Source: Magallana gigas
Lineage: Eukaryota
Assembly: GCF_963853765.1 (NCBI RefSeq)
Contig: NC_088860.1
Coordinates: 30,194,001-30,258,000, forward strand
Reading direction: 5' to 3'
Length of the DNA: 64,000 nt
Shown here: positions 1 to 64,000 of the stretch, piece after piece
Layout of the letters: each line of letters opens with the position of its first letter
How positions within the stretch are numbered: position 1 is the first letter of the stretch
Notes under the pieces: generated by a model
What the model was told of the DNA's origin: nothing
What the model saw: the letters and a program-made list of their open reading frames with translations, nothing else
Databases searched by the model: none
Translations under genes and position numbers: made by a program

Positions 1-1135
1 ACATCTCGGCCCAACGACACCTCGGCCCAGGGCGGTTGACACCTCGGCCCAGACGGGTCGGCCCAAAACTATTGACACCTCGGCCCATGTACAAGACACC
101 TCGGCCCACAGAAATTTTTATTTAAAAATATGTACAAGACACCTCGGCCCAAAGAAACAATGATTCTTAAAATATTTGATAGACAGTCGAACGTATGTTC
201 TTGTACTCATAAAGACATAATTAATTCAATACAATTTTTTGATGATAAAAGTTTCATCCAGTATCTTACAATACGTATTTTTCTAATACACTAACATACT
301 TACTTTGTTCCTTAATTGACAATGTATTATATTATTATTACGTGTCCCAAAATTTAATTAAAAGTTCATTAAAAATAATGAATTTAATAGACTCTTAAAA
401 GTGGATATACTAGAAGCATTTCTAATGTTTCTGGTGTAAATTATTGCAATATTTTTTTTAAATTATGACTAGTCAATTATTTTTTTTTTTTTAAATGAAA
501 AGCAGAATTTATAAACAGTAAACACAATCCTTTTTTCTTAACCTTGGATCATTTTTGTTAAGTTTATCACATTCTTAAACAAAGTAAAAAAACTGAATAA
601 TTCATGATTTAAGTTTAATAAACAGGGTGAGAATATTGCTGCTTTGTTTGTCTAGACATGGTTTTATTCATTTGCGTATAAGACCTCTGACCATGGAACA
701 TTAACTTGCAAGATTGGAAATATACAGCTTACTAACACAGAATACACAAGATCTATTCAACAGGTGTGTCGTGTGCCCATGTGCGCGGGGGGGGGGGGGG
801 GGGGGGGATTGGAAATATACAGCTAACTAACACATAATATACAAGATATACTCAACAGGTGTGCCGTGTGCCCATGTGCGCGGGGGGAAGATTGGAATAT
901 ACAGCTAACTAACACAAATATTTTTTTAATTACAAATTATATATATCATATAATTTATATTCAATAAAATATAAATAAAACATGAAAATCATTGATATTT
1001 TATTCTAATTCTGCTTGAGCCGAGATGTCTTTTGCTTGGGCCGGGGTGTCTCAAAATTTGGGCCGACCCGTCTTGGCCGAGGAGTCCTGGGGCCGAGGTG
1101 TCCGAGGTGTCGTTGGGCCGAGGTGTCTGACATTC
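1..1135. mobile_element. Non-autonomous TIR/foldback element with subterminal GACACCTCGGCCC motif arrays; left end cut by the window edge
   Basis: (G)ACACCTCGGCCC(A) recurs about 6 times in 1-150. The reverse complement (GGGCCGAGGTGTC and variants) recurs in 1015-1130, ending ...CCGAGGTGTCTGACATTC. The interior is non-coding and AT-rich. Confidence 0.75.
711..916 (+). repeat. Tandem repeat of about 80-95 bp (2 full units plus a partial) ending in variable poly-G
   Basis: AGATTGGAAATATACAGCT(T/A)ACTAACACA...CAACAGGTGTG(T/C)CGTGTGCCCATGTGCGCG(G)n occurs twice, and a third unit start follows near 888. Confidence 0.85.
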
Positions 1136-1818
1136 ATTAGAATTAGAGGACAGATTTAAAAAAGTGCTTTAAGAGATAGACAGAAATTTCACAACCATTA
1201 AATTACTTTGAATTTACGAAATGCATTTGCCTAAATCATTCTAATTTGTAAAGTTTTAAAGTGTGGTGCTAACTTCAACACCTATTAAACTATCATGTTC
1301 AACATGTTCAACGGTCCCTTACCAGCATTGACATAAAAGATCGGCGTCGTAATGAAAATTGACTTTGAGTTAGAACAGTAGGACTTGTGTGTAAGACAGG
1401 GCCAATTCTTCCGCAACCACACCAGGTTGCATAATTTACCGAGACGCATTTATGATAGTTTATTTTGTTTGTGGACGTTCACTCACGACTACCACCTCTG
1501 GGCGCAGACATCTTGGATATGATTTTAAGTCATTCCGATCCCGATGTAAATAAAAATACAAATTGTGAGAATGTAATAAAACTACTTTCAATTAGGTTAC
1601 AGCTAATTAGAATATGTATTTTATAATATTTGTAGATATATGAAGAATGTGATTTTTCTATAGTGCAAATTTTTTTTTCTATGTTCTGATTATATCTTAG
1701 TGATTTGTGGTTAAAAGTAATTAATTAATTAATATGATAAAGTGGATTAATTTTGATTTGTGATTTTGAAAAGTAGAGTAAATATATATCATTAATTATG
1801 GATGGGTGCATCGATTTA

Positions 1819-1880
1819 CCCAAAAGAACCCAAAAGGAACCCAAAAGGACCCAAAAGGAACACTAAAGGACCCAAAAAGA
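1819..1880 (+). repeat. Short tandem repeat of CCCAAAAG(G)A(A) units
   Basis: About 6 imperfect 9-10 bp units read directly from the sequence. Confidence 0.8.
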
Positions 1881-2017
1881 AATTTTAATGTTTGTAAAAA
1901 TGCCATAATTTACATTATAAATGTACTAAATATTGTCTACTTGAGTGAGAGTTGTTTAAAAAATTAAAAAATCTGAAGTGTAGGGTGTTAGCCGCTATCT
2001 AAGCACGTTTTATTCAT

Positions 2018-2413
2018 TTATGCACTGTCTACTGTCATGAATCTGTTGTGTGGCAGGGATTGGACGGTGTTGGCTTCTTCGATTTCTGTATCTGGGTTTG
2101 GTGCACAGTCTCCCTCTTCTTCTTCTAGGATGGAATAGCGGTTTGATAAATTAATTGATGAATAGAAGCTACAGGGTGGTGATGATATAGGCGATGATGG
2201 AAGCCTCGAACGTTTTCGTTGTTTGTATGGTGAAGGAGAGTCTCTGGATCTTTTCTTCTGAGCAGGTGTTTTGGTCGATGGCGAAGACTGCGGCGTCACT
2301 GTAGTGGATGGTAATGAGTGAGGAGACAATGGTGGTGACGTGGGCACATGTCTTGTAGTCTTTGGTAGTTTAGACTCCTTAGTCTTTTGTCGAGGAGGCG
2401 ATGGTGAAACATC
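2018..2413 (-). pseudogene. C-terminal Ser/Pro-rich half of the OTU/vertnin-like ORF interrupted by the 2414-8627 insertion
   Basis: Encodes DVSPSPPRQKTKESK...LSNRYSILEEE...DSA*. It continues in frame from ...FDQRVFE (ending at 8628) once 2414-8627 is removed. Its first ~40 aa are a diverged copy of the repeat at 8650-8760. Confidence 0.7.
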
Positions 2414-3219
2414 CATGCCAAGAAATGCCGTCCGGTTTAGAATAAGCCTAGCTAACGGTCTTCAATTATACACTTAATTAAGGTCAGCCGCATTTGCTTG
2501 AAAACCCGCAATAAGGGATCGAGCCGAACTAAAGTTTCAGAGATTTGGGTCAGCGGCTGTTTACGACAGTCTTTAGAGTGCCAATGTTTATAGCTTAGAG
2601 ATACGTGTTGGGATAAGAATAAAAAGGACACAAGCTAAGATTTGGAAGACAGACACTTTGTAATTAAAAAAAATAATTATGTGATTTTCCTCTTTTACTT
2701 ATTCATCGTCTCCATATTGTTTACACTTGGAAACACAATCTCTAAGAATTATTTCTCTCTGAAATACAGAATGTTATGTTTTGTTTGGGGGGTTTTTTTT
2801 TTATAAACCTAGCATTTTTTAAAAAATTAAGCCGATATACGTACATGTAATATTGATGTACGTCATGTAAAGTGTTAAATACACGGGTATCTTTTTTGTT
2901 AAGAGAGTTTTAATTAAGGTATGGCTAACTAACCTTGTATTAAAGGAACTGAAGAAATTTGAAATATTCAATCGGATGCAAATGTATGACCACCGCAGGG
3001 TTTATTATTATGCGATGTTTCATATAATAAATGTTACATGAAAGTTTATAGCGTTAATTTTTAAGGTATGCTGTAGAATGTATATAACACTTTTTTATTG
3101 TTAGTTTTGAATATATTTCGTTAAACAGACACTGCACCGATCAATTATCTGTATTGGTGGGAAATCCGAAATGCAAAAATTCTGGTAAACCGGTAAAAAC
3201 TAAAACAAAAGTTGTAAAA

Positions 3220-6200
3220 ATGTCGAATTTTTTTCGACCATGGGTGGAGACACGGCCGGCTGTACCTGTGCGTAGACGTGTAATGTTGCCGTTGAATAAC
3301 AACATGCAGGTACGTAACTACTTGTTTATGGATGATTCATAGTGTAGGTGATCAATACATTAAAGTTACCCACTCAGTAGAATGATAACTATAGGCTATA
3401 TTTTAGCAAAAAATTAAGCCGAAATACTTATATAGTGAATATGCAGAATTTATATAAAAGTCAATGTATGTGTATTTGACAAATTTATGTTGATATTGTA
3501 TGTCATGTCAGTTATTGAAGCTTTATAATTTTTTTAATTTTTATTTCACATGCATATTTTATTGCAATAGGACCACGATGATATGGAAAATAAGAAAACT
3601 CCACGCAAAGTAAAAGGATTTTTTGAGCTGAAACATTCTCAAAGAGGAGAAAGGAAAAGAAAATACCAAAGCGCTTTTCAAGAAGCTTCAAGCTGTGTTC
3701 ACAGTGATATTTCCTCCATCAAAGTCCAGTTCAATTTTGATAATGGACATGTTTTATCCTTTTTTCCCCGCAAAGTGTCCCCTGATGAAAATGCTAGTTT
3801 GGAAGATGAAGGTGTTAAGAAATCTCAAGATCTTGCTGTAATTCAACAGGTTATTGCAGTTAAGGACAAGTTCAGAATTTCTGACGAAGCTTTACATGAA
3901 CTTCATATGATTGGTTCAATAATACCAAGCAAGTCAGCCATCAATACAGAAAAATACCGTCTCAACACAACTCTTGAAATAATGAGCCATCCAACAGTAA
4001 GTACATGTACCGTGCTTTTTTATGTGTTGACCACTGACTTATTTAGCACGTTTTATTATCTTATCATTTGAATATCAAATTTAGAAACCGATCGATCATA
4101 GCACAAGCCAATTTACTTTTATTTATTTTTTTAACAAAGGCAGACTGCAGTACTAGAAAGCTAGAGCACATTCTAGAGTTTGTACTTCAACACAAAAAAT
4201 ACCAGAAGTATATTGAGAATGACACTGTTACCCTGCGTTTTTCCTGTGATGGTGCCAAAATTGCCAAAAATATCTCCTCAGTAAGAGGGGTGTTCAAGAT
4301 TTTGGCACCAAGACAGTCATTGCCAGATAAGCTTGAAGATTTGAGCATGTGTCCAGAAGATGAGTTTACTCTTTTCTTTTACATTGGTGAGAAACTTTGT
4401 ATTTATTGAAATTTCCTGTCATGTATTTTGGAATTATTATTTCGATTATCACATGTTTATTTCAATTAAGGAGATGAAAATCGATGCAGTTTAGAGGAAT
4501 ATGCCTCTGGGACATTAAGAGACATGGAAAATGTTCAATTGAATGGAATTGTAATCAATGGAAGAAAAATCTCTGTAAAGTGGTAAAGTTATCTCATCAT
4601 CTACGGTTATCGTTTTTTTTATTCTATACCCTATTTGTTATTATAATATCATTTCAAATTCTAAACTGGTACAATTATATATTTTGTAGGATAATGACTT
4701 GTGATTGGAAGGCACTTGCCTTACTGAGGGGAATTAATGGCGCTCAATGCGAATTTTTCTGCATGTGGTGCCACTGCTCCAAAAAGCAGATATGCGATTT
4801 CAGTAGTAAGTAACTGTTGTAAATTGATAAAATGATACAAACATTGTAATAAAAACAATAGCAATTGCTGGACAACTAATGTGATTTTATAATGTTTTTT
4901 GTAGTCCCATCTTGGTTGATACAGAGATCTAAAGAAGAACAACAAACTGTTCTAAATTCTGAAAAGAAAACGTTCGGGTACAAAGATACAGATCTCTGCC
5001 CTTTCATTTCATACCATGACATGCCCATTGATGATCTTCACATGCGCATAAGGATTTCTCTAAAGCTCTTCAATCAGGTACATTGTCTCTTATTAATATA
5101 CACGAATGTATACTTTTAACGACTCTGCTAACTATCTGCATACACAAGATCTCCTTGCTTGATTTTGACAATTTTAAATTCAGCTTGTGACCTGGGCAAT
5201 AGACCAGAAATCTGAAGACAATTTGAAAAGAGAACTGAAACGCGTAGGTGTCAGTTTCAGAATGTGGGAGGAAAGGGGGGATGACAAATTGAACACCAAA
5301 GTGAGGAAATGGTCTCAACCAACAGGTATATATATGCCTTTCTTTAAAAAAAAATACTATAAGTGTTTGCAGTTCTTGTAGCAAATCTTCTGAAAAATAT
5401 TTGCCATTTCATTTGTAGGTGATGATTTACGTAAAATTATAAGAGACGTTCAAATCCATCATATTCTGGACAATAAAAAGGACAGGCACTACGTATCAAT
5501 AGAAAGCCTTTCAGTACAGCAGTTGAGGGACGAATTAACTAACAGACAGCTTTCCAAAAAAGGAAAAAAACCCGAACTTGTAGCCCGATTAAAAGATGCT
5601 GTCGGAAATAACACTAAGGTATATTTACAGAAACTCAAATTCACTGAATAACATTTATATTTCCTGAATGTTTACATAGTAATATAAAACTTTTCATTCA
5701 TGTTGTTTTAGATGAGGAGGAATGTAGGCTCTCGTCTTCAGGTATCGTACGACTTTTCAGAAGATGAAGAACAGGACCTGGACGTCGCAGCCCTGCAAGA
5801 TCTGTGGTCAGGTTTCCATACGCTCATGGAAAGTCTCCGGGCATTACCTGGAACAGATAATTACAAAGATATGGAAACTTTTGCAAAAGAAGCAAAAGAA
5901 TGGGCCACTGAATTTCGAAAGCAAACCTTCGATGAAGATGTTATCCCATACATTCATGGTGTGTAAAAATGTTAAAGATTCTATAAAGGAATCATACAGC
6001 CTATCCCTACTTCTTTCAGGGTATAAAATTCATTTTGTTTAAATTACATTTTCAGCTATGGTTTATCATGTACCACAGTTTCTGCAGACATACCACTACA
6101 TACATGATATCGGGGTTGCCCAAGTTGAGCGTAAAAATTTTGACCATCGTCAAGCGTACTTTGGAAGCACCAACAGAAATGGGTCCAAATGGAAAAAACA

Positions 6201-6425
6201 TGTCTCAAAGCAGGTACATACCATTATTCAGATAGTCAATCTGCTTGATTTGTTTCACAAATTTTTCTGCCTTCTGCAATGAATAATTAATCAAAGATAA
6301 ATATGCATTTCAGTCCTTGTCATACTTGTGATCTTTAATTACAGATTCTTGAGAGGGAAAATAGAATGCTTTGGTCCAGTCTACATGGAACTGTACGTGA
6401 AAAAAGAAAATATGTAAAGTCTTAA
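3220..6425 (+). CDS. RAG1-like (Transib/Chapaev/RAG1 clade) DDE transposase, 663 aa, 11 exons, with inserted SAP domain
   Basis: Exons 3220-3309, 3571-3996, 4140-4386, 4471-4582, 4690-4805, 4905-5077, 5184-5325, 5419-5618, 5712-5958, 6056-6213, 6345-6425. All introns are GT-AG and phase-compatible; 1992 nt with no internal stop. Motifs: FSCDG (D, 4248), TCDWK (D, 4703), CMWC at D+19/+22, IDDLH, PYIHAMVYH (H-x4-H), AQVE (E, 6127) at H+20. These spacings equal mouse RAG1 D600/D708/C727/C730/H937/H942/E962. RKVKGFFELKHSQRGERKRK resembles the nonamer-binding-type helix. The first ATG choice (3220) is inferred. Confidence 0.88.
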
Positions 6426-8473
6426 ATACCGTCGTTTAGCTACAGTCCCAGTAACCATGTTTCTACGAGACCTTGTAAAAGTTACATGAATCCATGATGG
6501 ACCACGAACATACAGTATTACAGGGTCACATAGCTGTGGTCGGTTCTCCTCGGCATCTTTCCATGTGCATCTAAACAAAGATTTTTATAATGAAGCAGAT
6601 CTTTATTATTATCAAGCAATATTTATTAAGAAGCCCACAAAGATGAACAAATATTGTATTTCTATGTATAGAAATGTTGTTTTTTTATATTAGAATAATA
6701 TTGTATCACACTTTTGATATTATTGTTATTGTTTTTACTATTACAATTAAGTAAATAATGTATAAAATTGATGTTCCTTATTGCAATAATATTGTATCAC
6801 ACATTTGTTATTATTATTGTTTTTTTTTAAATTAAGTAAATAAACATTCACATTGGATTAAATTTATGTAATCATACCTTTTACAATTATTGTGTTGGTA
6901 TTGCTTTCTCTCCTTATATCCCCACCAGACATGAATAAATTCTTTGAAGGAGACAAATGTTTCTGTTGATGTTTTGTAACATCTATTTGACCAGTTCTCT
7001 CCAATGGCAGAAGTCATTTCTTCACCTGTAAAAATAAACATAAATTACTTAACAATTATTTTTAGTAACCGAACACTTGCATTCCAAGTATGTCTTTCAA
7101 GATACCTCCTGTCTCCACTTGCATGGGACCAAAACTTTAAATAGACTTGTCATATGCTCAAGAAAACAATTATCATAATATTGCTTCAGATAGTTCATTA
7201 CCTGTGAGGTAGAAATCCACATTTCCATTGTCTGTTGGCAGAGTATCCATCAAAGACCTGAAGTATTTATTAAAACTTGCACAAGAAAAAGGCACTTTCA
7301 CTGTTGTCCTCGACTGGATGCCTAATGCACCATCAGGTGTACGGCGTGCATCGCCTAAACTGTCAAAGATGGCCTGTCGCAGTGCCATAATGTCATCAGG
7401 GTTGTTCCTGCAGTCTATTTTGTTGGAATCTAAATTCCTGCGGTGAAGATGACAAGAGAGGGGGTTTCCTTTATTTCTTTCAATGAATTGCTGCAATTCC
7501 TGGTTTCCATCTAAACTGACCCAGGTTGATGGTCCCTCCCAGTCCTTCCATTTTACTAGCACTTCTTGCTCCCTCCTCTCTAAAATGTCTTCAATCTCCC
7601 ATAGTTTCTGAGATAAATTGTTGAGAATAGTTTAAAACATGAATGATTATTCTATTATTGTTTTTCTTAATTAGTTTGGATAATTCATAATTTTTCCCGA
7701 TGTAGGATATTCGTGATCTAAGAGTGGCGCTAGATCCGCCTACACACTTTGACTGAGATTTGTATACCTGCTTCAAATAAATATAAATAATAGTCTAATA
7801 TAGTTCTAAAATACACATAAAGGTAGATCAAAAGGGAACCCTAACGATATTTAACGATCGCAAACCATAATATATACATAGATATGTCTATACATATTAT
7901 AAACATCATCAGGGACTTGTACTATGATTATTACAACTATTCTTAGAAATGAATATGTTACAAAAGTTTAAATGTAAGTATATACGATATTTGTATAATA
8001 ATATTTATTGTTATACTTTCATGTTAAATACTGAAATCTGATTGGTTAAGACGCAGTTAATAATATTTTCTATTACCCTCAGCGTTAGCAACGCACTTAG
8101 CAACGGGTAACATTAAAAAATGTTACATGCGCGAAAATTATGCGCGTACGGTTCGCTGTAGAATTCACGTTATTCCTATATAAAAGCAGTAAAATTTTCT
8201 TAAAAATTAAGACATTCAGTATAACAAAATAAATAGTGCCTGTTTGGGAGGATAACAGTTGAAATTGACACCCCTCGAAAACCATTGTCAACCTCCGCTT
8301 CGCGTCGGTTGACAATGGTTTTCTCGGGGTGTCAATTTCAACTGTTACCCTCCCAAACAGGCACTATTTATATAGTGTACCTCTTTCGACTTGTTCTCCT
8401 TTAAACTTCTAAAATTTAAATTTTCCTCCCAATCTCCGAATCTTACAGGGGCTCTTCTCTTTCTCTGTGCCAT
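6381..8473 (-). CDS. Chromodomain-containing partner protein, 256 aa, 4 exons, convergent with the transposase
   Basis: Exons (minus) 8473-8447 (MAQRKRRAP, donor GTAAGA), 7607-7202, 7025-6878, 6570-6381. GT-AG introns with phases 0/1/2 consistent; 771 nt open. N-terminus KLWEIEDILERREQEVLVKWKDWEGPSTWV matches the chromo fold pattern. The remaining ~200 aa are unrecognised and include HNNCKRCTW...LC. Confidence 0.8.
8002..8372 (+). mobile_element. Non-autonomous element ending in a ~143-bp palindrome (family A), inserted in intron 1 of the chromodomain gene
   Basis: 5' TTATACTTTCATGTTAAATACTGAAATCTGATTGG; 3' hairpin ATAAATAGTGCCTGTTTGGGAG...CTCCCAAACAGGCACTATTTAT (8229-8371). Relatives at 37628-37856 and 38458-38630. 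Superfamily (Crypton-like or Helitron-like) not determined. Confidence 0.8.
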
Positions 8474-8627
8474 TTCTTAGATAAGAATGCAGCTGAAGAA
8501 AGCACACAGGGAGCTCGATTTCACTTAATCGGTTCATCGCCGTGGTAACGCTGACCGCCTGGGATGTGGTCACTAATTTATAACGGGGTTGTGAAAGCGG
8601 AATTTTGGAGCAGAATTTCTTGGCATG

Positions 8628-9295
8628 TTCAAACACACGTTGATCAAAAGTAGGCGATGGCAACGAATATGGAGACGATGGTGGTGATGTACGCACATGC
8701 CTCGTTGTTGTTGTTACCTTGGATTGTTTTGTCTTTTTTCGAGGAGGCGAAGGTGATCTTGCTGATTTGGGTGTTGATTTGTTCCCGCGGCTAATTTTGA
8801 AGCTGAAGTTGAACTCCCTCCTGTCATTGTTTGGCACAGACGATGTTGATTTTGATGGCACGACGGGAACAAAATGGTTGGGTGTCCACTGCTTGTTTGG
8901 TTTAGGTGGCATGGTACTGGTCCACATGATTTTAATGGCAGTGTCACTGATGGGATCCTCGGGTGACGTTTTCAAGTTCAACTTTTGGAAGGCCAGGTCT
9001 TGAGTACCATTAACGCATGGGTAAAGTATTTCCATAGGCACGTTGATTATGTTGGATAGTGCAAGTATGGTCCAAACACATGAATATTGTCTTGGTCGGG
9101 CACACTCCTTGTTTAAAGCGGTGTCATATGTTGGCGAGAGACTAGCCCGATCCTTGTGTTGTTGGATGTTTTCTTTGTTGAGGAACATCTCCAAGCAAGA
9201 TTTAAAACGTAGCTCTGTGGCCAAGGACTCGTCTCCAACCAACAGCGTTGAAACGGAATTAAAAAGGCAATCAGACTTGGTAGATTTTGTGATGG
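8628..9295 (-). pseudogene. OTU-type cysteine protease (vertnin-like) domain ORF, 5'-truncated and split by the transposon
   Basis: Part of track ORF 8409..9395: SDCLFNSVSTLLVGDESLATELR ... WTILALSNII ... IMWTS ... WTPNHFVPVV. This is the Cys-box/His-box pattern of OTU/vertnin-like domains, but the usual GDGN before the Cys is degenerate. Confidence 0.7.
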
Positions 9296-9299
9296 TTTT

Positions 9300-9782
9300 T
9301 TGGGTGTACCTGGTGAATGTCGTTTTTATGGTGTTGGAGGAATGAGAGCCGATAGGGTGGATCAGAGGGTTTTTTGTGCATTGCTGGAATTTCAACCAGA
9401 AACAGTGTTTGTGTGTATAGGTGGAAACGACATTAGTATGAATTCCAGTCCACGACAGACTTTTGAGAATGTTAACGAAATAGTGAACATTCTTACTAAC
9501 AATGGTACCAAAAACGTGTATATCGGCGAAATAATGACAAGGGGACAGTTTTCCAGATCACCAGGCCTGACGAAAGATATGTTCGACAAGAAGAGGAAAC
9601 TGATCAACAAAAACTTGAAAAAGAAATACGGACGATTCTTTGTGACATTTAGTGATATTCATTTTCCGGACCACTACGATAAGGATAAGGTGCACCTAAA
9701 CACCGACAGAACTGTAAGGGATTCGGTGCCCGGAATGAAGAAATTCCAGTGTAGACTTATACGTGTCTTGTGTAGACAATGA
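9300..9782 (+). pseudogene. SGNH/GDSL hydrolase fragment lacking the N-terminal GDS block
   Basis: GVGGMRA (block II), FVCIGGNDI (block III) and DKDKVHLN (block V) are present. No block I serine motif is visible upstream and the ORF begins at a non-ATG codon. Confidence 0.7.
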
Positions 9783-11720
9783 ACTAGCATGCATTAAATG
9801 AAAACCTAACATGTGCTGTGTAGAAATTGAACTAACATGCATTAAATAAAAACCTAACATTATTTGGAAGTTTTTAGTTTTTTTCCCGCTTTATCGCAAT
9901 CACTGTGTTAAATACTAAATCTGTTTCTTTATTTCCAAATGTGATGTCTTAAAGTTATTCTTGTTTCCAACTTATCTGTAGACGTCCAATAATTTAGTTA
10001 ACATCCAGTTTTTCCTGTCTCTGTCCATTATTTTTTTTTAAAAACGGGCGGTTTCTATCCATTATCTTTATAAATGGACACCTGTTATTTTTTTTTAATT
10101 TAAGAAGTATTTTATCTTGCATAACAGCCAAAAAAGAACTGGCAATTGAAAGGGTTATACATAAAAAAGATATTTAAAAATTATTAGGACGAAATGATTT
10201 TAATTTCCAGGGCATATATATGAGCATATCACACCTGATTTACACGAACATTAACATAAAGTTAATTTCAATTTATAGTACAGACCCTGTGAAAAAGTAA
10301 AATGAGTGATCAACAGAAATTCGCAAGAGTTAGAGAGAGAGGACAACTTGATTTTCTAGAAGCAGTGGACTAATCAAACTAAACCGGAAGGTGAAAACTC
10401 ATTTAATTCACATACATGTACTTAGTGTAAAAGTTACCACCCAAAATAGGCATTGAAACAAGCCCGACCCCCGAGCAAACAAACTTATCCCCCTACCCCC
10501 ACCCCTGAACATATTGATATGGATATACGCATGCACTCGCCATATTATCATGATTTACAGAAAAATAATTAAGATCAAAGAAACTAACGTTGTTTCAAAT
10601 CGTGCTCTTGTTTTATTACATGATTTACATCAACATTCAAAGCGTGCTCCCGCCAGCTTTTTTTGTTGTTGTTTTTTGCTATTTTTTCTTATTTACAAAT
10701 AAAATATATTTTTTTTTTTTACAAATAAAATATTTCAAGATTTTTCGGACATATTATTTCTGCAATCGGCTGGATCCACCCCCGCTTCTTTAATTCGTCG
10801 TGAAATTCCATGTACTTTTTCCATGAACAAAACTCAGTCACGTGATTGTCTTTGTCATTCGAACAGCACAGAGAACCACACTGTGGCACACAAAAGAAGC
10901 CTATGTCGTAGAGAAAACATCGACGGAGGGAAGAAGATAAGTTTGATAAGTTTGAAACTAAGGTAGGAATTGATTTTGGGTTGTCTTTTACTTGTGATGC
11001 AGAACGCACGAATGGGTGTATGTAATTTTAAGTAATAATCCCCTTGATAAGTTATGTGATAATTAATATCCTTTTTAACGAAATTTGTATCCGAAATTGT
11101 TTAACCGGTATTGTAAATAACGGGGTGATATGGTACACCTAGGCAATCGACCTTGCTAGACGATGACGAGTCTGCACGAGAGATAAATCTGAAATGCATA
11201 CTAAGGGTCGGGGTTTGGTGAGATGTGGTTTGTAAAGGCGTAAGCAATATTTGGCAGTTATTTGTGAAAAACAACATTTTGGGGGATTCTTTTATCATAT
11301 TTTGTCACATCTTATTTGAGAAAAAATGAAAAATACAAGTAATTTAACCGTGTTCCCCAGCACTGCAAAATTGATCTTTGCCGCTCTATGATCGAGCATG
11401 TGCGAATGACAGCAAACACTGTCGGGTCCAGTACAATCTCTTCATTTAGCTGTATGTAGTATAAGTTAGCTGTAGCTCTTAGATAATCCAAAGTATGTCG
11501 ATGATCATTAAGAAGACTAGATGGTCGATGCTAGATAATTTTTCAGCATCTAGACAAAATGACACTTTAGTGCAATGATAATTATCAACTTTAAACTGTT
11601 CTGTAAACAATGCATGTAAAGATTACTCATCAATTTGCGTCTCTTTAAGAGACCCTGCACTTAAAATTTTAAAAAGTTTGGGGGCAATTGATTTACGACC
11701 ACACAGTTGTACTTCTTGGA

Positions 11721-12088
11721 CAGGTTGGGACCACTCTCCCAAATGGGATACAATAGCCCGTTTGGGATATAATTTTAAGGGCAAAAAAATATTTTTTTTT
11801 ATTTTAAAATTTTTGAAATAATTCCGCATTAATGTGAATAAAATGCAACAACTTTTGGTTAAGAAGTTTTTCTATATTTCTATAGTTTGTAAGATTGATC
11901 CCCAAGAAGTTTTGGATAAACTGAGGGATCAATCTCAGTAATAGTACAGCTACAGAAAAAGTTGTTTACCAAAAGTTGTTGTATTTCATCTATTCTAATG
12001 CGGATTAATATCAAAAATTTCAAAATCAAATTTTTTTATTTTTTGCACTTAAAATTTATATCCCATTTGGGAGAGTGGTCCCAACCTG
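11721..12088. mobile_element. MITE with ~170-bp TIRs and 5-bp TSD (TTGGA)
   Basis: Ends CAGGTTGGGACCACTCTCCCAAATGGGATA and TATCCCATTTGGGAGAGTGGTCCCAACCTG; TTGGA at 11716-11720 and 12089-12093. Confidence 0.9.
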
Positions 12089-12286
12089 TTGGATGAAATA
12101 TAAAGAAGGTCAGCTATAGTTAGCAAGATATAACTGATTGGTACATGTAAAAATTCAGCACAATGTAAAGAAATCATACTTATCCACGCATCAGTGCACA
12201 CAAGGTGGTGGACAGTTAACCAAACATGGGAATATAATGTTGTTTTTTTTATTCTTTCAGTACTTATATAAGGACCACTATCTTCC

Positions 12287-13268
12287 ATGATGTCAGCCAC
12301 CCACCACACAAATACTACCACGGTAGTCATGGCCGCTCCCCAACCCACGGTAGTGATCCAGCAACCCAAGAGGGAAAGGTCAGATTGATTGATAGAAATT
12401 TTGTCTTGTTATACTAAAAATGAGTAAAAAGCTTGACACCTGTTATAATAATAAATATACAGCACGTATTTCATACATTTTAGTGCAATATCTTTTGTAA
12501 TATGCAATTCTAATAGTTTGATATTATAAAGCAATGTCAAAAGCAAATACCCATGCTATGTGAACTTCTGATTGAAAAAAAAACGTAATTCAATTAATCA
12601 TTTATCCATCTGACAATCGTATGCAGTAACAAATTATGGAAGCTACATATAACATAATTCATATGTTCTATTTGTTTTGTAGGTTTGCGGACAAAATTTT
12701 GCTGAACCTCATAATCTCGTTTTTCTTCCCGTTCTGGCTCTTTGTGTGGTGCTGCATGGTAAGTAGTACTGAAATATGTCACAGTAGTATACACTTGGAC
12801 GTATATAATGAAGACACTAAGGGGAGTTTATAAGGTTACGACAGCTGAACAGTTTCAGTTGCAAAAAATTAATTTAGAATTAGAATTTTTTTTTATAGTA
12901 TCAATGAAAAATATTTTTATGTAATATAAAGTATGTAGAAAAAAAAACCCATCTACATCTCGATTCTTTTAAAAATTGTGATTTTCATGTTAATTTTAAA
13001 ACGTTAAATACACAAGTTTGATTTTATTTACAATTTCTGTATTGACTGTCATTAATTTCACTTTTGAAATATCATCATAAAATGTAATTTTCATGTTAGT
13101 AAATATTTTCAGTTTTACAAGAAAAATCCATGTTATGTTTCCATGGTATTTCATGGTATACCTGCTATACACCTCGTGGTTGTATATGATTATGTTAAAT
13201 TTTAATAGACCATGTTATAAAGTGTGCTAATGTACTTCTATTCTTTGCAGTGTATTTGTGAAAAGTGA
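12287..13268 (+). CDS. Small Cys-rich membrane protein, CYSTM-like, copy 1 (short form, 61 aa)
   Basis: Exons 12287-12378, 12683-12758, 13251-13268 (GT-AG, phases 2/0): MMSATHHTNTTTVVMAAPQPTVVIQQPKRERFADKILLNLIISFFFPFWLFVWCCMCICEK*. The family name is inferred from the architecture. Confidence 0.8.
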
Positions 13269-14479
13269 CACAGCGCAAAGGACCCTCTGGCGATCATTTC
13301 TGAGCAAGGATCATGTTCACAAAATGTAGAGACGTGACTTTTCATCCGTAGACTCCATATATATAATTTATGTGTCCTTGCCTTTATTACTGCGTATACA
13401 CTGTTATTCAGGATACATGCCTTTGTATATACTTTTGTATATTTATGTTCCGTAATCAAGTATAAGATAGTTGAATTAAATGCATAATATAACAGTTTAC
13501 TCATTTTGCCATCATTTTCTTCCATTAACTCACCTCGGACTAAGGCTTGACCAACCAACAATTACCACGAGTACGCTTTCATGACGTATTTATTATTTTT
13601 TTGTTTAAAACTGCGCACGGGTTTATGACAGTGCAGTGTTGAACAGAAAAGCGCAGCACATTAATTAAACATTTCTGCAAATAAGTAAACTCTTTTGCAC
13701 CATGATTTTAAAATTTAGGATAACTTTAAGCTTTTTAAAGGATAATTTAAAGCGATTTGATAGTCATGACACACCAATGGCGCCGCATTTGAAACCCTGT
13801 AAGATACGGTCACACAAGTCTATACTTGTATTATCCATAAGCTTGTTAAAAAAAAAAAACGCCTATTTTGTGTTAATCATCCATAAAATGAGGTTAGGTA
13901 CCCATCCTGTTCTGATCTAGTTTGAAATTTGGGAGCCACAAAATTGGGCGGAACAGCACCTTTTCCCGACACTAAAATGGTGAAGTAATAACTACTTTTT
14001 TTAAAATGCTACCTTACTTTATACATAATTACCGAAAAGAAAAGAAAAACTTTCTAAACGTTATTTGCTTTGCGATGAGGTAATCGTGATCCTAAAACGG
14101 AAGTTACACCAAAAGAGCCCCAAGTGCAGGGTGTTGAATTACCAAGACGAAAAATCGACCGAGCTTCTTTTACGCTGACGAAGATGGAAAAAATAGGGGA
14201 ACTGGGTTTTTTTGGTCATGTCTGCCTTTCTAATCTTATGCAGAAATCATATTTAGCTGAAGCTTTTGAACTGTAAAAATGTATTTGGTGAACTCTTCAA
14301 GTTTGGCACGCAAATTTCCACAGTATTTCCCTCTTAGTGTATCGGATCAGTGGTGTTTATGTGAACCATACTAGCCCTATCCAGGATTAGAATGGCCTCA
14401 TTGCCTTCATCTTGCTATACTGACAACGTCGACACGATATTACACATTGATCTCGATCTACTAGAATCTTGCGGTTTAT

Positions 14480-14742
14480 TTGTTTATATTTACATTTTCC
14501 AGTGTCTTTGCCTGTGATAGCACTACGAATCGATTTTGTACTATATAACCCAAAATACAAATGACGCCAAATCGAGGCACCAGCGGGGTTTGCTTATTAA
14601 TATTTAAATATGTAATCGTATCATAAATATACGTAAATATGTAATCATATCATAAAGCCCTTCGGGCGTTATTGGATTTGATCACGCCCCGACCGAAATT
14701 ATCACCTCATAATACTCAAAGAATGATTCCTTATTCCTTATT
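14480..14742. mobile_element. Palindrome-ended non-autonomous repeat, family B copy
   Basis: Shares CCGACCGAAATTATCACCTCATAATACTCAAAGAATGATTCCTTATT and CTGTGATA(G/A)CACTA(C/T)GAATCGATTTT with 15893-16187, 27107-27400 and (partly) 34215-34352. Confidence 0.8.
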
Positions 14743-15892
14743 TATTCTCTAAGCCAGATGACTTATAAGATCATAGAACATAGAATAATTGTAAAAATAA
14801 AAAAGAGAGAATTGAAATACATTCAATACATATATATTACCGCGGTTATACATCAGAACATCATAAAATGCATATATAATTTTTAACTTTCTTGAACGAG
14901 TGAATTTCTATTATGTTTCTGCTCCTTAAATATATTTTACTAAATTGCTTAATTCATTTACATTCTTGTACATAATTGGTCTTTTCTCATAATATTATTT
15001 AATATACAATTGCATGTACTTGTGATAAAAAGGACATTACAAAATAATACGATACCCGTCTTCGACATTCAAATGACAACAATTACTTTCTAAGCGTTTT
15101 TTTGTAAATTTTCCCTTCCCAATCATTAATAAATGTGCACTTAGTCTAAATTTAGTTATTGTAGAAACTTAAATTAGTATTATTATTATCATTACTAAAT
15201 GTAACTATTCAGATATTATCACATCAGAAGAGATATTTATGTAATTTATACAAAAATTTACAAATTTATATATAAGATTCCTCTTCCTCCTAATATGTTG
15301 AACAATGTAACCTGGAGTGTATTCGTGCGATCGTATAATGAAGAGAACAAATGGGAATCCAGTTATAGCTCTGAAACTGAGTATTATTGGTCACTTTGTA
15401 GACACTGGATGAATAAACTAATTACTTCCTGAGGTATTATCACATCGGAAAAGATATAAATTACGTTATTTCTACGAAAATTTTCAAAATTTTTGAGTTC
15501 CCCGTCCTAAGAAAATTACTTTTCAATATTGAAATTGGATAACATTAATATAATTAACTAAGTGACAATTTACAACGTGCTTCACAAATCTAGGCGATTT
15601 TGTATACCCTGTGTGTATTATCTCCATGATATGTTTTAACCCGGGGTAATTATGAGATAACAATAAAAGAAGAGAAATTTTAAAAAAGAAATTCATGAAC
15701 GTGTAGACAACAATATGCATGTATTTTTCAAAATCATGAGTTTATTCTATAAACAAGAAAGGATTGGCATGTATCGAATCTTAGTTGAATATTTATGACA
15801 TGTCTGCAGACCCCCCCCCCCCCCCTCTCCCAAAAAACCCCGCCACAGTTAATGATTGCATTTAAAGCATTTGTTGGCATTGTACGTAGGTA

Positions 15893-16187
15893 CATATTCC
15901 AGTCTTTGTCTGTGATAACACTATGAATCGATTTTTGTACTATACAATCCAATAAATTCAAATGACGTATTGTTGGGGCGCAAGCGGGTTTGCATACTTG
16001 ATATTCTAATTTTAATCGTACAACTGCTGAAAATTATATAATATAAGTAATAAGGAATCATTCTTTGAATATTATGAGTTGATAATTTCATGAGATATCA
16101 TAAAGCCCTTCGGCTTTTATTGGATTTGATCACGACCCGACCGAAATTATCACCTCATAATACTCAAAGAATGATTCCTTATTCCTT
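15893..16187. mobile_element. Palindrome-ended non-autonomous repeat, family B copy
   Basis: Hairpin TAAGGAATCATTCTTTGAATATTATGAG...CTCATAATACTCAAAGAATGATTCCTTA at 16031-16181; body homologous to 14480-14742. Confidence 0.8.
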
Positions 16188-16375
16188 CAAAACTCTCTAA
16201 AAATGTGAACATTCACTACAAAAATCCGTAATTATGTACATGTATAATACCTAACTCATAGCATGGTGTACAAAACTAGTATGAATATTTATTTCATTAA
16301 ATTAATCAGGGTAAAAAAGACTGGAGTAAAATGTTATTTTACAAAGGTAAACAGTCCTCAATGTTGTGCTAAGTG

Positions 16376-16790
16376 CATAGGCGTCGAAAGCAAATTGAAA
16401 GTGGGGGGGCTAGACTAATCCTCAGAAGTATTGAGAAAAAAGTAATTCCCAAAATCATGGAAATCCTAATCCGGGGGGGTGGGGGGGGGGGGGGGAGTAT
16501 GCCTGCCTATACTTCCAAAAAAACAATTACTTACCCAATTTTTTTTTCCCAAAATCATGAAATTCCTAATCCGTTGGGGTGGGGGGGGGGGCGGCTAGAA
16601 TCTTCGGAATCTAACTTCTCCATCTTTCAAGGTAAATTAGGAACGGTAATCTTTCCTGCGAAAAAAAGTGGGGGGCTGAACCCTCTAACATGCTATGTTT
16701 CTAATGGTTAGGTATAACTTTGCAAAAAAAGTGGGGGGGGGGGGGCTAAGCCCCCCCCCCCTAGCCCCCCCCCCGGTTCCGACGCATATG
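16376..16790. mobile_element. G/C-run-rich MITE with CATAGGCGTCG / CGACGCATATG ends
   Basis: Imperfect terminal inverted repeats, internal duplicated CCCAAAATCATGGAAATCCTAATCCG segment, and poly-G/poly-C tracts. Confidence 0.7.
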
Positions 16791-17082
16791 AGGTGGATAA
16801 GATAGAAAATAGTCTGCTATATGTAGATTGAAAATTTTAAACATTGTCTAGTCTTGTTTATTTACCTCTTGCATCACTGAGGACTTTTATTTTTGTTGTA
16901 CATTTTTTGCACTTCCCAGTTTTGTTCTTGTGATAATTTCATCAAGTTTCCTAATCTGCTTTGTCCTCAAACCACACTGTACCAGCTTTTTCTAGACTAG
17001 ACTTGATTTCTGTCTGTTGGCTGCTAATTTTAAAAACATCAGAGATATTTGACTGTCCTTCTTGAGTAACGTACTCTAGGAG

Positions 17083-20000
17083 TATGGCACGCCAAATTCA
17101 CAAAAATGGGCTAAACATAGTGTCACAGTCGATATACTAGGTTTATCGACTGTTAACTATAGTTTACGGATCGTAAACTATAGTTACCGACGTTAATCTA
17201 TATTTCACATCTGTAAACTATAGTTAACGCGATAATCTATGTTTCACATCTGTAAACTATAGTTAACACTGAAAACAATCATTTGCGGTTGTTAAACATA
17301 GTTTATCTGATAAATAGGGTTTTATGATCAGTAAACTACAGTTTACAAATCTAAAGCACGCCAAATTCACATAAATTTGCAAAACATAGTTTCACAGTCG
17401 ATTAACTAGGTTTATCGGCTTTTAACTATAGTTTACGGACCCTAAACTATATTTACCGACGTTAATCTAAAGTTTACGAATGCAAATCTATGTTTTTCTG
17501 TCTGGAAATACACGTTTACAATAGATTTTGCTGATAAATATAGATTCACATCTGAAAACTATAGTTTACATTCGTAAACTATTGTTTAGAGTTGATAAAT
17601 ATAGTTTCACGATTGTGAAACTATATTTATCAGATAAACTATGTACAATTTGCATTCGTGAACTATAGTTTAGAGTTGTTAATCATAGTTTCACAATGGT
17701 GAAACTATATTTATCAGATAAACTATGTTTAACAATCGCAATTGATTGTTTTTCAGTGGTAACTATAGTTAACAGATGTGAAACATAGATTATCGCGTTA
17801 ACTATAGTTTACAGACGTTAAATATAGATTAACGTCGTTAAAGGACAGGTGACACAATCACAAAAACATTGACCAACAAGTTGAATTGTGAGTGGGATAC
17901 AATTTCTGCAAAATTTTCCTTACTACTCCCATCTGTTTCACAGCTATTGCTGAATTACCGAGCTGATAAGACGCGTGACCTCAATATGCATATCTGAAGC
18001 CTCTGAGATCGGAAACCTTCGGTGCGACGTAATAGCCGACACACTGCCCATTCGCTGTATCTTTCAACCATAGGGATTTCGAAAAGTCTCTATACATTAT
18101 CACTTACTATGTGTTGCAAAATTCTTTCTTCATAAACAATGATTCCAATGTTTTGATGATTTTTATCTTATCTAAAATCTGAAGTCATCAACTTTTGCTC
18201 ATTGCTATTAAAAGTTTGAGAACCCGGTACATAAATAGAGTTATGCTAAGCTTAGAAACCCCATTTCTGTTTCCTCAGCAATTATGAACAGGAGTAAAAA
18301 TTGTGACCTGTACTGTTAACTTTTCATTGATCTATATACTTCATGCTGGAAAAAATATGTCAGATGTTGGATTTGTAAAAGATAAAAATCATCAAAACAT
18401 TGGAATCATTGTTTATGAAGAAAGAATTTTGCAACACATAGTAAGTGATAATGTATAGAGACTTTTCGTAACCAGGAATTTCACTGCATCTTAAACCCTA
18501 AATAAACCCTAATTAAGTAAATTGGACTTAATAAAGGATTTTTTGATTTAAGAAGTATTACCAGAAATCCTGGTACCTGTAAGCAAATTTGTTTGTAAAT
18601 TTCTTTAGTTCCACAAAATCAGGGGTCTACCTTAATATTAATACTAATAACCGGAACATCTTTTAATTTTATTTTTTAGAATGGTATTTGATCATGTTTG
18701 TTTATTGAAATTTAAATAAAAGAACTATATATATACCCAATTTTCATAATCAGTAAATACTGAAACAGTAGTTTTTTATCATAGTATTCAGGTTTTAAAA
18801 ACGTATTAATCTCAGACTCCTTGAATATTATCCAAATGTAATTTGATCTTTCTTTTAATAGTTTATGAAGATCATTTTTTGGTAGTACTTCTGAGTTGTG
18901 TATAATTTATTCTCTATTGATCAAACCTAAAAAAAAAAAAAAGCCCAAAAACGAGCTGTTATGCACACTGATTACTTCTTATATACTGACATTAGATTCA
19001 GAGTGACAATGGATTATTTTTTTTACAGCAACACCAATTGTTACAAATAGTATACAAAAAAGGATTTATATGTGATATAATAAAAATCTAACTCATCGTG
19101 CTCCCAGTTGAGTTTTTTTTAAAGAAAAAAAATATTTAGATTAATATCAACTTATTCAAATCAATGTTTTGGATCTGCAAGATTGGATTAATATGCATAT
19201 TCAATCAATATATTTCAAACTTAACTGAATACTGACAATCTGAACAAGTGGTTGCCTGTCTGGCTGACAGGATGATAATCTGCAATAAATGATTATCAAT
19301 CACAGAGTCTTCAGATTCATTCTAATTTAATTACTTTTTTCAACTCCTATTACCACTATCTTATGTACACAAGATTTCTCAAAAACTCCATTAACCAATA
19401 ATACAACCTGTAATCTTGTACATTCTATAATCTTTTTACTTTGTTTTCAGGAGAGGGTTCATACATTAAACTTTTCAATAAAATATGCTTTTAATAAATT
19501 CACTTTAATCTGATAGTGCTTTATTTCAAAATCATCATTTGCAACACAAATACACTATCCTGTATGTGTAAATAAATCCTCGTCCATTGCTCTATTTACT
19601 ATGTAGCCGATAGCTGACTATGTCATCTTTGACGAATAACGCGCAGGGGTTTCTTATCTCATTAAAGATCGGCAAAACTCGGAGATCTGCTGCAGATGGG
19701 ATTTTCAGCACACTTAATTGAGCTGTGTGTTCTTATCTGATGCTTGTCAAATGGAAAAATTGTTATAAACTGATTTATATTTATCAGAGAAAATGTTTTT
19801 AGAAGAAAATGATTTTGTGTCACCTGTCCTTTAACTATAGTTTTCGATCCGTAAAACTATAGTTAACAGTCGATAAACCTAGTTTATCGACTGTAAAACT
19901 ATGTTTAGCTCATTTTTGTGAATTTGTCTGATAAATGTAGTTTCACGATTTGTGAAACTATAATTAACAACTCTTAACTATAGTTTACGATTGTTAATTA

Positions 20001-20251
20001 TAATTAACAAATGTGAATCTATATTTATCAGCAAAATCTATTGTTAACGTTTTTTAACAGAGAGATAAACTATGATTATCATTCGTAAACTATAGTTTAC
20101 ATTCATGAAATATAGTTTCACAGATATAAACTATAGTTAACGAATCGTTAACTATAGTTTAGGATCCGTAAACAATAGCTAACAGCTGATAAACATAGTT
20201 TATCGACTGTGAAACTATGTTTAGCTAATTTATGTGAATTGGTGTGCCATA
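17083..20251. mobile_element. IS3EU-like non-autonomous foldback element with 6-bp TSD
   Basis: Termini TATGGCAC...GTGCCATA; TAGGAG duplicated at 17077-17082 and 20252-20257. Arms are built from AACTATAGTT-type repeats. TAY...RTA ends with a 6-bp TSD are the described IS3EU signature. Confidence 0.8.
17842..19830. mobile_element. Kolobok-like non-autonomous element (TTAA TSD) nested in the IS3EU-like element
   Basis: TTAA|AGGACAGGTGACACAA ... TTGTGTCACCTGTCCT|TTAA; removal restores the host repeat AACGTCGTTAACTATAGTT. Confidence 0.88.
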
Positions 20252-20599
20252 TAGGAGAGCTTAAAACCATTTAACAAGGGTTAAACAAAAAGTTATCGGA
20301 TTGAATTTAAGAAAACGACATCGGTGAAGCTAATATTAATTATCCAACATATCTTACACATTCATACTTTTTCATTCATTTTTAAATATTCCAGTTTTTC
20401 ATTGATGATAAAATAAAAACACTGCAAAACAAAGTTGTAGACCTCCGCACGTTCTATAAAATGAGGCAAAATTAGGCACGCTATCACTCTGTTTGCATAT
20501 GTACATATACTTTCATTCCTTTCGAATCTCCTGCTATGTAACTTGTGCAAATGTGCATTACATTGTATCTTAATCCCTGGAATAAGACGAAGTGAAACT

Positions 20600-20870
20600 A
20601 AAACAGCTCAATTTCTGAGTCAAGATGCACAATGCGTTTCTTTGAAGCGGTTGAGTCAACCAATCGAAAGCTTGCCTGGCATGCATAACTCAGCCAATCA
20701 AACAAGTTCGAATTCTGTAAAGTAAAACTTAATTGGTGTAAAATTACTTAAAATTTGCTTTTGTGCTTTCATTTAGAACAGTTATGCGGTTAGGTCGCTT
20801 GTTAAGAGTGCATGGCATCATATTTTAATCCTCAGAGGAAGAAATCTCAGAATTGCAACTCATTTAAGGT
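20600..20870 (+). promoter_or_regulatory. Putative promoter and non-coding first exon of CYSTM-like copy 2
   Basis: Homologous to 25200-25495 (AAGCGGTT..AGTCAA, TGTGCTTTCATT(T/C)AGAACAG, GTGCATGGCA, GAGGAAGA/GAAGGAAGA). Ends in donor AAG|GTAAGA at 20868. Confidence 0.45.
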
Positions 20871-21576
20871 AAGAAAACTAAGTGTAACTGCATTTCTTTA
20901 CAGTTTTGATGTCATCTACTTGCTTTTTCGCTTTTTCGGTTTAATATTATTTTTGAGTTTTGAGATTCAATTTACTTAGTCTAGTCATTGTCTATAAGAA
21001 TCTATGGCCATCATTTTGAGATAGATTATCGATAGATAGGTTATTAATTGATTTCTTGTAAAACGCGTGAGAAGATCATGAAATTATTCAAGAGTGATAA
21101 AAACATCATGTTACAAATCAAACTATACACGGAAATTAATGTGTAAATCTATTTATTTTGAAGGATTGTATAATAGGAGGGAATGTTACATTGTAATTTA
21201 AAGATGTACCTAATGAAGGGGATACCTTCAATAACTCAATTGTTCAAAGAGACAGTTGAAAAAAATCCCACAAAATTCTTTTCAATATATACTAGTAAGT
21301 TATATCAAGAAAACAGCATTTCGCCACCAGACATGTAGACTATAAATAAACAAAACAAGGACAATGAGTAATGGCTATCATTCGACTTGGTCTGGAGCAT
21401 CAGTGTTTCGTTTAATTATACCTCAACCCCTTAGTATATGAATTTACCTCTCACGTGTATGCAAAAGTGTTTTAGCTCCAGATACTCCAAATGGCCTTGT
21501 TTTGAAGTTCCTCAAAACGTGTTTGTCAGTTGTTTACTTAAACAATAAAATGCTTTCCTTGGTGATTCACTCGGGA

Positions 21577-21663
21577 TATGAAGGTAGCGACATTGCAGAA
21601 AAAATACATTACCCGCGTTAGCTGGTTATATAAAATTTTTGCTGCAATGATCACTACCTTCAT
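21577..21663. repeat. Imperfect hairpin, probable end of a palindrome-type element
   Basis: ATGAAGGTAGCGACATTGCAGAAAAAAT ... AATTTTTGCTGCAATGATCACTACCTTCAT. Confidence 0.6.
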
Positions 21664-22537
21664 TGTATTGTTTATATTTACATCTTTCTTTTAACGAATT
21701 GATTTGAACATATTTTATTGCATTATATATATATTACAATGGAATTGGGCACAAGTTATAAAAACTTAATTCGCCCTCTCCCTACATGTTGAACAACAAA
21801 TACAATATTATTGCAAATACGTTTCAGTTTGTACTTATACACTAATAGATTACATCAGTACGTAGATATTTGATAAATGTAGTAAAAAAGTTAATGTTAT
21901 CTAATATTAGTATTTCATGTATGCAAGGATGAACGAGATAAATAAATAAAAATAAGCAAACTAATTAATAAATTGATTCTAATTAAAAAGTTAGTAAAAT
22001 TCACTAAATTACTTTTAATGTACACAAGTACGTTAGCTAAAAGAAACAGCGAAATCGTCTCCTGTGAGACTTTGAGTCAGACATCGTCATGATTATTTCC
22101 ATCGTCGGTGACCCACGTGTGATTCACATCGATTCTCTCCATCATCACCCGTGTTCGTGCAGTCCGTGATTTTTCTTAGGTCGCTTTAGGCTTCGACCAA
22201 TCGATAAACAGGGCGCGTCAATATCAGTCCTGTCATTTTCTTGTTAGTTTCAGCCGCTGTAGATTTCGACCAATCGATAAACAAGCGTGTAGATTTCAAT
22301 ATGGCTGTTTCTATAGAGCTATGAAATAACTATAAGTTTCCGTAAGAAACAGAGGAAATTATACTTGGTAGATGTAAATATAGCAAAATGAATTGACAAT
22401 CTAAACGTATGTATACATTACTATAGTATTGTTCTCAAAATGGCCGGGTCGGGGATGGGTGGAGACTGGGAAGTACGGAAAACCATGACAGAGCGAAAGA
22501 ATGAGCAATGAAAATTCTGAAGATTATATCATGTTAA

Positions 22538-22894
22538 GGTGGTATGGGACACTTCAATGTTGTGAAGTATTGTTTATCGCAATAAACAATAAAATGAAGT
22601 GTAATTCTATAAGTAGTTTCTTCCCCAATATTGTCAACAGTGTAGCGCAGTGGGTTAGAGGATTGACTACGAATCAGTAAGTCATGAGTTTGAATCCCAC
22701 TGGGTTTTTTTGTTTGTTTTTGTTTTGTTTGTTTTTTTTTTTTTGTTTTTTTTGCAATTTTTACTTTTCCGACTATTTTTAAAAGCTATTTTTTGGTTAA
22801 ATATTGTAAAATTTGAAAACTCTAAACTGGTGAAAGTATTTCAATAATAATGTACTTTAATCCACATTAAAATTGACATATGTCCCTTACCACC
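22538..22894 (+). mobile_element. TTAA-flanked MITE (Kolobok-like) with tRNA-like A/B-box core
   Basis: TTAA|GGTGGTATGGGACA...TGTCCCTTACCACC|TTAA; internal GTAGCGCAGTGGGTTAGAG...GAGTTTGAATCCC. A homologue lies at 37860-38452. Confidence 0.85.
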
Positions 22895-23164
22895 TTAAAA
22901 TTTATTTTCTGAAAGATATGAGTAAAGATTATATTTCATAATACTACTATTTGTCTGTCCTAACAGAAATATACTGAATAATCACCTATGTATAAATGAC
23001 AGTAAACGATGCAAATGGCATTGCACCCGAGCAGGAGGCAGTCATGCAAATGTTTGTAAAGATGAAATTATAGTTTTTATTTAATTATTGTGTTTAAACA
23101 TCTTTCAAATCATCATCTTGTTTGAATTTTTTCAGTACCTATATAAGGACCACATTCTTCCACG

Positions 23165-36113: not shown

Positions 36114-36990
36114 ATGTCTGTAAGTACATGTATGCAATTTGATCAGAAAAAAGTCAATGAGCATTTTCCTTCCCATTTATGAATTGTAGCTTCTTTGCTT
36201 TTTGTATAAAATTATACAGTAAAATTATTGATATCATATACGTACATTTATTTTAATGATGTAAATTTATGTTACACTTTATTTTAGGAAAAACCTCCCC
36301 CTTATCAGCCCGAACAAGGGTACCCCCCGCCCCAACAGGGCTATGGTCCGCCCCAACAGGGGTACGGTCCGCCACCACAAGGGTACGGTCCGCCACCACA
36401 GGGGTACGGTCCGCCACCACAAGGCTACCCCCCGCAGCAGCCTGGATATGCCCCGCCACCCCAACAGGGGTACGCCCCACCCATGCACACTTCACAATCA
36501 AACACAACCGTGGTAGTGGCGGGAGGGGGAGGGGCGGCGCCGGTCGTGATTCAGCAGGTGCCCGAGAGGTAATTTTTTGTTGACTTCCTTGTTGTTGATA
36601 AAGCTTTCCATTGTGGTTGTATTTTACCTTCACTCAGTTTATGTACAGAGAAAAAAACTCGACCGTGAAATAAAATGCGCTCTCTTTAAACAATTTGTCA
36701 TGCACACAAGAATGATTTCCGATTTATATACTTCTGTCTTTTAGATTTGCAGATAAGATCTGCTTAAATTTGGTGATCAGCCTTTTCTTTTGGCCTTGGC
36801 TGATTGTATGGCTGTGTTTGGTATGTATGATATAAATATACTTCTATATACATATCCAATGTACCTTTCCATTTTAATTGCAATTTTCAATGATTCAAGC
36901 TGTAGTCAGCAATGTATTTATGTATTTGAGGCTTTTTATTTACATTAATTGGTCTTTTTATTACATTTTCAGTGTATTTTTGAAACATAG
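36114..36990 (+). CDS. CYSTM-like membrane protein, copy 4 (long form, 126 aa)
   Basis: Exons 36114-36119 (MS), 36288-36568 (EKPPPYQPEQGYPPPQQGYGPP...VVIQQVPER), 36745-36820 (FADKICLNLVISLFFWPWLIVWLCL), 36973-36990 (CIFET*). GT-AG introns, phases consistent. Confidence 0.85.
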
Positions 36991-37627
36991 AGTTGGAGAT
37001 CTGGTGCCTCTATATGGAGATACAGAACAACTTATGTGAAGAAACATTCAGTCATATAATCATATCAAATGGTTAATTCTGACGTTATTACGAATCATAA
37101 AGAATTCACATTGGGGTTTTTTATTAACATTTTTGTGATCATTTGAAAGAGCATAATCATACAGCTTGCATTTATAATGAAAACAGACATATTACATTTG
37201 GTTATTTTTGTATATTTACGTACAGTAAATAGTTTCCCTGTTTTTCTTATGGATTTAATCAAATGCTTTGTTTGGTGATTCATGCGGCCGGATGGATATT
37301 GGCGACATGGCAGGGAAAAAAAATCCTGCTATGGTCGCTTCCTTCATGAACCGCATGAATCATCAAAGAAAGCATTTTAATACTGTTTATATTTTTCATC
37401 TTTCTCTTAAAAGATGATGAATTGGTAATAAAAAGTAAGTAAAAGTAACTAAATTATTGTTAATCTGAATCGGAACATTAAAGAAAAGAAATGCATGTAG
37501 CTAAATATTATCATATGGGGTCTTAGAATTGCATTTCTTGTAATTTTTAAACACTGTTATAGATGCATAGTTTAGTTTTTAAAAAGTCAACTTTAATTCA
37601 AGTACACATGTAGCTGTAATAAATATT

Positions 37628-37856
37628 ATTATACTTTCATGGAAAATACTTAAATCTGATTGGTTTAGACGCGGTTTAAATCCGTTCTATTGCGGCCCTC
37701 AGCATTAGCAACGCACTTTGCAATGGGTAGCACTATATAAATAGTGCCTGTTTGGGAGGGTAACTGTTGAAATTGACACCCCGAGAAAACATTGTCAACC
37801 GACGCAAAGCGGAGGTTGACAATGGTTTTCGAGGGGGTGTCAATTTTAACAGTATT
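37628..37856 (+). mobile_element. Family A palindrome-ended element (partial)
   Basis: Homologous to 8002-8372, including ATCTGATTGGTT and ATAAATAGTGCCTGTTTGGGAGG...GTTGACAATGGTTTTC. Confidence 0.8.
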
Positions 37857-37859
37857 ATA

Positions 37860-38452
37860 TAAGTAGTTTCTTTCCAAAAATGGTCACCTAACTCCGTAGT
37901 GCAGTGGGTTAGAGGGTTTACTACGAACCTGTAAGTCATGCGTTTGAATCCCGCTGGGGGTTTTACAATGTTTACCTTTACAAATATTTTTAAGGTGCCT
38001 CACTACACCTTGAAATAGTTTCTCAGATCAGCAGAAAATTACTTGATTATGATACAAAGCGTGATGGATAAGAAGTATATATGTCAAATAGGCGAAAAAA
38101 TGTGCAATTTTAGATAAAAAATGATATTTTCAAAAATTTCATTCAGTAAACATAAACAAAAGCCCCAGGTGGATTCGAACTCATGACCTGCGGTTCATAA
38201 GCCTGAAGCTTTAACCACTGAGCTACGACGATATACATCTGAATCGATTGATACAAACAGTTTAATAAAACAGTTAAATCGCCATCTTGTGACGTATTGT
38301 CTTAAAAAATGTAAGTCTCGGTGTAGTGAAGTACCTTAAAAGCTATTTTTTGGTTAAATATTGTAAAATTTGAAAATTCTAAACCAATGAAAATTTTTCA
38401 ATTATTTAGTACTTTAATCCACATTAATATCGACAGATGTCACATATCAACT
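37860..38452 (+). mobile_element. 5'-truncated copy of the 22538-22894 MITE, interrupted by a second MITE
   Basis: AAGTAGTTTC, GTAGTGCAGTGGGTTAGAG and AAAGCTATTTTTTGGTTAAATATTGTAAAATTTGAAAA are shared with 22538-22894. Confidence 0.75.
37994..38335 (-). mobile_element. TTAA-flanked MITE with reverse-oriented tRNA-like core, nested
   Basis: TTAA|GGTGCCTCACTACACC ... GGTGTAGTGAAGTACC|TTAA; internal GGATTCGAACTC...TTAACCACTGAGCTAC (B and A boxes on the minus strand). Confidence 0.85.
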
Positions 38453-38457
38453 TAAAT

Positions 38458-38630
38458 AGAAATGACGTGAATTCTATAGCGAACCGTATGCGCATGATTT
38501 GCGCGCATGTACCAATTCGTTGTGTTACCCGTTGCCAAGTGTGTTGCTAACGCTGAGGGTATTAGAACGGATTACCAACTGCGTTTAAACCAATCAGATT
38601 TCAGTATTTAACATGAAAGTATAATAAATT
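38458..38630 (-). mobile_element. Family A element, 5' part, inverted
   Basis: Reverse complement of 8005-8175 (CCAATCAGATTTCAGTATTTAACATGAAAGTATAA). Confidence 0.8.
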
Positions 38631-39327
38631 AAAACGAATTGTTTCGTGCACCTTATTCTACGAGTAATGCGCATTCAACGGAAGAGCCTTTAGAACAGCC
38701 GAATAATGCTGACAAAAATGATCTTTGGTATAATAATAATAATAAGTTTGATGTTGATTTAATTGGTATTTGATTGATTAAATTCATTTGACTGTTAGAA
38801 AATATTTATATCATTGAAATGATTATCAGTGTAATTATAATACTGACTTTCAGTGTACAGTGAGATGTCTTTTGCAATGTGAGGATAACAAGAAAATTCA
38901 AAATATCAATGTCAAGTTTAAGATCATCTATGCATATCGATACACAATTTTCCATATTTAAAAAAGTAAGTCGCATCATTGGATTGACTATCTGTTCGTC
39001 CTGTTGCTTTGAACGATATTCATTCGTAGCAAGAATTTAAATTGGAGTTCGGTAGATAACTTGTATTTTGAAAGCACATTCTGTGCCTATAAAATACCCT
39101 ATTTGACAGTGATCGACTTTCACACAGACTCATACGGATTCGCATCCTTTTCCTTATCCCACGCCCGTAATGACGGTGTCTTCCCACTTAGCCAACATTT
39201 TGAAAAAAAATACAGGTGAAATACAGGTAGATTTGTGTTGGCTAAGTTGGAATGGGGTTCAGGTAGAGAACAAAAGAATTTTCAAATTACAGGTAAGCTA
39301 TAGTCTGTTTTCAGATGAAAGTAGGAG

Positions 39328-39340
39328 AAATAATAATAAT

Positions 39341-39410
<70 letters not shown>
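39328..39410. repeat. (AAT)n followed by (TA)n microsatellite
   Basis: Directly visible; about 32 TA units. Confidence 0.95.
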
Positions 39411-39415
<5 letters not shown>

Positions 39416-41567
39416 AGCCTACAGAATAATACATATGAATTGAGCTTCTGTCCCAGTAAATTATTTAATAATTAATTCAGATGAAAATGTTATTTTTACA
39501 AATGAACTGTTACATATTCCCCTATAATTCATGCCCTTGATTAGGGTACAGATATCATGGTTTTCATCATTAACTGAGATAATTATATAAGCTGACTTAA
39601 CTTAAACATGGCATTGAAAAATATTGTAATTGTAAGAATCACGTTTGAAATTTTAACTATACATCATATATGGGTTATATTTAGATTTTTTTTTTCAATT
39701 TTCTTTGGTTTCTATGATTATATTGATTAATTCCAATCTACAGAATATGAAGTTAACAAAACACAAAAAAAGCTAGAGTTAAAGTGCTTATACTTTTAAT
39801 GGTGTAAACTTTACATGTAATAAAAGGTTAATACATCATTAGTTATGAAGATTAAATCCTCCCTTGTCGTTTTCTATAAAGTTGACCTGCACCTGAAGAT
39901 TGGGCATTTTGATTTTTTATGTCTTTTAACTAACAGTCCATAAACAATTAAGAACTCATCATTTTCAGGCTTTTGATTCTGTAAATTAATGGCCATAATA
40001 ATGCTTCTCAATTTCAATTTGTTCATTCTCTCAGACCATTAAAATACACATGAACATGAGGTACAAAATTGTGTTATTTGCGTTAAACTGTAATGTCAAA
40101 GGAATATAATATTGTATTACAACATAGTAATACATATTTCTAGTCTTTTCATTCTTTAAAAACTTCTGATCGATCTTATTTATGTTTATATATTATATAC
40201 ATCCAAATTTAAACAGTTTAAAATTATTTACATGAACGTTTTAATCATGCAAATACCCGTATTGGTTTATACAGTCATGCATATGAAATGTTTTGTGTAA
40301 TGATCTTGCAGAAAATTACTGACCTATATTTAAAAAAAAATGGTTATTTTTATTTATCTATTCTGTTTATCATGTTATAGGCAAAATTAAATGCTATTTG
40401 TTTTCAACAAACTATTCTCAGATAATTGATAACAAATACATTTACATGTGAAAACAGACTATAGTCTCGAGCTCCTGATCACTCAGGTGTGAAAATCAAA
40501 ATGTTGGCCAGGTGGGAATTGAGAATTTCAGAATGTTGGCTAACTGGGATTGTTGTAATTTATTGAAAATATGTATATTGATTTTCAGAAAATATGTTTA
40601 AAAAGGATGTTTGCATATGCATACATGTGCGTAGACTAGGAGAGTGTACAATCGACCACATTTTATACAGATGACATTTTAAGGCCCGTATATGGATGGG
40701 AGTTGTTTTTATCAGCATAAATTCTAAGAATTTGAGTGAATTATTTTTAAACTTATATTTTCATTTACATTTTCTTCAAACACAAAATCAAGAAATACAA
40801 CAGAACTGTGACTAAAAACATGCAACCCGATTTCATTAATTTCGACTGCCATTTTCGTATTTTCGATTTAATCGAAATTTTACTTCCATTGAATCGATCG
40901 ATTTGTGACTAATATATATTATTTTAATATTTTTTTAGCAACAACTACATGTACAATTAAAAGATTTTCCTTTAAAAAAAAAATCAACCCCTTAGGGATA
41001 TTTCGAATGTGATAGAATTTGGATAGTCCATATTATGTGTCATCTATAATCATATATTTTCCAGCTTCTAGTTCCCGGCAAAACTAACATCCCAACCCCC
41101 CAAAAAGAGATACTACTATGCTTACCCTCAAATTGGAAATATAAAATAATACATTTACTTTAGTTTCAATGTAGTGATTTAGATTTTTAAAATTCCTATT
41201 GTGGTAATGGTGCTTGGTTTGGTTTGGATGGGTGAAAAACAGTTTTATCAACAGTTCATTAAATTTAATGTGTTATTGTATTTTTGAAAGTGACGGAATT
41301 TTGTGATGAAAGAGTACCTCTATCTTTCGGACATCAGTGCACAAAATGATAAAATTAATATATTTGGCCAAATGGGATATCAATGTTATGTGTTTTTGTG
41401 TTGAAATAATCCGGAAATCACAAATCTGCGTTGAAGGTTTACTGCATTATTGAGCAAAGTCTACATCTCGTACTTTTTCTCAAGGCTCAATCTACTCGGA
41501 CTGTCAGATAAGCATAGCACGGAACTGTCACATGACAAAGGCATTGTTTTCATGAAAGCCGAGGAAA

Positions 41568-44500
41568 ATGTCGACTGAGTACCCTCCTTTTAGGCTTGGA
41601 AAACCAAGATACGACCAAGTAAGTGAACTGACAAAAATGAATTGGGGAAAAAAAACCGAAATACCGAGACCTAGCGCTGGTCACGTTCACATGGTTTGTA
41701 CTATAGCATCAGTTTAAAGCCTTTTATGAATGACTTCTCAGCAGCAATATCTGTTTACACCAATGATGCATTATTTTGGATGTTTATATAATTTAAGATC
41801 ATTGAATTAAGATTAATACCGTTTATCGGTCAATCGGGTAATACATGTAACATGAAATTCCTAACTCTTGTCAAAGTCACGTTTGCATTGTTATTATTTT
41901 TTATTTTTTTTTTTGGGGGGGGGGGGGGCTGAATATAAAAAGAAAAGGCTCATATTATGGTATTGAATTTTGTTTGAATGGGAATCTATCTTCCTGATCT
42001 TTTCAATTTATAAACATTTATTGTAAAAATGTAACAATTCTAAGAGCTTAAGAAGATGCTCACATTTACGATGGCATGCTATTTTTGTGATGATCCTTGA
42101 CACTTATAATGTCCAGGAAATACAAAGCCTGGGTTTATGCAATGCACATGTGAGTATGACTTTATAAATGTAGACATAATGAAGATAAGAAAATTATATT
42201 TGCATAGTTTTGTAACATATATTTCATTGCATATTTTTTCCCTGCTGCAGCCATGTAACTTGACTAGATTTCCAATAAGCTTATTCACAAATTAATTTAC
42301 TACTGTAAATGACTGTAATGATGATGTTTCATTCGTATTTTCATTTGAATGTATTAGATTAAAATTATTTTAGTCTACATTTGATGGAAGACTTCGCCAC
42401 TTCTTTGATGTCATTGATCCTAGGACCCTCTTTACTTCAGAGGTGGGTACATGTATATTTATAGCTGTTTTTAATCAATGGAAACGGGATGACTGCATTT
42501 TAAATTAGCCATAGATTTAGTTCAAGGCCATGTTCTTGAATGTAGGAATGTATGATATTGTTTTAAAGGTTATAGCTTGATTGGATTGAATTTCTAACCA
42601 CAAGTATTGGTTAATAACTGCCATGCAATGCCTGTTAAAATGAACTAATTGATAATTCCTTTTTTTTTTAATCAAATAACTTTTGTCTGGTTTGATATAG
42701 ATACAATGTGCATAAACATATTACCTGGTACACCAAATAATTCATGAGATTTTATCTTTGTCTTTTCTTTAACTAGGAGAAGCTAAAGAGTTGTGTTAAA
42801 CTGTTAGATGATTTTTCCAAAGGCCACCTACCCCCAACTGTAACAAACAAGGATCTATGGGAAGCTCAGAAAATAAAGCAGGTGAAAATTTAAAAATGGT
42901 TAACAATCACACCTTTTATGACCTGGTTATGTCTATAATTTACATGTGCATGCACTATGGATTCATTTAAATTCATTGGCATCAATTCTGTCAAATTTGT
43001 TACAGGATATTTTATGCTAATTTGTGAACATTGCATTTCATGTTCATGTCTTATATGAATATAAATTTTTATGACTATATAGTATACAAACTCAACAACA
43101 AAAATTCAGCAAAAAATGATGAAACCCAATTTTATATTTTCCATTACAATGATTTTATTCTATTTTTGATTTAAACATATCCATATTGTTTATTGCAAAA
43201 ATAGAGGCATTGAGGAATTTCAGATATGTAACATGTGTTGCTTACACATGTTACATATCTGAAATTCCTGATTAAAATCGGATCTATGATCCGCTCAGAC
43301 AAATTCGATATCACTACACAAAGCTTTGTGTAGTGACCTCAAATTTGTCGGAGCGGATCAAAGATATGATTTTAATTCGATTGACACATAAACATGTATA
43401 CCGGGTATGAATAATTGACTGTAATTCAGTGCATTGTGCAATAATAGCAATATTAAAAATAATGACTCTGAATTCATTTTATCTTTTTTTAACATGTTCC
43501 ATAGGCAATCATTCATCCAGACACTGGAGAGAAGATTTTTATGCCCTTCAGGATGTCAGGTAAACTATTAACCAGTTTTATTCGTGTGCGAGAAATTTTC
43601 GCAAGGTTCATGAGAATCACCTTTGTCACAAATATTTCTTGCTGTGAACAAGTCCTCAAATGTCTGTGGTAAATTTTTTTGTAAGGAATCTATGTTGTGG
43701 TTGCAAAAATTTAGTCACTGTAAACCAGCTTATTTCCATTGTATTGCAATAAAGAGTATATTAGATTTCAATTTGATGTTGACTGTTGTTTCAGGATTTG
43801 TACCTTTTGGCTCTCCAATGGTAAGTGTTTTTCTTATATATGAATTTAGTAACTGTAATCGAAATATAAATTTTGATTTTTACCCTCATGTTTTCAGTGC
43901 AGTCTTCTTTCGTTGAAAACAGTTCTTTAATTGTCAAATGTATTTTTAAAAAAAATGAAGTCTTTCAGAATTAAGTGTTACATGCAGATAGTTTTCATAG
44001 AATATGCAAAAAATTATTTTTTTGAATGCGTTTGATTTCTTTTGACTTTAAAAAGTATAATGTGAATTCGAATTAGTAAATCAGTTTGGCCGTAACATTG
44101 CAAAGAATTGATGAATTTTAGACTAATATCATTTTGCATGTAGTGGTAAGATAACTTTTTCCTCTCTTCAATCTTAACCATTTACTTGGATGATTTTTTA
44201 CTAGGTGGTAGGCTTGTTGCTGCCCAACCAGACCATTGCCAGCACCATCTTCTGGCAGTGGATCAACCAGAGTCACAACGCATGTGTCAACTACGCCAAC
44301 AGGAACGCGACCTCCGTAAGTCATTCTGCCTTCTCTTGCCACTGATTGGTCAGTTATTTGATGCGGGCAGGTGTAAACTCACTGTCCGTTGCAAGTCATT
44401 TGCAGTGAATTTAATATGTACGGTATGTGTATTAATAAAAATTATATAGTGTGGTTAATAGGTTTTGATTATCAATGTATGGCATTCAAAGACACTGTTA

Positions 44501-47500
44501 CTTAATATGAAATATATTTTTATTTTTTTTGCATGTGTGAATGAAGCTTGAATACTGGTCACAAAATAAGCTGTCTAGCAAACAAGATTAAAGAAACACA
44601 GAAAATGAAACAGTTTCTGTCTATGTCATAAATTCAATCTTTCTTTCGAAAATTACTAATTTTATTAGCAATTTAACATTTTTTAGGAGACATAAGATGA
44701 GATACTTTTTAATTTGTGTTGTTTTGTTTGTATGGTATATTTTGCTCTCTTTTTGATAGATACTTGAAAAAATTAAATTATGAGATATATTTATACAGAT
44801 ATTGCACAATTGTAAAGGAGATGCATGAAGTCATATTCCTGAGGACATATCATTGTACAGGTCGAGACCACTATATTTTGTGACGTCGGCATAAATTTGC
44901 ATACTAAATTATCCATCTGTTTACTTTCATCGACAAACCAATCAGGTGATTGAGTTGCAAGGCATTGTGGGCTACTACAAATTTCAGTGAATACAAAGCA
45001 TATTGAAAATATATTTAAATAGGTTGATAGAAGTCCTCATATGCAATAAGTCCTCATATGCAATATTTTTTTAAATGTGAGCATAGATATTGAAGTTCAG
45101 ACATAATTGTCCATATTACTTTCATAAATTCTGTAAAATCGTTCAAAATGAGTTTCCAAACGACAATTTAAAATGGTAATTCTGAAAAATTGTTCAAAAT
45201 GAGTTTCCAAACGACAATTTAAATTGATATATAATTCTGAAAAATCGTTCAAAACGAGTTTCCAAGCGACAATTTAAAATGGTATAAAGTAATATGGACA
45301 ATTATGTCTGAACTTCAATATCTATGCTCACATTTAAAAAATATTGCATATTAGGACTTATATCAACCTATTTAAATACCCCATTGTCAATGTTTAAAAG
45401 AGAAGTACGTCCTATTGAATTAGAAGCAGTGAGTACCGTTTTTTCACGTGATACCCAATATTTGGGACAACATTAATAGAATGCGCGTTGATATTTTCTT
45501 CAGGGACATTCATCAGAATGCTTAACGGACAAAATACTATATGCTGCGTACCTTGCGCTTCTGCGTTTGGATATTTGTGCATTTCTACTACCGTGGCTAT
45601 TCACGTATGTTAAAAATGTAAAGTTACCTGTATTTATTTCTAGTGCACACTGATAAAGTCATCAATACACAACTGTGCATTTTTTCTTATCAAAATGTAT
45701 TTGTACTTGTATGCGTATGTTTGTCAGTCGTTTGATACTGATCAGTTTTTGAAGCAACAATTGATCAACTAAAGCAACAGTATTTTTCAATGTGAGCATG
45801 GAACAAAGTTAATGGTACGTAATCTTTTCTTTTTTACCTTCTGAAGTAAAAATCAAGAAGTACAAACACTCCGGCAAGCAATTAAATATTGTGAATAAAA
45901 CAGACAAAAACCACGTGCGTTTGTTGAATCGTAAACACGTTGTAGACCTTCATGCATTGCAACTCATTCACTGGATTGGAGAATCTGTTTTAAGTAAATA
46001 CTGGTAGTGTACCTGACCTGTTGTACAATTTAATATTTAGTTGAAGACTTTAAGTATCTCTGGTTGCAAAACTTTGATACTTACTGTAAACATAGTGATG
46101 TCTTTCTGTCAAACAATATCTATATCATTTCAGAAAGACAAATAATACCCATCCATTGTAAGTTCTCTGTTTTCTCTATCCTTTAGGCTGTCATACAATA
46201 TAGAGTTGTTTCCCTCCCTTTAGTACATGTATTTAAGTTCGGTTATTTTAAACACTTAAACTTCTTTTATGGGTTTTTTGTTTTTTTATTTTTTTTTTTT
46301 ATTTGCTGTTTGACTGCACACAATTTTTAGGCATTCAAAATTTAGCATTTTGAATGTACATTCATATACCTAACTAAAATAAATTGCAGCTAATACAGTG
46401 CCAACAATACGTATTTATATGTTTATTGGTAATGAAAATTGAAGGAAAGCAATAACCTTTTATTATATATAAACATTGAAAAACAATTTTACCTTTTGTA
46501 AAAAGTTTTGTTTTTTGTTTATGAATTTAATAGTTTTGTTCTAGCTTTTAAAGGTGGGATAACACACCTGGAAAAAGTCACTCAAATTAACAAGACATTA
46601 TTTGATAATGAAAGATATAATGATAAATAAATGTACATATGTCAAATAAGTGAAAAATTTGCAGTTTGGGGATAAAAAATGAATATCTAAAATAATTATT
46701 TCAGTAAGTAACAACAAAAGCCTCTGCGGGATTCGATCTCGCGATGTACGGATCACAAGACAGACACTTTATCCACTCGGCTATGGAATAAGTTACATGT
46801 TGCAGTCGATAATATCCTTTATATAAAACGAAATGTCGTTTTGATCAGCGGTCAGCCATTTTGTGATGATGTGTTATTCCACCTTAAGAGTAAATAATAA
46901 GAGTATGATTATAAATTAGTATTCTACTGATAGTAACAATAACAACACTTGGTATGACAGAATGTTTTGTGTTTTACCTGCAGCCTACTCCAATGAGCCG
47001 ATTCCTACTGGGGTACACTGGAGCAGTGAGCACAGCCGTGTCCATCGCTGTTAGTATGACAGTATTATAACTGTCAATCATGATCTATTTCTATCTGTAA
47101 ACAAATTATTTCTTTGTGTTAAATTGTGTACTAATTTTATATCTTAACTTTACAAAAATGTTTTCAAATGTTTTCAAAGAATTTAAGTATCAAGAGTTTT
47201 CAGTATTTATTAAGATATAAAAAAATCACTTTTATTCTATTAAGATCATTTTAAAATTTAAGGTGGGATTAAATCTACTGATCCAAAAGGCCAACAAATT
47301 TAGTCCTGCTACCAAAGTCCTCATACAGAGGTTTGTTCCATTTCCTGCAGTGGGTGAGTTCTCTCTGTCATAAAATCTTTCAAGTTTTTCAAGATGAATT
47401 GAATATTTGATTTAATTAAGACCACTGTACAGTTTAGTAGCGTTATAAGCATGACATTTTTATTCATGCATATAAACAAATTCATGTCAGATGAGATTTC

Positions 47501-49145
47501 TCTGGAAATTAAACAACAGTACAATATTTATATATTTGTATAATTTAAATGGGTATTGTGTATATCTATCATTATCAACTCATACATGTACTGTTGGTTT
47601 ATCTTTAGCTTGTGCAAGTACTTGTAACTTACTGCTGATGAGGAACTCGGAGCTATCTACCGGTATAGAGGTGGAGGATCATAATGGAAACGTTATAGGA
47701 AAGTCCAAAGTGGCTGCCAAAAAGGTTAAAAAAAAACTTTGCATCAACAAATAAAAAAAAAATGTTGATTTATATTTATACAAAAGCAGTATGATCATTA
47801 TGGTGCAAGTTTTTGTTTATCAGGATAAATGATTTATTCCTGTTTCAGGCATTAATGGAGACTGCAATCACCAGAATGTTCTTGCCCGCCCCAATCCTTG
47901 TCATTCCACCAATCATCATGTCCCTTCTTGAAAAGTAGGTCAAATTATGTTCAGGTAGTGGATGCTTGATAAAGCTTCACAATAACCATTTTTTCCTTCG
48001 ATAAATATCATTCCATTGATAATCTAGTTATTTCTGTTTTGTTATATTATGTCATAAGAATATTATGTTATAAGAACTATGACAACATTTAAGATCAGAC
48101 GACACGTTCTTCGAGAATCTTTTTTGTATCTCCTCGTAATAAAGAGTTCCAATAAAAAATATTAATTTTATAATTACTTTGAAAATGATCAAAATTTACT
48201 TGAATTTGGTTATATGTGTACGTGGTCGAGTGGTTAGAACCGTGGCCGCTCACTACCAGAAGCATATGGGTTCTAGTGGTCGTGAGTTCAAAGCCCCGCC
48301 CCGGCGGAGATATAGTTCTAATTTAGTGAATTTCGCTGTGCTGTAGATGTATTATATCAGCAATTCAAGTGTATTTTCAAGAAGATTATATAGGAAATTG
48401 CATACTCTAGTATTTTGCAGAAATGCCTGGTAAGGTACCCTAATTTTTTGCAAGAAAGCTTGTCAAAGTAGTAGTTAACCATTAACAAATTCCTGGAAAA
48501 AGTTATCTAAAATTGAGGAATGTGTCGTCTGACCTTCATGAAGTCTTTTAAACATCAATGTAGAGTTATCTCTCTTTGCTCATGATTTGCCTTGTTGGAG
48601 GAAAGAAGTGTGTCATTTCATCTAAGACAAGTTTTGTTTTCTAGGACTGCATTCTTCAAAAGATATCCACGTGTCCATTTACCTGTCCACGCTTCTGTAG
48701 TCACCATTTGTTTTGGATTAGCTCTTCCTGTTGCCATAGCAATATTTCCACAATATTCAAAGGTACCTGTCACATATTTTATAACTTATTCATCTTTTAA
48801 CGGCAAGGAGGATTGTCTTCAGTTCAGGAGTACAGGAAAAAGAGACATTGAACACCTGTTCATAGTGATTTACAATGTGATAAATGCTATAATTTTTTTT
48901 AAGTTATATTCTGTAAATCATCTTTTGATATGATATACATGAACATGGTCAGGTTGTAGCAATATGAGCCTCCTGTAACATTAAAAATATCAATGTTGCA
49001 AAGATTCCTTGATCTTGATTTAAACATTATTCTTACAAATCAATTAGAGTACAGGAATGCCTTCTTAGCTTTTAGTTCTTTCTTTTCTCTTTTCTTGCTA
49101 GCGTTTGCTATGGATACCGGGGTCTATGCATGGCTTACTGATTTC

Positions 49146-49181
<36 letters not shown>

Positions 49182-50195
49182 GTTCTTAGAAAAAAATGCT
49201 GAATTCCATGTCAGAAATAAATAGCATGACAATAAGTTATAAAAGTCACCAAAGCCATTTTCCTGAACATTGTTTTGCCCTCTCTTTGCTAACTGTTGAG
49301 AAGGTAGCTATAGAGATATACCAGTATTTATCCTGGTAAATTTTGTAACCCTTCTAGTAAAACTTCCATTGGTCCTGCCATGAAGTGACTTTTTTTATTG
49401 GGTTTAGATGTTTAATTATCTTCCATTGCATGGACTTTTGTTGTATAAGAAAACTATATAAGAAAGTCATGGTTATATTCTTTTTAACAGCATTAGCCTA
49501 AATATGCAAAATGGCCAAGAGCTGTAATTCTGAGCCCCTGTACTGGGCCCCCAAAAAACTAGTACCATGCAATATCTAAAATAGATCATGAGAGGATGTA
49601 GTATTCTATTATATATATTCTGCTCTATCCTTTTATATACCAACAAACATGTGATAGCCGGCAATGGAGGGTTTTTTTTCAAGGTTATTCATGCCTTTCT
49701 TAGGGCTAGTATTCCAAAAGGGCACTTGCATAGCTAAAAAAAAAACAAGAAAAGTGACGTAGAGAAAGGATGGAGGGACCCCCCCCCCAACCTTTCCTTC
49801 GGTGTGTGGCACCTACCACCAGGGATCTAAATACAAACTTGAAACTATTTTAAATTACCTTGTGATTAGTTTATTATCAAAAAATTGTAATCTCCATGTT
49901 CCTCAGAGCCATGGAATAGATAGGCGCTCGTAAACCGCGAACGTTGTGGATCTGTGTGTGACGAGTTCCTAGAAACAGAGATGTTTCAGGGTTACCTTTC
50001 TGAATATCATCTGAAAAAATTAATAGCCGAGTGCTTAGAAAAAAAAAAATTCACGCCAGCTATGCTAAATGGTGAAATTTCCTACTGTATGGACAAGAAA
50101 AAATTTCCCGCTAGGTAATCTGTATGGTAGAGCTGCAACACTGTAATATCACGATAAAAGCTCATTTTCTGGGACAAGACACAAATAATACTCAT

Positions 50196-50229
<34 letters not shown>

Positions 50230-51993
50230 GAAGGATAATTGTGTTTGCCAGGGGGGGTCTGAGGCATATTTTCGCGATAATTTTACTATGTAAATTTAAT
50301 AAATTTTCATTTTCCAGGGGGGGTCGGGACCCCCCCCCCCCCCGACCCCCCCCCCCCCCCCCCCCTCTAGATCCGCGCATGATACTGATTTTGTTTTGTA
50401 TTTTGATGAATAACATTCATTTTTGAAGAAACAAATTTTTTCCCACCTTCAAAAATTATACTTCGAAATTTTGTATAAACATTTTTTTTTATAGACAGTT
50501 CCTTTTTATTACAAATATATTCTTTCCTCATTGTCAATGAAAAAAAATTGAGAACTGAAATGGAAAAAGGTATTTTATAGAATTTAACTCCACACAAATA
50601 TGCATTTAAGTAATTAAAAAATAACCACAAACATGCTTGCACTGTACATGTATCTTTAAGAAATAAACGTTGATTGCCATGTCTCGGAATTTCGACCAAC
50701 CCATGTATGAAAGAATCCGATTTTAAATATTATCGACAGTGACGTATGGGCTTACATTTGACGGGTTTCTAAGAAAACACTTCATTTATCTTGGACAAAA
50801 TTTTGAAAATTTGTAAGATAAGAGGAAACCCCAAAAGAACTTAAAGATTGATGACAAAAATAACAACAGAAAATGATAAGGCATATAACTGTCTTGGAGC
50901 TTGCAGGAACTAGCCGTGTAAATTGACAGCTTAATAGCTTATCAGTGGTGTTAACTATGTTTTCACAAGTGCAAGAAACGAACATTTACGAAGAAACATG
51001 TGTATTTCCATCAGATAAAGACAAGATCGTTTCACTTTTGATTTAGAAAGACAAACTTTTGACACCTTTGAAGGGGCCAATTTATCCAAACAAACTATAA
51101 CTGCCTCTTCCAATTCCTGTAATGAGGACAACCCCGGAACATCGGAAAAACAATTAGCGATATTTGCTGGGTCGTCCCTCGTAAAATTCAGAACCCGGCC
51201 GATGAAAAGGATTGTCTTATCACACGCTTCAGCGGCAACGTCAAGACACCCAACATCTGCAGGAGCCAATTGGCCCCCTAAGAAGTGATTATGATTTATT
51301 AAGCGTTTTGTAATTGGCAAATTAGGTAGAGCATGATGTGTGTCAAAGATAGGATGAAGCGGGCAAAATATGGAAGGAATACTATTGTCTCTGCTTGAAC
51401 TTCATTACGCCGCGTCGTCTGTCGCCTCGCTTTGGGATGGCTGTAAATCACGGTTTTCGTGGTCCGCTCGTTAGGTGTTTCTTTTGGCAGAGTGGACCTC
51501 AATTTGGGCGAGGAACACAGAGGAAATAGCAAAAACCTCAGCATAATGTGGTGTGTTTCCCTCACTAATTGTTATTTACTCTCTGTGGTTTTCAGGTAAT
51601 GAGCGTGCTATGGGTCTTTGGTGCTGATAAGCTTAATTGTTTGGGTGGATACCATTGATTACTACGATATATTCTTTTTTCAACACGTAGATATATTGTT
51701 ACAAGCTAATTAGGAGAAAACAATTATCTAATTTAGAACTTGGTGATAAGCATTTGTGCTGAGGGTTCCGTTGGTTTTCTCCCCTCTCAGAATCCCAGAT
51801 GTACAAAGAATGCCTGCGTGTATTTGAAATTCTAAAACGAATTAGCATATTATAAATTTTGAATTGCCCACTGGGTAGGTGTTAATACGTATTTTACTTT
51901 GACTTTTTGTTTCAGGTTGATACGGCCAGTCTGGAGCCCGAAATTCAGAAGCTGACAAAAGACACCACGTTAATTTATAACAAAGGGCTTTAG
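41568..51993 (+). CDS. SFXN5: Sideroflexin-5 (mitochondrial inner-membrane carrier), 323 aa, 12 exons
   Basis: Exons 41568-41618, 42374-42442, 42777-42881, 43505-43559, 43795-43820, 44205-44315, 46984-47049, 47263-47353, 47609-47724, 47849-47934, 48645-48762, 51916-51993; 972 nt open. Motifs [84 protein letters not shown] and IYNKGL* closely follow vertebrate SFXN5. Confidence 0.95.
45012..45378. mobile_element. MITE with ~100-bp TIRs around three ~52-56 bp tandem core repeats (SFXN5 intron 6)
   Basis: TATTTAAATAGGTTGATA...ACATAATTGTCCATATTACTTT versus AAAGTAATATGGACAATTATGT...TATCAACCTATTTAAATA; core ATTCTGAAAAATCGTTCAAAATGAGTTTCCAAACGACAATTTAAA x3. Confidence 0.85.
46552..46884 (-). mobile_element. 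Kolobok-like MITE with reverse tRNA-like core (SFXN5 intron 6)
   Basis: TTAA-AGGTGGGATAACAC ... GTGTTATTCCACC-TTAA; internal GGGATTCGATCTC...TTATCCACTCGGCTA; body similar to 37994-38335. Confidence 0.8.
48093..48534 (+). mobile_element. TIR MITE with tRNA-like core (SFXN5 intron 10)
   Basis: TTAA|GATCAGACGACACGTTCTTC ... GAGGAATGTGTCGTCTGACC|TTCA; internal GTGGTCGAGTGGTTAGA...GAGTTCAAAGCCC. Confidence 0.75.
49148..49178. repeat. (CT)n microsatellite
   Basis: Directly visible. Confidence 0.9.
50191..50382. mobile_element. Short G/C-run MITE with TCATGCGCGGATC TIRs, probably TA-flanked
   Basis: TA|CTCATGCGCGGATCCAG ... CTAGATCCGCGCATGA|TA. Confidence 0.8.
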
Positions 51994-52111
51994 TCGAAAC
52001 AAGATTTTGTTAACCTATATTTTTATAAATATATATTCTGTCATGTAGATTTTTCCTACATGATACTGGGGACCGGAGTTATAATTAAAATGATATTGGT
52101 CTTACTATATT

Positions 52112-52247
52112 NNNNNNNNNNNNNNNNNNNNNNNNNNNNNNNNNNNNNNNNNNNNNNNNNNNNNNNNNNNNNNNNNNNNNNNNNNNNNNNNNNNNNNNNN
52201 NNNNNNNNNNNNNNNNNNNNNNNNNNNNNNNNNNNNNNNNNNNNNNN
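52112..52247. other. Assembly gap (136 N)
   Basis: Run of n characters. Confidence 1.
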
Positions 52248-55200
52248 ATATTGTGTATACACTACATCAAGTTGTACTGATTTTTTGAAAATATATAATA
52301 ATTAAGTTTTGTAAACCAATGTTATGTTAGATGTGTTGATTCTTTGTGGTTTACTGCTCGTAATCTATGGAGGAAAAATATTCTGAGGCCTCGCCAAACG
52401 ATTGTCCTGTGATGATACAAGCCTCCATTCCTATTTCTCCGAAGAAGAATTTTCAGAGATTCCGTATTGTTACAAGGACAACCTTGTTTGCAATCCCCAT
52501 GAATAAATGAATTATGTCTTAAATTTTCAATTTAGTTATGCTTTGTAATTATTTTTTTTTCTCATTGGAAAACCTACCCTAAATAAATATACCTATATAA
52601 AAGGTCGTTTACTTTAGAAAGATGGCAGAAAGAAACCGGAGATAGGGGGCTCTTTTATTCAAGAGAACTAGAACCAGTAAGGGGAAGAATAGCACCAATG
52701 AAATTATTGACAAATATAATTTGTCATATATTTGATTGAAATCAATTCCACCGAATGCCTCTGTTCTATGGTAGTCGTTCACTTTAGGATAATTACGACA
52801 ATGTGTGTTGGTGTGGATTTGTGAGGTTTAAAAGAATTTCACAGAAATTTGCCGTCACTCTGAAATGTTAATTTTCACAAGTCCTGGTAATTAACATAGT
52901 CTTTTTTAAAGTGTCAAAATATCGCACACGATGTGCACGAATATACCCATCAGTTTGGAGAAAATTTCTTAGAGTTAACCTGCAGGGGACTTATCCGATC
53001 ATTTTACCGAGATGTTTATATCATTGTATTTTTTTTCCAAAAGAATTGAAGCACATAATAATATTTTGGATACAGGCATACATATCTTGACAACCCCTCC
53101 CCCCCCCCAAAAAAAAAAATCAAAAAAAAAAAAAAACCAAACAAACAAACATATACATACACAAAAGAAGAATAAAATATAATATTTGACGATGAACTAC
53201 GAAGTCCGTTACACAATTCATTGCGATGCTGTGTTGAGATTTATAATTGCTATTTTTCCAGATGAACATGTTTATACGAGCATCACTTAAGGAGGTTTGG
53301 TGGTCAAATTAAACTCCAGATCTTCCTAAATTTTATGATACTATCAGTATGATGCCTTAATATAAAACCATCATTTGGTATAGAAAAAATCCATATATTT
53401 TAGCTTTGAAATTCGAAGACTTTGCTATGATTGACGGGCAGGCTAGCTATAAGTGAAAGTATGGAGGCATAAGCCTTGCAAAGCAAAAAGCCATTTTCAT
53501 AATTTACTAGCCACGAACACCTTCAAAGTATTGGGATCTTCACATTCTTGAGATTTCGCCGACATCAAATGATGTATTGCGGATGTTTGCTTTCTAATTG
53601 ATTTTATACCAGTCAATGTATACTCTTTTTTTTTCATTATAGTAATATAATATTCAGAAAGTACAACTTTGGGCAATACAACCAATTATAATATATATAG
53701 TTAGTTTACTAGTATACAAATATACACGCAGTTTACATAAGACACACGACTACTTGTTATACGACACAGTATTACTTATTGTCCGTTTTGTGTAGAATAT
53801 AATAAAAAAGAAATATTGTTTCTTAAACAATTTACTGTTCTTGTAATTCTCTTGAACAAATTTTTTGAAGAAGAAAAACAATACTGCGAATAAACAGCAT
53901 TTTATTGATTAAGTATGTAATTTTTTTTATCCTGACCCGAATATCAAAAATTGAGAAGGTTATCAAATGAAACCGTTGCGGGTTTTTAACAAAGGAGGAA
54001 CCTTACAAATTCATAGATCAAGTAAAAATAAGAAATAAAATGTATTTATTTTTACTTGTTTATTCATACGGCATACAGCGTAGGGTTTTAGCTGTTAACC
54101 CAATAAAGCGATGAAACGAGAAACTCACATTTTTAAAATCAATGATATTGCAAAGAATATATGCACAATTTTTTTAAAAAAATCATAAATCGGCCAATTT
54201 TAAAGAAACTGGCTTAAAAAAAATTTTCCTGTTTAAATGAGCGGTTAAAAAACCTTTTGTTATTTATACTTGAGAAAAGGAATAAAAAATTGCAAGTTTT
54301 TATAGGATTTTTAATTTTGATACCAAACAAACATGCTAACAATTTAGGTAAATAGATGTATTTTCATTGAAATAGAGACAAAATCCAAAGGGACAAATAT
54401 CTATTACAAACTCACTTTTTTGTAAATTTCGTACAAAGCTCAATTCATCTTGGCTATTTTAATATGATAGTGACTTTTACTTTTTGACTGTATGCATGGT
54501 TACTAAACTGCGTTTTGTATAGACTTCCAAAATCGTAATTTTTTTGCGAAATAATTAAAACTTATTAAAGTTATTTTTTCAGTAAACTATCAAAAACTCT
54601 GTATGTTTCGCTTTAATGAGATGAAATTTCGAACAAACTTGAAAAAAATATAAGAGTTTGGTCGATGAAGTAAGTAAGTTTTGTATTCGAATCTATGATA
54701 TTTAGGAGCTGTGAAATAGATGTCAGATAGGTGTCTTTACGCTCAGTATCAAATGTCTTGTTGAATTGATAAAAAGGCGTCCATATTGCTACAGTGACTG
54801 TCTGGAGTGGTATGGACAGATCAAAGATTTCTATGGAGGGCAAAAACAAAGAAAAACAACAACAAAACTGTAAAGCGAACATGATTAACTTAGATTGTGA
54901 CGGCTTTATTTGTGCTTAGCAAGAAAAAATATCATTTTTCATTCTCAAAATCTCACTTTCCACTTAAGTAATAATTAAAAGGGGGAAAATTATGAAATAG
55001 TGTTGTTAACATCCTACAAGAATACTACGTGTATTCAACCCAAACCAGTGTCGATAAACAAGCCCAAAGCATCAAGTTAAAGAAGTGGAGATTTTGACCC
55101 GAAATTAAATACAATTTCAATTTAATTAGAATTTTGTTTTCATTTCGCAGTGGCAAATCTATTATGAAAGGACAAGCACCCTGTCAATTTACATTTTAAT

Positions 55201-55781
55201 TTACGGGGTATTCCCTTCTACAAAATCTCCGTATCACCTCTCGCTGTAAACACGTGTGTTACCGCTGTTAATCCCCTTTCTGTTGGATCTGCCATTAAAT
55301 ATTATTTTGCATTTATCAAGAGGAAAATATGGTGCGGAATATTGATGTTTTTATTTTAATACGAGGGTTAATGGGATTTGGTGAGCCGCCATCTGACGGC
55401 AGGTAGCGCAATGACCCGTGGAGACACGTAAGTGATAAATCGTCCAATCACTGTCCACGGTTTAACGAGCCATTGAATGTCTTTTGAAAAGCAAGATGAC
55501 GGAATTACGCCCCTTGCCACCTTTAAATGGTTTCCAAAAGACAAAAATTACAAATGCACCGAAAACTCAGTGATTTGCAATTATTTCCGATACTTATGTG
55601 TACCTCAAAACAATTCACATTACATGTATTTAGTTCGACTTCATAAATTTGAAGTGAATTTTTGTTTATTTGATTATCCGATAACTCTCTTTTATTGTTG
55701 TGAAGCAATGCCATTATCATTTTGACAAAAAAAAATTTTGAAGATATACTCAGGGAAAAAAACTATACATTCAGGTTCAAT

Positions 55782-56238
55782 ATGTTGCCAATGTCTAAAC
55801 AGCCTTCTGGCGGGTTTTCAATTGATTCTATCATCAACACAACTAGACGTGAAACTTCAAGAGAAGACTCACCACTTTCTAGAAACAACGTTGACAATCC
55901 GAGACCGAATTTGGGAACGCGAAGTGAACTTTCCGCCATTAACGGCAGGATTCCTCCTTTACACCCGGCTCTTCCACTCCATGTTCGGAATCTACTGTTG
56001 GCCGGAGAGACAACGAGATCCCTCCCTCCGGACGTTTTTCACTATGGTCAGTCTTGGCCCCTTCACAATACATCTTTGCCCTCAATATCAACACTGGCCC
56101 GGTCTTTGCCGCAATACACAGAACCTTGCCTGAATGCCGGTTTCCCGGGTCTCTGGCCTCAAGTATCGGAACAAATGGCCTTCCTGAACCCTTGGCTGGT
56201 CACTAGAGGGACGCAGTCTCTGCTTGGGCTTCCTTTAG
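55782..56238 (+). CDS. First coding exon of an eh1-motif transcription factor, most likely an Emx-type homeobox gene; homeodomain not found in the window
   Basis: MLPMSKQPSGGFSIDSII (eh1-type FSIxxI), a Pro/His-rich middle, and ...FLNPWLVTRG... (PW motif like that preceding Emx homeodomains). Ends at the phase-1 donor G|GTATGC. No homeobox exon was recognised downstream, so the family is an inference. Confidence 0.65.
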
Positions 56239-58293
56239 GTATGCTGTTTGTCTTTTTTAGTTTTAGAGAAATGTTTTGATACCCAAAATAGAATTCCTGT
56301 TGTTATTCAAATGCGTAAATTGCTTTCTTGCATTTTTATTAAACAGAAATTAACAAAAACACTGAAAGAATGATCATTTTTGGTGTATTTTGTCTGAAAG
56401 AAGAATGGAATGATAATAAATTTCACACAAAACTCCTTATTTAACTCGACACAATTAATAATCTGACAATTATTATCTAGATATTTAAAATAAAATAACA
56501 ACAACAAAACTGAGAATGCAAATGAATAAATATTGAAGACACATATATATATTCGTCTATTTGAAAGAAGGCTAATGTTTTAATGTTAATAATTAAAGAA
56601 AATTACAGAGAAAAATGCAAAAGAAAACTACATATCTAAATCTCATTTAATAAAATTCTAATACATACCTGCAGCTTATTTAAATGTAAATATTATTTTT
56701 TAGTTTAAAATAAAATGGCGCACATTCAAAACATAAAGCGTATGACCATAACGGAAGCGAGAAATGATCTGCAAATATTTTGTGTGGTCAAACTTTAATC
56801 TCCACCGCTTTAAGTTCATTAGCTTCTTGAATTTCCCAAACATATTTACCAAAAGTCTTTATATTGGACTAACAAAATAAAATACACAAATATAAAAACT
56901 ATGTCCTGTTGCTTTGGCACACAATCTTGTTGTAATGTTGTGATATCAAAGGAAAACGCAAAATAAGATCAACAGTTTAAATCAAGATATTGATACAGTG
57001 CTTTTTATGCTTGAATTGGGAAAAAAACAAACTTAAAACCAGAAATATAAAATCACAGTGCTTTATAAAGGAAAAGAACATGAGTTTAAGTAAAAATTTC
57101 AAAACATTACGATTTTGTTTAGTCAAGTTCTAACAAACTTCATTTTATTTCTTTTGAATAAAACTAGTATTTTGCAATGATCATCATTGACTGGGATATG
57201 TTCAAATACATTTTTATTAATGAAATAGTAATAGATTTATCATTCTCGGGAATTATTAACTTAAATGGGGTCAATTCCCCGTTTGAATAAATATTTATAT
57301 ATCTATACTGTTCACTGTCGGGTTAAGTTACGATAAGAATGATAGAACATATGACCTTTCCTTCAATGTCTTGACTTTTTCGATTTTATTTGTAAGTCAT
57401 TCACAGTGAATTTGATACCCAAACACTCTCTTAAGTGAAATCCAAGAGGCCTGATCTGTACATTTAACACAATTCTCAGACAATACAAGGTGGTATTTAC
57501 TAAAACAATTAGATTGAAAATGATGTTCTAAAAGCGACTAATGCATTTCAAACTTTTGAAAATGTATGAGTATAAATCGTCTCTTCGTGTGTGGCTGTCG
57601 GCAGTTGGAAACACGACGACCATTAGACTTTCATTGTTTCCCAACAGTACAGTCCTACGTTGGCACCATCTAGGGAGAAATATTGATTCAATCTTGATAT
57701 AATGGCACCAAAGGAGGAACCCAAGAACAAAACAGCCCCACACCGTCCGAGACAGATTGACCAGAACTGGGTATATAATATTGTGGGTGGCTTTTTTCTG
57801 GATCTTCTTTATAAAAAAGTATAATCGAAGAGGGACAATTGACGCAATTTCCTGTCTGTATTTTGTAATGTTGGTAAGCGCCTGCCCGATTCGTATCGGC
57901 CCTAGAAAAATGTTTCGCTCTTGGGGAGTTGTTTGTTTCACAAAAGTAAAAGAAAATAATCCGTCTGTCCGCGCATTAATAAGCTTCTAATTATGTCTAT
58001 GTTTATAAAATGTCATTTTTTTGAAAACAATTTATAAAGAATACTTCAAAGCGATTCTGTTGTTTCCTAAATGGGAATCTACTGAGCGAACTTGCTAATC
58101 TAACATAATTTGCTATAATTATTCGACAAGAAATGTAATTTTATATTGGACAAATGGATTGAACGAAATAAAACCTTCTGTTTAAAGTTATATGAATTGC
58201 ACCAACGTCCATTTTTTTTACGCTTTGGATTTTACTTCATGATCATTTATTTTTCGTATTTGGGATTTTAGGAAATGCTACGTTTTACTTTAA

Positions 58294-58716
58294 GGAGGCC
58301 GGATGGTCAACCAATGACCCGTCAGTTCTGTCTGAAATTTTAACATATGGCATGTTTATAATTAGCTAAAAAAATTATTTAGTTTAGAAAAAATCCATAT
58401 AATTTACCATTCAAATTAGGATATTTTCCTATAACTTTATATCTATGGAGCTCTTCTTCTAAAGGAGATCAATACAGTCTAAAAAATGGCCCCGACCATC
58501 GAGCCCTTTTAAGAGAAAATGCGACGCAAAAATATATTCCTGTTTAAATAATGCAACGTTAAAAAGATTCACCGAAACTCTAAAATTTAAACATAATGTA
58601 GAAATAGTAGTAGTAGTTTTTATTTTAAGTGACATATGTATATACATTCTACTACATATCAACAACAGTAGGTATATTAATTTAACACCCGGTCCATTGG
58701 GCCTATATGCCACCTT
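58294..58716. mobile_element. Probable TTAA-associated repeat; related copy begins at 53291
   Basis: Both start TTAA|GGAGG...GGTC and share TAGAAAAAATCCATAT; right ends are poorly defined. Confidence 0.4.
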
Positions 58717-58984
58717 TAACATAGTTATATCTGCAAAAATGACACAGCATAAGATACTTGTCAGTGTACAAGTCTTTAAGTTATTTAGATTTTAACAGTT
58801 GATGATAAAATAAGATTTACTGAGTATAGACAGAACAATAATGACTGTCTGTGACTATAGCATGACTATAAATGTTTTACAACCTAGCAGGTACAGTTTG
58901 AAATAAGTACATTCAGTGTATATGCATCTTATCCTTCTCTTGAATTAATCAAATAAAGTGTGTTTAAAGAAGTAATAATAATAA

Positions 58985-59160
58985 AAAGGACAATGTAATA
59001 GAAATAAAACCAATTTTCAGAGCAAAACGTACAAAATCGTTCCTCAAGAGGTTCACCGTGGTATCTACCTGTCTCAGTTCTAAATTTCCACATCTAAACT
59101 GAGCCAATGTTGATTGCAAATACCCAGGCATAACCAAAAACTCAGCCAAACACTGTTTCA
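58985..59160 (-). mobile_element. Degenerate 3' end of a non-LTR retrotransposon ORF2
   Basis: With frameshifts reads STLAQFRCGNL..RTETGRYHGEPLEERFCTFC..LFLLHCPFY, the typical C-terminal CCHC region of L2/CR1-group LINE ORF2. Confidence 0.75.
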
Positions 59161-62113
59161 AATTGTATATCATGTGCTTAATTTGGGATTAAATACAATA
59201 TCATGTACTTAATTTGGGATTATTGACCATCTCACTGCTCTAAAGCTAGACAATAAACAAAGATAGACAAAAATGTATTTTTGATTGTACATGCACGATA
59301 AGTCTCAATTCAAAATAGTAAATATCTAATTCTAAGCAGTGAATAAAGTATATTATGGTTAAATAACTAAGACTTAACTATCTGTCATAATCTCGATCTA
59401 TTGTATTCATGATATCGATAATATGCATTTGTATTTGCCATGTGTACGCATTATATGTTTATTTGTATGATATAAGAATAAGCAAGCATAAGATTTCATT
59501 GATCAGATCAACATTTTGTCCCCATGTAATACTATGTATCTAACAGGAACTTTATTCACATAACCGAAACTAATCAATAAATGTGCAGACAAATGGCAAT
59601 AAAATTGGTGAATTTTGCAGCAGTTAAAATATTATGTTTTGACTGCAAAGGAATCACTTTTTGTTTATTAGGATACCAGCATGCTTCAGACGCTATTGCA
59701 AGCTTTCTAAGACAATGGAATAATTGTTATGGTGTTCCATCACGTAGATATCATATCCACAAATCGAGTCGTCAATTCAAACAGTGGCAATTAACACCAA
59801 AAAACTCGTCGAACATGGTCTTTTACTCCTTTTAAGACGTGCGGGCCCAGTCAAATGCCTCGATCTTTGTATCTGATAAATATAAATTGATCAACGCTAG
59901 TTATCCTCTACATGTTTATTTCGAGAGAAAAAAAATGCCAGACACAAAACTCAGACGATTGCACCCTATGGTATCTTTTTGTGCATGGTAAACTTTTTGT
60001 AATATTTAGAACATTCTGTAATATGCTTAACAAAATTAATGCAAAAGGAGTAACTTTTACAAGTAATCAAGAACAGATGCTATTAATTTTTATTATCTTT
60101 TTTAAAATTTTTAAAATCTTTTTTACATGAATATGAACTTTCTGCAATTACATAATCATTGTAAAAATCAATTTTAAAAAATGGAAAAAGGTGTTCAATG
60201 TGTTTTATAAATAATAAACAAGCCTCAAACTTTTAACGATGTGTCTGATTTTTTGGCAGTAAGAAGAAATAAAATTCAAAGAAACGAATATTGTGGTCAA
60301 CACTTGAAACAAAAAAATTATGCTGGTTAAATTTTACTGTGATTTATTTATACAAAGTTAACCAGTGTGTATAAAAAAGATAAATAATTCTTGCACGATT
60401 TGATGTTGACAAAGTTTTTGCACGGTCCACTTATCGCACTTCAGTGTGAACACATTTTTTGTGGACCTCCTAAGTGAAATGTATGCTTAAACTTCTAAAA
60501 TGCAGCGCACCTTTAGCGAGTTTCTTTGATTGTAAAAGGCGTTGCAGGTTAATACGATTACTATCCAAATGGCTTGCATAATTGACTTGCATTGATTATT
60601 AGAGCATATTACGTATTATACCATATAAATCTGGCAAACTGATGCTATTCTTCGACTCATTTCATTAAGTCTCACCTTTCGATCCTGCAAATACAAAAAT
60701 GTCTTAAATGACATCATTTCAATTCATAGAAAAGAAATGGTTAAGCCCAATAACTTGGTATCAACTCATTCCCTTGTACAAAGGAAATTGAATATAACCT
60801 CAAAGAATAGATGGGGTGGATAAACGCTGATCCTGATTCTCCTAGCCTTTTCTATTCATCGGCTCCTTTTTAAGTGTCAACAGCCTAACAATTCGCTACC
60901 TCACAAATCGTCATTTATTATTCTCAATCCGTATTGTAAATAATATTTTATTTCAGAAATTTAAACCCATTAGAATCAAAAGATGAATATTTCGTACCTA
61001 AATCGTATTTGCTTTCAGCAAACATAAGCACAATTTGTACTCCGACAAATGCCTTTAAGCCAATTATACCGTCTACTTCTGCCAAGCTTTGATTACTCTT
61101 TCAGGAGATTTGGGATTTTGAGGGGGTCATTGAATTACGAAATAAATATGTAAAGAGAACAGTTTTATTCATTTGCATTCAAGTTAACGTTCTGAATCAT
61201 AATCGCAGATATTTGTCTTGAAGTGTTTGTTTCTTTTGATGTCTTTGACGGTTTCAGGGTATCACTGAGTGAAATATCATTATAATTGCTATCAGTGTTC
61301 AATATTAGTCTTATTAATTACCAGATGTAGTTTGAACCCTTCCTTAACTCTCTTAGTATCCTTTAAATCTTGGCAAACCACAGCTGAGCAAGAGGATAAG
61401 AACGTAAGGGGTTCGTCTTGTTGAACAAGTGATTAATGTTATGCAAGGTTAATAATTGGCATAATTATAATTCCTTTAGTACATTTTTGCACAATCACAA
61501 AGAAAGTTTAACCTTTAATGTTTTGGTCTCCTTTTTTAATCAAACCATTCTTTATAATTGGTTTTGTTTTCCTTGAAAAGGATTTGTCGCACCTGTTACA
61601 CCTTTCTTTCTCCATTTCTTTTTCAGCTAACACATCTATCAAACAGGGTCATACTTTAGATAAAACGGAAAGCTATCTTAACTTGCATAAAACTTGATAA
61701 GAGAAAAAAATATTCTTGATTTTATATGATCATAATTATCATGATGACGTTTAATATAAGATTAAATTAGACTTTGTAAAAATTTTATGGCATAGCGGTA
61801 GCTTTGCCCTTTCTAATGCTTTAAAGAGAAGACTTTGTTTGGGATCACAGGAGCTATTCAGCTATTATAACAACATGCACTATTGCCTAATTCTTGTTTT
61901 ACTTTCCATTAATTGGGATAGTACCCGTGTCTTCATTTTAGCTGAATATAACATAATGATCTTTTATCTAAGGATTCATTTCATAACCCCCAGGAAATTA
62001 AACCAATGAAAAGAAAAATAAACTAGATTTTGATTTTATCATTATGACGACCAGACGCTGTATTCACAACAACTACAAAATCATAATTTATGATTATTGT
62101 TGTTATTATTATC

Positions 62114-62147
<34 letters not shown>

Positions 62148-64000: not shown

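What the first reader, a model, noticed from the sequence alone, without database searches (positions are those of the whole stretch)
2400..8640. Clean insertion boundary: flanks rejoin in frame, with non-canonical CATG termini and no 5-bp TSD
Seen: removing 2414-8627 joins ...GATCAACGTGTGTTTGAA to GATGTTTCACCATCG... on the minus strand (DQRVFE|DVSPSPPR), giving one 387-codon frame. The ends begin CATGCC, not the CAC heptamer start of RSS, ProtoRAG and Transib TIRs. The flanks (ATC left, TTC right) give at most an imperfect 3-bp duplication, versus 5 bp for RAG/Transib and 4 bp for Chapaev. This suggests different end recognition or staggered-cut length.
Basis: seen in the sequence. Interest (0 to 1): 0.7.

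Follow-up and report, generated by a model that had tools for sequence, protein, structure and literature searches.

The report
RAG1-like transposon that leaves no duplication
A recently active 6.2-kb oyster DNA transposon, encoding a distant relative of the RAG1/Transib recombinase, begins and ends with CATG and inserts without duplicating any target bases, which no described member of that enzyme group is reported to do.

Summary
Window 2414-8627 is one complete transposon with perfect 13-bp inverted ends (CATGCCAAGAAAT). The oyster genome holds two more near-identical full copies and one diverged full copy.

None of the four copies has a target-site duplication. Uninterrupted copies of the host repeats read straight across the insertion point, with no CATG, no duplication and no loss: 11 of 11 for the C6 copy, 9 of 9 for the C3 copy, ungapped for the C7 copy. 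This excludes CATG as a 4-bp palindromic duplication.

For the window copy, a public-run protein (P0167) is the uninterrupted host ORF. It has exactly the predicted number of codons, but Val where the window has Glu at the junction codon.

The transposase has ten exons and an inserted SAP domain. It belongs to a family without a Pfam model. The family profile hits only RAG1 among solved structures (E 2e-8), and its AlphaFold model matches only RAG1, BbRAGL and HzTransib.

Distant relatives in a metagenome assembly end in CATATC/CATGTC and carry a 1-bp duplication in 15 of 15 insertions.

My reading is a new lineage of the RAG1/Transib/CMC group that integrates with a 0-1 bp stagger. The papers I read give 2-5 bp for this group. 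Another note of this scan (s1-382415) reached the same no-duplication reading on other DNA of this genome.

The parts
2414..8627 (+). Complete autonomous DNA transposon (6214 bp)
   Evidence: Three other full copies lose similarity exactly at these ends; empty sites.
2414..2426 (+). Left terminal inverted repeat CATGCCAAGAAAT
   Evidence: The same 13-mer is the left end of the diverged copies L004 and L005.
8615..8627 (-). Right terminal inverted repeat (reverse complement of the left 13-mer). A subterminal motif CCGTTATAAATTAGTGA about 41-57 nt inside is conserved between subfamilies.
3583..6419 (+). Transposase gene, ten exons, approximately 3583-4002, 4137-4385, 4470-4583, 4691-4810, 4931-5080, 5181-5330, 5406-5621, 5712-5960, 6055-6225, 6342-6419. 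Motifs: SCDG (first Asp), GDEN (Glu), CDWK (second Asp), CxxC 19 and 22 residues after it, HxxxxH, VERKN (last Glu).
   Evidence: Exon blocks conserved against L004. All ten are colinear with the Mytilus protein P0086 at 43-70% identity and with Batillaria P0029. Family profile against PDB; fold search.
5499..5600 (+). SAP DNA-binding domain inserted in the transposase
   Evidence: Pfam PF02037, E 1e-11, on window:5406-5621. Also present in P0086.
6432..7613 (-). Second gene, convergent with the transposase. Exons approximately 7428-7613 (chromodomain-like), 7254-7400, 7179-7232, 6868-7029, 6432-6572; possibly a first exon at 8387-8467.
   Evidence: Blocks conserved against L004 on this strand. 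Pfam Chromo reaches only E 0.05, below its cut-off. The C-terminal part of P0041 resembles it.
8008..8368 (.). Nested insertion of about 361 bp, private to the window copy. It is not part of the element proper and overlaps a palindrome with 75-nt arms that runs a little past its end (8224-8376).
   Evidence: Absent from L001 and L002; palindrome.
8628..9395 (-). Upstream part of the interrupted host ORF (OTU-like, 256 codons)
   Evidence: Pfam OTU E 2e-4, just under its cut-off. P0167 residues 1-69 match its last 69 residues.
2018..2413 (-). Downstream part of the interrupted host ORF (131 codons plus stop)
   Evidence: P0167 residues 71-118 are identical to its first 48 residues.

Best explanation
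Window 2414-8627 is an intact, recently mobile cut-and-paste DNA transposon. It carries a ten-exon transposase with a RAG1/Transib-type fold and a convergent second gene.

The element's true termini are the outer C and G of 5'-CATGCCAAGAAAT...ATTTCTTGGCATG-3'. It entered an OTU-like ORF between two units of a 45-codon tandem repeat without adding, duplicating or removing any target base.

Shown here: the exact ends, the absence of any duplication, the empty sites, the fold class of the enzyme family, and the presence of the catalytic Asp/Glu/Asp/Glu, CxxC and HxxxxH motifs.

Inferred: as in RAG1 and Transib, the transposase releases blunt element ends carrying 3'-OH. The two ends then attack the two target strands at directly opposed phosphodiester bonds (0-bp stagger in the oyster family, 1-bp stagger in distant relatives). 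No gap is left to fill, so no duplication forms.
For: Ends and copies:
- A 13-bp perfect TIR and identical boundaries in four independent insertions with unrelated flanks.
- Copies are 97.5-99.3% identical.

No duplication:
- 0 of 4 copies has any direct repeat at the ends.

Empty sites:
- The L001 host repeat reads ...GGATCG|(A/T)TATGACAG in 11 of 11 genomic copies and in contigs of four public oyster runs (loose ends at place 2000).
- The L004 host repeat reads ...AAAATG|TTCGGCC in 9 of 9 copies.
- The L002 host repeat aligns ungapped across the junction.
- The window host ORF has a 135-bp repeat period and one open frame only if 2414-8627 is removed exactly. Its paralog L034 keeps register across the junction.
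- The uninterrupted allele P0167 has the same codon count.

Enzyme:
- The exon-1 profile found Batillaria P0029 and related proteins; the Mytilus protein P0086 came from the word search with P0029.
- P0029 is homologous to the P0057 family (E 2e-12 over 447 residues).
- The family profile A2 hits only RAG1 and RAG1L among PDB transposases (3jbw E 2e-8, 4wwx 4e-6, 6b40 1.6e-3). The alignment runs through the Glu662, Asp708, Cys727, Cys730, His937, His942 and Glu962 positions.
- The AlphaFold model of P0057 (pLDDT 89.7) matches RAG1 (E 3e-15, TM 0.64), BbRAGL (2e-10) and HzTransib (3e-9). Nothing else scores below E 0.3.

Lineage trait:
- Two P0057-type families in metagenome assembly WLWD01 end in CATATCAAAACC and CATGTCAAAAAAT.
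- They show a 1-bp direct repeat in 15 of 15 insertions and nothing longer.
Against: - The strand-transfer chemistry and the blunt stagger are inferred from the products only; there is no biochemical evidence.
- The only uninterrupted allele of the window's own site differs at the codon touching the right end (Val, not Glu). I could not read its DNA, so I cannot say whether this is a SNP or a junction-associated change.
- The fold evidence comes from P0057, a 22%-identical relative. The window's own spliced protein was not folded.
- No Chapaev, Mirage or CACTA reference sequences were available, so placement inside the wider group is open.
- The 0-bp and 1-bp results differ between oyster and relatives, which needs explaining.
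Confidence: 0.8

Rival explanations
1. CATG is not part of the element. It is a palindromic 4-bp target that is duplicated (or a CATG target with an AT duplication), as TTAA is for piggyBac, and the real TIR starts at CCAAG.
For: All copies, including the diverged subfamily, have CATG on both sides. A palindrome cannot by itself be told apart from a direct repeat.
Against: - Empty sites contain no CATG: 11 of 11 for L001, 9 of 9 for L004, and the L002 paralogs.
- Retaining 4 nt would break the host frame and the 135-bp repeat period.
- P0167 has no extra residues.
- Relatives end in CATATC, which is not a palindrome.
Confidence: 0.02
2. The transposase only excises the element as a blunt fragment. 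Insertion happens when host end-joining ligates that fragment into a pre-existing blunt chromosome break, so no stagger and no duplication arise.
For: - RAG-type excision yields blunt signal ends that the end-joining machinery handles (established knowledge of V(D)J recombination).
- A 0-bp duplication is what ligation would give.
- A changed codon sits right at the junction in P0167.
Against: - Three or four of four junctions are base-perfect on both sides, with no loss or filler. That would be unusual for end-joining into random breaks.
- Relatives show a strictly regular 1-bp duplication in 15 of 15 insertions. This points to an enzyme-set stagger rather than repair.
Confidence: 0.12
3. The oyster element also makes a 1-bp duplication like its relatives. 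It is hidden because the duplicated base coincides with the terminal G or C of the element.
For: In L001 and L004 the left flank ends in G, and in L002 the right flank starts with C. Each could be read as a 1-bp repeat if one terminal base were reassigned.
Against: - The reassignment needs different element ends in different copies.
- The window copy fits neither version: left flank C, right flank T.
- Chance alone gives such coincidences in about a quarter of ends.
Confidence: 0.05
4. The copies are segmental duplications or an assembly artefact, not transposition products.
For: The copy number is low: three near-identical copies and one diverged one.
Against: - The copies lie on four chromosomes, with flanks that belong to four unrelated sequences and break exactly at the TIRs.
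- The element is present in contigs of independent public runs.
Confidence: 0.01

Closest known systems
RAGL / ProtoRAG transposons (including the oyster RAGL-B elements of Martin et al. 2020, PMC7204232)
   Same: - RAG1-type fold and catalytic and zinc motifs in the transposase.
- Two convergent genes between short TIRs.
- Ends start with CA and have an A-run around positions 7-12, as does the protostome TIR consensus CACTWMCAAAC (PMC7204232).
   Different: - The third base is T, not C, and there is no CAC heptamer.
- 0-bp duplication instead of the invariable 5 bp.
- The partner gene gave no RAG2 or kelch match in Pfam.
- Sequence similarity to RAG1 is detectable only with a family profile.
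- A SAP domain is inserted in the transposase.
Transib (e.g. HzTransib, PDB 6pqx)
   Same: Same fold (Foldseek E 3e-9), a DDE core with CxxC and HxxxxH motifs, and 5'-CA...TG-3' ends.
   Different: - Transib is single-gene, has CAC heptamer-like ends and makes 5-bp duplications. A 2026 preprint (10.64898/2026.08.26.747230) reports 2-3 bp in some lineages.
- No Transib chain was hit by the sequence profile.
Chapaev / Chapaev3 (CMC group)
   Same: Placed with Transib and RAG1 in one superfamily by Kapitonov and Koonin 2015 (PMC4411706). It is an animal-wide group.
   Different: - Its hallmarks are 3-4 bp duplications (TWA in Chapaev3) and invariable CAC...GTG termini (PMC4079192). Both were tested here and not met.
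- No Cys-rich N-terminal 'Chapa' finger is visible in exon 1.
Spy elements (PIF/Harbinger group, transposons without target duplication; recalled from memory, not read here)
   Same: TIR transposons that insert without any duplication. They are a precedent that a DDE enzyme can integrate blunt.
   Different: The transposase superfamily is unrelated. Spy is reported to have a strict AAA|TTT target, whereas no target motif is apparent here.

Membership tests
RAG1/Transib/CMC ('CMCT') transposase group | RNase-H-type DDE core with the RAG1-like overall fold | tested here: met
   The model of family member P0057 (pLDDT 89.7) matches only RAG1, BbRAGL and HzTransib. The window protein is linked to P0057 through P0029. 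The window's own spliced protein was not folded.
RAG1/Transib/CMC ('CMCT') transposase group | [quoted passage not shown] | tested here: met
   The window exons carry CDWK...CMWC (Cys at +19 and +22 from the Asp) and ...IHG|AMVYH...VERKN. These positions are invariant or nearly invariant in alignment A2 and align to RAG1 C727, C730, H937, H942 and E962.
RAG1/Transib/CMC ('CMCT') transposase group | 5'-CA...TG-3' termini | tested here: met
   CATG...CATG in oyster; CATATC...GATATG and CATGTC...CATATG in relatives.
RAG1/Transib/CMC ('CMCT') transposase group | 2-5 bp target-site duplication | tested here: not met
   0 bp in 4 of 4 oyster insertions, with empty sites. 1 bp in 15 of 15 insertions of relatives.
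RAGL / ProtoRAG transposon | TIRs beginning with the CAC of an RSS-like heptamer | tested here: not met
   Ends begin CAT in every copy and every related family examined.
RAGL / ProtoRAG transposon | 5-bp target-site duplication | tested here: not met
RAGL / ProtoRAG transposon | Convergent RAG2-like (kelch, with or without PHD) partner gene | tested here: inconclusive
   A convergent partner gene exists. Its exons gave no RAG2 or kelch Pfam match and only a sub-threshold Chromo match. It was not folded.
Transib | 5-bp duplication and a CACAATG-like terminal heptamer | tested here: not met
   Literature values were read.
Chapaev / Chapaev3 | 3-4 bp (or TWA) duplication and invariable CAC...GTG termini | tested here: not met
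   The hallmarks are as stated in PMC4079192.
Chapaev / Chapaev3 | Transposase clusters with Chapaev in a phylogeny; N-terminal Chapa zinc finger | not testable with these tools
   No named Chapaev reference proteins could be obtained. Exon 1 is not Cys/His-rich.

The most novel reading that the evidence does not exclude
These elements represent a previously unrecognised, phylum-spanning lineage of RAG1-related transposons. They are present in molluscs and in other marine eukaryotes seen in metagenomes.

Their transpososome captures target DNA in a geometry that joins both ends at directly opposed or 1-bp-offset bonds. Their ends carry CAT instead of the otherwise near-invariant CAC.

In the mollusc branch, the enzyme has acquired a SAP domain and a convergent partner that may be a chromatin reader, which would parallel RAG2.
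Probability: 0.45. Interest if true: 0.75.

Novelty: new variant of a known kind. Interest (0 to 1): 0.62.

Why it matters
The length of the target duplication and the CAC end are treated as near-constant signatures of the RAG1/Transib lineage. They are used both to classify elements and to argue how V(D)J recombination arose. Martin et al. even required a 3-8 bp duplication to accept a TIR, so elements like this one would have been filtered out.

A natural relative with the same fold but a 0-1 bp stagger and CAT ends shows that target capture and end recognition in this enzyme family can vary more than was known. It offers a comparison point for the structural basis of the 5-bp stagger in RAG.

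The oyster copies are nearly identical and have intact reading frames, so the system can be tested directly.

In practice, transposon annotation pipelines that demand a duplication will miss this family.

Tried and rejected
- Pfam and PDB phmmer on single exons gave nothing useful.
- The ESM Atlas gave no usable hit for exon 1.
- Single-sequence AlphaFold of P0029 failed (pLDDT 34). I replaced it with a 55-sequence alignment headed by P0057.
- I tested a 5-bp AAACA repeat that lies near, but not at, the window junction. It needs asymmetric ends, is absent from the other copies, and conflicts with the frame and the paralog.
- The other genome matches to the 13-mer are chance. Only L004 and L005 share more than 13 nt. 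A degenerate end pattern found no extra copies or MITE derivatives.
- I looked for further ends in the degenerate copies L005-L008 and found none usable.
- No orthologous empty allele of the L001 copy was seen in four runs. What the reads showed were paralogous empty sites in a high-copy host repeat.
As a result, the DNA of P0167 and the genomic context of P0029 and P0086 could not be read.
- The spliced transposase was searched exon by exon only. The joined protein was not built or submitted to any tool.
Full report
**1. What is there**

CATGCCAAGAAAT starts at 2414, and its reverse complement ends at 8627. The left flank ends ...GAAACATC and the right flank begins TTCAAACAC.

On the minus strand, 8628-9395 translates to 256 codons ending DQRVFE. 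2018-2413 translates to DVSPSPPR... for 131 codons and a stop. Together they make 387 codons. The upstream part has a near-threshold OTU match (Pfam E 2e-4).

The two flanks carry diverged copies (76% identical) of a repeat unit. The period of this repeat is exactly 135 bp, or 45 codons, once 2414-8627 is taken out.

**2. It is a transposon with exact ends**

The window lies in a 564-Mb, 29-contig genome. Public runs that hold the sequence are labelled oyster.

The genome has two more full copies. One is on C6 (L001 2001-7850, 99.3% identical) and one on C7 (L002 2001-8916, 97.5%, with a 1.1-kb nested insertion). There is also a diverged full copy on C3 (L004 1501-7267; exons 55-80% identical in protein; right TIR CATGCCGAGAAAT) and several degenerate fragments.

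In all four full copies, similarity stops exactly outside CATG...CATG, and the flanks are unrelated. The window copy has a private insertion of about 361 bp at 8008-8368.

**3. No target-site duplication, and CATG belongs to the element**

The flanks of the four copies are:

| Copy | Left flank | Right flank |
|---|---|---|
| window | ATC | TTC |
| L001 | TCG | ATA |
| L002 | AAA | CCT |
| L004 | ATG | TTC |

A scan over all repeat lengths and end offsets found only the repeats internal to the palindromic CATG.

The real rival was that CATG is a palindromic 4-bp duplication. Three copies sit in high-copy host repeats, which provide paralogous empty sites:

- The L001 host repeat reads ...AAAATGGATCG followed directly by (A/T)TATGACAGTAAAG in 11 of 11 genomic copies. 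The same continuation appears as the loose-end consensus at the junction in contigs of four public runs from four studies.
- The L004 host repeat reads ...GGTAAAAATG followed directly by TTCGGCCTTTAA in 9 of 9 copies.
- Paralogs of the palindromic L002 host repeat align ungapped over the junction.

None contains CATG, a duplicated base or a missing base.

For the window copy there are three lines of evidence:

- The open frames and the repeat period require that a multiple of three bases be retained.
- The only paralog (L034) stays in register across the junction.
- A 165-residue protein from a public-run assembly (P0167) is the uninterrupted ORF. Its residues 1-69 equal the last 69 residues of the upstream part, and its residues 71-118 equal the first 48 residues of the downstream part. 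One codon lies between them.

That codon is Val, where the window has Glu. The Glu codon is GAA, which is the three plus-strand bases TTC touching the right end.

There are two possible explanations:

- It is a SNP (GTA).
- It is an excision footprint (GTC would equal two palindromic nucleotides plus a 2-nt loss).

I leave this as unexplained.

**4. The enzyme**

Comparison with L004 defines ten plus-strand exons and a convergent minus-strand gene. I searched exon by exon. The joined protein was not built or submitted to any tool.

Single exons hit nothing in Pfam or the PDB, except a clear SAP domain in exon 7 (E 1e-11).

A three-sequence profile of exon 1 against 1.8 billion proteins found 85 relatives, mostly fragments. 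A 606-residue Batillaria protein (P0029) was among these hits. A 631-residue Mytilus protein (P0086) came from the word search with P0029. P0086 is colinear with all ten window exons at 43-70% identity.

A more distant hit, P0057, heads a family of at least 77 mostly intronless proteins with no Pfam domain. P0029 aligns to P0057 over 447 residues (E 2e-12).

A 55-sequence alignment (A2) has the following invariant or near-invariant:

- two catalytic Asp and an intervening Glu
- a CxxC motif and an HxxxxH motif

The last Glu does not reach that level in A2, but it aligns to RAG1 E962 in the PDB search.

Searched as a profile against PDB sequences, the top 15 hits are all RAG1 or RAG1L (best E 2e-8). 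The alignment passes through RAG1 E662, D708, C727, C730, H937, H942 and E962.

AlphaFold on A2 gave a confident model (pLDDT 89.7). Foldseek matched it to RAG1 (E 3e-15, target TM 0.64 over about 580 columns), BbRAGL (2e-10) and HzTransib (3e-9). Nothing else scored below E 0.3.

The window exons carry the same motifs with the RAG1 spacing:

- Cys at +19 and +22 from the second Asp
- Glu at +20 from the second His

**5. The short stagger is a trait of the lineage**

A scan of metagenome contigs with A2 returned 79 loci. Two multi-copy families in one assembly (WLWD01) let me define ends by loss of similarity between copies. One family ends CATATCAAAACC...GGTTTTGATATG. The other ends CATGTCAAAAAAT...TTTTTCATATG.

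In 15 of 15 independent insertions, the base before the element equals the base after it, and nothing longer is repeated. This is a 1-bp duplication; by chance the bases would agree about one time in four per site.

Five single-copy relatives with less certain ends (for example CATGGCAAAATA/CATGCCAAAACA) show no duplication.

So the ends CAT-R-Y-C-A-A and a 0-1 bp duplication go together across proteins that are only about 22% identical.

**6. Mechanism**

Shown: exact ends, products without duplication, the fold class, and intact catalytic motifs.

Inferred from the homology with RAG1 and Transib: release of blunt ends carrying 3'-OH, then concerted attack on the two target strands at opposed bonds (0 bp) or at a 1-bp offset.

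The main alternative is ligation of an excised fragment into a break by host end-joining. Two observations count against it: the base-perfect junctions, and the strict 1-bp regularity in the relatives. It is not excluded.

**7. Comparison with known families**

- Martin et al. 2020 (PMC7204232) report oyster RAGL transposons with the TIR consensus CACTWMCAAAC... and invariably 5-bp duplications. Their search required a 3-8 bp duplication.
- Chapaev is defined by 3-4 bp duplications and CAC...GTG ends, and Chapaev3 by TWA (PMC4079192).
- Kojima 2025 (PMC12730594) groups EnSpm, Mirage, Chapaev, Transib and others as 'CMCT'. The group shares C(2)C and H(3-4)H motifs, mostly CA...TG ends, and 2-5 bp duplications.
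- A 2026 preprint shows 2-5 bp variation inside Transib.

The present element meets the fold, motif and CA...TG criteria of that wide group. It fails the end and duplication criteria of every named member. I therefore file it as a new variant within the group, not as a RAGL, Transib or Chapaev element.

I could not check Repbase, so an unpublished or database-only description cannot be excluded.

**8. Verdict**

My confidence is about 0.95 that the element has CATG...CATG ends and makes no duplication. It is about 0.9 that the enzyme is a RAG1/Transib-type transposase, and about 0.6 that integration is a transposase-set blunt strand transfer.

Noticed in passing
window 8628-8630 (minus-strand codon GAA): The only amino-acid difference between the uninterrupted allele P0167 and the window's flanks, over the 118 residues that precede a frameshift, is at the codon touching the element's right end (Val versus Glu). 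It may be a SNP or an excision footprint.
   Followed up: partly
window 8008-8368: An insertion of about 361 bp private to the window copy. It overlaps a palindrome with 75-nt arms (8224-8376), and part of it belongs to a repeat present in hundreds of genomic places.
   Followed up: partly
L002 2147-3260: A 1114-bp element nested in the C7 copy, with TIRs TATGAGGTGCCGTTTTAATATT and a 6-bp duplication GTTTAC. It belongs to a different transposon family.
   Followed up: partly
window 5406-5621: A SAP domain (PF02037, E 1e-11) is inserted in the transposase between the conserved GDDLRK block and the C-terminal catalytic region. It is also present in the Mytilus homolog P0086.
   Followed up: partly
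window 6432-7613, minus strand: The convergent partner gene has a chromodomain-like first block, but Pfam Chromo reaches only E 0.05. The gene model P0041 from another species joins a transposase-like part and a partner-like part.
   Followed up: partly
L004 flanks (G000 C3:34755701-34755850 and beyond): The host of the C3 copy is a high-copy repeat that ends ...TTCGGCCTTTAA in every copy, after which the copies diverge. The transposon sits 12 bp from that repeat's end.
   Followed up: no
G000 C9:461103-491721: The 13-mer occurs five times on one strand, spaced 7.4-8.3 kb apart, inside what looks like a large tandem repeat unrelated to the element.
   Followed up: no
L005 300-1200: A satellite with a period of about 172 bp lies just left of a degenerate copy. 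Each unit contains CATGCCTACAAAT, which resembles the element's TIR.
   Followed up: no
L003 4220-5180: An internally deleted, left-truncated derivative of the element on C1. Its right terminus is mutated to GATGCTAAGAAAT.
   Followed up: partly

What the first reader, a model, noticed from the sequence alone, without database searches (positions are those of the whole stretch)
2414..8627. ProtoRAG-like architecture with a chromodomain gene in place of RAG2L
Seen: TIRs enclose an intact RAG1-like transposase (+) and an intact convergent partner gene (-). Known: ProtoRAG/RAGL transposons carry convergent RAG1L and a kelch(-PHD) RAG2L, the RAG2 PHD reads H3K4me3, and Transib elements have the transposase only. 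Here the partner shows no recognisable kelch repeats or PHD but has a chromodomain, a different methyl-lysine reader fold. Inference: a separate two-component RAG1-family lineage that recruited a chromatin reader independently. I do not recognise it as described, but could not search.
Basis: partly seen in the sequence, partly recalled or inferred. Interest (0 to 1): 0.92.

Follow-up and report, generated by a model that had tools for sequence, protein, structure and literature searches.

The report
Two-gene oyster transposon with chromodomain partner
This is a young, transcribed DNA transposon of the Pacific oyster that pairs a RAG1-fold cutting enzyme with a chromodomain partner gene; the pair recurs across molluscs, the element inserts without the usual target duplication, and I found no published description of it.

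Summary
Window 2414-8627 is a discrete mobile element, and homology to two other copies (98-99.5% identical) starts and stops exactly at those bases. Its ends are a perfect 13-bp inverted repeat. RNA contigs give exact splice sites for two intact convergent genes: a 629/663-aa transposase (+ strand) and a 268-aa partner (- strand).

- **Transposase.** It has no sequence-level match to RAG1. Its model matches RAG1, BbRAGL and HzTransib far above other solved folds (Z 20.5, 18.6, 17.4; next is P element at 10.4). It keeps the DDE, CxxC and HxxxxH residues at RAG1 spacing.
- **Caveat.** Those motifs and that fold are shared by the whole CACTA-Mirage-Chapaev-Transib (CMCT) clade. Predicted-structure libraries place it as close to CMC families. 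Being sister to RAG1 is therefore unproven.
- **Partner.** It carries a real chromodomain with three conserved aromatic residues at the cage positions, followed by about 190 aa of unknown fold. It has no kelch or PHD match.
- **Conservation.** The gene pair, its orientation and the same 13-mer recur in Mytilus. The pair also recurs in Saccostrea (right-end 13-mer only), Mercenaria, Littorina and a second oyster subfamily (same 13-mer, one mismatch at the right end). dN/dS is 0.13 and 0.16.
- **Unexpected result.** Paralogous empty sites for two insertions show no target-site duplication.

No description was found in the searchable literature. Repbase and Dfam could not be checked.

The parts
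2414..8627 (+). Whole transposon: 6214 bp here, about 5850 bp without the nested MITE
   Evidence: Homology to copies L002 and L003 begins and ends exactly here. The copies are 98.3-99.5% identical.
2414..2426 (+). Left terminal inverted repeat, CATGCCAAGAAAT
   Evidence: The identical 13-mer is the left end in Mytilus (L031) and in oyster subfamily 2 (L053, L054).
8615..8627 (-). Right terminal inverted repeat (reverse complement of the left one)
   Evidence: The same 13-mer is the right end in Mytilus and Saccostrea, and in subfamily 2 with one mismatch.
8569..8586 (.). Conserved right-end subterminal box (reads CCGTTATAAATTAGTGAC inward from the end), about 28 bp inside the TIR
   Evidence: Nearly identical in both oyster subfamilies and in Saccostrea despite divergent spacers. 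A role as a second transposase-binding site is inferred.
3220..6425 (+). Transposase coding region. Short isoform (629 aa) exons: 3583-3996, 4140-4386, 4471-4582, 4690-4805, 4905-5077, 5184-5325, 5419-5618, 5712-5958, 6056-6213, 6345-6425. Long isoform (663 aa) adds 3220-3309 spliced to 3571. The mRNA spans about 3150-6645.
   Evidence: Splice joints come from RNA contigs and were mapped and translated. It is 99.7% identical to NCBI LOC105327491. The fold matches RAG1, RAGL and Transib.
4248..4250 (+). Codon of catalytic D175 (in the motif CDGAK)
   Evidence: The D is present in every family sequence that covers this position in alignment A2.
4703..4771 (+). D263 followed by C282 and C285 (D +19 and +22, the ZnC2-type motif)
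   Evidence: This was the only segment hhalign paired with oyster RAG1L. Oyster CMC transposases have the same spacing.
5496..5603 (+). SAP DNA-binding domain, inserted between the CxxC and HxxxxH motifs
   Evidence: Pfam PF02037, E 5e-10 to 5e-9, above the cut-off. Structural Z is 4.8-6.0 to solved SAP domains. It is absent from the Batillaria homologue.
5955..6129 (+). H550 and H555 (HxxxxH, spanning intron 8) and catalytic E575, which lies 20 residues after the second H
   Evidence: The spacings equal those of oyster RAG1L (H916, H921, E941).
6255..8473 (-). Partner gene coding region, 268 aa. Exons: 8473-8381, 7607-7202, 7025-6878, 6570-6430, 6273-6255. Its 3' UTR runs on to about 5607 and is antisense to transposase exons 7-10.
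   Evidence: CT..AC joints in RNA contigs and translation. Homologues are 38-81% identical and convergent to the transposase in five other loci.
7443..7607 (-). Chromodomain of the partner (about aa 32-86), with three conserved aromatic cage positions (W, W, W)
   Evidence: The family profile hits only chromodomains in PDB sequences, best E 6e-5. The AF2 model has the strand-strand-strand-helix topology, and the top 50 Foldseek hits are all chromodomains. Invariant W residues are listed.
8007..8369 (.). Nested palindromic MITE, not part of the element proper, inside partner intron 1
   Evidence: It is absent from L002 and L003, and at least 117 matching pieces occur elsewhere in the genome, most of them full-length copies 97-100% identical.

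Best explanation
Window 2414-8627 is one of three near-identical copies of an active, low-copy, cut-and-paste DNA transposon of Crassostrea gigas. It belongs to an unnamed mollusc lineage. Gene 1 encodes a DDE transposase with the RAG1/Transib-type core: RNase H fold, CxxC plus HxxxxH zinc site, and an inserted SAP DNA-binding domain. This places it in the broad CACTA-Mirage-Chapaev-Transib/RAG1 (CMCT) clade, but in none of its named families. Inferred: the enzyme binds the conserved 13-bp termini (5'-CA...TG-3') and probably a subterminal box, excises the element, and joins both ends to the target at the same base-pair step, so no target-site duplication arises. Gene 2 is convergent, and its transcript overlaps the transposase transcript in antisense. 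It encodes a 268-aa protein with an N-terminal chromodomain, a conserved domain of unknown fold and a basic tail. Because it has travelled with the transposase under purifying selection since before bivalves and gastropods split, it is most likely an accessory subunit of the transposition machinery. My best guess is that it couples the transposase to methyl-lysine-marked, repeat-rich chromatin, playing a role analogous to the RAG2 PHD finger or to the chromodomains of chromoviral integrases. Shown: mobility, boundaries, gene models, transcription, folds, linkage and absence of a TSD. Inferred: the cleavage chemistry, binding between the partner and the transposase, and histone reading.
For: - Mobility: three copies with exact shared ends and unrelated flanks, plus a deleted derivative.
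- No TSD: five paralogous empty sites for the L002 insertion read straight through the insertion point with nothing gained or lost. The same holds for the subfamily-2 insertion L053. None of five complete insertions has flanking direct repeats.
- Transposase fold: Foldseek gives 46 hits at E <= 0.001, all of them RAG1, BbRAGL or HzTransib. VIA-align gives Z 20.5 to RAG1 over about 400 residues (model 113-626 against RAG1 460-980), then Z 10.4 for P element and 7.7 for Hermes.
- Residues D175, D263, C282, C285, H550, H555 and E575 sit at RAG1L spacings.
- SAP domain.
- Chromodomain.
- Linkage: convergent partner next to the transposase in Mytilus, Mercenaria, Littorina, Saccostrea and a second oyster subfamily. 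The 13-mer TIR is identical in Mytilus, where the proteins are about 48-55% identical.
- Selection: Crassostrea against Saccostrea gives dN/dS 0.13 for the transposase and 0.16 for the partner.
- Expression: spliced contigs for both genes in RNA libraries.
- All four oyster insertions examined lie in repeated DNA.
Against: - No sequence-level match to any transposase family. The placement rests on a medium-quality model (pLDDT 65, pTM 0.59) and on short motifs.
- Binding between the partner and the transposase is untested; the complex prediction gave no verdict.
- About 190 aa of the partner have no fold assignment (pLDDT under 50).
- The chromodomain is below Pfam's gathering score (21.2 against 25.1 bits). 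Its best PDB sequence match is cpSRP43, whose chromodomains bind an arginine motif rather than methyl-lysine.
- The Batillaria homologue has no partner within 10 kb.
- Insertion into repeats, 4 of 4, is weak evidence in a repeat-rich genome.
- The empty sites are paralogous, not allelic.
Confidence: 0.7

Rival explanations
1. One reading: the transposase is a third branch of the RAG1/Transib family proper, closer to RAG1 and Transib than to CMC elements. On this view the element is a parallel to ProtoRAG that recruited a chromatin reader independently.
For: All significant solved-structure hits are RAG1, RAGL or Transib, with Z 17-20. The zinc motif is HxxxxH as in RAG1 and oyster RAG1L, whereas the oyster CMC transposases examined have HxxxH. 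Protein-language-model neighbours include RAG1 clusters. The architecture is convergent and two-gene.
Against: No CMC transposase structure appears among the PDB hits, so RAG1 would probably top a PDB search for any CMCT member. ESM Atlas structural neighbours are DUF1280, Transposase_21 and Plavaka families (TM 0.45-0.56), and no RAG1 cluster appears among the 99 nearest. hhalign aligns 186 columns with oyster CMC transposases (E 0.044) against 28 columns with RAG1L (E 0.35). After the catalytic E the motif is ER.N as in CMC. There is no CAC heptamer and no 5-bp TSD.
Confidence: 0.35
2. The element is a divergent CMC-type transposon (Chapaev-like or Mirage-like). Its likeness to RAG1 is only the fold and motifs shared by the whole CMCT clade.
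For: See, cited under the first rival explanation. The best AlphaFold DB hits are uncharacterised proteins of 559-764 aa at E 1e-30 to 1e-18. By accession and name these look to me like amphioxus, coral, Nematostella and Rhizophagus entries. Amphioxus and Nematostella are the hosts in which Chapaev was first described (PMC4411706). The termini are 5'-CA..TG-3' (PMC12730594).
Against: There is no Pfam Transposase_21 hit, although that model finds 35 loci elsewhere in this genome. The zinc motif is HxxxxH, not HxxxH. CMC elements make 2-4 bp TSDs and this one makes none. The hhalign E-value is not significant.
Confidence: 0.4
3. The partner is a passenger with no part in the transposition reaction, for example a captured host chromodomain gene that modulates silencing or expression of the element.
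For: No interaction has been shown. The Batillaria copy lacks the partner. DNA transposons of this clade do carry cargo genes such as TET/JBP (PMC12730594). The two transcripts overlap in antisense, which could be regulatory.
Against: Position, orientation and purifying selection are conserved across bivalves and a gastropod. The non-chromodomain part and the basic tail are the most conserved segments, which suits a dedicated interaction surface.
Confidence: 0.2
4. The lack of a TSD arises because the copies are excised blunt-ended elements captured at chromosomal breaks by end joining, not products of transposase-catalysed strand transfer.
For: RAG-type cleavage leaves blunt transposon ends (established knowledge). 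Copy number is very low.
Against: Both testable insertions are exact to the base, with no loss or gain of target or element letters. All ends of five complete elements are intact. End-joining capture usually leaves small deletions or filler.
Confidence: 0.12
5. The two genes are a domesticated host gene pair rather than a transposon.
For: Both genes are intron-rich, expressed and under purifying selection.
Against: There are three copies 98-99.5% identical at unrelated loci with exact TIR-defined ends, inserted in repeats whose other copies are empty. A second subfamily and decayed fragments also exist.
Confidence: 0.03

Closest known systems
RAGL / ProtoRAG transposons (convergent RAG1L and RAG2L inside TIRs; PMC7204232)
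   Same: Both have two convergent genes inside short TIRs. Both have a DDE transposase with the RAG1 core fold and C2/H2 zinc site. In both, the partner carries a domain of a methyl-lysine-reader class. Both occur as low-copy elements in the same oyster genome.
   Different: The partner here is a 268-aa chromodomain protein, not a kelch propeller with a PHD finger. There is no sequence-level similarity to RAG1L. There is no RAG1 N-terminal zinc region or recognisable nonamer-binding domain, since the structural alignment starts at RAG1 residue 460. A SAP domain is inserted. The TIR starts CATGCCA, not CACTATG or CACTWMC. The TSD is 0 bp, not 5 bp.
Transib transposons (HzTransib; the Nozomi lineage, bioRxiv 10.64898/2026.08.26.747230)
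   Same: Core fold (Z 17.4 to 6pqx), DDE plus CxxC plus HxxxxH, and 5'-CA..TG-3' ends. The Nozomi lineage shows that TSD length and TIR sequence are labile in this group (5 bp, 3 bp, TA).
   Different: Transib elements carry a single gene. No Transib is reported with a 0-bp TSD. This element has introns and a SAP insert, and its sequence similarity to Transib is undetectable with the searches I could run.
CMC superfamily (CACTA/EnSpm, Mirage, Chapaev) and Plavaka within the CMCT clade (PMC12730594)
   Same: Shared D-x18-CxxC and H-x19-E spacing, 5'-CA..TG-3' termini, comparable predicted-structure similarity (TM 0.45-0.54), and the longest though non-significant hhalign alignment. Some CMCT lineages carry a second gene.
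   Different: No Transposase_21 or Plavaka Pfam hit. HxxxxH instead of the HxxxH seen in the oyster CMC copies. CMC elements make 2-4 bp TSDs and this one makes none. No chromodomain partner is reported for them.
Spy elements (PIF/ISL2EU-like, TSD-less; PMC4122938)
   Same: Both are eukaryotic cut-and-paste elements with TIRs that insert precisely without a target-site duplication.
   Different: The transposase superfamily is unrelated (PHIS). Spy inserts at a specific AAA|TTT site, whereas the five sites here share no motif.
Chromoviral (Ty3/gypsy) integrase chromodomains
   Same: Both are mobile elements that carry a chromodomain, which in chromoviruses is thought to direct integration to heterochromatin.
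   Different: Here the chromodomain is on a separate protein of a DNA transposon, not fused to a retroviral-type integrase.

Membership tests
RAG1/Transib superfamily | RAG1-core fold (DDBD, pre-RNH, RNH, ZnC2, ZnH2, CTD) | tested here: met
   VIA-align Z 20.5 (RAG1), 18.6 (BbRAGL) and 17.4 (HzTransib) over 340-410 residues; the next fold scores 10.4. Foldseek best E 3.5e-8. Caveat: no CMC transposase structure appeared for comparison.
RAG1/Transib superfamily | DDE triad with CxxC 19 residues after the second D, and HxxxxH with E 20 residues after the second H | tested here: met
   D175, D263, C282, C285, H550, H555, E575, against oyster RAG1L D686, C705, C708, H916, H921, E941. This is not exclusive: oyster CMC transposases share the D-to-C and H-to-E spacings.
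RAG1/Transib superfamily | Detectable sequence homology to RAG1 or Transib profiles | tested here: not met
   Pfam scans gave no RAG1 hit. PF12940 finds 5 RAG1L loci in the genome but not this element. A family profile against PDB sequences gave 0 hits. hhalign gave E 0.34. The newer Pfam models (PF26100 and related) are not in the library.
RAG1/Transib superfamily | TIR beginning with an RSS-like CAC heptamer | tested here: not met
   The termini are CATGCCAAGAAAT in all copies and species. Only the CA is shared.
RAG1/Transib superfamily | 5-bp target-site duplication | tested here: not met
   0 bp at two insertions with paralogous empty sites, and no flanking repeats at five complete insertions.
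RAG1/Transib superfamily | Phylogenetic placement with Transib and RAG1 rather than with CMC | tested here: inconclusive
   The hhalign and Atlas comparisons do not separate the two options. No Transib or Chapaev sequences could be fetched for a tree.
RAGL / ProtoRAG transposon | Convergent transposase and partner genes inside one TIR pair | tested here: met
   for the window; for other loci.
RAGL / ProtoRAG transposon | Partner is a RAG2-like six-bladed kelch propeller, with or without a PHD finger | tested here: not met
   The partner is 268 aa. Pfam gives only a weak Chromo hit, the PDB profile hits are all chromodomains, and the model shows a chromodomain followed by a low-confidence mixed alpha/beta region.
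CMC (EnSpm/CACTA-Mirage-Chapaev) | Match to the CMC transposase profile (Pfam Transposase_21 or Plavaka) | tested here: not met
   No hit at E <= 10. PF02992 finds 35 other loci in the genome, none at this element.
CMC (EnSpm/CACTA-Mirage-Chapaev) | 5'-CA..TG-3' termini and 2-4 bp TSD | tested here: inconclusive
   The termini fit (CATG...CATG). The TSD does not (0 bp).
CMCT clade (PMC12730594) | DDE plus two conserved C and three conserved H between the second D and E | tested here: met
   C282, C285, H550 and H555, plus the H of the conserved DDLH motif.
Chromodomain (partner) | Three-stranded sheet plus C-terminal helix, with three aromatic cage residues | tested here: met
   The model has strands at 6-13, 20-25 and 33-36 and a helix at 41-49, with pLDDT 65-86. 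The top 50 Foldseek hits are all chromodomains. All 21 profile hits are chromodomains, best E 6e-5. The W residues are invariant. The Pfam gathering score is not reached (21.2 against 25.1 bits).
Chromodomain (partner) | Binds methyl-lysine | not testable with these tools
   Inferred from the aromatic cage only. The best sequence match, cpSRP43, binds an arginine motif (my own knowledge).
SAP domain (transposase insert) | Pfam PF02037 above its cut-off | tested here: met
   36-39 bits against a cut-off of 23.9. Structural Z is 4.8-6.0.

The most novel reading that the evidence does not exclude
A deep, previously unrecognised branch of the RAG1/Transib-CMC transposase clade evolved its own obligate chromatin-reading subunit. 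This is a chromodomain protein, convergently encoded as RAG2 is. It binds the transposase and gates or directs a zero-stagger (TSD-less) integration into methyl-lysine-marked chromatin. If so, coupling a RAG1-fold nuclease to a histone-mark reader arose at least twice, and the strand-transfer geometry of this fold can shrink from 5 bp to 0 bp.
Probability: 0.3. Interest if true: 0.9.

Novelty: new variant of a known kind. Interest (0 to 1): 0.72.

Why it matters
**RAG evolution.** How a RAG1-type transposase came to depend on a second, chromatin-reading subunit is a central open question about the origin of V(D)J recombination. So far it has only one natural example, RAG2 and RAG2L. This element offers an independent natural experiment: the same fold class, the same gene arrangement, and a different reader domain. 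It is present as intact, transcribed, nearly identical copies in a farmed, laboratory-tractable animal that also carries canonical RAG1L genes.

**Mechanism.** It is also the first member of the CACTA-Mirage-Chapaev-Transib clade I could find that inserts with no target-site duplication. That bears on how strand-transfer stagger is set in this fold.

**Annotation.** TSD-requiring transposon finders, including the RAGL search protocol of PMC7204232, would miss such elements.

**Conserved ends.** The 13-bp end, conserved at about 50% protein identity, makes the DNA-protein interface easy to test.

Tried and rejected
- **Pfam on raw ORFs and exons.** No transposase family was found.
- **PDB sequence search.** Neither exon 2 alone nor the family profile matched any transposase.
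- **hhalign.** The family against oyster RAG1L and against oyster CMC transposases gave non-significant E-values. I used these only as pointers.
- **CATG as a palindromic 4-bp TSD.** Rejected, because paralogous empty sites contain no CATG at the insertion point.
- **Empty site for the window copy itself.** The only paralogue is 82% identical with indels near the junction, so it is uninformative.
- **Empty site for L003.** Its flanks lie in a complex satellite-like repeat and could not be resolved.
- **Complex prediction (Mytilus transposase with the partner core).** No verdict; the score was 0.00 and the partner folded poorly. This counts neither for nor against binding.
- **Atlas feature search with the non-chromodomain part of the partner.** It returned only low-overlap bacterial clusters, which I treated as noise.
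- **Fold of the partner beyond residue 50.** pLDDT is below 50, so no assignment was attempted.
- **Pfam PF26100.** The model is not in the library.
- **Full-length partner.** It could not be given to the search or folding tools because it has no stop-free reference. I used exon-level and Mytilus single-exon references instead.
- **Literature.** Seven full-text searches found no description of a chromodomain partner, a SAP-bearing RAG1-fold transposase or a TSD-less Transib or CMC element. Yuan & Wessler 2011 is not held.
- **Tree.** No tree was built, because no Transib, Chapaev or Mirage sequences could be fetched, and a three-group unrooted tree would not answer the question.

Full report
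**1. What is at the coordinates**

The DNA is AT-rich animal DNA with introns. Its transposase is 99.7% identical to NCBI LOC105327491 of Crassostrea gigas, so the genome (564 Mb) is the Pacific oyster or a very close relative.

A whole-genome search with 2414-8627 found two more full copies, on C6 (L002) and C7 (L003). Alignment to the window starts at base 2414 and ends at base 8627, and beyond these bases the flanks are unrelated.

The three copies are 98.3-99.5% identical. The window copy carries a nested palindromic MITE of about 363 bp at 8007-8369; matching pieces occur at least 117 times elsewhere. L003 carries a different 1.1-kb nested insertion near its left end. A deleted derivative lies on C1.

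The ends are a perfect 13-bp inverted repeat, CATGCCAAGAAAT.

**2. Gene models from RNA**

I laid contigs of four runs on the MITE-free copy L002 (5850 bases, within the operators' limit). At least two of the runs are RNA libraries. This gave nine GT..AG joints and five CT..AC joints, including one 2571-nt contig that carries the whole spliced + strand mRNA.

Transferred to the window, every splice site is canonical.
- The + strand gene encodes 629 aa in ten coding exons (3583-6425).
- An alternative 5' exon (3220-3309, joined to 3571) gives the 663-aa RefSeq form.
- The - strand gene encodes 268 aa in five coding exons (8473 down to 6255).
- The partner's transcript continues to about 5607, so the two mRNAs overlap in antisense over transposase exons 7-10.
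- Both genes are intact in the window.

**3. The transposase**

Sequence methods are blind to it.
- Pfam finds only a SAP domain (E 5e-10).
- Neither exon 2 nor a family profile hits any PDB sequence of a transposase.
- Pfam RAG1 (PF12940) finds five canonical RAG1L loci in this genome, including two with intact 1015-aa ORFs, but does not find this gene.

An AlphaFold2 model of the 663-aa protein was built with 23 aligned relatives (pLDDT 65, pTM 0.59; the core is mostly 70-90). It gives a clear structural answer.
- All 46 Foldseek hits at E <= 0.001 are RAG1, amphioxus BbRAGL or HzTransib.
- VIA-align gives Z 20.5 to RAG1, with about 400 residues aligned (model 113-626 against RAG1 460-980). 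It gives Z 18.6 to BbRAGL and 17.4 to HzTransib, then drops to 10.4 for P element and 7.7 for Hermes.

The catalytic and zinc residues are D175, D263, C282, C285, H550, H555 and E575. Their spacings are D +19/+22 to the two C, H-x4-H, and H +20 to E. These equal the spacings in the oyster's own RAG1L. From memory, they also equal those of mouse RAG1 (D708, C727, C730, H937, H942, E962). This confirms the sibling note s1-359047. The SAP domain sits between the CxxC and HxxxxH motifs.

**4. Why this does not yet make it a RAG1-family element**

- I checked this in the same genome. Oyster Transposase_21 (CMC) transposases have the identical D-x18-CxxC and H-x19-E spacings, and differ only in having HxxxH.
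- No CMC transposase structure appears among the PDB hits, so RAG1 would probably top a PDB search for any CMCT protein.
- In predicted-structure libraries the nearest neighbours are not RAG1.
  - ESM Atlas gives uncharacterised Mucoromycota and rotifer clusters, DUF1280, Transposase_21 and Plavaka (TM 0.45-0.56), with no RAG1 set among the 99 nearest.
  - AlphaFold DB gives uncharacterised proteins at E 1e-30 to 1e-18 and 17-27% identity. By accession and name these look to me like amphioxus, coral, Nematostella and Rhizophagus entries.
- Local hhalign aligns 186 columns, from D1 through D2 to the DDLH motif, with oyster CMC transposases (E 0.044). With RAG1L it aligns only the 28-column D2-CxxC segment (E 0.35). 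Neither is significant.
- The protein-language-model search lists DUF1280 first and RAG1 clusters from rank 10.

My reading is that this is an unplaced, deep lineage of the CMCT clade. HxxxxH points towards Transib and RAG1. The ER.N motif after the catalytic E and the structural neighbours point towards CMC. I give about 0.35 to the first option and 0.40 to the second.

**5. The partner**

A profile of ten family sequences hits only chromodomain proteins among PDB sequences: 21 of 21 hits, with cpSRP43 best at E 6e-5, then CDYL, LHP1, CBX and MPP8. Pfam Chromo scores just under its gathering threshold (E 2.7e-4).

The AF2 model of the Mytilus core has a confident strand-strand-strand-helix unit at its N-terminus, and its top 50 Foldseek matches are all chromodomains. 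The three positions that form the aromatic cage in HP1-type chromodomains are W, W and W, and the two in the core are invariant. This agrees with note s1-359015.

The remaining 190 aa or so have no recognisable fold (pLDDT under 50). They are nevertheless strongly conserved, including an H..C..C...C pattern and a basic tail. There is no kelch or PHD signal, and 268 aa is too short for a six-bladed propeller.

**6. Linkage elsewhere**

The transposase family is found only in molluscs with my searches: Crassostrea, Saccostrea, Mytilus, Mercenaria, Littorina and Batillaria.

A partner homologue lies immediately downstream in convergent orientation in each of these:
- Mytilus californianus (48% identity)
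- Mercenaria mercenaria (50%)
- Littorina saxatilis (38%)
- Saccostrea cucullata (81-92%)
- a second, roughly 55%-diverged subfamily in the oyster itself (L053), plus a decayed copy on C1

Only the Batillaria copy, which also lacks SAP, shows no partner within 10 kb.

The Mytilus element is bounded by exactly the same 13-mer. Saccostrea has it at the right end. Subfamily 2 has it at both ends, with one mismatch. A subterminal box about 28 bp inside the right end is also conserved.

Between Crassostrea and Saccostrea, dN/dS is 0.13 for the transposase and 0.16 for the partner, at dS about 0.57. The pair is therefore a conserved functional unit, and this refutation test is passed.

**7. No target-site duplication**

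None of the five complete insertions has flanking direct repeats. Because CATG is palindromic it could have been a hidden TSD, so I looked for empty sites.

The L002 copy sits in a high-copy repeat. Five other copies of that repeat (93-95% identical) read ...GGATCG|ATATGAC... straight across the insertion point, with no CATG, no gap and no extra base. The subfamily-2 copy L053 gives the same result in a different repeat...AAAATG|TTCGGCC... in five copies.

So the CATG belongs to the element, and insertion neither duplicates nor deletes target bases. RAGL, Transib and RAG make 5-bp TSDs (PMC7204232). CMC elements make 2-4 bp. The new Nozomi lineage makes 5 bp, 3 bp or TA (bioRxiv 10.64898/2026.08.26.747230). 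Zero has been reported among eukaryotic cut-and-paste elements only for the unrelated Spy group (PMC4122938). The five target sites share no motif. All four oyster insertions lie in repeated DNA, which is suggestive at best.

**8. Mechanism**

- Shown: mobility, exact ends, two expressed intact genes, the folds, the linkage, purifying selection and precise TSD-less insertion.
- Inferred from the fold family: DDE catalysis at the 5'-CA ends, probably by nick and hairpin; paired-end complex formation on the 13-mer plus the subterminal box; and strand transfer with zero stagger.
- Inferred from conservation and domain content: the partner is an accessory subunit that links the transposase to methyl-lysine-marked chromatin.
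- The complex prediction gave no verdict, so binding remains untested.

**9. Novelty and verdict**

Seven literature searches found nothing describing this pair, a SAP-bearing RAG1-fold transposase, or a TSD-less CMC or Transib element. All database names for these proteins are "uncharacterized" or "SAP domain-containing". Repbase and Dfam could not be searched.

I rate this a new variant of a known kind: a new lineage of the CMCT clade with a new kind of partner and a new insertion geometry. Interest is 0.72.

Noticed in passing
window 8007-8369: A palindromic MITE of about 363 bp (75-nt arms, 91% complementary at its centre). At least 117 matching pieces occur in the genome, most of them full-length copies 97-100% identical, and some are nested or tandem. 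Its very high identity suggests recent amplification.
   Followed up: partly
window 2018-2413 and 8628-9395 (- strand), and 9300-9782 (+ strand): The element sits inside another repeat that encodes a protein with a weak OTU-like cysteine protease hit (Pfam E 3e-4) and a Ser/Pro-rich repeat that is internally duplicated. That duplication is why the two flanks resemble each other. An adjacent ORF looks to me like an SGNH/GDSL-type hydrolase; I did not test this. A paralogue lies at C8:428011-429473.
   Followed up: partly
G000 C2:53473763-53475607 (L048) and C9:44605801-44607645 (L049): Two canonical RAG1L genes with intact intron-less 1015-aa ORFs (Pfam RAG1, 276-286 bits), plus decayed copies on C6 and C10. 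The same genome therefore holds both classical RAGL-type genes and the new element. I did not look for RAG2L or TIRs around them.
   Followed up: no
L003 387-1500 (G000 C7, about 46822986-46824099): A 1.1-kb insertion in the 5' region of the C7 copy. It has its own inverted repeats of about 25 bp and what looks like a duplicated GTTTAC target. It is an unrelated nested transposon.
   Followed up: no
L030 1501-1620 (G000 C1:26541572-26541678): An internally deleted derivative of the element. Its right end reads ...TTCTTAGCAT and is followed directly by CTTAGCAT, a tandem doubling of the terminal 8 bases. This could be a footprint or a replication slip.
   Followed up: no
G000 C9:461103-491721: Five same-strand occurrences of the 13-mer CATGCCAAGAAAT, spaced 7.4-8.3 kb apart. 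This is probably a tandem array that happens to contain it. I did not examine it.
   Followed up: no
protein P0064 (UniRef K1RKL9_MAGGI): An older oyster gene model named 'rRNA-processing protein FCF1 homolog' contains 193 residues that are 99% identical to the SAP-bearing part of this transposase. It is either an annotation chimera or a fourth insertion in another assembly.
   Followed up: no
window 5607-6425: The partner's 3' UTR is spliced and runs antisense across transposase exons 7-10. The Saccostrea annotation shows the same 3' overlap. This may provide sense-antisense regulation of the two genes.
   Followed up: partly
L046 (Littorina saxatilis, JBAMIC010003215.1): The Littorina transposase-partner pair lies inside the span of a tetraspanin gene model, probably in an intron. 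No 13-mer ends were found within two mismatches.
   Followed up: no

What the first reader, a model, noticed from the sequence alone, without database searches (positions are those of the whole stretch)
4248..6129. Transposase keeps exact RAG1 catalytic and zinc-ligand spacing
Seen in the spliced product: second Asp (TCDWK) to CxxC is +19/+22, the His pair is H-x4-H (PYIHAMVYH), and second His to Glu is +20. These equal mouse RAG1 D708-C727/C730, H937-H942 and H942-E962. All ten introns are phase-compatible with no stops, which implies recent activity or selection. Ten introns is unusually many for a cut-and-paste transposase.
Basis: partly seen in the sequence, partly recalled or inferred. 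Interest (0 to 1): 0.7.

Follow-up and report, generated by a model that had tools for sequence, protein, structure and literature searches.

The report
Oyster CMCT transposase with RAG1-type core
An intact, spliced and expressed jumping-gene enzyme in an oyster has the catalytic and zinc-binding layout of the immune recombinase RAG1, but published work describes that layout as the shared signature of a large transposase group (EnSpm/Mirage/Chapaev/Transib), so it marks group membership and no special link to RAG1.

Summary
An 11-exon, 10-intron gene (3220-6425, + strand) encodes a 663-aa protein. It has D209, D297, C316/C319 (+19/+22 from D297), H584-x4-H589 and E609 (+20 from H589). These three spacings equal the published mouse RAG1 positions D708/C727/C730 and H937/H942/E962. 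All introns are GT..AG and all are seen spliced in RNA-run contigs. The spacings are invariant in relatives from a sea anemone to molluscs.

Two independent AlphaFold models find only RAG1, BbRAGL and HzTransib at the top of the PDB.

The interpretation needs narrowing:
- C(2)C, LH and H(4)H are the published signature of Chapaev and of the wider CMCT clade, which includes RAG1.
- Predicted EnSpm-type (Transposase_21) structures match as well as RAG1 does.
- No RAG1, Transib or other Pfam or PDB sequence profile matches.
- D1-D2 and D2-E distances differ from RAG1.
- The ends are CATG..CATG without a 5-bp duplication.

So this is a CMCT-clade, Chapaev-like transposase of a two-gene element in Crassostrea gigas (LOC105327491). 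It is under purifying selection (dN/dS 0.16). Its own features are a SAP domain in the insertion region, many conserved introns and no Chapa zinc finger.

The scan had already reported sister copies on other pieces of this genome.

The parts
3220..6425 (+). Transposase gene: 11 exons, 10 GT..AG introns, 663 aa. It differs at 3 residues from C. gigas LOC105327491 (P0042).
   Evidence: Spliced contigs from RNA runs. Paralogue transcripts.
3220..3309 (+). Exon 1 (30 aa, MSNFF...NNNMQ). The following intron, 3310-3570, is spliced in one RNA-run contig and retained in another. If it is retained, the next in-frame ATG is at 3583.
   Evidence: X2 record 14 against X11 record 2.
4248..4250 (+). First catalytic Asp, D209, in LRFSCDGAK. 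It lies at the end of predicted strand beta1. Asp-Gly is at least 90% conserved in 40 sequences.
4703..4705 (+). Second catalytic Asp, D297, in TCDWK, directly after predicted strand beta4.
4760..4771 (+). C(2)C motif, C316-M-W-C319, at +19/+22 from D297. It is the counterpart of RAG1 C727/C730 by spacing. C321 (+24) is also invariant.
5036..5041 (+). LH motif (L375-H376 in DDLHMRIR), the third conserved His of the Chapaev/CMCT signature.
5499..5600 (+). SAP domain (Pfam PF02037, E 8e-12), inserted between the C(2)C and H(4)H motifs.
5955..6069 (+). H(4)H motif, H584 (5955-5957) and H589 (6067-6069), split by the phase-1 intron 5959-6055. It is the counterpart of RAG1 H937/H942 by spacing.
6127..6129 (+). 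Catalytic Glu, E609, in QVERKN, +20 from H589, on a predicted helix.
2414..2426 (+). Left terminal inverted repeat, CATGCCAAGAAAT.
   Evidence: The same 13-mer sits at both ends of the Mytilus element and, with one change, at the very start of contig L004.
8615..8627 (-). Right terminal inverted repeat, a perfect complement of the left one. Homology to the Saccostrea copy stops exactly here.
6878..7609 (-). Convergent partner gene on the minus strand. CT..AC junctions at 6570/6878 and 7023/7200 appear in RNA-run contigs, and a 267-278-aa partner is called at the same place in Saccostrea, Mytilus and a paralogue transcript. It is part of the element but not of this finding. The limits given are approximate.

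Best explanation
This is the transposase gene of a two-gene cut-and-paste DNA transposon in Crassostrea gigas. The element spans 2414-8627 and has 13-bp CATG-initiated terminal inverted repeats. The enzyme belongs to the CMCT clade (EnSpm/CACTA, Mirage, Chapaev, Transib and RAG1), and by motif signature it is most like Chapaev.

Inferred mechanism, by analogy with RAG1 and HzTransib:
- D209, D297 and E609 sit on an RNase H-like fold and bind the catalytic metal ions that nick and transfer the transposon ends.
- C316/C319 and H584/H589 are far apart in sequence but come together around one zinc ion. This ties the large insertion domain to the core.
- In this lineage the insertion domain carries a SAP DNA-binding motif.

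The equality of the three spacings with mouse RAG1 reflects inheritance of this zinc module from the common ancestor of the clade, not a special RAG1 affinity.

Shown here: the gene model, splicing, expression, motif conservation, purifying selection, RAG1/Transib-like predicted fold of the DDBD-preR-RNase H part, and the inverted repeats.

Inferred only: metal and zinc binding, catalysis, present-day mobility, and the exact lineage within CMCT.
For: Gene model and motifs:
- Junctions appear in RNA-run contigs from several studies, and full spliced ORFs of a paralogue.
- The protein differs at 3 residues from C. gigas LOC105327491.
- Motifs and spacings are invariant in oysters, mussels, a clam, a gastropod, a Nematostella fragment and contig L004.

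Fold:
- The full-length model (pLDDT 48) gives Foldseek ranks 1-41 that are all RAG1, BbRAGL or HzTransib (E 3e-6 to 1e-2); the next hit is Hermes at E 0.23. The alignment is colinear, model 116-600 against mouse RAG1 460-953.
- The 291-aa sub-model (pLDDT 61, pTM 0.55) gives Foldseek ranks 1-49 that are all RAG1 or Transib family.
- An exhaustive VIA search of 48,161 chains puts RAG1 first (Z 10.1, rmsd 4.6 A, 190 residues, model 1-196 against 454-716), then BbRAGL 9.0 and HzTransib 8.0. Unrelated chains start at 5.7.
- The ESM Atlas shape search returns Transposase_21 clusters (TM 0.64-0.65), RAG1 and Transib-like clusters (0.59-0.60) and DUF1280 clusters (0.59) together. The feature search gives the same mix.

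Literature:
- C(2)C, LH and H(4)H are the Chapaev signature.
- The CMCT clade, including RAG1, shares C(2)C and H(3-4)H and mostly 5'-CA..TG-3' termini.

Transposon nature and selection:
- The inverted repeats are perfect and are conserved in Mytilus.
- Flanks are unrelated between species.
- dN/dS is 0.16 overall and 0.085 in the core against a 91%-identical copy.
Against: - No sequence profile supports any named family. Pfam finds only SAP, and PDB profile searches find only SAP domains. Assignment rests on motifs, predicted folds of modest confidence and language-model features.
- Both models are of low to middling confidence, and the ZnH2 half was never modelled well.
- Termini are CAT..ATG, not the CAC..GTG called invariable for Chapaev.
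- There is no N-terminal Chapa zinc finger: 2 Cys in the first 175 residues.
- No target-site duplication is visible outside CATG in two complete copies.
- I could not compare with Repbase sequences or build a tree.
- Mobility of this particular copy is not shown.
Confidence: 0.78

Rival explanations
1. The enzyme is a true member or sister of the RAG1L/Transib lineage. On this view the identical spacings are lineage-specific, and the element is a RAG-like transposon in which a different chromatin reader replaces RAG2L.
For: - The spacings equal RAG1.
- RAG1, RAGL and Transib are the only strong PDB matches.
- RAG1 clusters rank first in the feature search of residues 140-400, score 0.97.
- The gene has a convergent partner.
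Against: - The PDB holds no EnSpm or Chapaev structure, so RAG1 is simply the only clade member available there.
- Where predicted structures of the whole clade are available, Transposase_21 clusters match at least as well.
- No RAG1-named Pfam model or RAG1/Transib PDB sequence matches, even at E up to 10.
- D1-D2 and D2-E distances differ from RAG1 by 20 and 58 residues.
- Termini are CATGCC, not CAC(A/T)GTG-like, and there is no 5-bp duplication.
- The LH motif and H(4)H are described as Chapaev hallmarks.
Confidence: 0.08
2. The gene, with its partner, is a domesticated host gene in molluscs and no longer a mobile element. The intact frame would then reflect host-level selection, not transposition.
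For: - Intron positions are conserved in oyster, mussel and gastropod.
- dN/dS is 0.16.
- Spliced expression is seen in many runs.
- NCBI annotates it as an ordinary LOC gene.
- Another note of this scan reads a copy elsewhere as a fixed host pair (unchecked).
Against: - The 13-bp inverted repeats are perfect, identical to those in Mytilus, and found at the exact start of a repeat-bounded contig of a distant relative.
- Homology to the Saccostrea copy stops exactly at the repeat, and flanks share nothing.
- Several copies 91-99.8% identical exist in oyster data, and both at least 99% and 95-99% variants occur within single runs.
- A MITE-like repeat is nested inside.
Confidence: 0.15
3. The match to RAG1 spacing is coincidence, and the Cys and His residues have no zinc-binding role.
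For: - Only three spacings match, while the two larger distances do not.
- Zinc binding was not tested.
- The C-terminal half of the model is unreliable.
Against: - The residues and spacings are invariant from Cnidaria to Mollusca.
- The same motifs are the recognised signature of the clade.
- The structural alignment is colinear with RAG1 through residue 953, with the offset expected if H589 pairs with H942.
Confidence: 0.03

Closest known systems
[quoted passage not shown]
   Same: [quoted passage not shown] Found in animals. Possibly a 4-bp duplication, if CATG is the target.
   Different: - Termini are CAT..ATG, not CAC..GTG.
- There is no N-terminal Chapa zinc finger.
- It has ten introns, where Chapaev3 has one or two exons.
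- A SAP domain sits in the insertion region.
- A second, convergent gene is present.
- Sequence relatedness to Chapaev could not be tested here.
RAG1 / RAG1L / Transib (PDB 4WWX, 6B40, 6PQN)
   Same: Predicted DDBD-preR-RNase H architecture (Z 8-10). DDE plus C(2)C and H(4)H. D2 to C(2)C, H to H and H to E spacings are identical to mouse RAG1. Two-gene layout with a convergent partner, as in ProtoRAG.
   Different: - No detectable sequence-profile similarity.
- D1-D2 is 88 against 108, and D2-E is 312 against 254.
- No CACAGTG-like heptamer ends and no 5-bp duplication.
- The partner is not RAG2-like.
- There is no RING or NZD domain.
EnSpm/CACTA transposases (Pfam Transposase_21 + DUF4218)
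   Same: Best shape matches among predicted structures (TM 0.64-0.65). Same order of motifs. Many introns (maize En/Spm, from my own knowledge).
   Different: No Pfam Transposase_21 or DUF4218 hit. H(4)H is present here, where the literature gives H(3-4)H for the clade. Termini are not CACTA.
CMCT clade as defined by Kojima 2025 (PMC12730594)
   Same: All listed clade features that could be checked are present: DDE, C(2)C, H(3-4)H and 5'-CA..TG-3' termini.
   Different: The expected 2-5-bp duplication is not evident unless CATG itself is the duplication. The lineage within the clade is unassigned.

Membership tests
CMCT clade (EnSpm/Mirage/Chapaev/Transib/RAG1) | DDE triad on an RNase H-like fold | tested here: met
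   D209, D297 and E609 lie at beta1, after beta4 and on a helix of the models. Catalysis itself was not tested.
CMCT clade (EnSpm/Mirage/Chapaev/Transib/RAG1) | [quoted passage not shown] | tested here: met
   C316-x2-C319 and H584-x4-H589, invariant in the family. The definition comes from PMC12730594.
CMCT clade (EnSpm/Mirage/Chapaev/Transib/RAG1) | 5'-CA..TG-3' termini | tested here: met
   The repeat CATGCCAAGAAAT is at 2414 and 8627, and also in Mytilus and L004.
CMCT clade (EnSpm/Mirage/Chapaev/Transib/RAG1) | 2-5-bp target-site duplication | tested here: inconclusive
   There is no direct repeat outside CATG in the window or Mytilus copies. A palindromic 4-bp CATG duplication cannot be told apart from CATG termini without an empty site.
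Chapaev | C(2)C, LH and H(4)H motifs | tested here: met
   CMWC, DDLHMRIR and HAMVYH.
Chapaev | Invariable 5'-CAC..GTG-3' termini | tested here: not met
   The termini are CAT..ATG.
Chapaev | N-terminal Chapa (NZD-like) zinc-finger domain | tested here: not met
   Only 2 Cys in residues 1-175 and no Pfam hit. The domain is described.
Chapaev | Sequence or phylogenetic grouping with Repbase Chapaev transposases | not testable with these tools
RAG1 / RAG1L / Transib | Match to RAG1 or Transib sequence profiles or solved-chain sequences | tested here: not met
   No RAG1-named Pfam family at E up to 10 for any of 15 members. Profile searches of the PDB return only SAP domains. I had no positive control for the newest RAG1 sub-domain models in the local Pfam copy.
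RAG1 / RAG1L / Transib | DDBD-preR-RNase H architecture | tested here: met
   Z 10.1 to RAG1 454-716, 9.0 to BbRAGL and 8.0 to HzTransib; unrelated chains are at most 5.7. The models are of modest confidence.
RAG1 / RAG1L / Transib | CAC-initiated heptamer-like ends and a 5-bp duplication | tested here: not met
   Ends are CATGCC, and the flanks ACATC and TTCAA (window) and ATATAG and GGTTTC (Mytilus) are not repeats.
RAG1 / RAG1L / Transib | Zinc bound by the C(2)C and H(4)H ligands | not testable with these tools
Only the motif spacing is shown.

The most novel reading that the evidence does not exclude
The family is a separate, so far unnamed CMCT lineage found from Cnidaria to Mollusca. 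It would have CATG ends, no conventional duplication, a SAP-bearing insertion domain, no Chapa finger and an obligatory convergent chromatin-reader partner. It would keep the ancestral zinc-module geometry unchanged, as RAG1 did. That would make it an independent natural parallel to the RAG1-RAG2 partnership.
Probability: 0.25. Interest if true: 0.65.

Novelty: new member of a known kind. Interest (0 to 1): 0.35.

Why it matters
It therefore adds no new evidence on the origin of V(D)J recombination.

What is useful is practical. This is an intact, expressed, selection-maintained CMCT transposase with a conserved partner gene and sharply defined ends, in a species with good genomic resources. 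No Chapaev- or EnSpm-type transposase appeared among the solved PDB chains in the two fold searches. An active representative could therefore show which RAG1 features, such as the zinc module, hairpin chemistry and partner dependence, are ancestral to the clade.

Tried and rejected
Sequence searches that found no transposase family:
- Single-exon searches of PDB sequences gave only chance hits, because the exons are too short.
- Pfam on single exons, on five relatives and on all 15 alignment members found only SAP.
- phmmer and profile searches of the PDB with P0015, A2 and A3 found no RAG1 or Transib.

Limits on homologues and models:
- Word-index homologue searches gave few full-length relatives, all molluscan, so the alignment for folding stayed shallow and the full-length model is poor.
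- The VIA re-ranking of that model was dominated by four-helix bundles matching residues 521-626. I discounted those hits as generic.
- One contig piece was misaligned by MAFFT and was dropped before folding.

Target-site duplication:
- No paralogous empty site exists in the window.
- The host repeat has only two units, so the 135-nt spacing across the junction has nothing to be compared with.

Other dead ends:
- Yuan and Wessler 2011 is not held in the library.
- Lanisha was considered and dropped, because it is a moss lineage.
- Pfam did not call a chromodomain in the partner of the paralogue transcript at E up to 0.1. I did not pursue this, because it belongs to another finding.

I could not hand the spliced window protein itself to the search tools. 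I used the database proteins P0042 (3 differences) and P0046/P0044 (99.3-99.8% identical) as stand-ins.
Full report
**What is in the sequence**

The window is AT-rich eukaryotic DNA. Earlier notes of this scan, the run labels and near-identity to a Crassostrea gigas protein identify it as oyster.

Between 3220 and 6425 on the + strand, eleven exons join into one 663-codon frame that ends in TAA. All ten introns are GT..AG and 84-261 nt long. The product differs at three residues from C. gigas 'uncharacterized protein LOC105327491' (P0042). It is 99.3-99.8% identical to two shorter database entries.

The finding's coordinates, 4248-6129, run exactly from the codon of the first catalytic Asp to the codon of the Glu.

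**Checking the observation**

In the 663-residue numbering the key residues are:
- D209, in LRFSCDGAK
- D297, in TCDWK
- C316 and C319 at +19 and +22 from D297, with further Cys at +15 and +24
- H584 and H589, in PYIH|AMVYH, with an intron between them
- E609, in QVERKN, at +20 from H589

PMC4914335 gives mouse RAG1 as D600, D708 and E962, with one zinc domain formed by C727/C730 and H937/H942. Two larger distances are not: D1-D2 is 88 against 108, and D2-E is 312 against 254.

The pattern is not chance:
- +19/+22(/+24) is found in all twelve proteins that carry the D2 motif, and H(4)H followed by E at +20 in all thirteen that carry the H(4)H motif. Together they come from oysters, Saccostrea, two Mytilus species, Mercenaria and the gastropod Batillaria.
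- A contig of a 30-40% identical relative also has +19/+22.
- A Nematostella vectensis fragment also has H(4)H followed by E at +20.

**Splicing and expression**

Contigs from four runs were laid on 2800-8700: two recorded as RNA and two guessed to be RNA.
- Two long contigs (2571 and 2082 nt) from different studies carry the nine junctions from 3996/4140 to 6213/6345.
- A third contig carries the 3310/3571 junction.
- One contig retains that first intron. In that case translation would start at the ATG at 3583.

Two further runs hold contiguous 663-codon ORFs of a 91%-identical copy, and another holds a 692-codon ORF of a 61%-identical relative.

Against the 91% copy, dN/dS is 0.16 (dS 0.16). 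It is 0.085 over residues 170-400. This is purifying selection.

**What kind of enzyme it is, by sequence**

Sequence profiles give no family. Pfam reports only a SAP domain (E 8e-12, 5499-5600) for the exons, for five relatives and for all fifteen alignment members. Single-sequence and profile searches of all PDB sequences return only SAP domains. By sequence, then, this is not a recognisable RAG1, Transib, EnSpm (Transposase_21/DUF4218) or DUF1280 protein.

**What kind of enzyme it is, by fold**

The full-length AlphaFold2 model is poor (pLDDT 48, 15 sequences).
- Its Foldseek ranks 1-41 are nevertheless exclusively RAG1, amphioxus BbRAGL and HzTransib (E 3e-6 to 1e-2). The next hit is Hermes at E 0.23.
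- The alignment is colinear, model 116-600 against mouse RAG1 460-953. That offset is the one expected if H589 pairs with H942.

A second model of residues 110-400 used 40 sequences and reaches pLDDT 61 and pTM 0.55. It shows the RNase H strand and helix order, with D209 at the end of beta1 and D297 just after beta4.
- Its Foldseek ranks 1-49 are again only RAG1, Transib or RAGL.
- A search that does not depend on Foldseek, over 48,161 PDB representatives, puts RAG1 first (Z 10.1, rmsd 4.6 A, 190 residues, model 1-196 against RAG1 454-716). BbRAGL follows at 9.0 and HzTransib at 8.0.
- Unrelated chains begin at Z 5.7. P-element transposase and retroviral integrases lie at 4.6-4.9.

**Why this does not single out RAG1**

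No EnSpm-, Mirage- or Chapaev-type chain appeared among the PDB matches in either fold search, so RAG1 and Transib are the only clade members that turned up there. Where predicted structures of the whole clade can be compared, the picture is even:

| ESM Atlas cluster type | TM-score to the 291-aa model |
|---|---|
| Transposase_21 (EnSpm) | 0.64-0.65 |
| Vertebrate RAG1 | 0.59-0.60 |
| Arthropod Transib-like | 0.60 |
| Fungal DUF1280-bearing | 0.59 |

The language-model feature search gives the same mixture:
- RAG1 fragments and a DUF1280 cluster both score 0.97 for residues 140-400, and Transposase_21 scores 0.93.
- RAG1_ZnH2 scores 0.86 and DUF4218 scores 0.80 for the C-terminal part. These are leads only.

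The literature says the same thing:
- C(2)C, LH and H(4)H are 'characteristic of the Chapaev superfamily' (PMC4079192).
[quoted passage not shown] They mostly have 5'-CA..TG-3' termini and 2-5-bp duplications, and are grouped as the CMCT clade (PMC12730594).
- Kapitonov and Koonin had already put Chapaev and Chapaev3 with Transib and RAG1 (PMC4411706).

The protein here also has the LH motif (DDLHMRIR, H376).

**The element around the gene**

Perfect 13-bp inverted repeats, CATGCCAAGAAAT, lie at 2414-2426 and 8615-8627.
- The same 13-mer bounds the Mytilus californianus element.
- One copy ends the Saccostrea element.
- A one-mismatch version is the very first base stretch of contig L004 of a distant relative.
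- Homology between the window and the Saccostrea copy stops exactly at 8627, and flanks share nothing between species. This argues for a mobile unit.

In Saccostrea, Mytilus and a paralogue transcript, a 267-278-aa gene lies tail to tail with the transposase. In the window, minus-strand junctions at 6570/6878 and 7023/7200 show the same partner. A highly repeated MITE-like insert sits at about 7999-8381.

No direct repeat flanks CATG in the window or in Mytilus. Either there is no duplication, or CATG itself is a palindromic 4-bp duplication and the true ends are CCAAG..CTTGG. I could not decide between these.

**Features of this lineage**

- Intron positions are conserved between the window, Saccostrea, Mytilus and Batillaria.
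- Many database fragments from unidentified samples end or begin at the same exon borders, for example after FYxG and within H(4)H.
- The Nematostella fragment reads through the H(4)H border, and contig L004 reads through two other borders.
- Ten introns is far more than the one or two exons reported for Chapaev3.
- The SAP domain lies between the two halves of the zinc module and is present in 10 of 15 aligned members.
- The N-terminal 175 residues have only two Cys and no domain hit, so the Chapa zinc finger of Chapaev and RAG1L is absent.
- Termini are CAT..ATG, not the 'invariable' CAC..GTG of Chapaev.

**Verdict**

The enzyme is a genuine, intact DDE transposase with the RAG1-type core and zinc-motif spacing, but those features place it in the CMCT clade, Chapaev-like by signature, and not next to RAG1.

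Within the clade its lineage is unassigned. Several Chapaev and Transib defining features were tested and not met. I could not compare with Repbase.

Other notes of this scan describe sister copies on other pieces of the same genome and reach compatible readings: Chapaev-type relatives, a clade-wide RAG1 resemblance, and a conserved gene pair. I treated them as leads and reached the clade assignment from my own searches.

Noticed in passing
window 7922-8512 (core 7999-8381; inverted repeat 8224-8298 / 8302-8376): A MITE-like repeat is nested in the element between the partner gene and the right end. It has a 75-nt hairpin at 91% complementarity, contig depth in the thousands in RNA runs, and related copies at 37617-38627 of the window.
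   Followed up: partly
window 2301-2413 and 8628-8784: The element interrupts a host sequence that contains two 75%-identical units spaced 135 nt (45 codons) across the insertion. Only two units exist, so they cannot serve as an empty-site control.
   Followed up: partly
window 5844-6430, minus strand: One run shows CT..AC junctions (5844/6219 and 6273/6430) on the strand opposite the transposase 3' exons. This suggests an antisense or read-through transcript from the partner gene side.
   Followed up: no
L005:2759-3595 (minus strand): The 278-aa partner ORF of the 91% paralogue overlaps the transposase 3' end by about 45 nt. Pfam gives no chromodomain hit at E up to 0.1, although another note of this scan calls the partner a chromodomain protein.
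   Followed up: partly
P0036 (490 aa): A database protein joins an N-terminal segment homologous to the first-Asp exon of this family to a retroviral-type integrase-like C-terminus. It is probably a chimeric gene model or a nested insertion.
   Followed up: no
   Followed up: no

What the first reader, a model, noticed from the sequence alone, without database searches (positions are those of the whole stretch)
7520..7607. Partner chromodomain has a complete aromatic cage, fused to an unrecognised ~200-aa domain
Seen: LWEIED..VKWKDWEGPSTWV places Trp at all three cage positions (HP1 pattern Y..W..Y/F). Known: chromodomains on chromovirus integrases steer integration by chromatin state. Inference: this protein could tether the transposase to methylated histones. 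The rest of the protein, with H-x2-C-x2-C...C, may be a Zn-binding or transposase-docking domain of unknown family.
Basis: partly seen in the sequence, partly recalled or inferred. Interest (0 to 1): 0.78.

Follow-up and report, generated by a model that had tools for sequence, protein, structure and literature searches.

The report
Transposon-encoded chromodomain partner protein
An oyster DNA transposon carries, tail-to-tail with its cutting enzyme, an intact, spliced and expressed gene for a small protein made of a real chromodomain (a reader of methylated histone tails) plus a conserved zinc-type domain of unrecognised fold; the same gene pair occurs from sea anemones to amphioxus, but what the protein does is untested.

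Summary
Minus-strand bases 7607-7520 encode KLWEIEDILERREQEVLVKWKDWEGPSTW, with Trp at all three HP1-type cage positions.

- **Chromodomain:** Pfam misses it in the window protein (12 bits, cutoff 25). The family profile hits CDYL chromodomains in the PDB (E=3e-4), and AlphaFold models of the window exon and of a full-length relative match almost only chromodomains.
- **Gene:** RNA contigs define a 4-exon, 277-aa intact gene (8473..6384, minus strand). It lies inside a 6.2-kb element (2414-8627, 13-bp TIRs) and is convergent with a multi-exon DDE transposase that carries a SAP domain.
- **Conservation:** The same convergent pair is present in oyster, mussel, periwinkle, amphioxus and Nematostella, where four 99.7-100% identical copies sit at different sites. 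Ka/Ks between two oyster copies is 0.18. The cage and an H-x2-C-x2-C-x12-C motif are conserved across the family.
- **C-terminal domain:** The ~190-aa C-terminal part has no Pfam, PDB-sequence or clear fold match, but it was never folded alone.
- **Function:** Histone tethering is plausible but untested.
- **RAG1/Transib kinship:** Only motif spacing supports it. The TIRs start CAT, not CAC, and there is no 5-bp TSD.

This scan noted the same cassette twice elsewhere in this genome (s1-395810, s1-382363).

The parts
2414..2426 (+). Left terminal inverted repeat of the element (CATGCCAAGAAAT)
   Evidence: Perfect 13-bp inverted repeat with 8615-8627. It is the outer limit of the two-gene unit.
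8615..8627 (-). Right terminal inverted repeat. Element end at 8627.
   Evidence: Similarity to an independent 82%-identical copy (L001) starts exactly at 8627 and the flanks are unrelated. The parts of RNA contigs that match the window also stop at 8627 (table 8).
8381..8473 (-). Chromodomain gene, exon 1 (ATG at 8473; MAQRKRRAPVRFGDWEE..., 31 codons)
   Evidence: The joint 8381|7607 (GT..AG on the minus strand) is seen in 3 RNA runs. The exon is conserved in L001 and L004 and in annotated relatives P0014, P0024 and P0038.
7202..7607 (-). Exon 2: chromodomain, linker and first half of the C-terminal domain
   Evidence: RNA joints 7607|8381 and 7023|7200 (cut +2); translation; model m30a6ffdc7aa0.
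7473..7607 (-). Chromodomain proper (three beta-strands and a helix). Cage Trp codons at 7601-7599, 7550-7548 and 7541-7539.
   Evidence: DSSP of the window model: E5-12, E15-20, E28-31, H36-44, block pLDDT 91-96. Foldseek hits are chromodomains. Cage columns.
6878..7025 (-). Exon 3 (GEEMTSAIGENW...WGYKERKQYQHNNCK), carrying the His (6894-6892) and first Cys (6885-6883) of the H/C motif
   Evidence: RNA joints 7023|7200 and 6570|6878. Relatives P0010-P0012 are continuous across the exon 2/3 junction.
6384..6570 (-). Exon 4 (R-CTWKDAEENRPQLCDP...RRNMVTGTVAKRR, stop at 6386-6384). Second and third Cys at 6569-6567 and 6530-6528. Alternative donor at 6430.
   Evidence: RNA contigs run 6360/6374-6570 unspliced. 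The exon is conserved in L001, L002, L006 and L011. P0055 shows a spliced variant from 6430 to about 6273 that ends ...AKRRRQKNL.
3583..6282 (+). Convergent partner gene: multi-exon DDE-type transposase. Motifs: RFSCDGAK 4236-4259; CDWK-x15-C-x2-C-H-C 4700-4777; SAP domain about 5499-5600; VIPYIH 5940-5957; MVYHVP...QVERKN 6058-6138.
   Evidence: All nine homologous exon segments are open. Pfam SAP E=1.3e-11. Intron 5617-5709 is seen in RNA contigs. Homologous exons lie downstream of the chromo gene on the opposite strand in L001, L006, L007, L008/9, L011 and L012. Motif coordinates.
8008..8376 (.). Nested high-copy palindromic repeat inside intron 1 (not part of the gene)
   Evidence: 75-nt arms at 8224-8298 and 8302-8376, 91% complementary. 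Absent from copy L001. Summed RNA-contig depth is in the thousands, with many loose ends at 7996-8008 and 8374-8378. No Rfam family.

Best explanation
The finding is the reader domain of a 277-aa protein encoded by a cut-and-paste DNA transposon (2414-8627). The protein has four parts: a basic N-terminal motif (KRKR..P.RFGDW); an HP1/CDY-class chromodomain with a Trp-Trp-Trp cage; a short helical linker; and a compact alpha/beta domain that probably holds one zinc ion through H-x2-C-x2-C-x12-C. It is transcribed convergently with the element's DDE transposase, and the 3' ends overlap. Shown here: the gene structure, its expression, the chromo fold, conservation of the cage and the H/C motif, purifying selection, and linkage to the transposase from Cnidaria to Chordata. 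Inferred: it acts as an accessory subunit of the transposase. The chromodomain would bind a methylated histone tail; by its nearest relatives an ARKS-type site, H3K9me3 or H3K27me3, is most likely. The C-terminal zinc domain would dock onto the transposase or the element ends. Excision or integration would then be steered to, or licensed by, a chromatin state. In function this parallels the RAG2 PHD finger in RAG1-RAG2 and the chromodomains fused to chromoviral and Maverick integrases. The confidence given (0.5) is for the inferred mechanism; for the identity part alone (a transposon-encoded, expressed, conserved chromodomain protein) I would put it at about 0.9.
For: - **Gene model:** Four exons, all GT-AG, 834-nt intact CDS. 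Each intron is seen as a joint in RNA contigs from 3 studies.
- **Profile evidence:** The family profile against the PDB gives CDYL E=3e-4, and all real hits lie in profile positions 4-59. Relatives reach Pfam Chromo at 21.9-24.8 bits. The profile also finds multi-chromodomain proteins.
- **Cage conservation:** Position 1 is aromatic in 31/36 sequences, position 2 is Trp in 51/53, position 3 is aromatic in 42/49.
- **H/C motif:** H in 33/37, C in 34/37, last C in 17/18.
- **Selection:** Ka/Ks is 0.18 over 260 codons against copy L001.
- **Linkage:** The gene is convergent with the same transposase in L001, L006 (Mytilus), L007 (Littorina), L008-10, L011 (Branchiostoma) and L012/13/15/16 (Nematostella).
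- **Mobility:** The four Nematostella copies are 99.7-100% identical over 5028 bp with unrelated flanks. The oyster element has a sharp boundary at 8627.
Against: - No binding, interaction or targeting data exist.
- The window protein alone fails Pfam's Chromo threshold.
- Some family members lack one cage aromatic, for example P0025 YWK, P0027 FWQ and P0032 YWG, so methyl-lysine reading may not be universal.
- All five Nematostella sequences examined (four genomic copies and one run contig) carry an in-frame TGA at the conserved Trp of WGY, upstream of the zinc motif, yet the four near-identical genomic copies lie at different sites. This suggests the C-terminal domain is dispensable in cis, is supplied in trans, or is read through.
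- The few insertion sites seen show no obvious chromatin preference. The oyster copy sits in another repeat, while one Nematostella copy sits in a gene intron.
- The C-terminal fold was only searched as part of the whole model, so 'unknown fold' is provisional.
Confidence: 0.5

Rival explanations
1. Regulator or counter-silencing factor. The protein does not guide integration. Instead it binds H3K9me3/H3K27me3 on the element's own chromatin, or competes with host HP1/Polycomb readers, to keep the element transcribed. Alternatively it acts as a self-limiting repressor of transposition.
For: The chromo fold and the conserved cage fit this reading equally well. The two genes are transcribed convergently with overlapping 3' ends (P0055). 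That layout invites small-RNA silencing, which a reader protein could modulate.
Against: Nothing distinguishes this from the tethering model. The conserved zinc-type C-terminal domain and the strict genetic linkage to the transposase from Cnidaria to Chordata fit a dedicated partner better than a general chromatin competitor.
Confidence: 0.2
2. Architectural or DNA-end subunit. The C-terminal H/C/C/C domain binds the element's terminal repeats or assembles the transpososome. The chromodomain serves as a protein- or nucleic-acid-binding module, as cpSRP43 and some MSL3/MOF chromodomains do, and not as a histone reader.
For: The conserved residues of the C-terminal domain are mainly basic or aromatic (R, K, W; RRN motif) and include no conserved acidic pair. 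cpSRP43 chromodomains are among the best profile and fold matches.
Against: A complete, conserved three-aromatic cage is the hallmark of methyl-lysine or methyl-arginine readers. No DNA-binding fold was recognised.
Confidence: 0.15
3. Fixed host gene pair rather than a working transposon part. At this locus the pair is a domesticated or decaying remnant, and the chromodomain gene now serves the host, or nothing.
For: In amphioxus and Littorina the pair is annotated as ordinary single genes between host genes.
Against: At this locus the pair is bounded by 13-bp TIRs. A second oyster copy has unrelated flanks starting exactly at the TIR. RNA contigs identical over exon 1 continue into flanks unlike the window. 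Oyster runs yield many diverged copies (P0001-P0009, 79-98% identity).
Confidence: 0.1
4. Chance chromo-like motif in a captured gene fragment with no function.
For: Pfam Chromo is below threshold for the window protein.
Against: Profile, fold, cage conservation, Ka/Ks of 0.18, splicing and cross-phylum synteny all contradict this.
Confidence: 0.02

Closest known systems
HP1 / Polycomb / CDY-class chromodomains (best matches: CDYL, CBX7, CDYL2, HP1, LHP1, Rhino, Oxpecker)
   Same: Three-stranded sheet plus C-terminal helix. Aromatic residues at the three cage positions. The KW-x2-[WYF] and TW motifs.
   Different: All three cage residues are Trp. The loop between strands 1 and 2 is short, which costs Pfam score. 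The domain is followed by a unique ~190-aa zinc-type domain and is encoded by a transposon.
RAG2 / RAG2L in RAG1-RAG2 and ProtoRAG (RAGL) transposons
   Same: A second gene, convergent with a DDE transposase, that carries a histone-mark reader. The transposase has a Cys pair after the second Asp and a His pair before the Glu, as in the RAG1 ZnC2/ZnH2 modules.
   Different: TIRs start CAT, not CAC. There is no 5-bp TSD. Transposase-to-RAG1 similarity is at noise level in the sequence searches run here.
Chromodomains of chromoviral (Ty3/gypsy) and Maverick/Polinton integrases
   Same: A mobile-element-borne chromodomain, thought to direct integration by chromatin state.
   Different: Those are C-terminal fusions to a retroviral-type integrase. 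Here the chromodomain is on a separate polypeptide next to a cut-and-paste transposase.
KolobokP elements of bivalves (Kojima and Bao 2022, PMC9587614)
   Same: Bivalve-rich DNA transposons found across several animal phyla, with a transposase and a small Cys/His-rich protein on the opposite strand.
   Different: The KolobokP partner is a His-Cys-box His-Me finger nuclease with eight conserved H/C. KolobokP elements have long terminal direct repeats and RR..YY termini. None of these features is seen here.

Membership tests
Chromodomain (Pfam PF00385; HP1/Pc/CDY class) | Three-stranded antiparallel sheet packed against a C-terminal helix | tested here: met
Chromodomain (Pfam PF00385; HP1/Pc/CDY class) | Sequence-profile match above the curated threshold | tested here: inconclusive
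   Window protein: 12.2 bits against a cutoff of 25.1. Relatives: 21.9-24.8 bits. The family profile hits CDYL chromodomains in the PDB at E=3e-4 and 4.7e-4, and almost nothing but chromodomains.
Chromodomain (Pfam PF00385; HP1/Pc/CDY class) | Three aromatic cage residues at the HP1 Y24/W45/Y48 positions | tested here: met
   W/W/W in the window by alignment to LHP1 and CDYL. Across the family these positions are aromatic in 31/36, 51/53 and 42/49 sequences.
Chromodomain (Pfam PF00385; HP1/Pc/CDY class) | Binding of a methylated lysine peptide | not testable with these tools
   Needs peptide arrays, ITC or a co-crystal structure.
RAGL / ProtoRAG / Transib transposons | RAG1/Transib-type transposase core (DDE with ZnC2 and ZnH2 modules) | tested here: inconclusive
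   Motif spacing in the window is D-19-C-x2-C and H-x4-H-20-E. This equals the published RAG1 numbering D708/C727/C730 and H937/H942/E962, which I recalled from knowledge. However, five PDB searches with exons or exon profiles found no RAG1 or Transib chain. The only Pfam RAG1 hit is one exon at E=0.085-0.12, no better than unrelated hits.
RAGL / ProtoRAG / Transib transposons | Partner gene is RAG2-like (six-bladed kelch propeller, with or without a PHD finger) | tested here: not met
   The partner is a chromodomain plus an alpha/beta zinc-type domain. There are no Kelch or PHD hits in Pfam or in the fold searches.
RAGL / ProtoRAG / Transib transposons | TIRs begin 5'-CAC (RSS heptamer-like) | tested here: not met
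   Oyster termini are CATGCCAAGAAAT. Nematostella termini are CATATCAAAC. The CAC requirement is stated in PMC7204232.
RAGL / ProtoRAG / Transib transposons | 5-bp target site duplication | tested here: not met
   Four near-identical Nematostella copies and the oyster copy show no 5-bp direct repeat at the flanks. A short palindromic target hidden inside the CAT...ATG termini cannot be excluded.
RAGL / ProtoRAG / Transib transposons | Two convergent genes between the TIRs | tested here: met
   Window and loci L001, L006, L007, L008-10, L011, L012-16.
KolobokP | Long terminal direct repeats, RR..YY termini, and a His-Cys-box His-Me finger partner | tested here: not met
   The termini are CA..TG with a 13-bp TIR only. 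The partner has four, not eight, conserved H/C residues and carries a chromodomain. Family features are taken from PMC9587614.

The most novel reading that the evidence does not exclude
An ancient (cnidarian to chordate) superfamily of cut-and-paste transposons in which a very divergent RAG1/Transib-like transposase works as a two-subunit enzyme with a stand-alone methyl-histone-reading chromodomain protein. This would be a second, independent invention of the 'transposase plus histone-reader partner' design that gave rise to RAG1-RAG2.
Probability: 0.3. Interest if true: 0.85.

Novelty: new variant of a known kind. Interest (0 to 1): 0.64.

Why it matters
Mobile elements are known to reach chosen chromatin through reader domains fused to their integrases. 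RAG1-RAG2 is the textbook case of a transposase that depends on a separate histone-reading partner. A widespread, still mobile transposon family with a separate chromodomain partner would be a natural second example. It would allow tests of how a reader subunit shapes cut-and-paste transposition, and of whether such partnerships arise repeatedly. It would also offer a compact chromatin-guided integration system, and its ~190-aa zinc-type domain has no recognised fold. I found no paper describing it. Public annotations say only 'uncharacterized' or 'Chromo domain-containing protein'.

Tried and rejected
1. **Pfam on the single exon.** Chromo at E=0.18 and PB1 at E=0.08 are both sub-threshold. 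PB1 was dropped because nothing else supports it.
2. **An 'exon D' with a conserved ILFSLSR tail (6421-6338).** RNA contigs run through this region unspliced, and full-length relatives end just after RRN.V. I do not count it as coding. Its conservation in L002 is unexplained.
3. **Intron 2 arising by tandem duplication.** GNELSEAI at the intron start resembles GEEMTSAI at the start of exon 3. The nucleotide similarity is no better than in 519 of 2000 shuffles, so I rejected the idea.
4. **Identifying the transposase.** I ran five PDB searches with single exons or exon profiles, one ESM Atlas feature search and three Pfam scans. The only results were SAP and one noise-level RAG1 hit.
6. **A 5-bp or 8-bp TSD at the oyster element.** None was found. 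The 107-nt direct repeats outside the element (2301-2407 and 8650-8756, 76% identical) belong to two copies of a Pro/Ser-rich ORF of another repeat and are not a TSD.
7. **KolobokP membership.** Rejected on termini, LTDRs and partner type.
8. **Local resemblance to PG_binding_1 repeats.** The ALRQAIFDSLG..R.TPDG..G segment resembles these repeats (P0102, E=5.8e-5 summed over 4 repeats). In the model the second half of the segment is a strand, not a helix, and Pfam gives no PF01471 hit for family members. I treat it as a motif coincidence.

Full report
**What is at the coordinates**

The window is AT-rich (about 33% G+C) animal DNA. Sequencing runs that hold this stretch are labelled as an oyster or oyster metagenome. 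On the minus strand, 7607-7520 reads KLWEIEDILERREQEVLVKWKDWEGPSTW.

**Gene model**

I laid Logan contigs of four RNA runs, from three studies, on 3300-8700. They show minus-strand GT..AG joints at 8381|7607, 7200|7023 (canonical with the cut shifted by 2, so exon 2 ends at 7202 and exon 3 starts at 7025) and 6878|6570.

Splicing 8473..8381, 7607..7202, 7025..6878 and 6570..6384 gives an 834-nt open frame encoding 277 aa.

Relatives P0010-P0012 are continuous across the exon 2/3 junction. They all stop at H-x2-C-x-R, the position of the conserved next donor site. Exon 1 (MAQRKRRAPVRFGDWEE) and exon 4 are conserved in other loci.

A protein in the database, P0055, is 100% identical to residues 170-263. 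Beyond that it shows an alternative splice from 6430 to about 6273. This variant ends ...AKRRRQKNL and runs antisense into the transposase gene. Its two W residues at window TGA codons suggest that the source used a non-standard code (inference).

**Is it a chromodomain?**

- **Pfam and single-sequence search.** Pfam on the window exon is sub-threshold (Chromo 12.2 bits against 25.1). phmmer against the PDB gives only LHP1 at E=0.12, but with the three Trp on the cage columns.
- **Exhaustive profile search.** It found 106 cluster representatives with E<=1e-3, of which 63 are below 1e-10. The weak tail includes genuine multi-chromodomain proteins.
- **Relatives in Pfam.** Full-length relatives reach Chromo at 21.9-24.8 bits.
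- **Family profile against the PDB.** A 42-sequence profile hits CDYL chromodomains at E=3e-4 and 4.7e-4, then cpSRP43, Chp1, LHP1, CBX and HP1. All of these lie within profile positions 4-59.
- **Model of the window's exon 2.** AlphaFold2 gives pLDDT 87.5 with strands 5-12, 15-20 and 28-31 and helix 36-44. All of the top 50 Foldseek PDB rows are chromodomains, with prob 0.9-1.0 and TM by target about 0.5-0.6.
- **Cage conservation.** In a 56-sequence alignment, position 1 is aromatic in 31 of 36 sequences that cover it. Position 2 is Trp in 51 of 53, and position 3 is aromatic in 42 of 49.

The domain is a chromodomain with a complete, selected cage. Binding itself is untested.

**The rest of the protein**

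After the chromodomain come two helices and then an alpha/beta domain, with pLDDT above 90 in the P0040 model. The motif H-x2-C-x2-C-x12-C is conserved wherever sequence is available: H in 33/37, first C in 34/37, last C in 17/18. Zinc binding is an inference from this pattern.

The search tool warns that one domain can fill the hit list.

**Context: a two-gene transposon**

- **Element boundaries.** A perfect 13-bp inverted repeat (CATGCCAAGAAAT) lies at 2414-2426 and 8615-8627. An independent copy, L001, is 82% identical at protein level. It aligns with the window from exactly 8627 inward and is unrelated outside. RNA contigs identical over exon 1 also leave the window sequence at 8627.
- **The partner gene.** Between the TIRs, on the plus strand, lies a multi-exon gene whose open segments carry RFSCDGAK, CDWK-x15-C-x2-C-H-C, a SAP domain (E=1.3e-11), VIPYIH and MVYHVP...QVERKN.
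- **Conserved pairing.** The same exons lie downstream of, and convergent with, the chromodomain gene in six other settings:
  - a second oyster copy
  - Mytilus coruscus
  - Littorina saxatilis
  - an unidentified ENA organism
  - Branchiostoma belcheri (Mytilus through Branchiostoma)
  - Nematostella vectensis
- **Recent mobility in Nematostella.** Four copies are 99.7-100% identical over 5028 bp. They sit on four chromosomes with unrelated flanks and are bounded by CATATCAAAC...GTTTGATATG.
- **Selection.** Between the two oyster copies the chromodomain gene has Ks 0.56 and Ka 0.099, so Ka/Ks is 0.18 over 260 codons.

The gene is a conserved, selected component of a mobile element.

**What kind of transposase?**

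The spacing D-19-C-x2-C and H-x4-H-20-E matches the published RAG1 residue numbers D708/C727/C730 and H937/H942/E962. I recalled those numbers from knowledge; I did not compute them. PMC7204232 describes the ZnC2/ZnH2 modules.

Against this stand several results. Two single exons and three exon profiles found no RAG1, RAG1L or Transib chain in the PDB. The only Pfam RAG1 hit is one Littorina exon at E=0.085-0.12, no better than unrelated hits in the same scans. The termini start CAT rather than the invariant CAC, and no copy has a 5-bp TSD.

No direct repeat of any length is visible outside the CAT...ATG termini. A short palindromic target hidden within them cannot be excluded.

I therefore treat 'RAG1-like' as an open lead and 'ProtoRAG-like' as an architectural analogy. 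KolobokP, another bivalve-rich family with two convergent genes, does not fit either.

**Mechanism**

The best-supported reading is an accessory subunit whose chromodomain binds a methylated histone tail and whose zinc-type domain contacts the transposase or the element ends. By its nearest relatives, the mark is most likely at an ARKS-type site (H3K9me3 or H3K27me3). This would couple transposition to chromatin state.

Only the anatomy, expression, conservation and linkage are shown. The binding and the coupling are inferred.

One point complicates the picture. All five Nematostella sequences examined (four genomic copies and one run contig) carry TGA in place of the conserved Trp codon of WGY, which cuts off the zinc motif. 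Even so, that element has near-identical copies at four different sites.

**Novelty**

Four literature searches found no description of this element. Public names for family members are 'uncharacterized' or 'Chromo domain-containing protein'.

The scan's own notes report the same cassette on two other pieces of this genome (s1-395810, s1-382363). They agree with my reading. One of them claims a RAG1 fold for the transposase, which I could not test.

- The N run at 52112-52247 was left untouched.
- Read laying was given 5401 letters.

Noticed in passing
window 8008-8376 (arms 8224-8298 / 8302-8376): A ~370-bp palindromic, MITE-like repeat is nested in intron 1 of the chromodomain gene. It is absent from copy L001. 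RNA contigs pile up on it at summed depths of thousands, with many different flanks. No Rfam family matches.
   Followed up: partly
window 8409-9395 (-), 9300-9782 (+), 2018-2416 (-): The element sits among pieces of another repeat that encodes an OTU-like protease ORF (Pfam OTU E=3e-4, sub-threshold) and a GDSL/SGNH hydrolase ORF (E=1.7e-11). Pro/Ser-rich tails of that ORF flank the element on both sides as 76%-identical direct repeats (2301-2407 and 8650-8756).
   Followed up: partly
window 6273-6430 and P0055: A spliced transcript variant of the chromodomain gene continues antisense through the 3' exons of the transposase gene. The two convergent genes therefore give overlapping complementary RNA.
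   Followed up: partly
L012, L013, L015, L016 (Nematostella vectensis), element 7887-12914 in each: Four 5028-bp copies, 99.7-100% identical, lie on four chromosomes with termini CATATCAAAC...GTTTGATATG and no visible target site duplication. A DDE-type element without a TSD, or with a hidden palindromic target, would be unusual.
   Followed up: partly
L012-L016, about 8646-8648: All five Nematostella sequences examined have TGA where the family has the conserved Trp codon of WGY. The frame continues open behind it through the H/C/C/C motif. This could be a shared nonsense mutation in a still-spreading element, or a read-through codon.
   Followed up: partly
window 6338-6421 (-); L001 1762-1845; L002 about 1600-1645: A short frame ending ...ILFSLSR(I/V)... 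just 3' of the chromodomain gene is conserved between 50%-identical relatives, although RNA contigs do not splice to it. It may be a minor exon or a cis element between the two genes.
   Followed up: no
L009 18366-18790 (-): In the unidentified ENA organism, ORFs with BrkDBD/HTH_28 (psq-type) hits lie just beyond the 5' part of the transposase. They could be an N-terminal DNA-binding exon of the transposase or a neighbouring pogo-like element.
   Followed up: no
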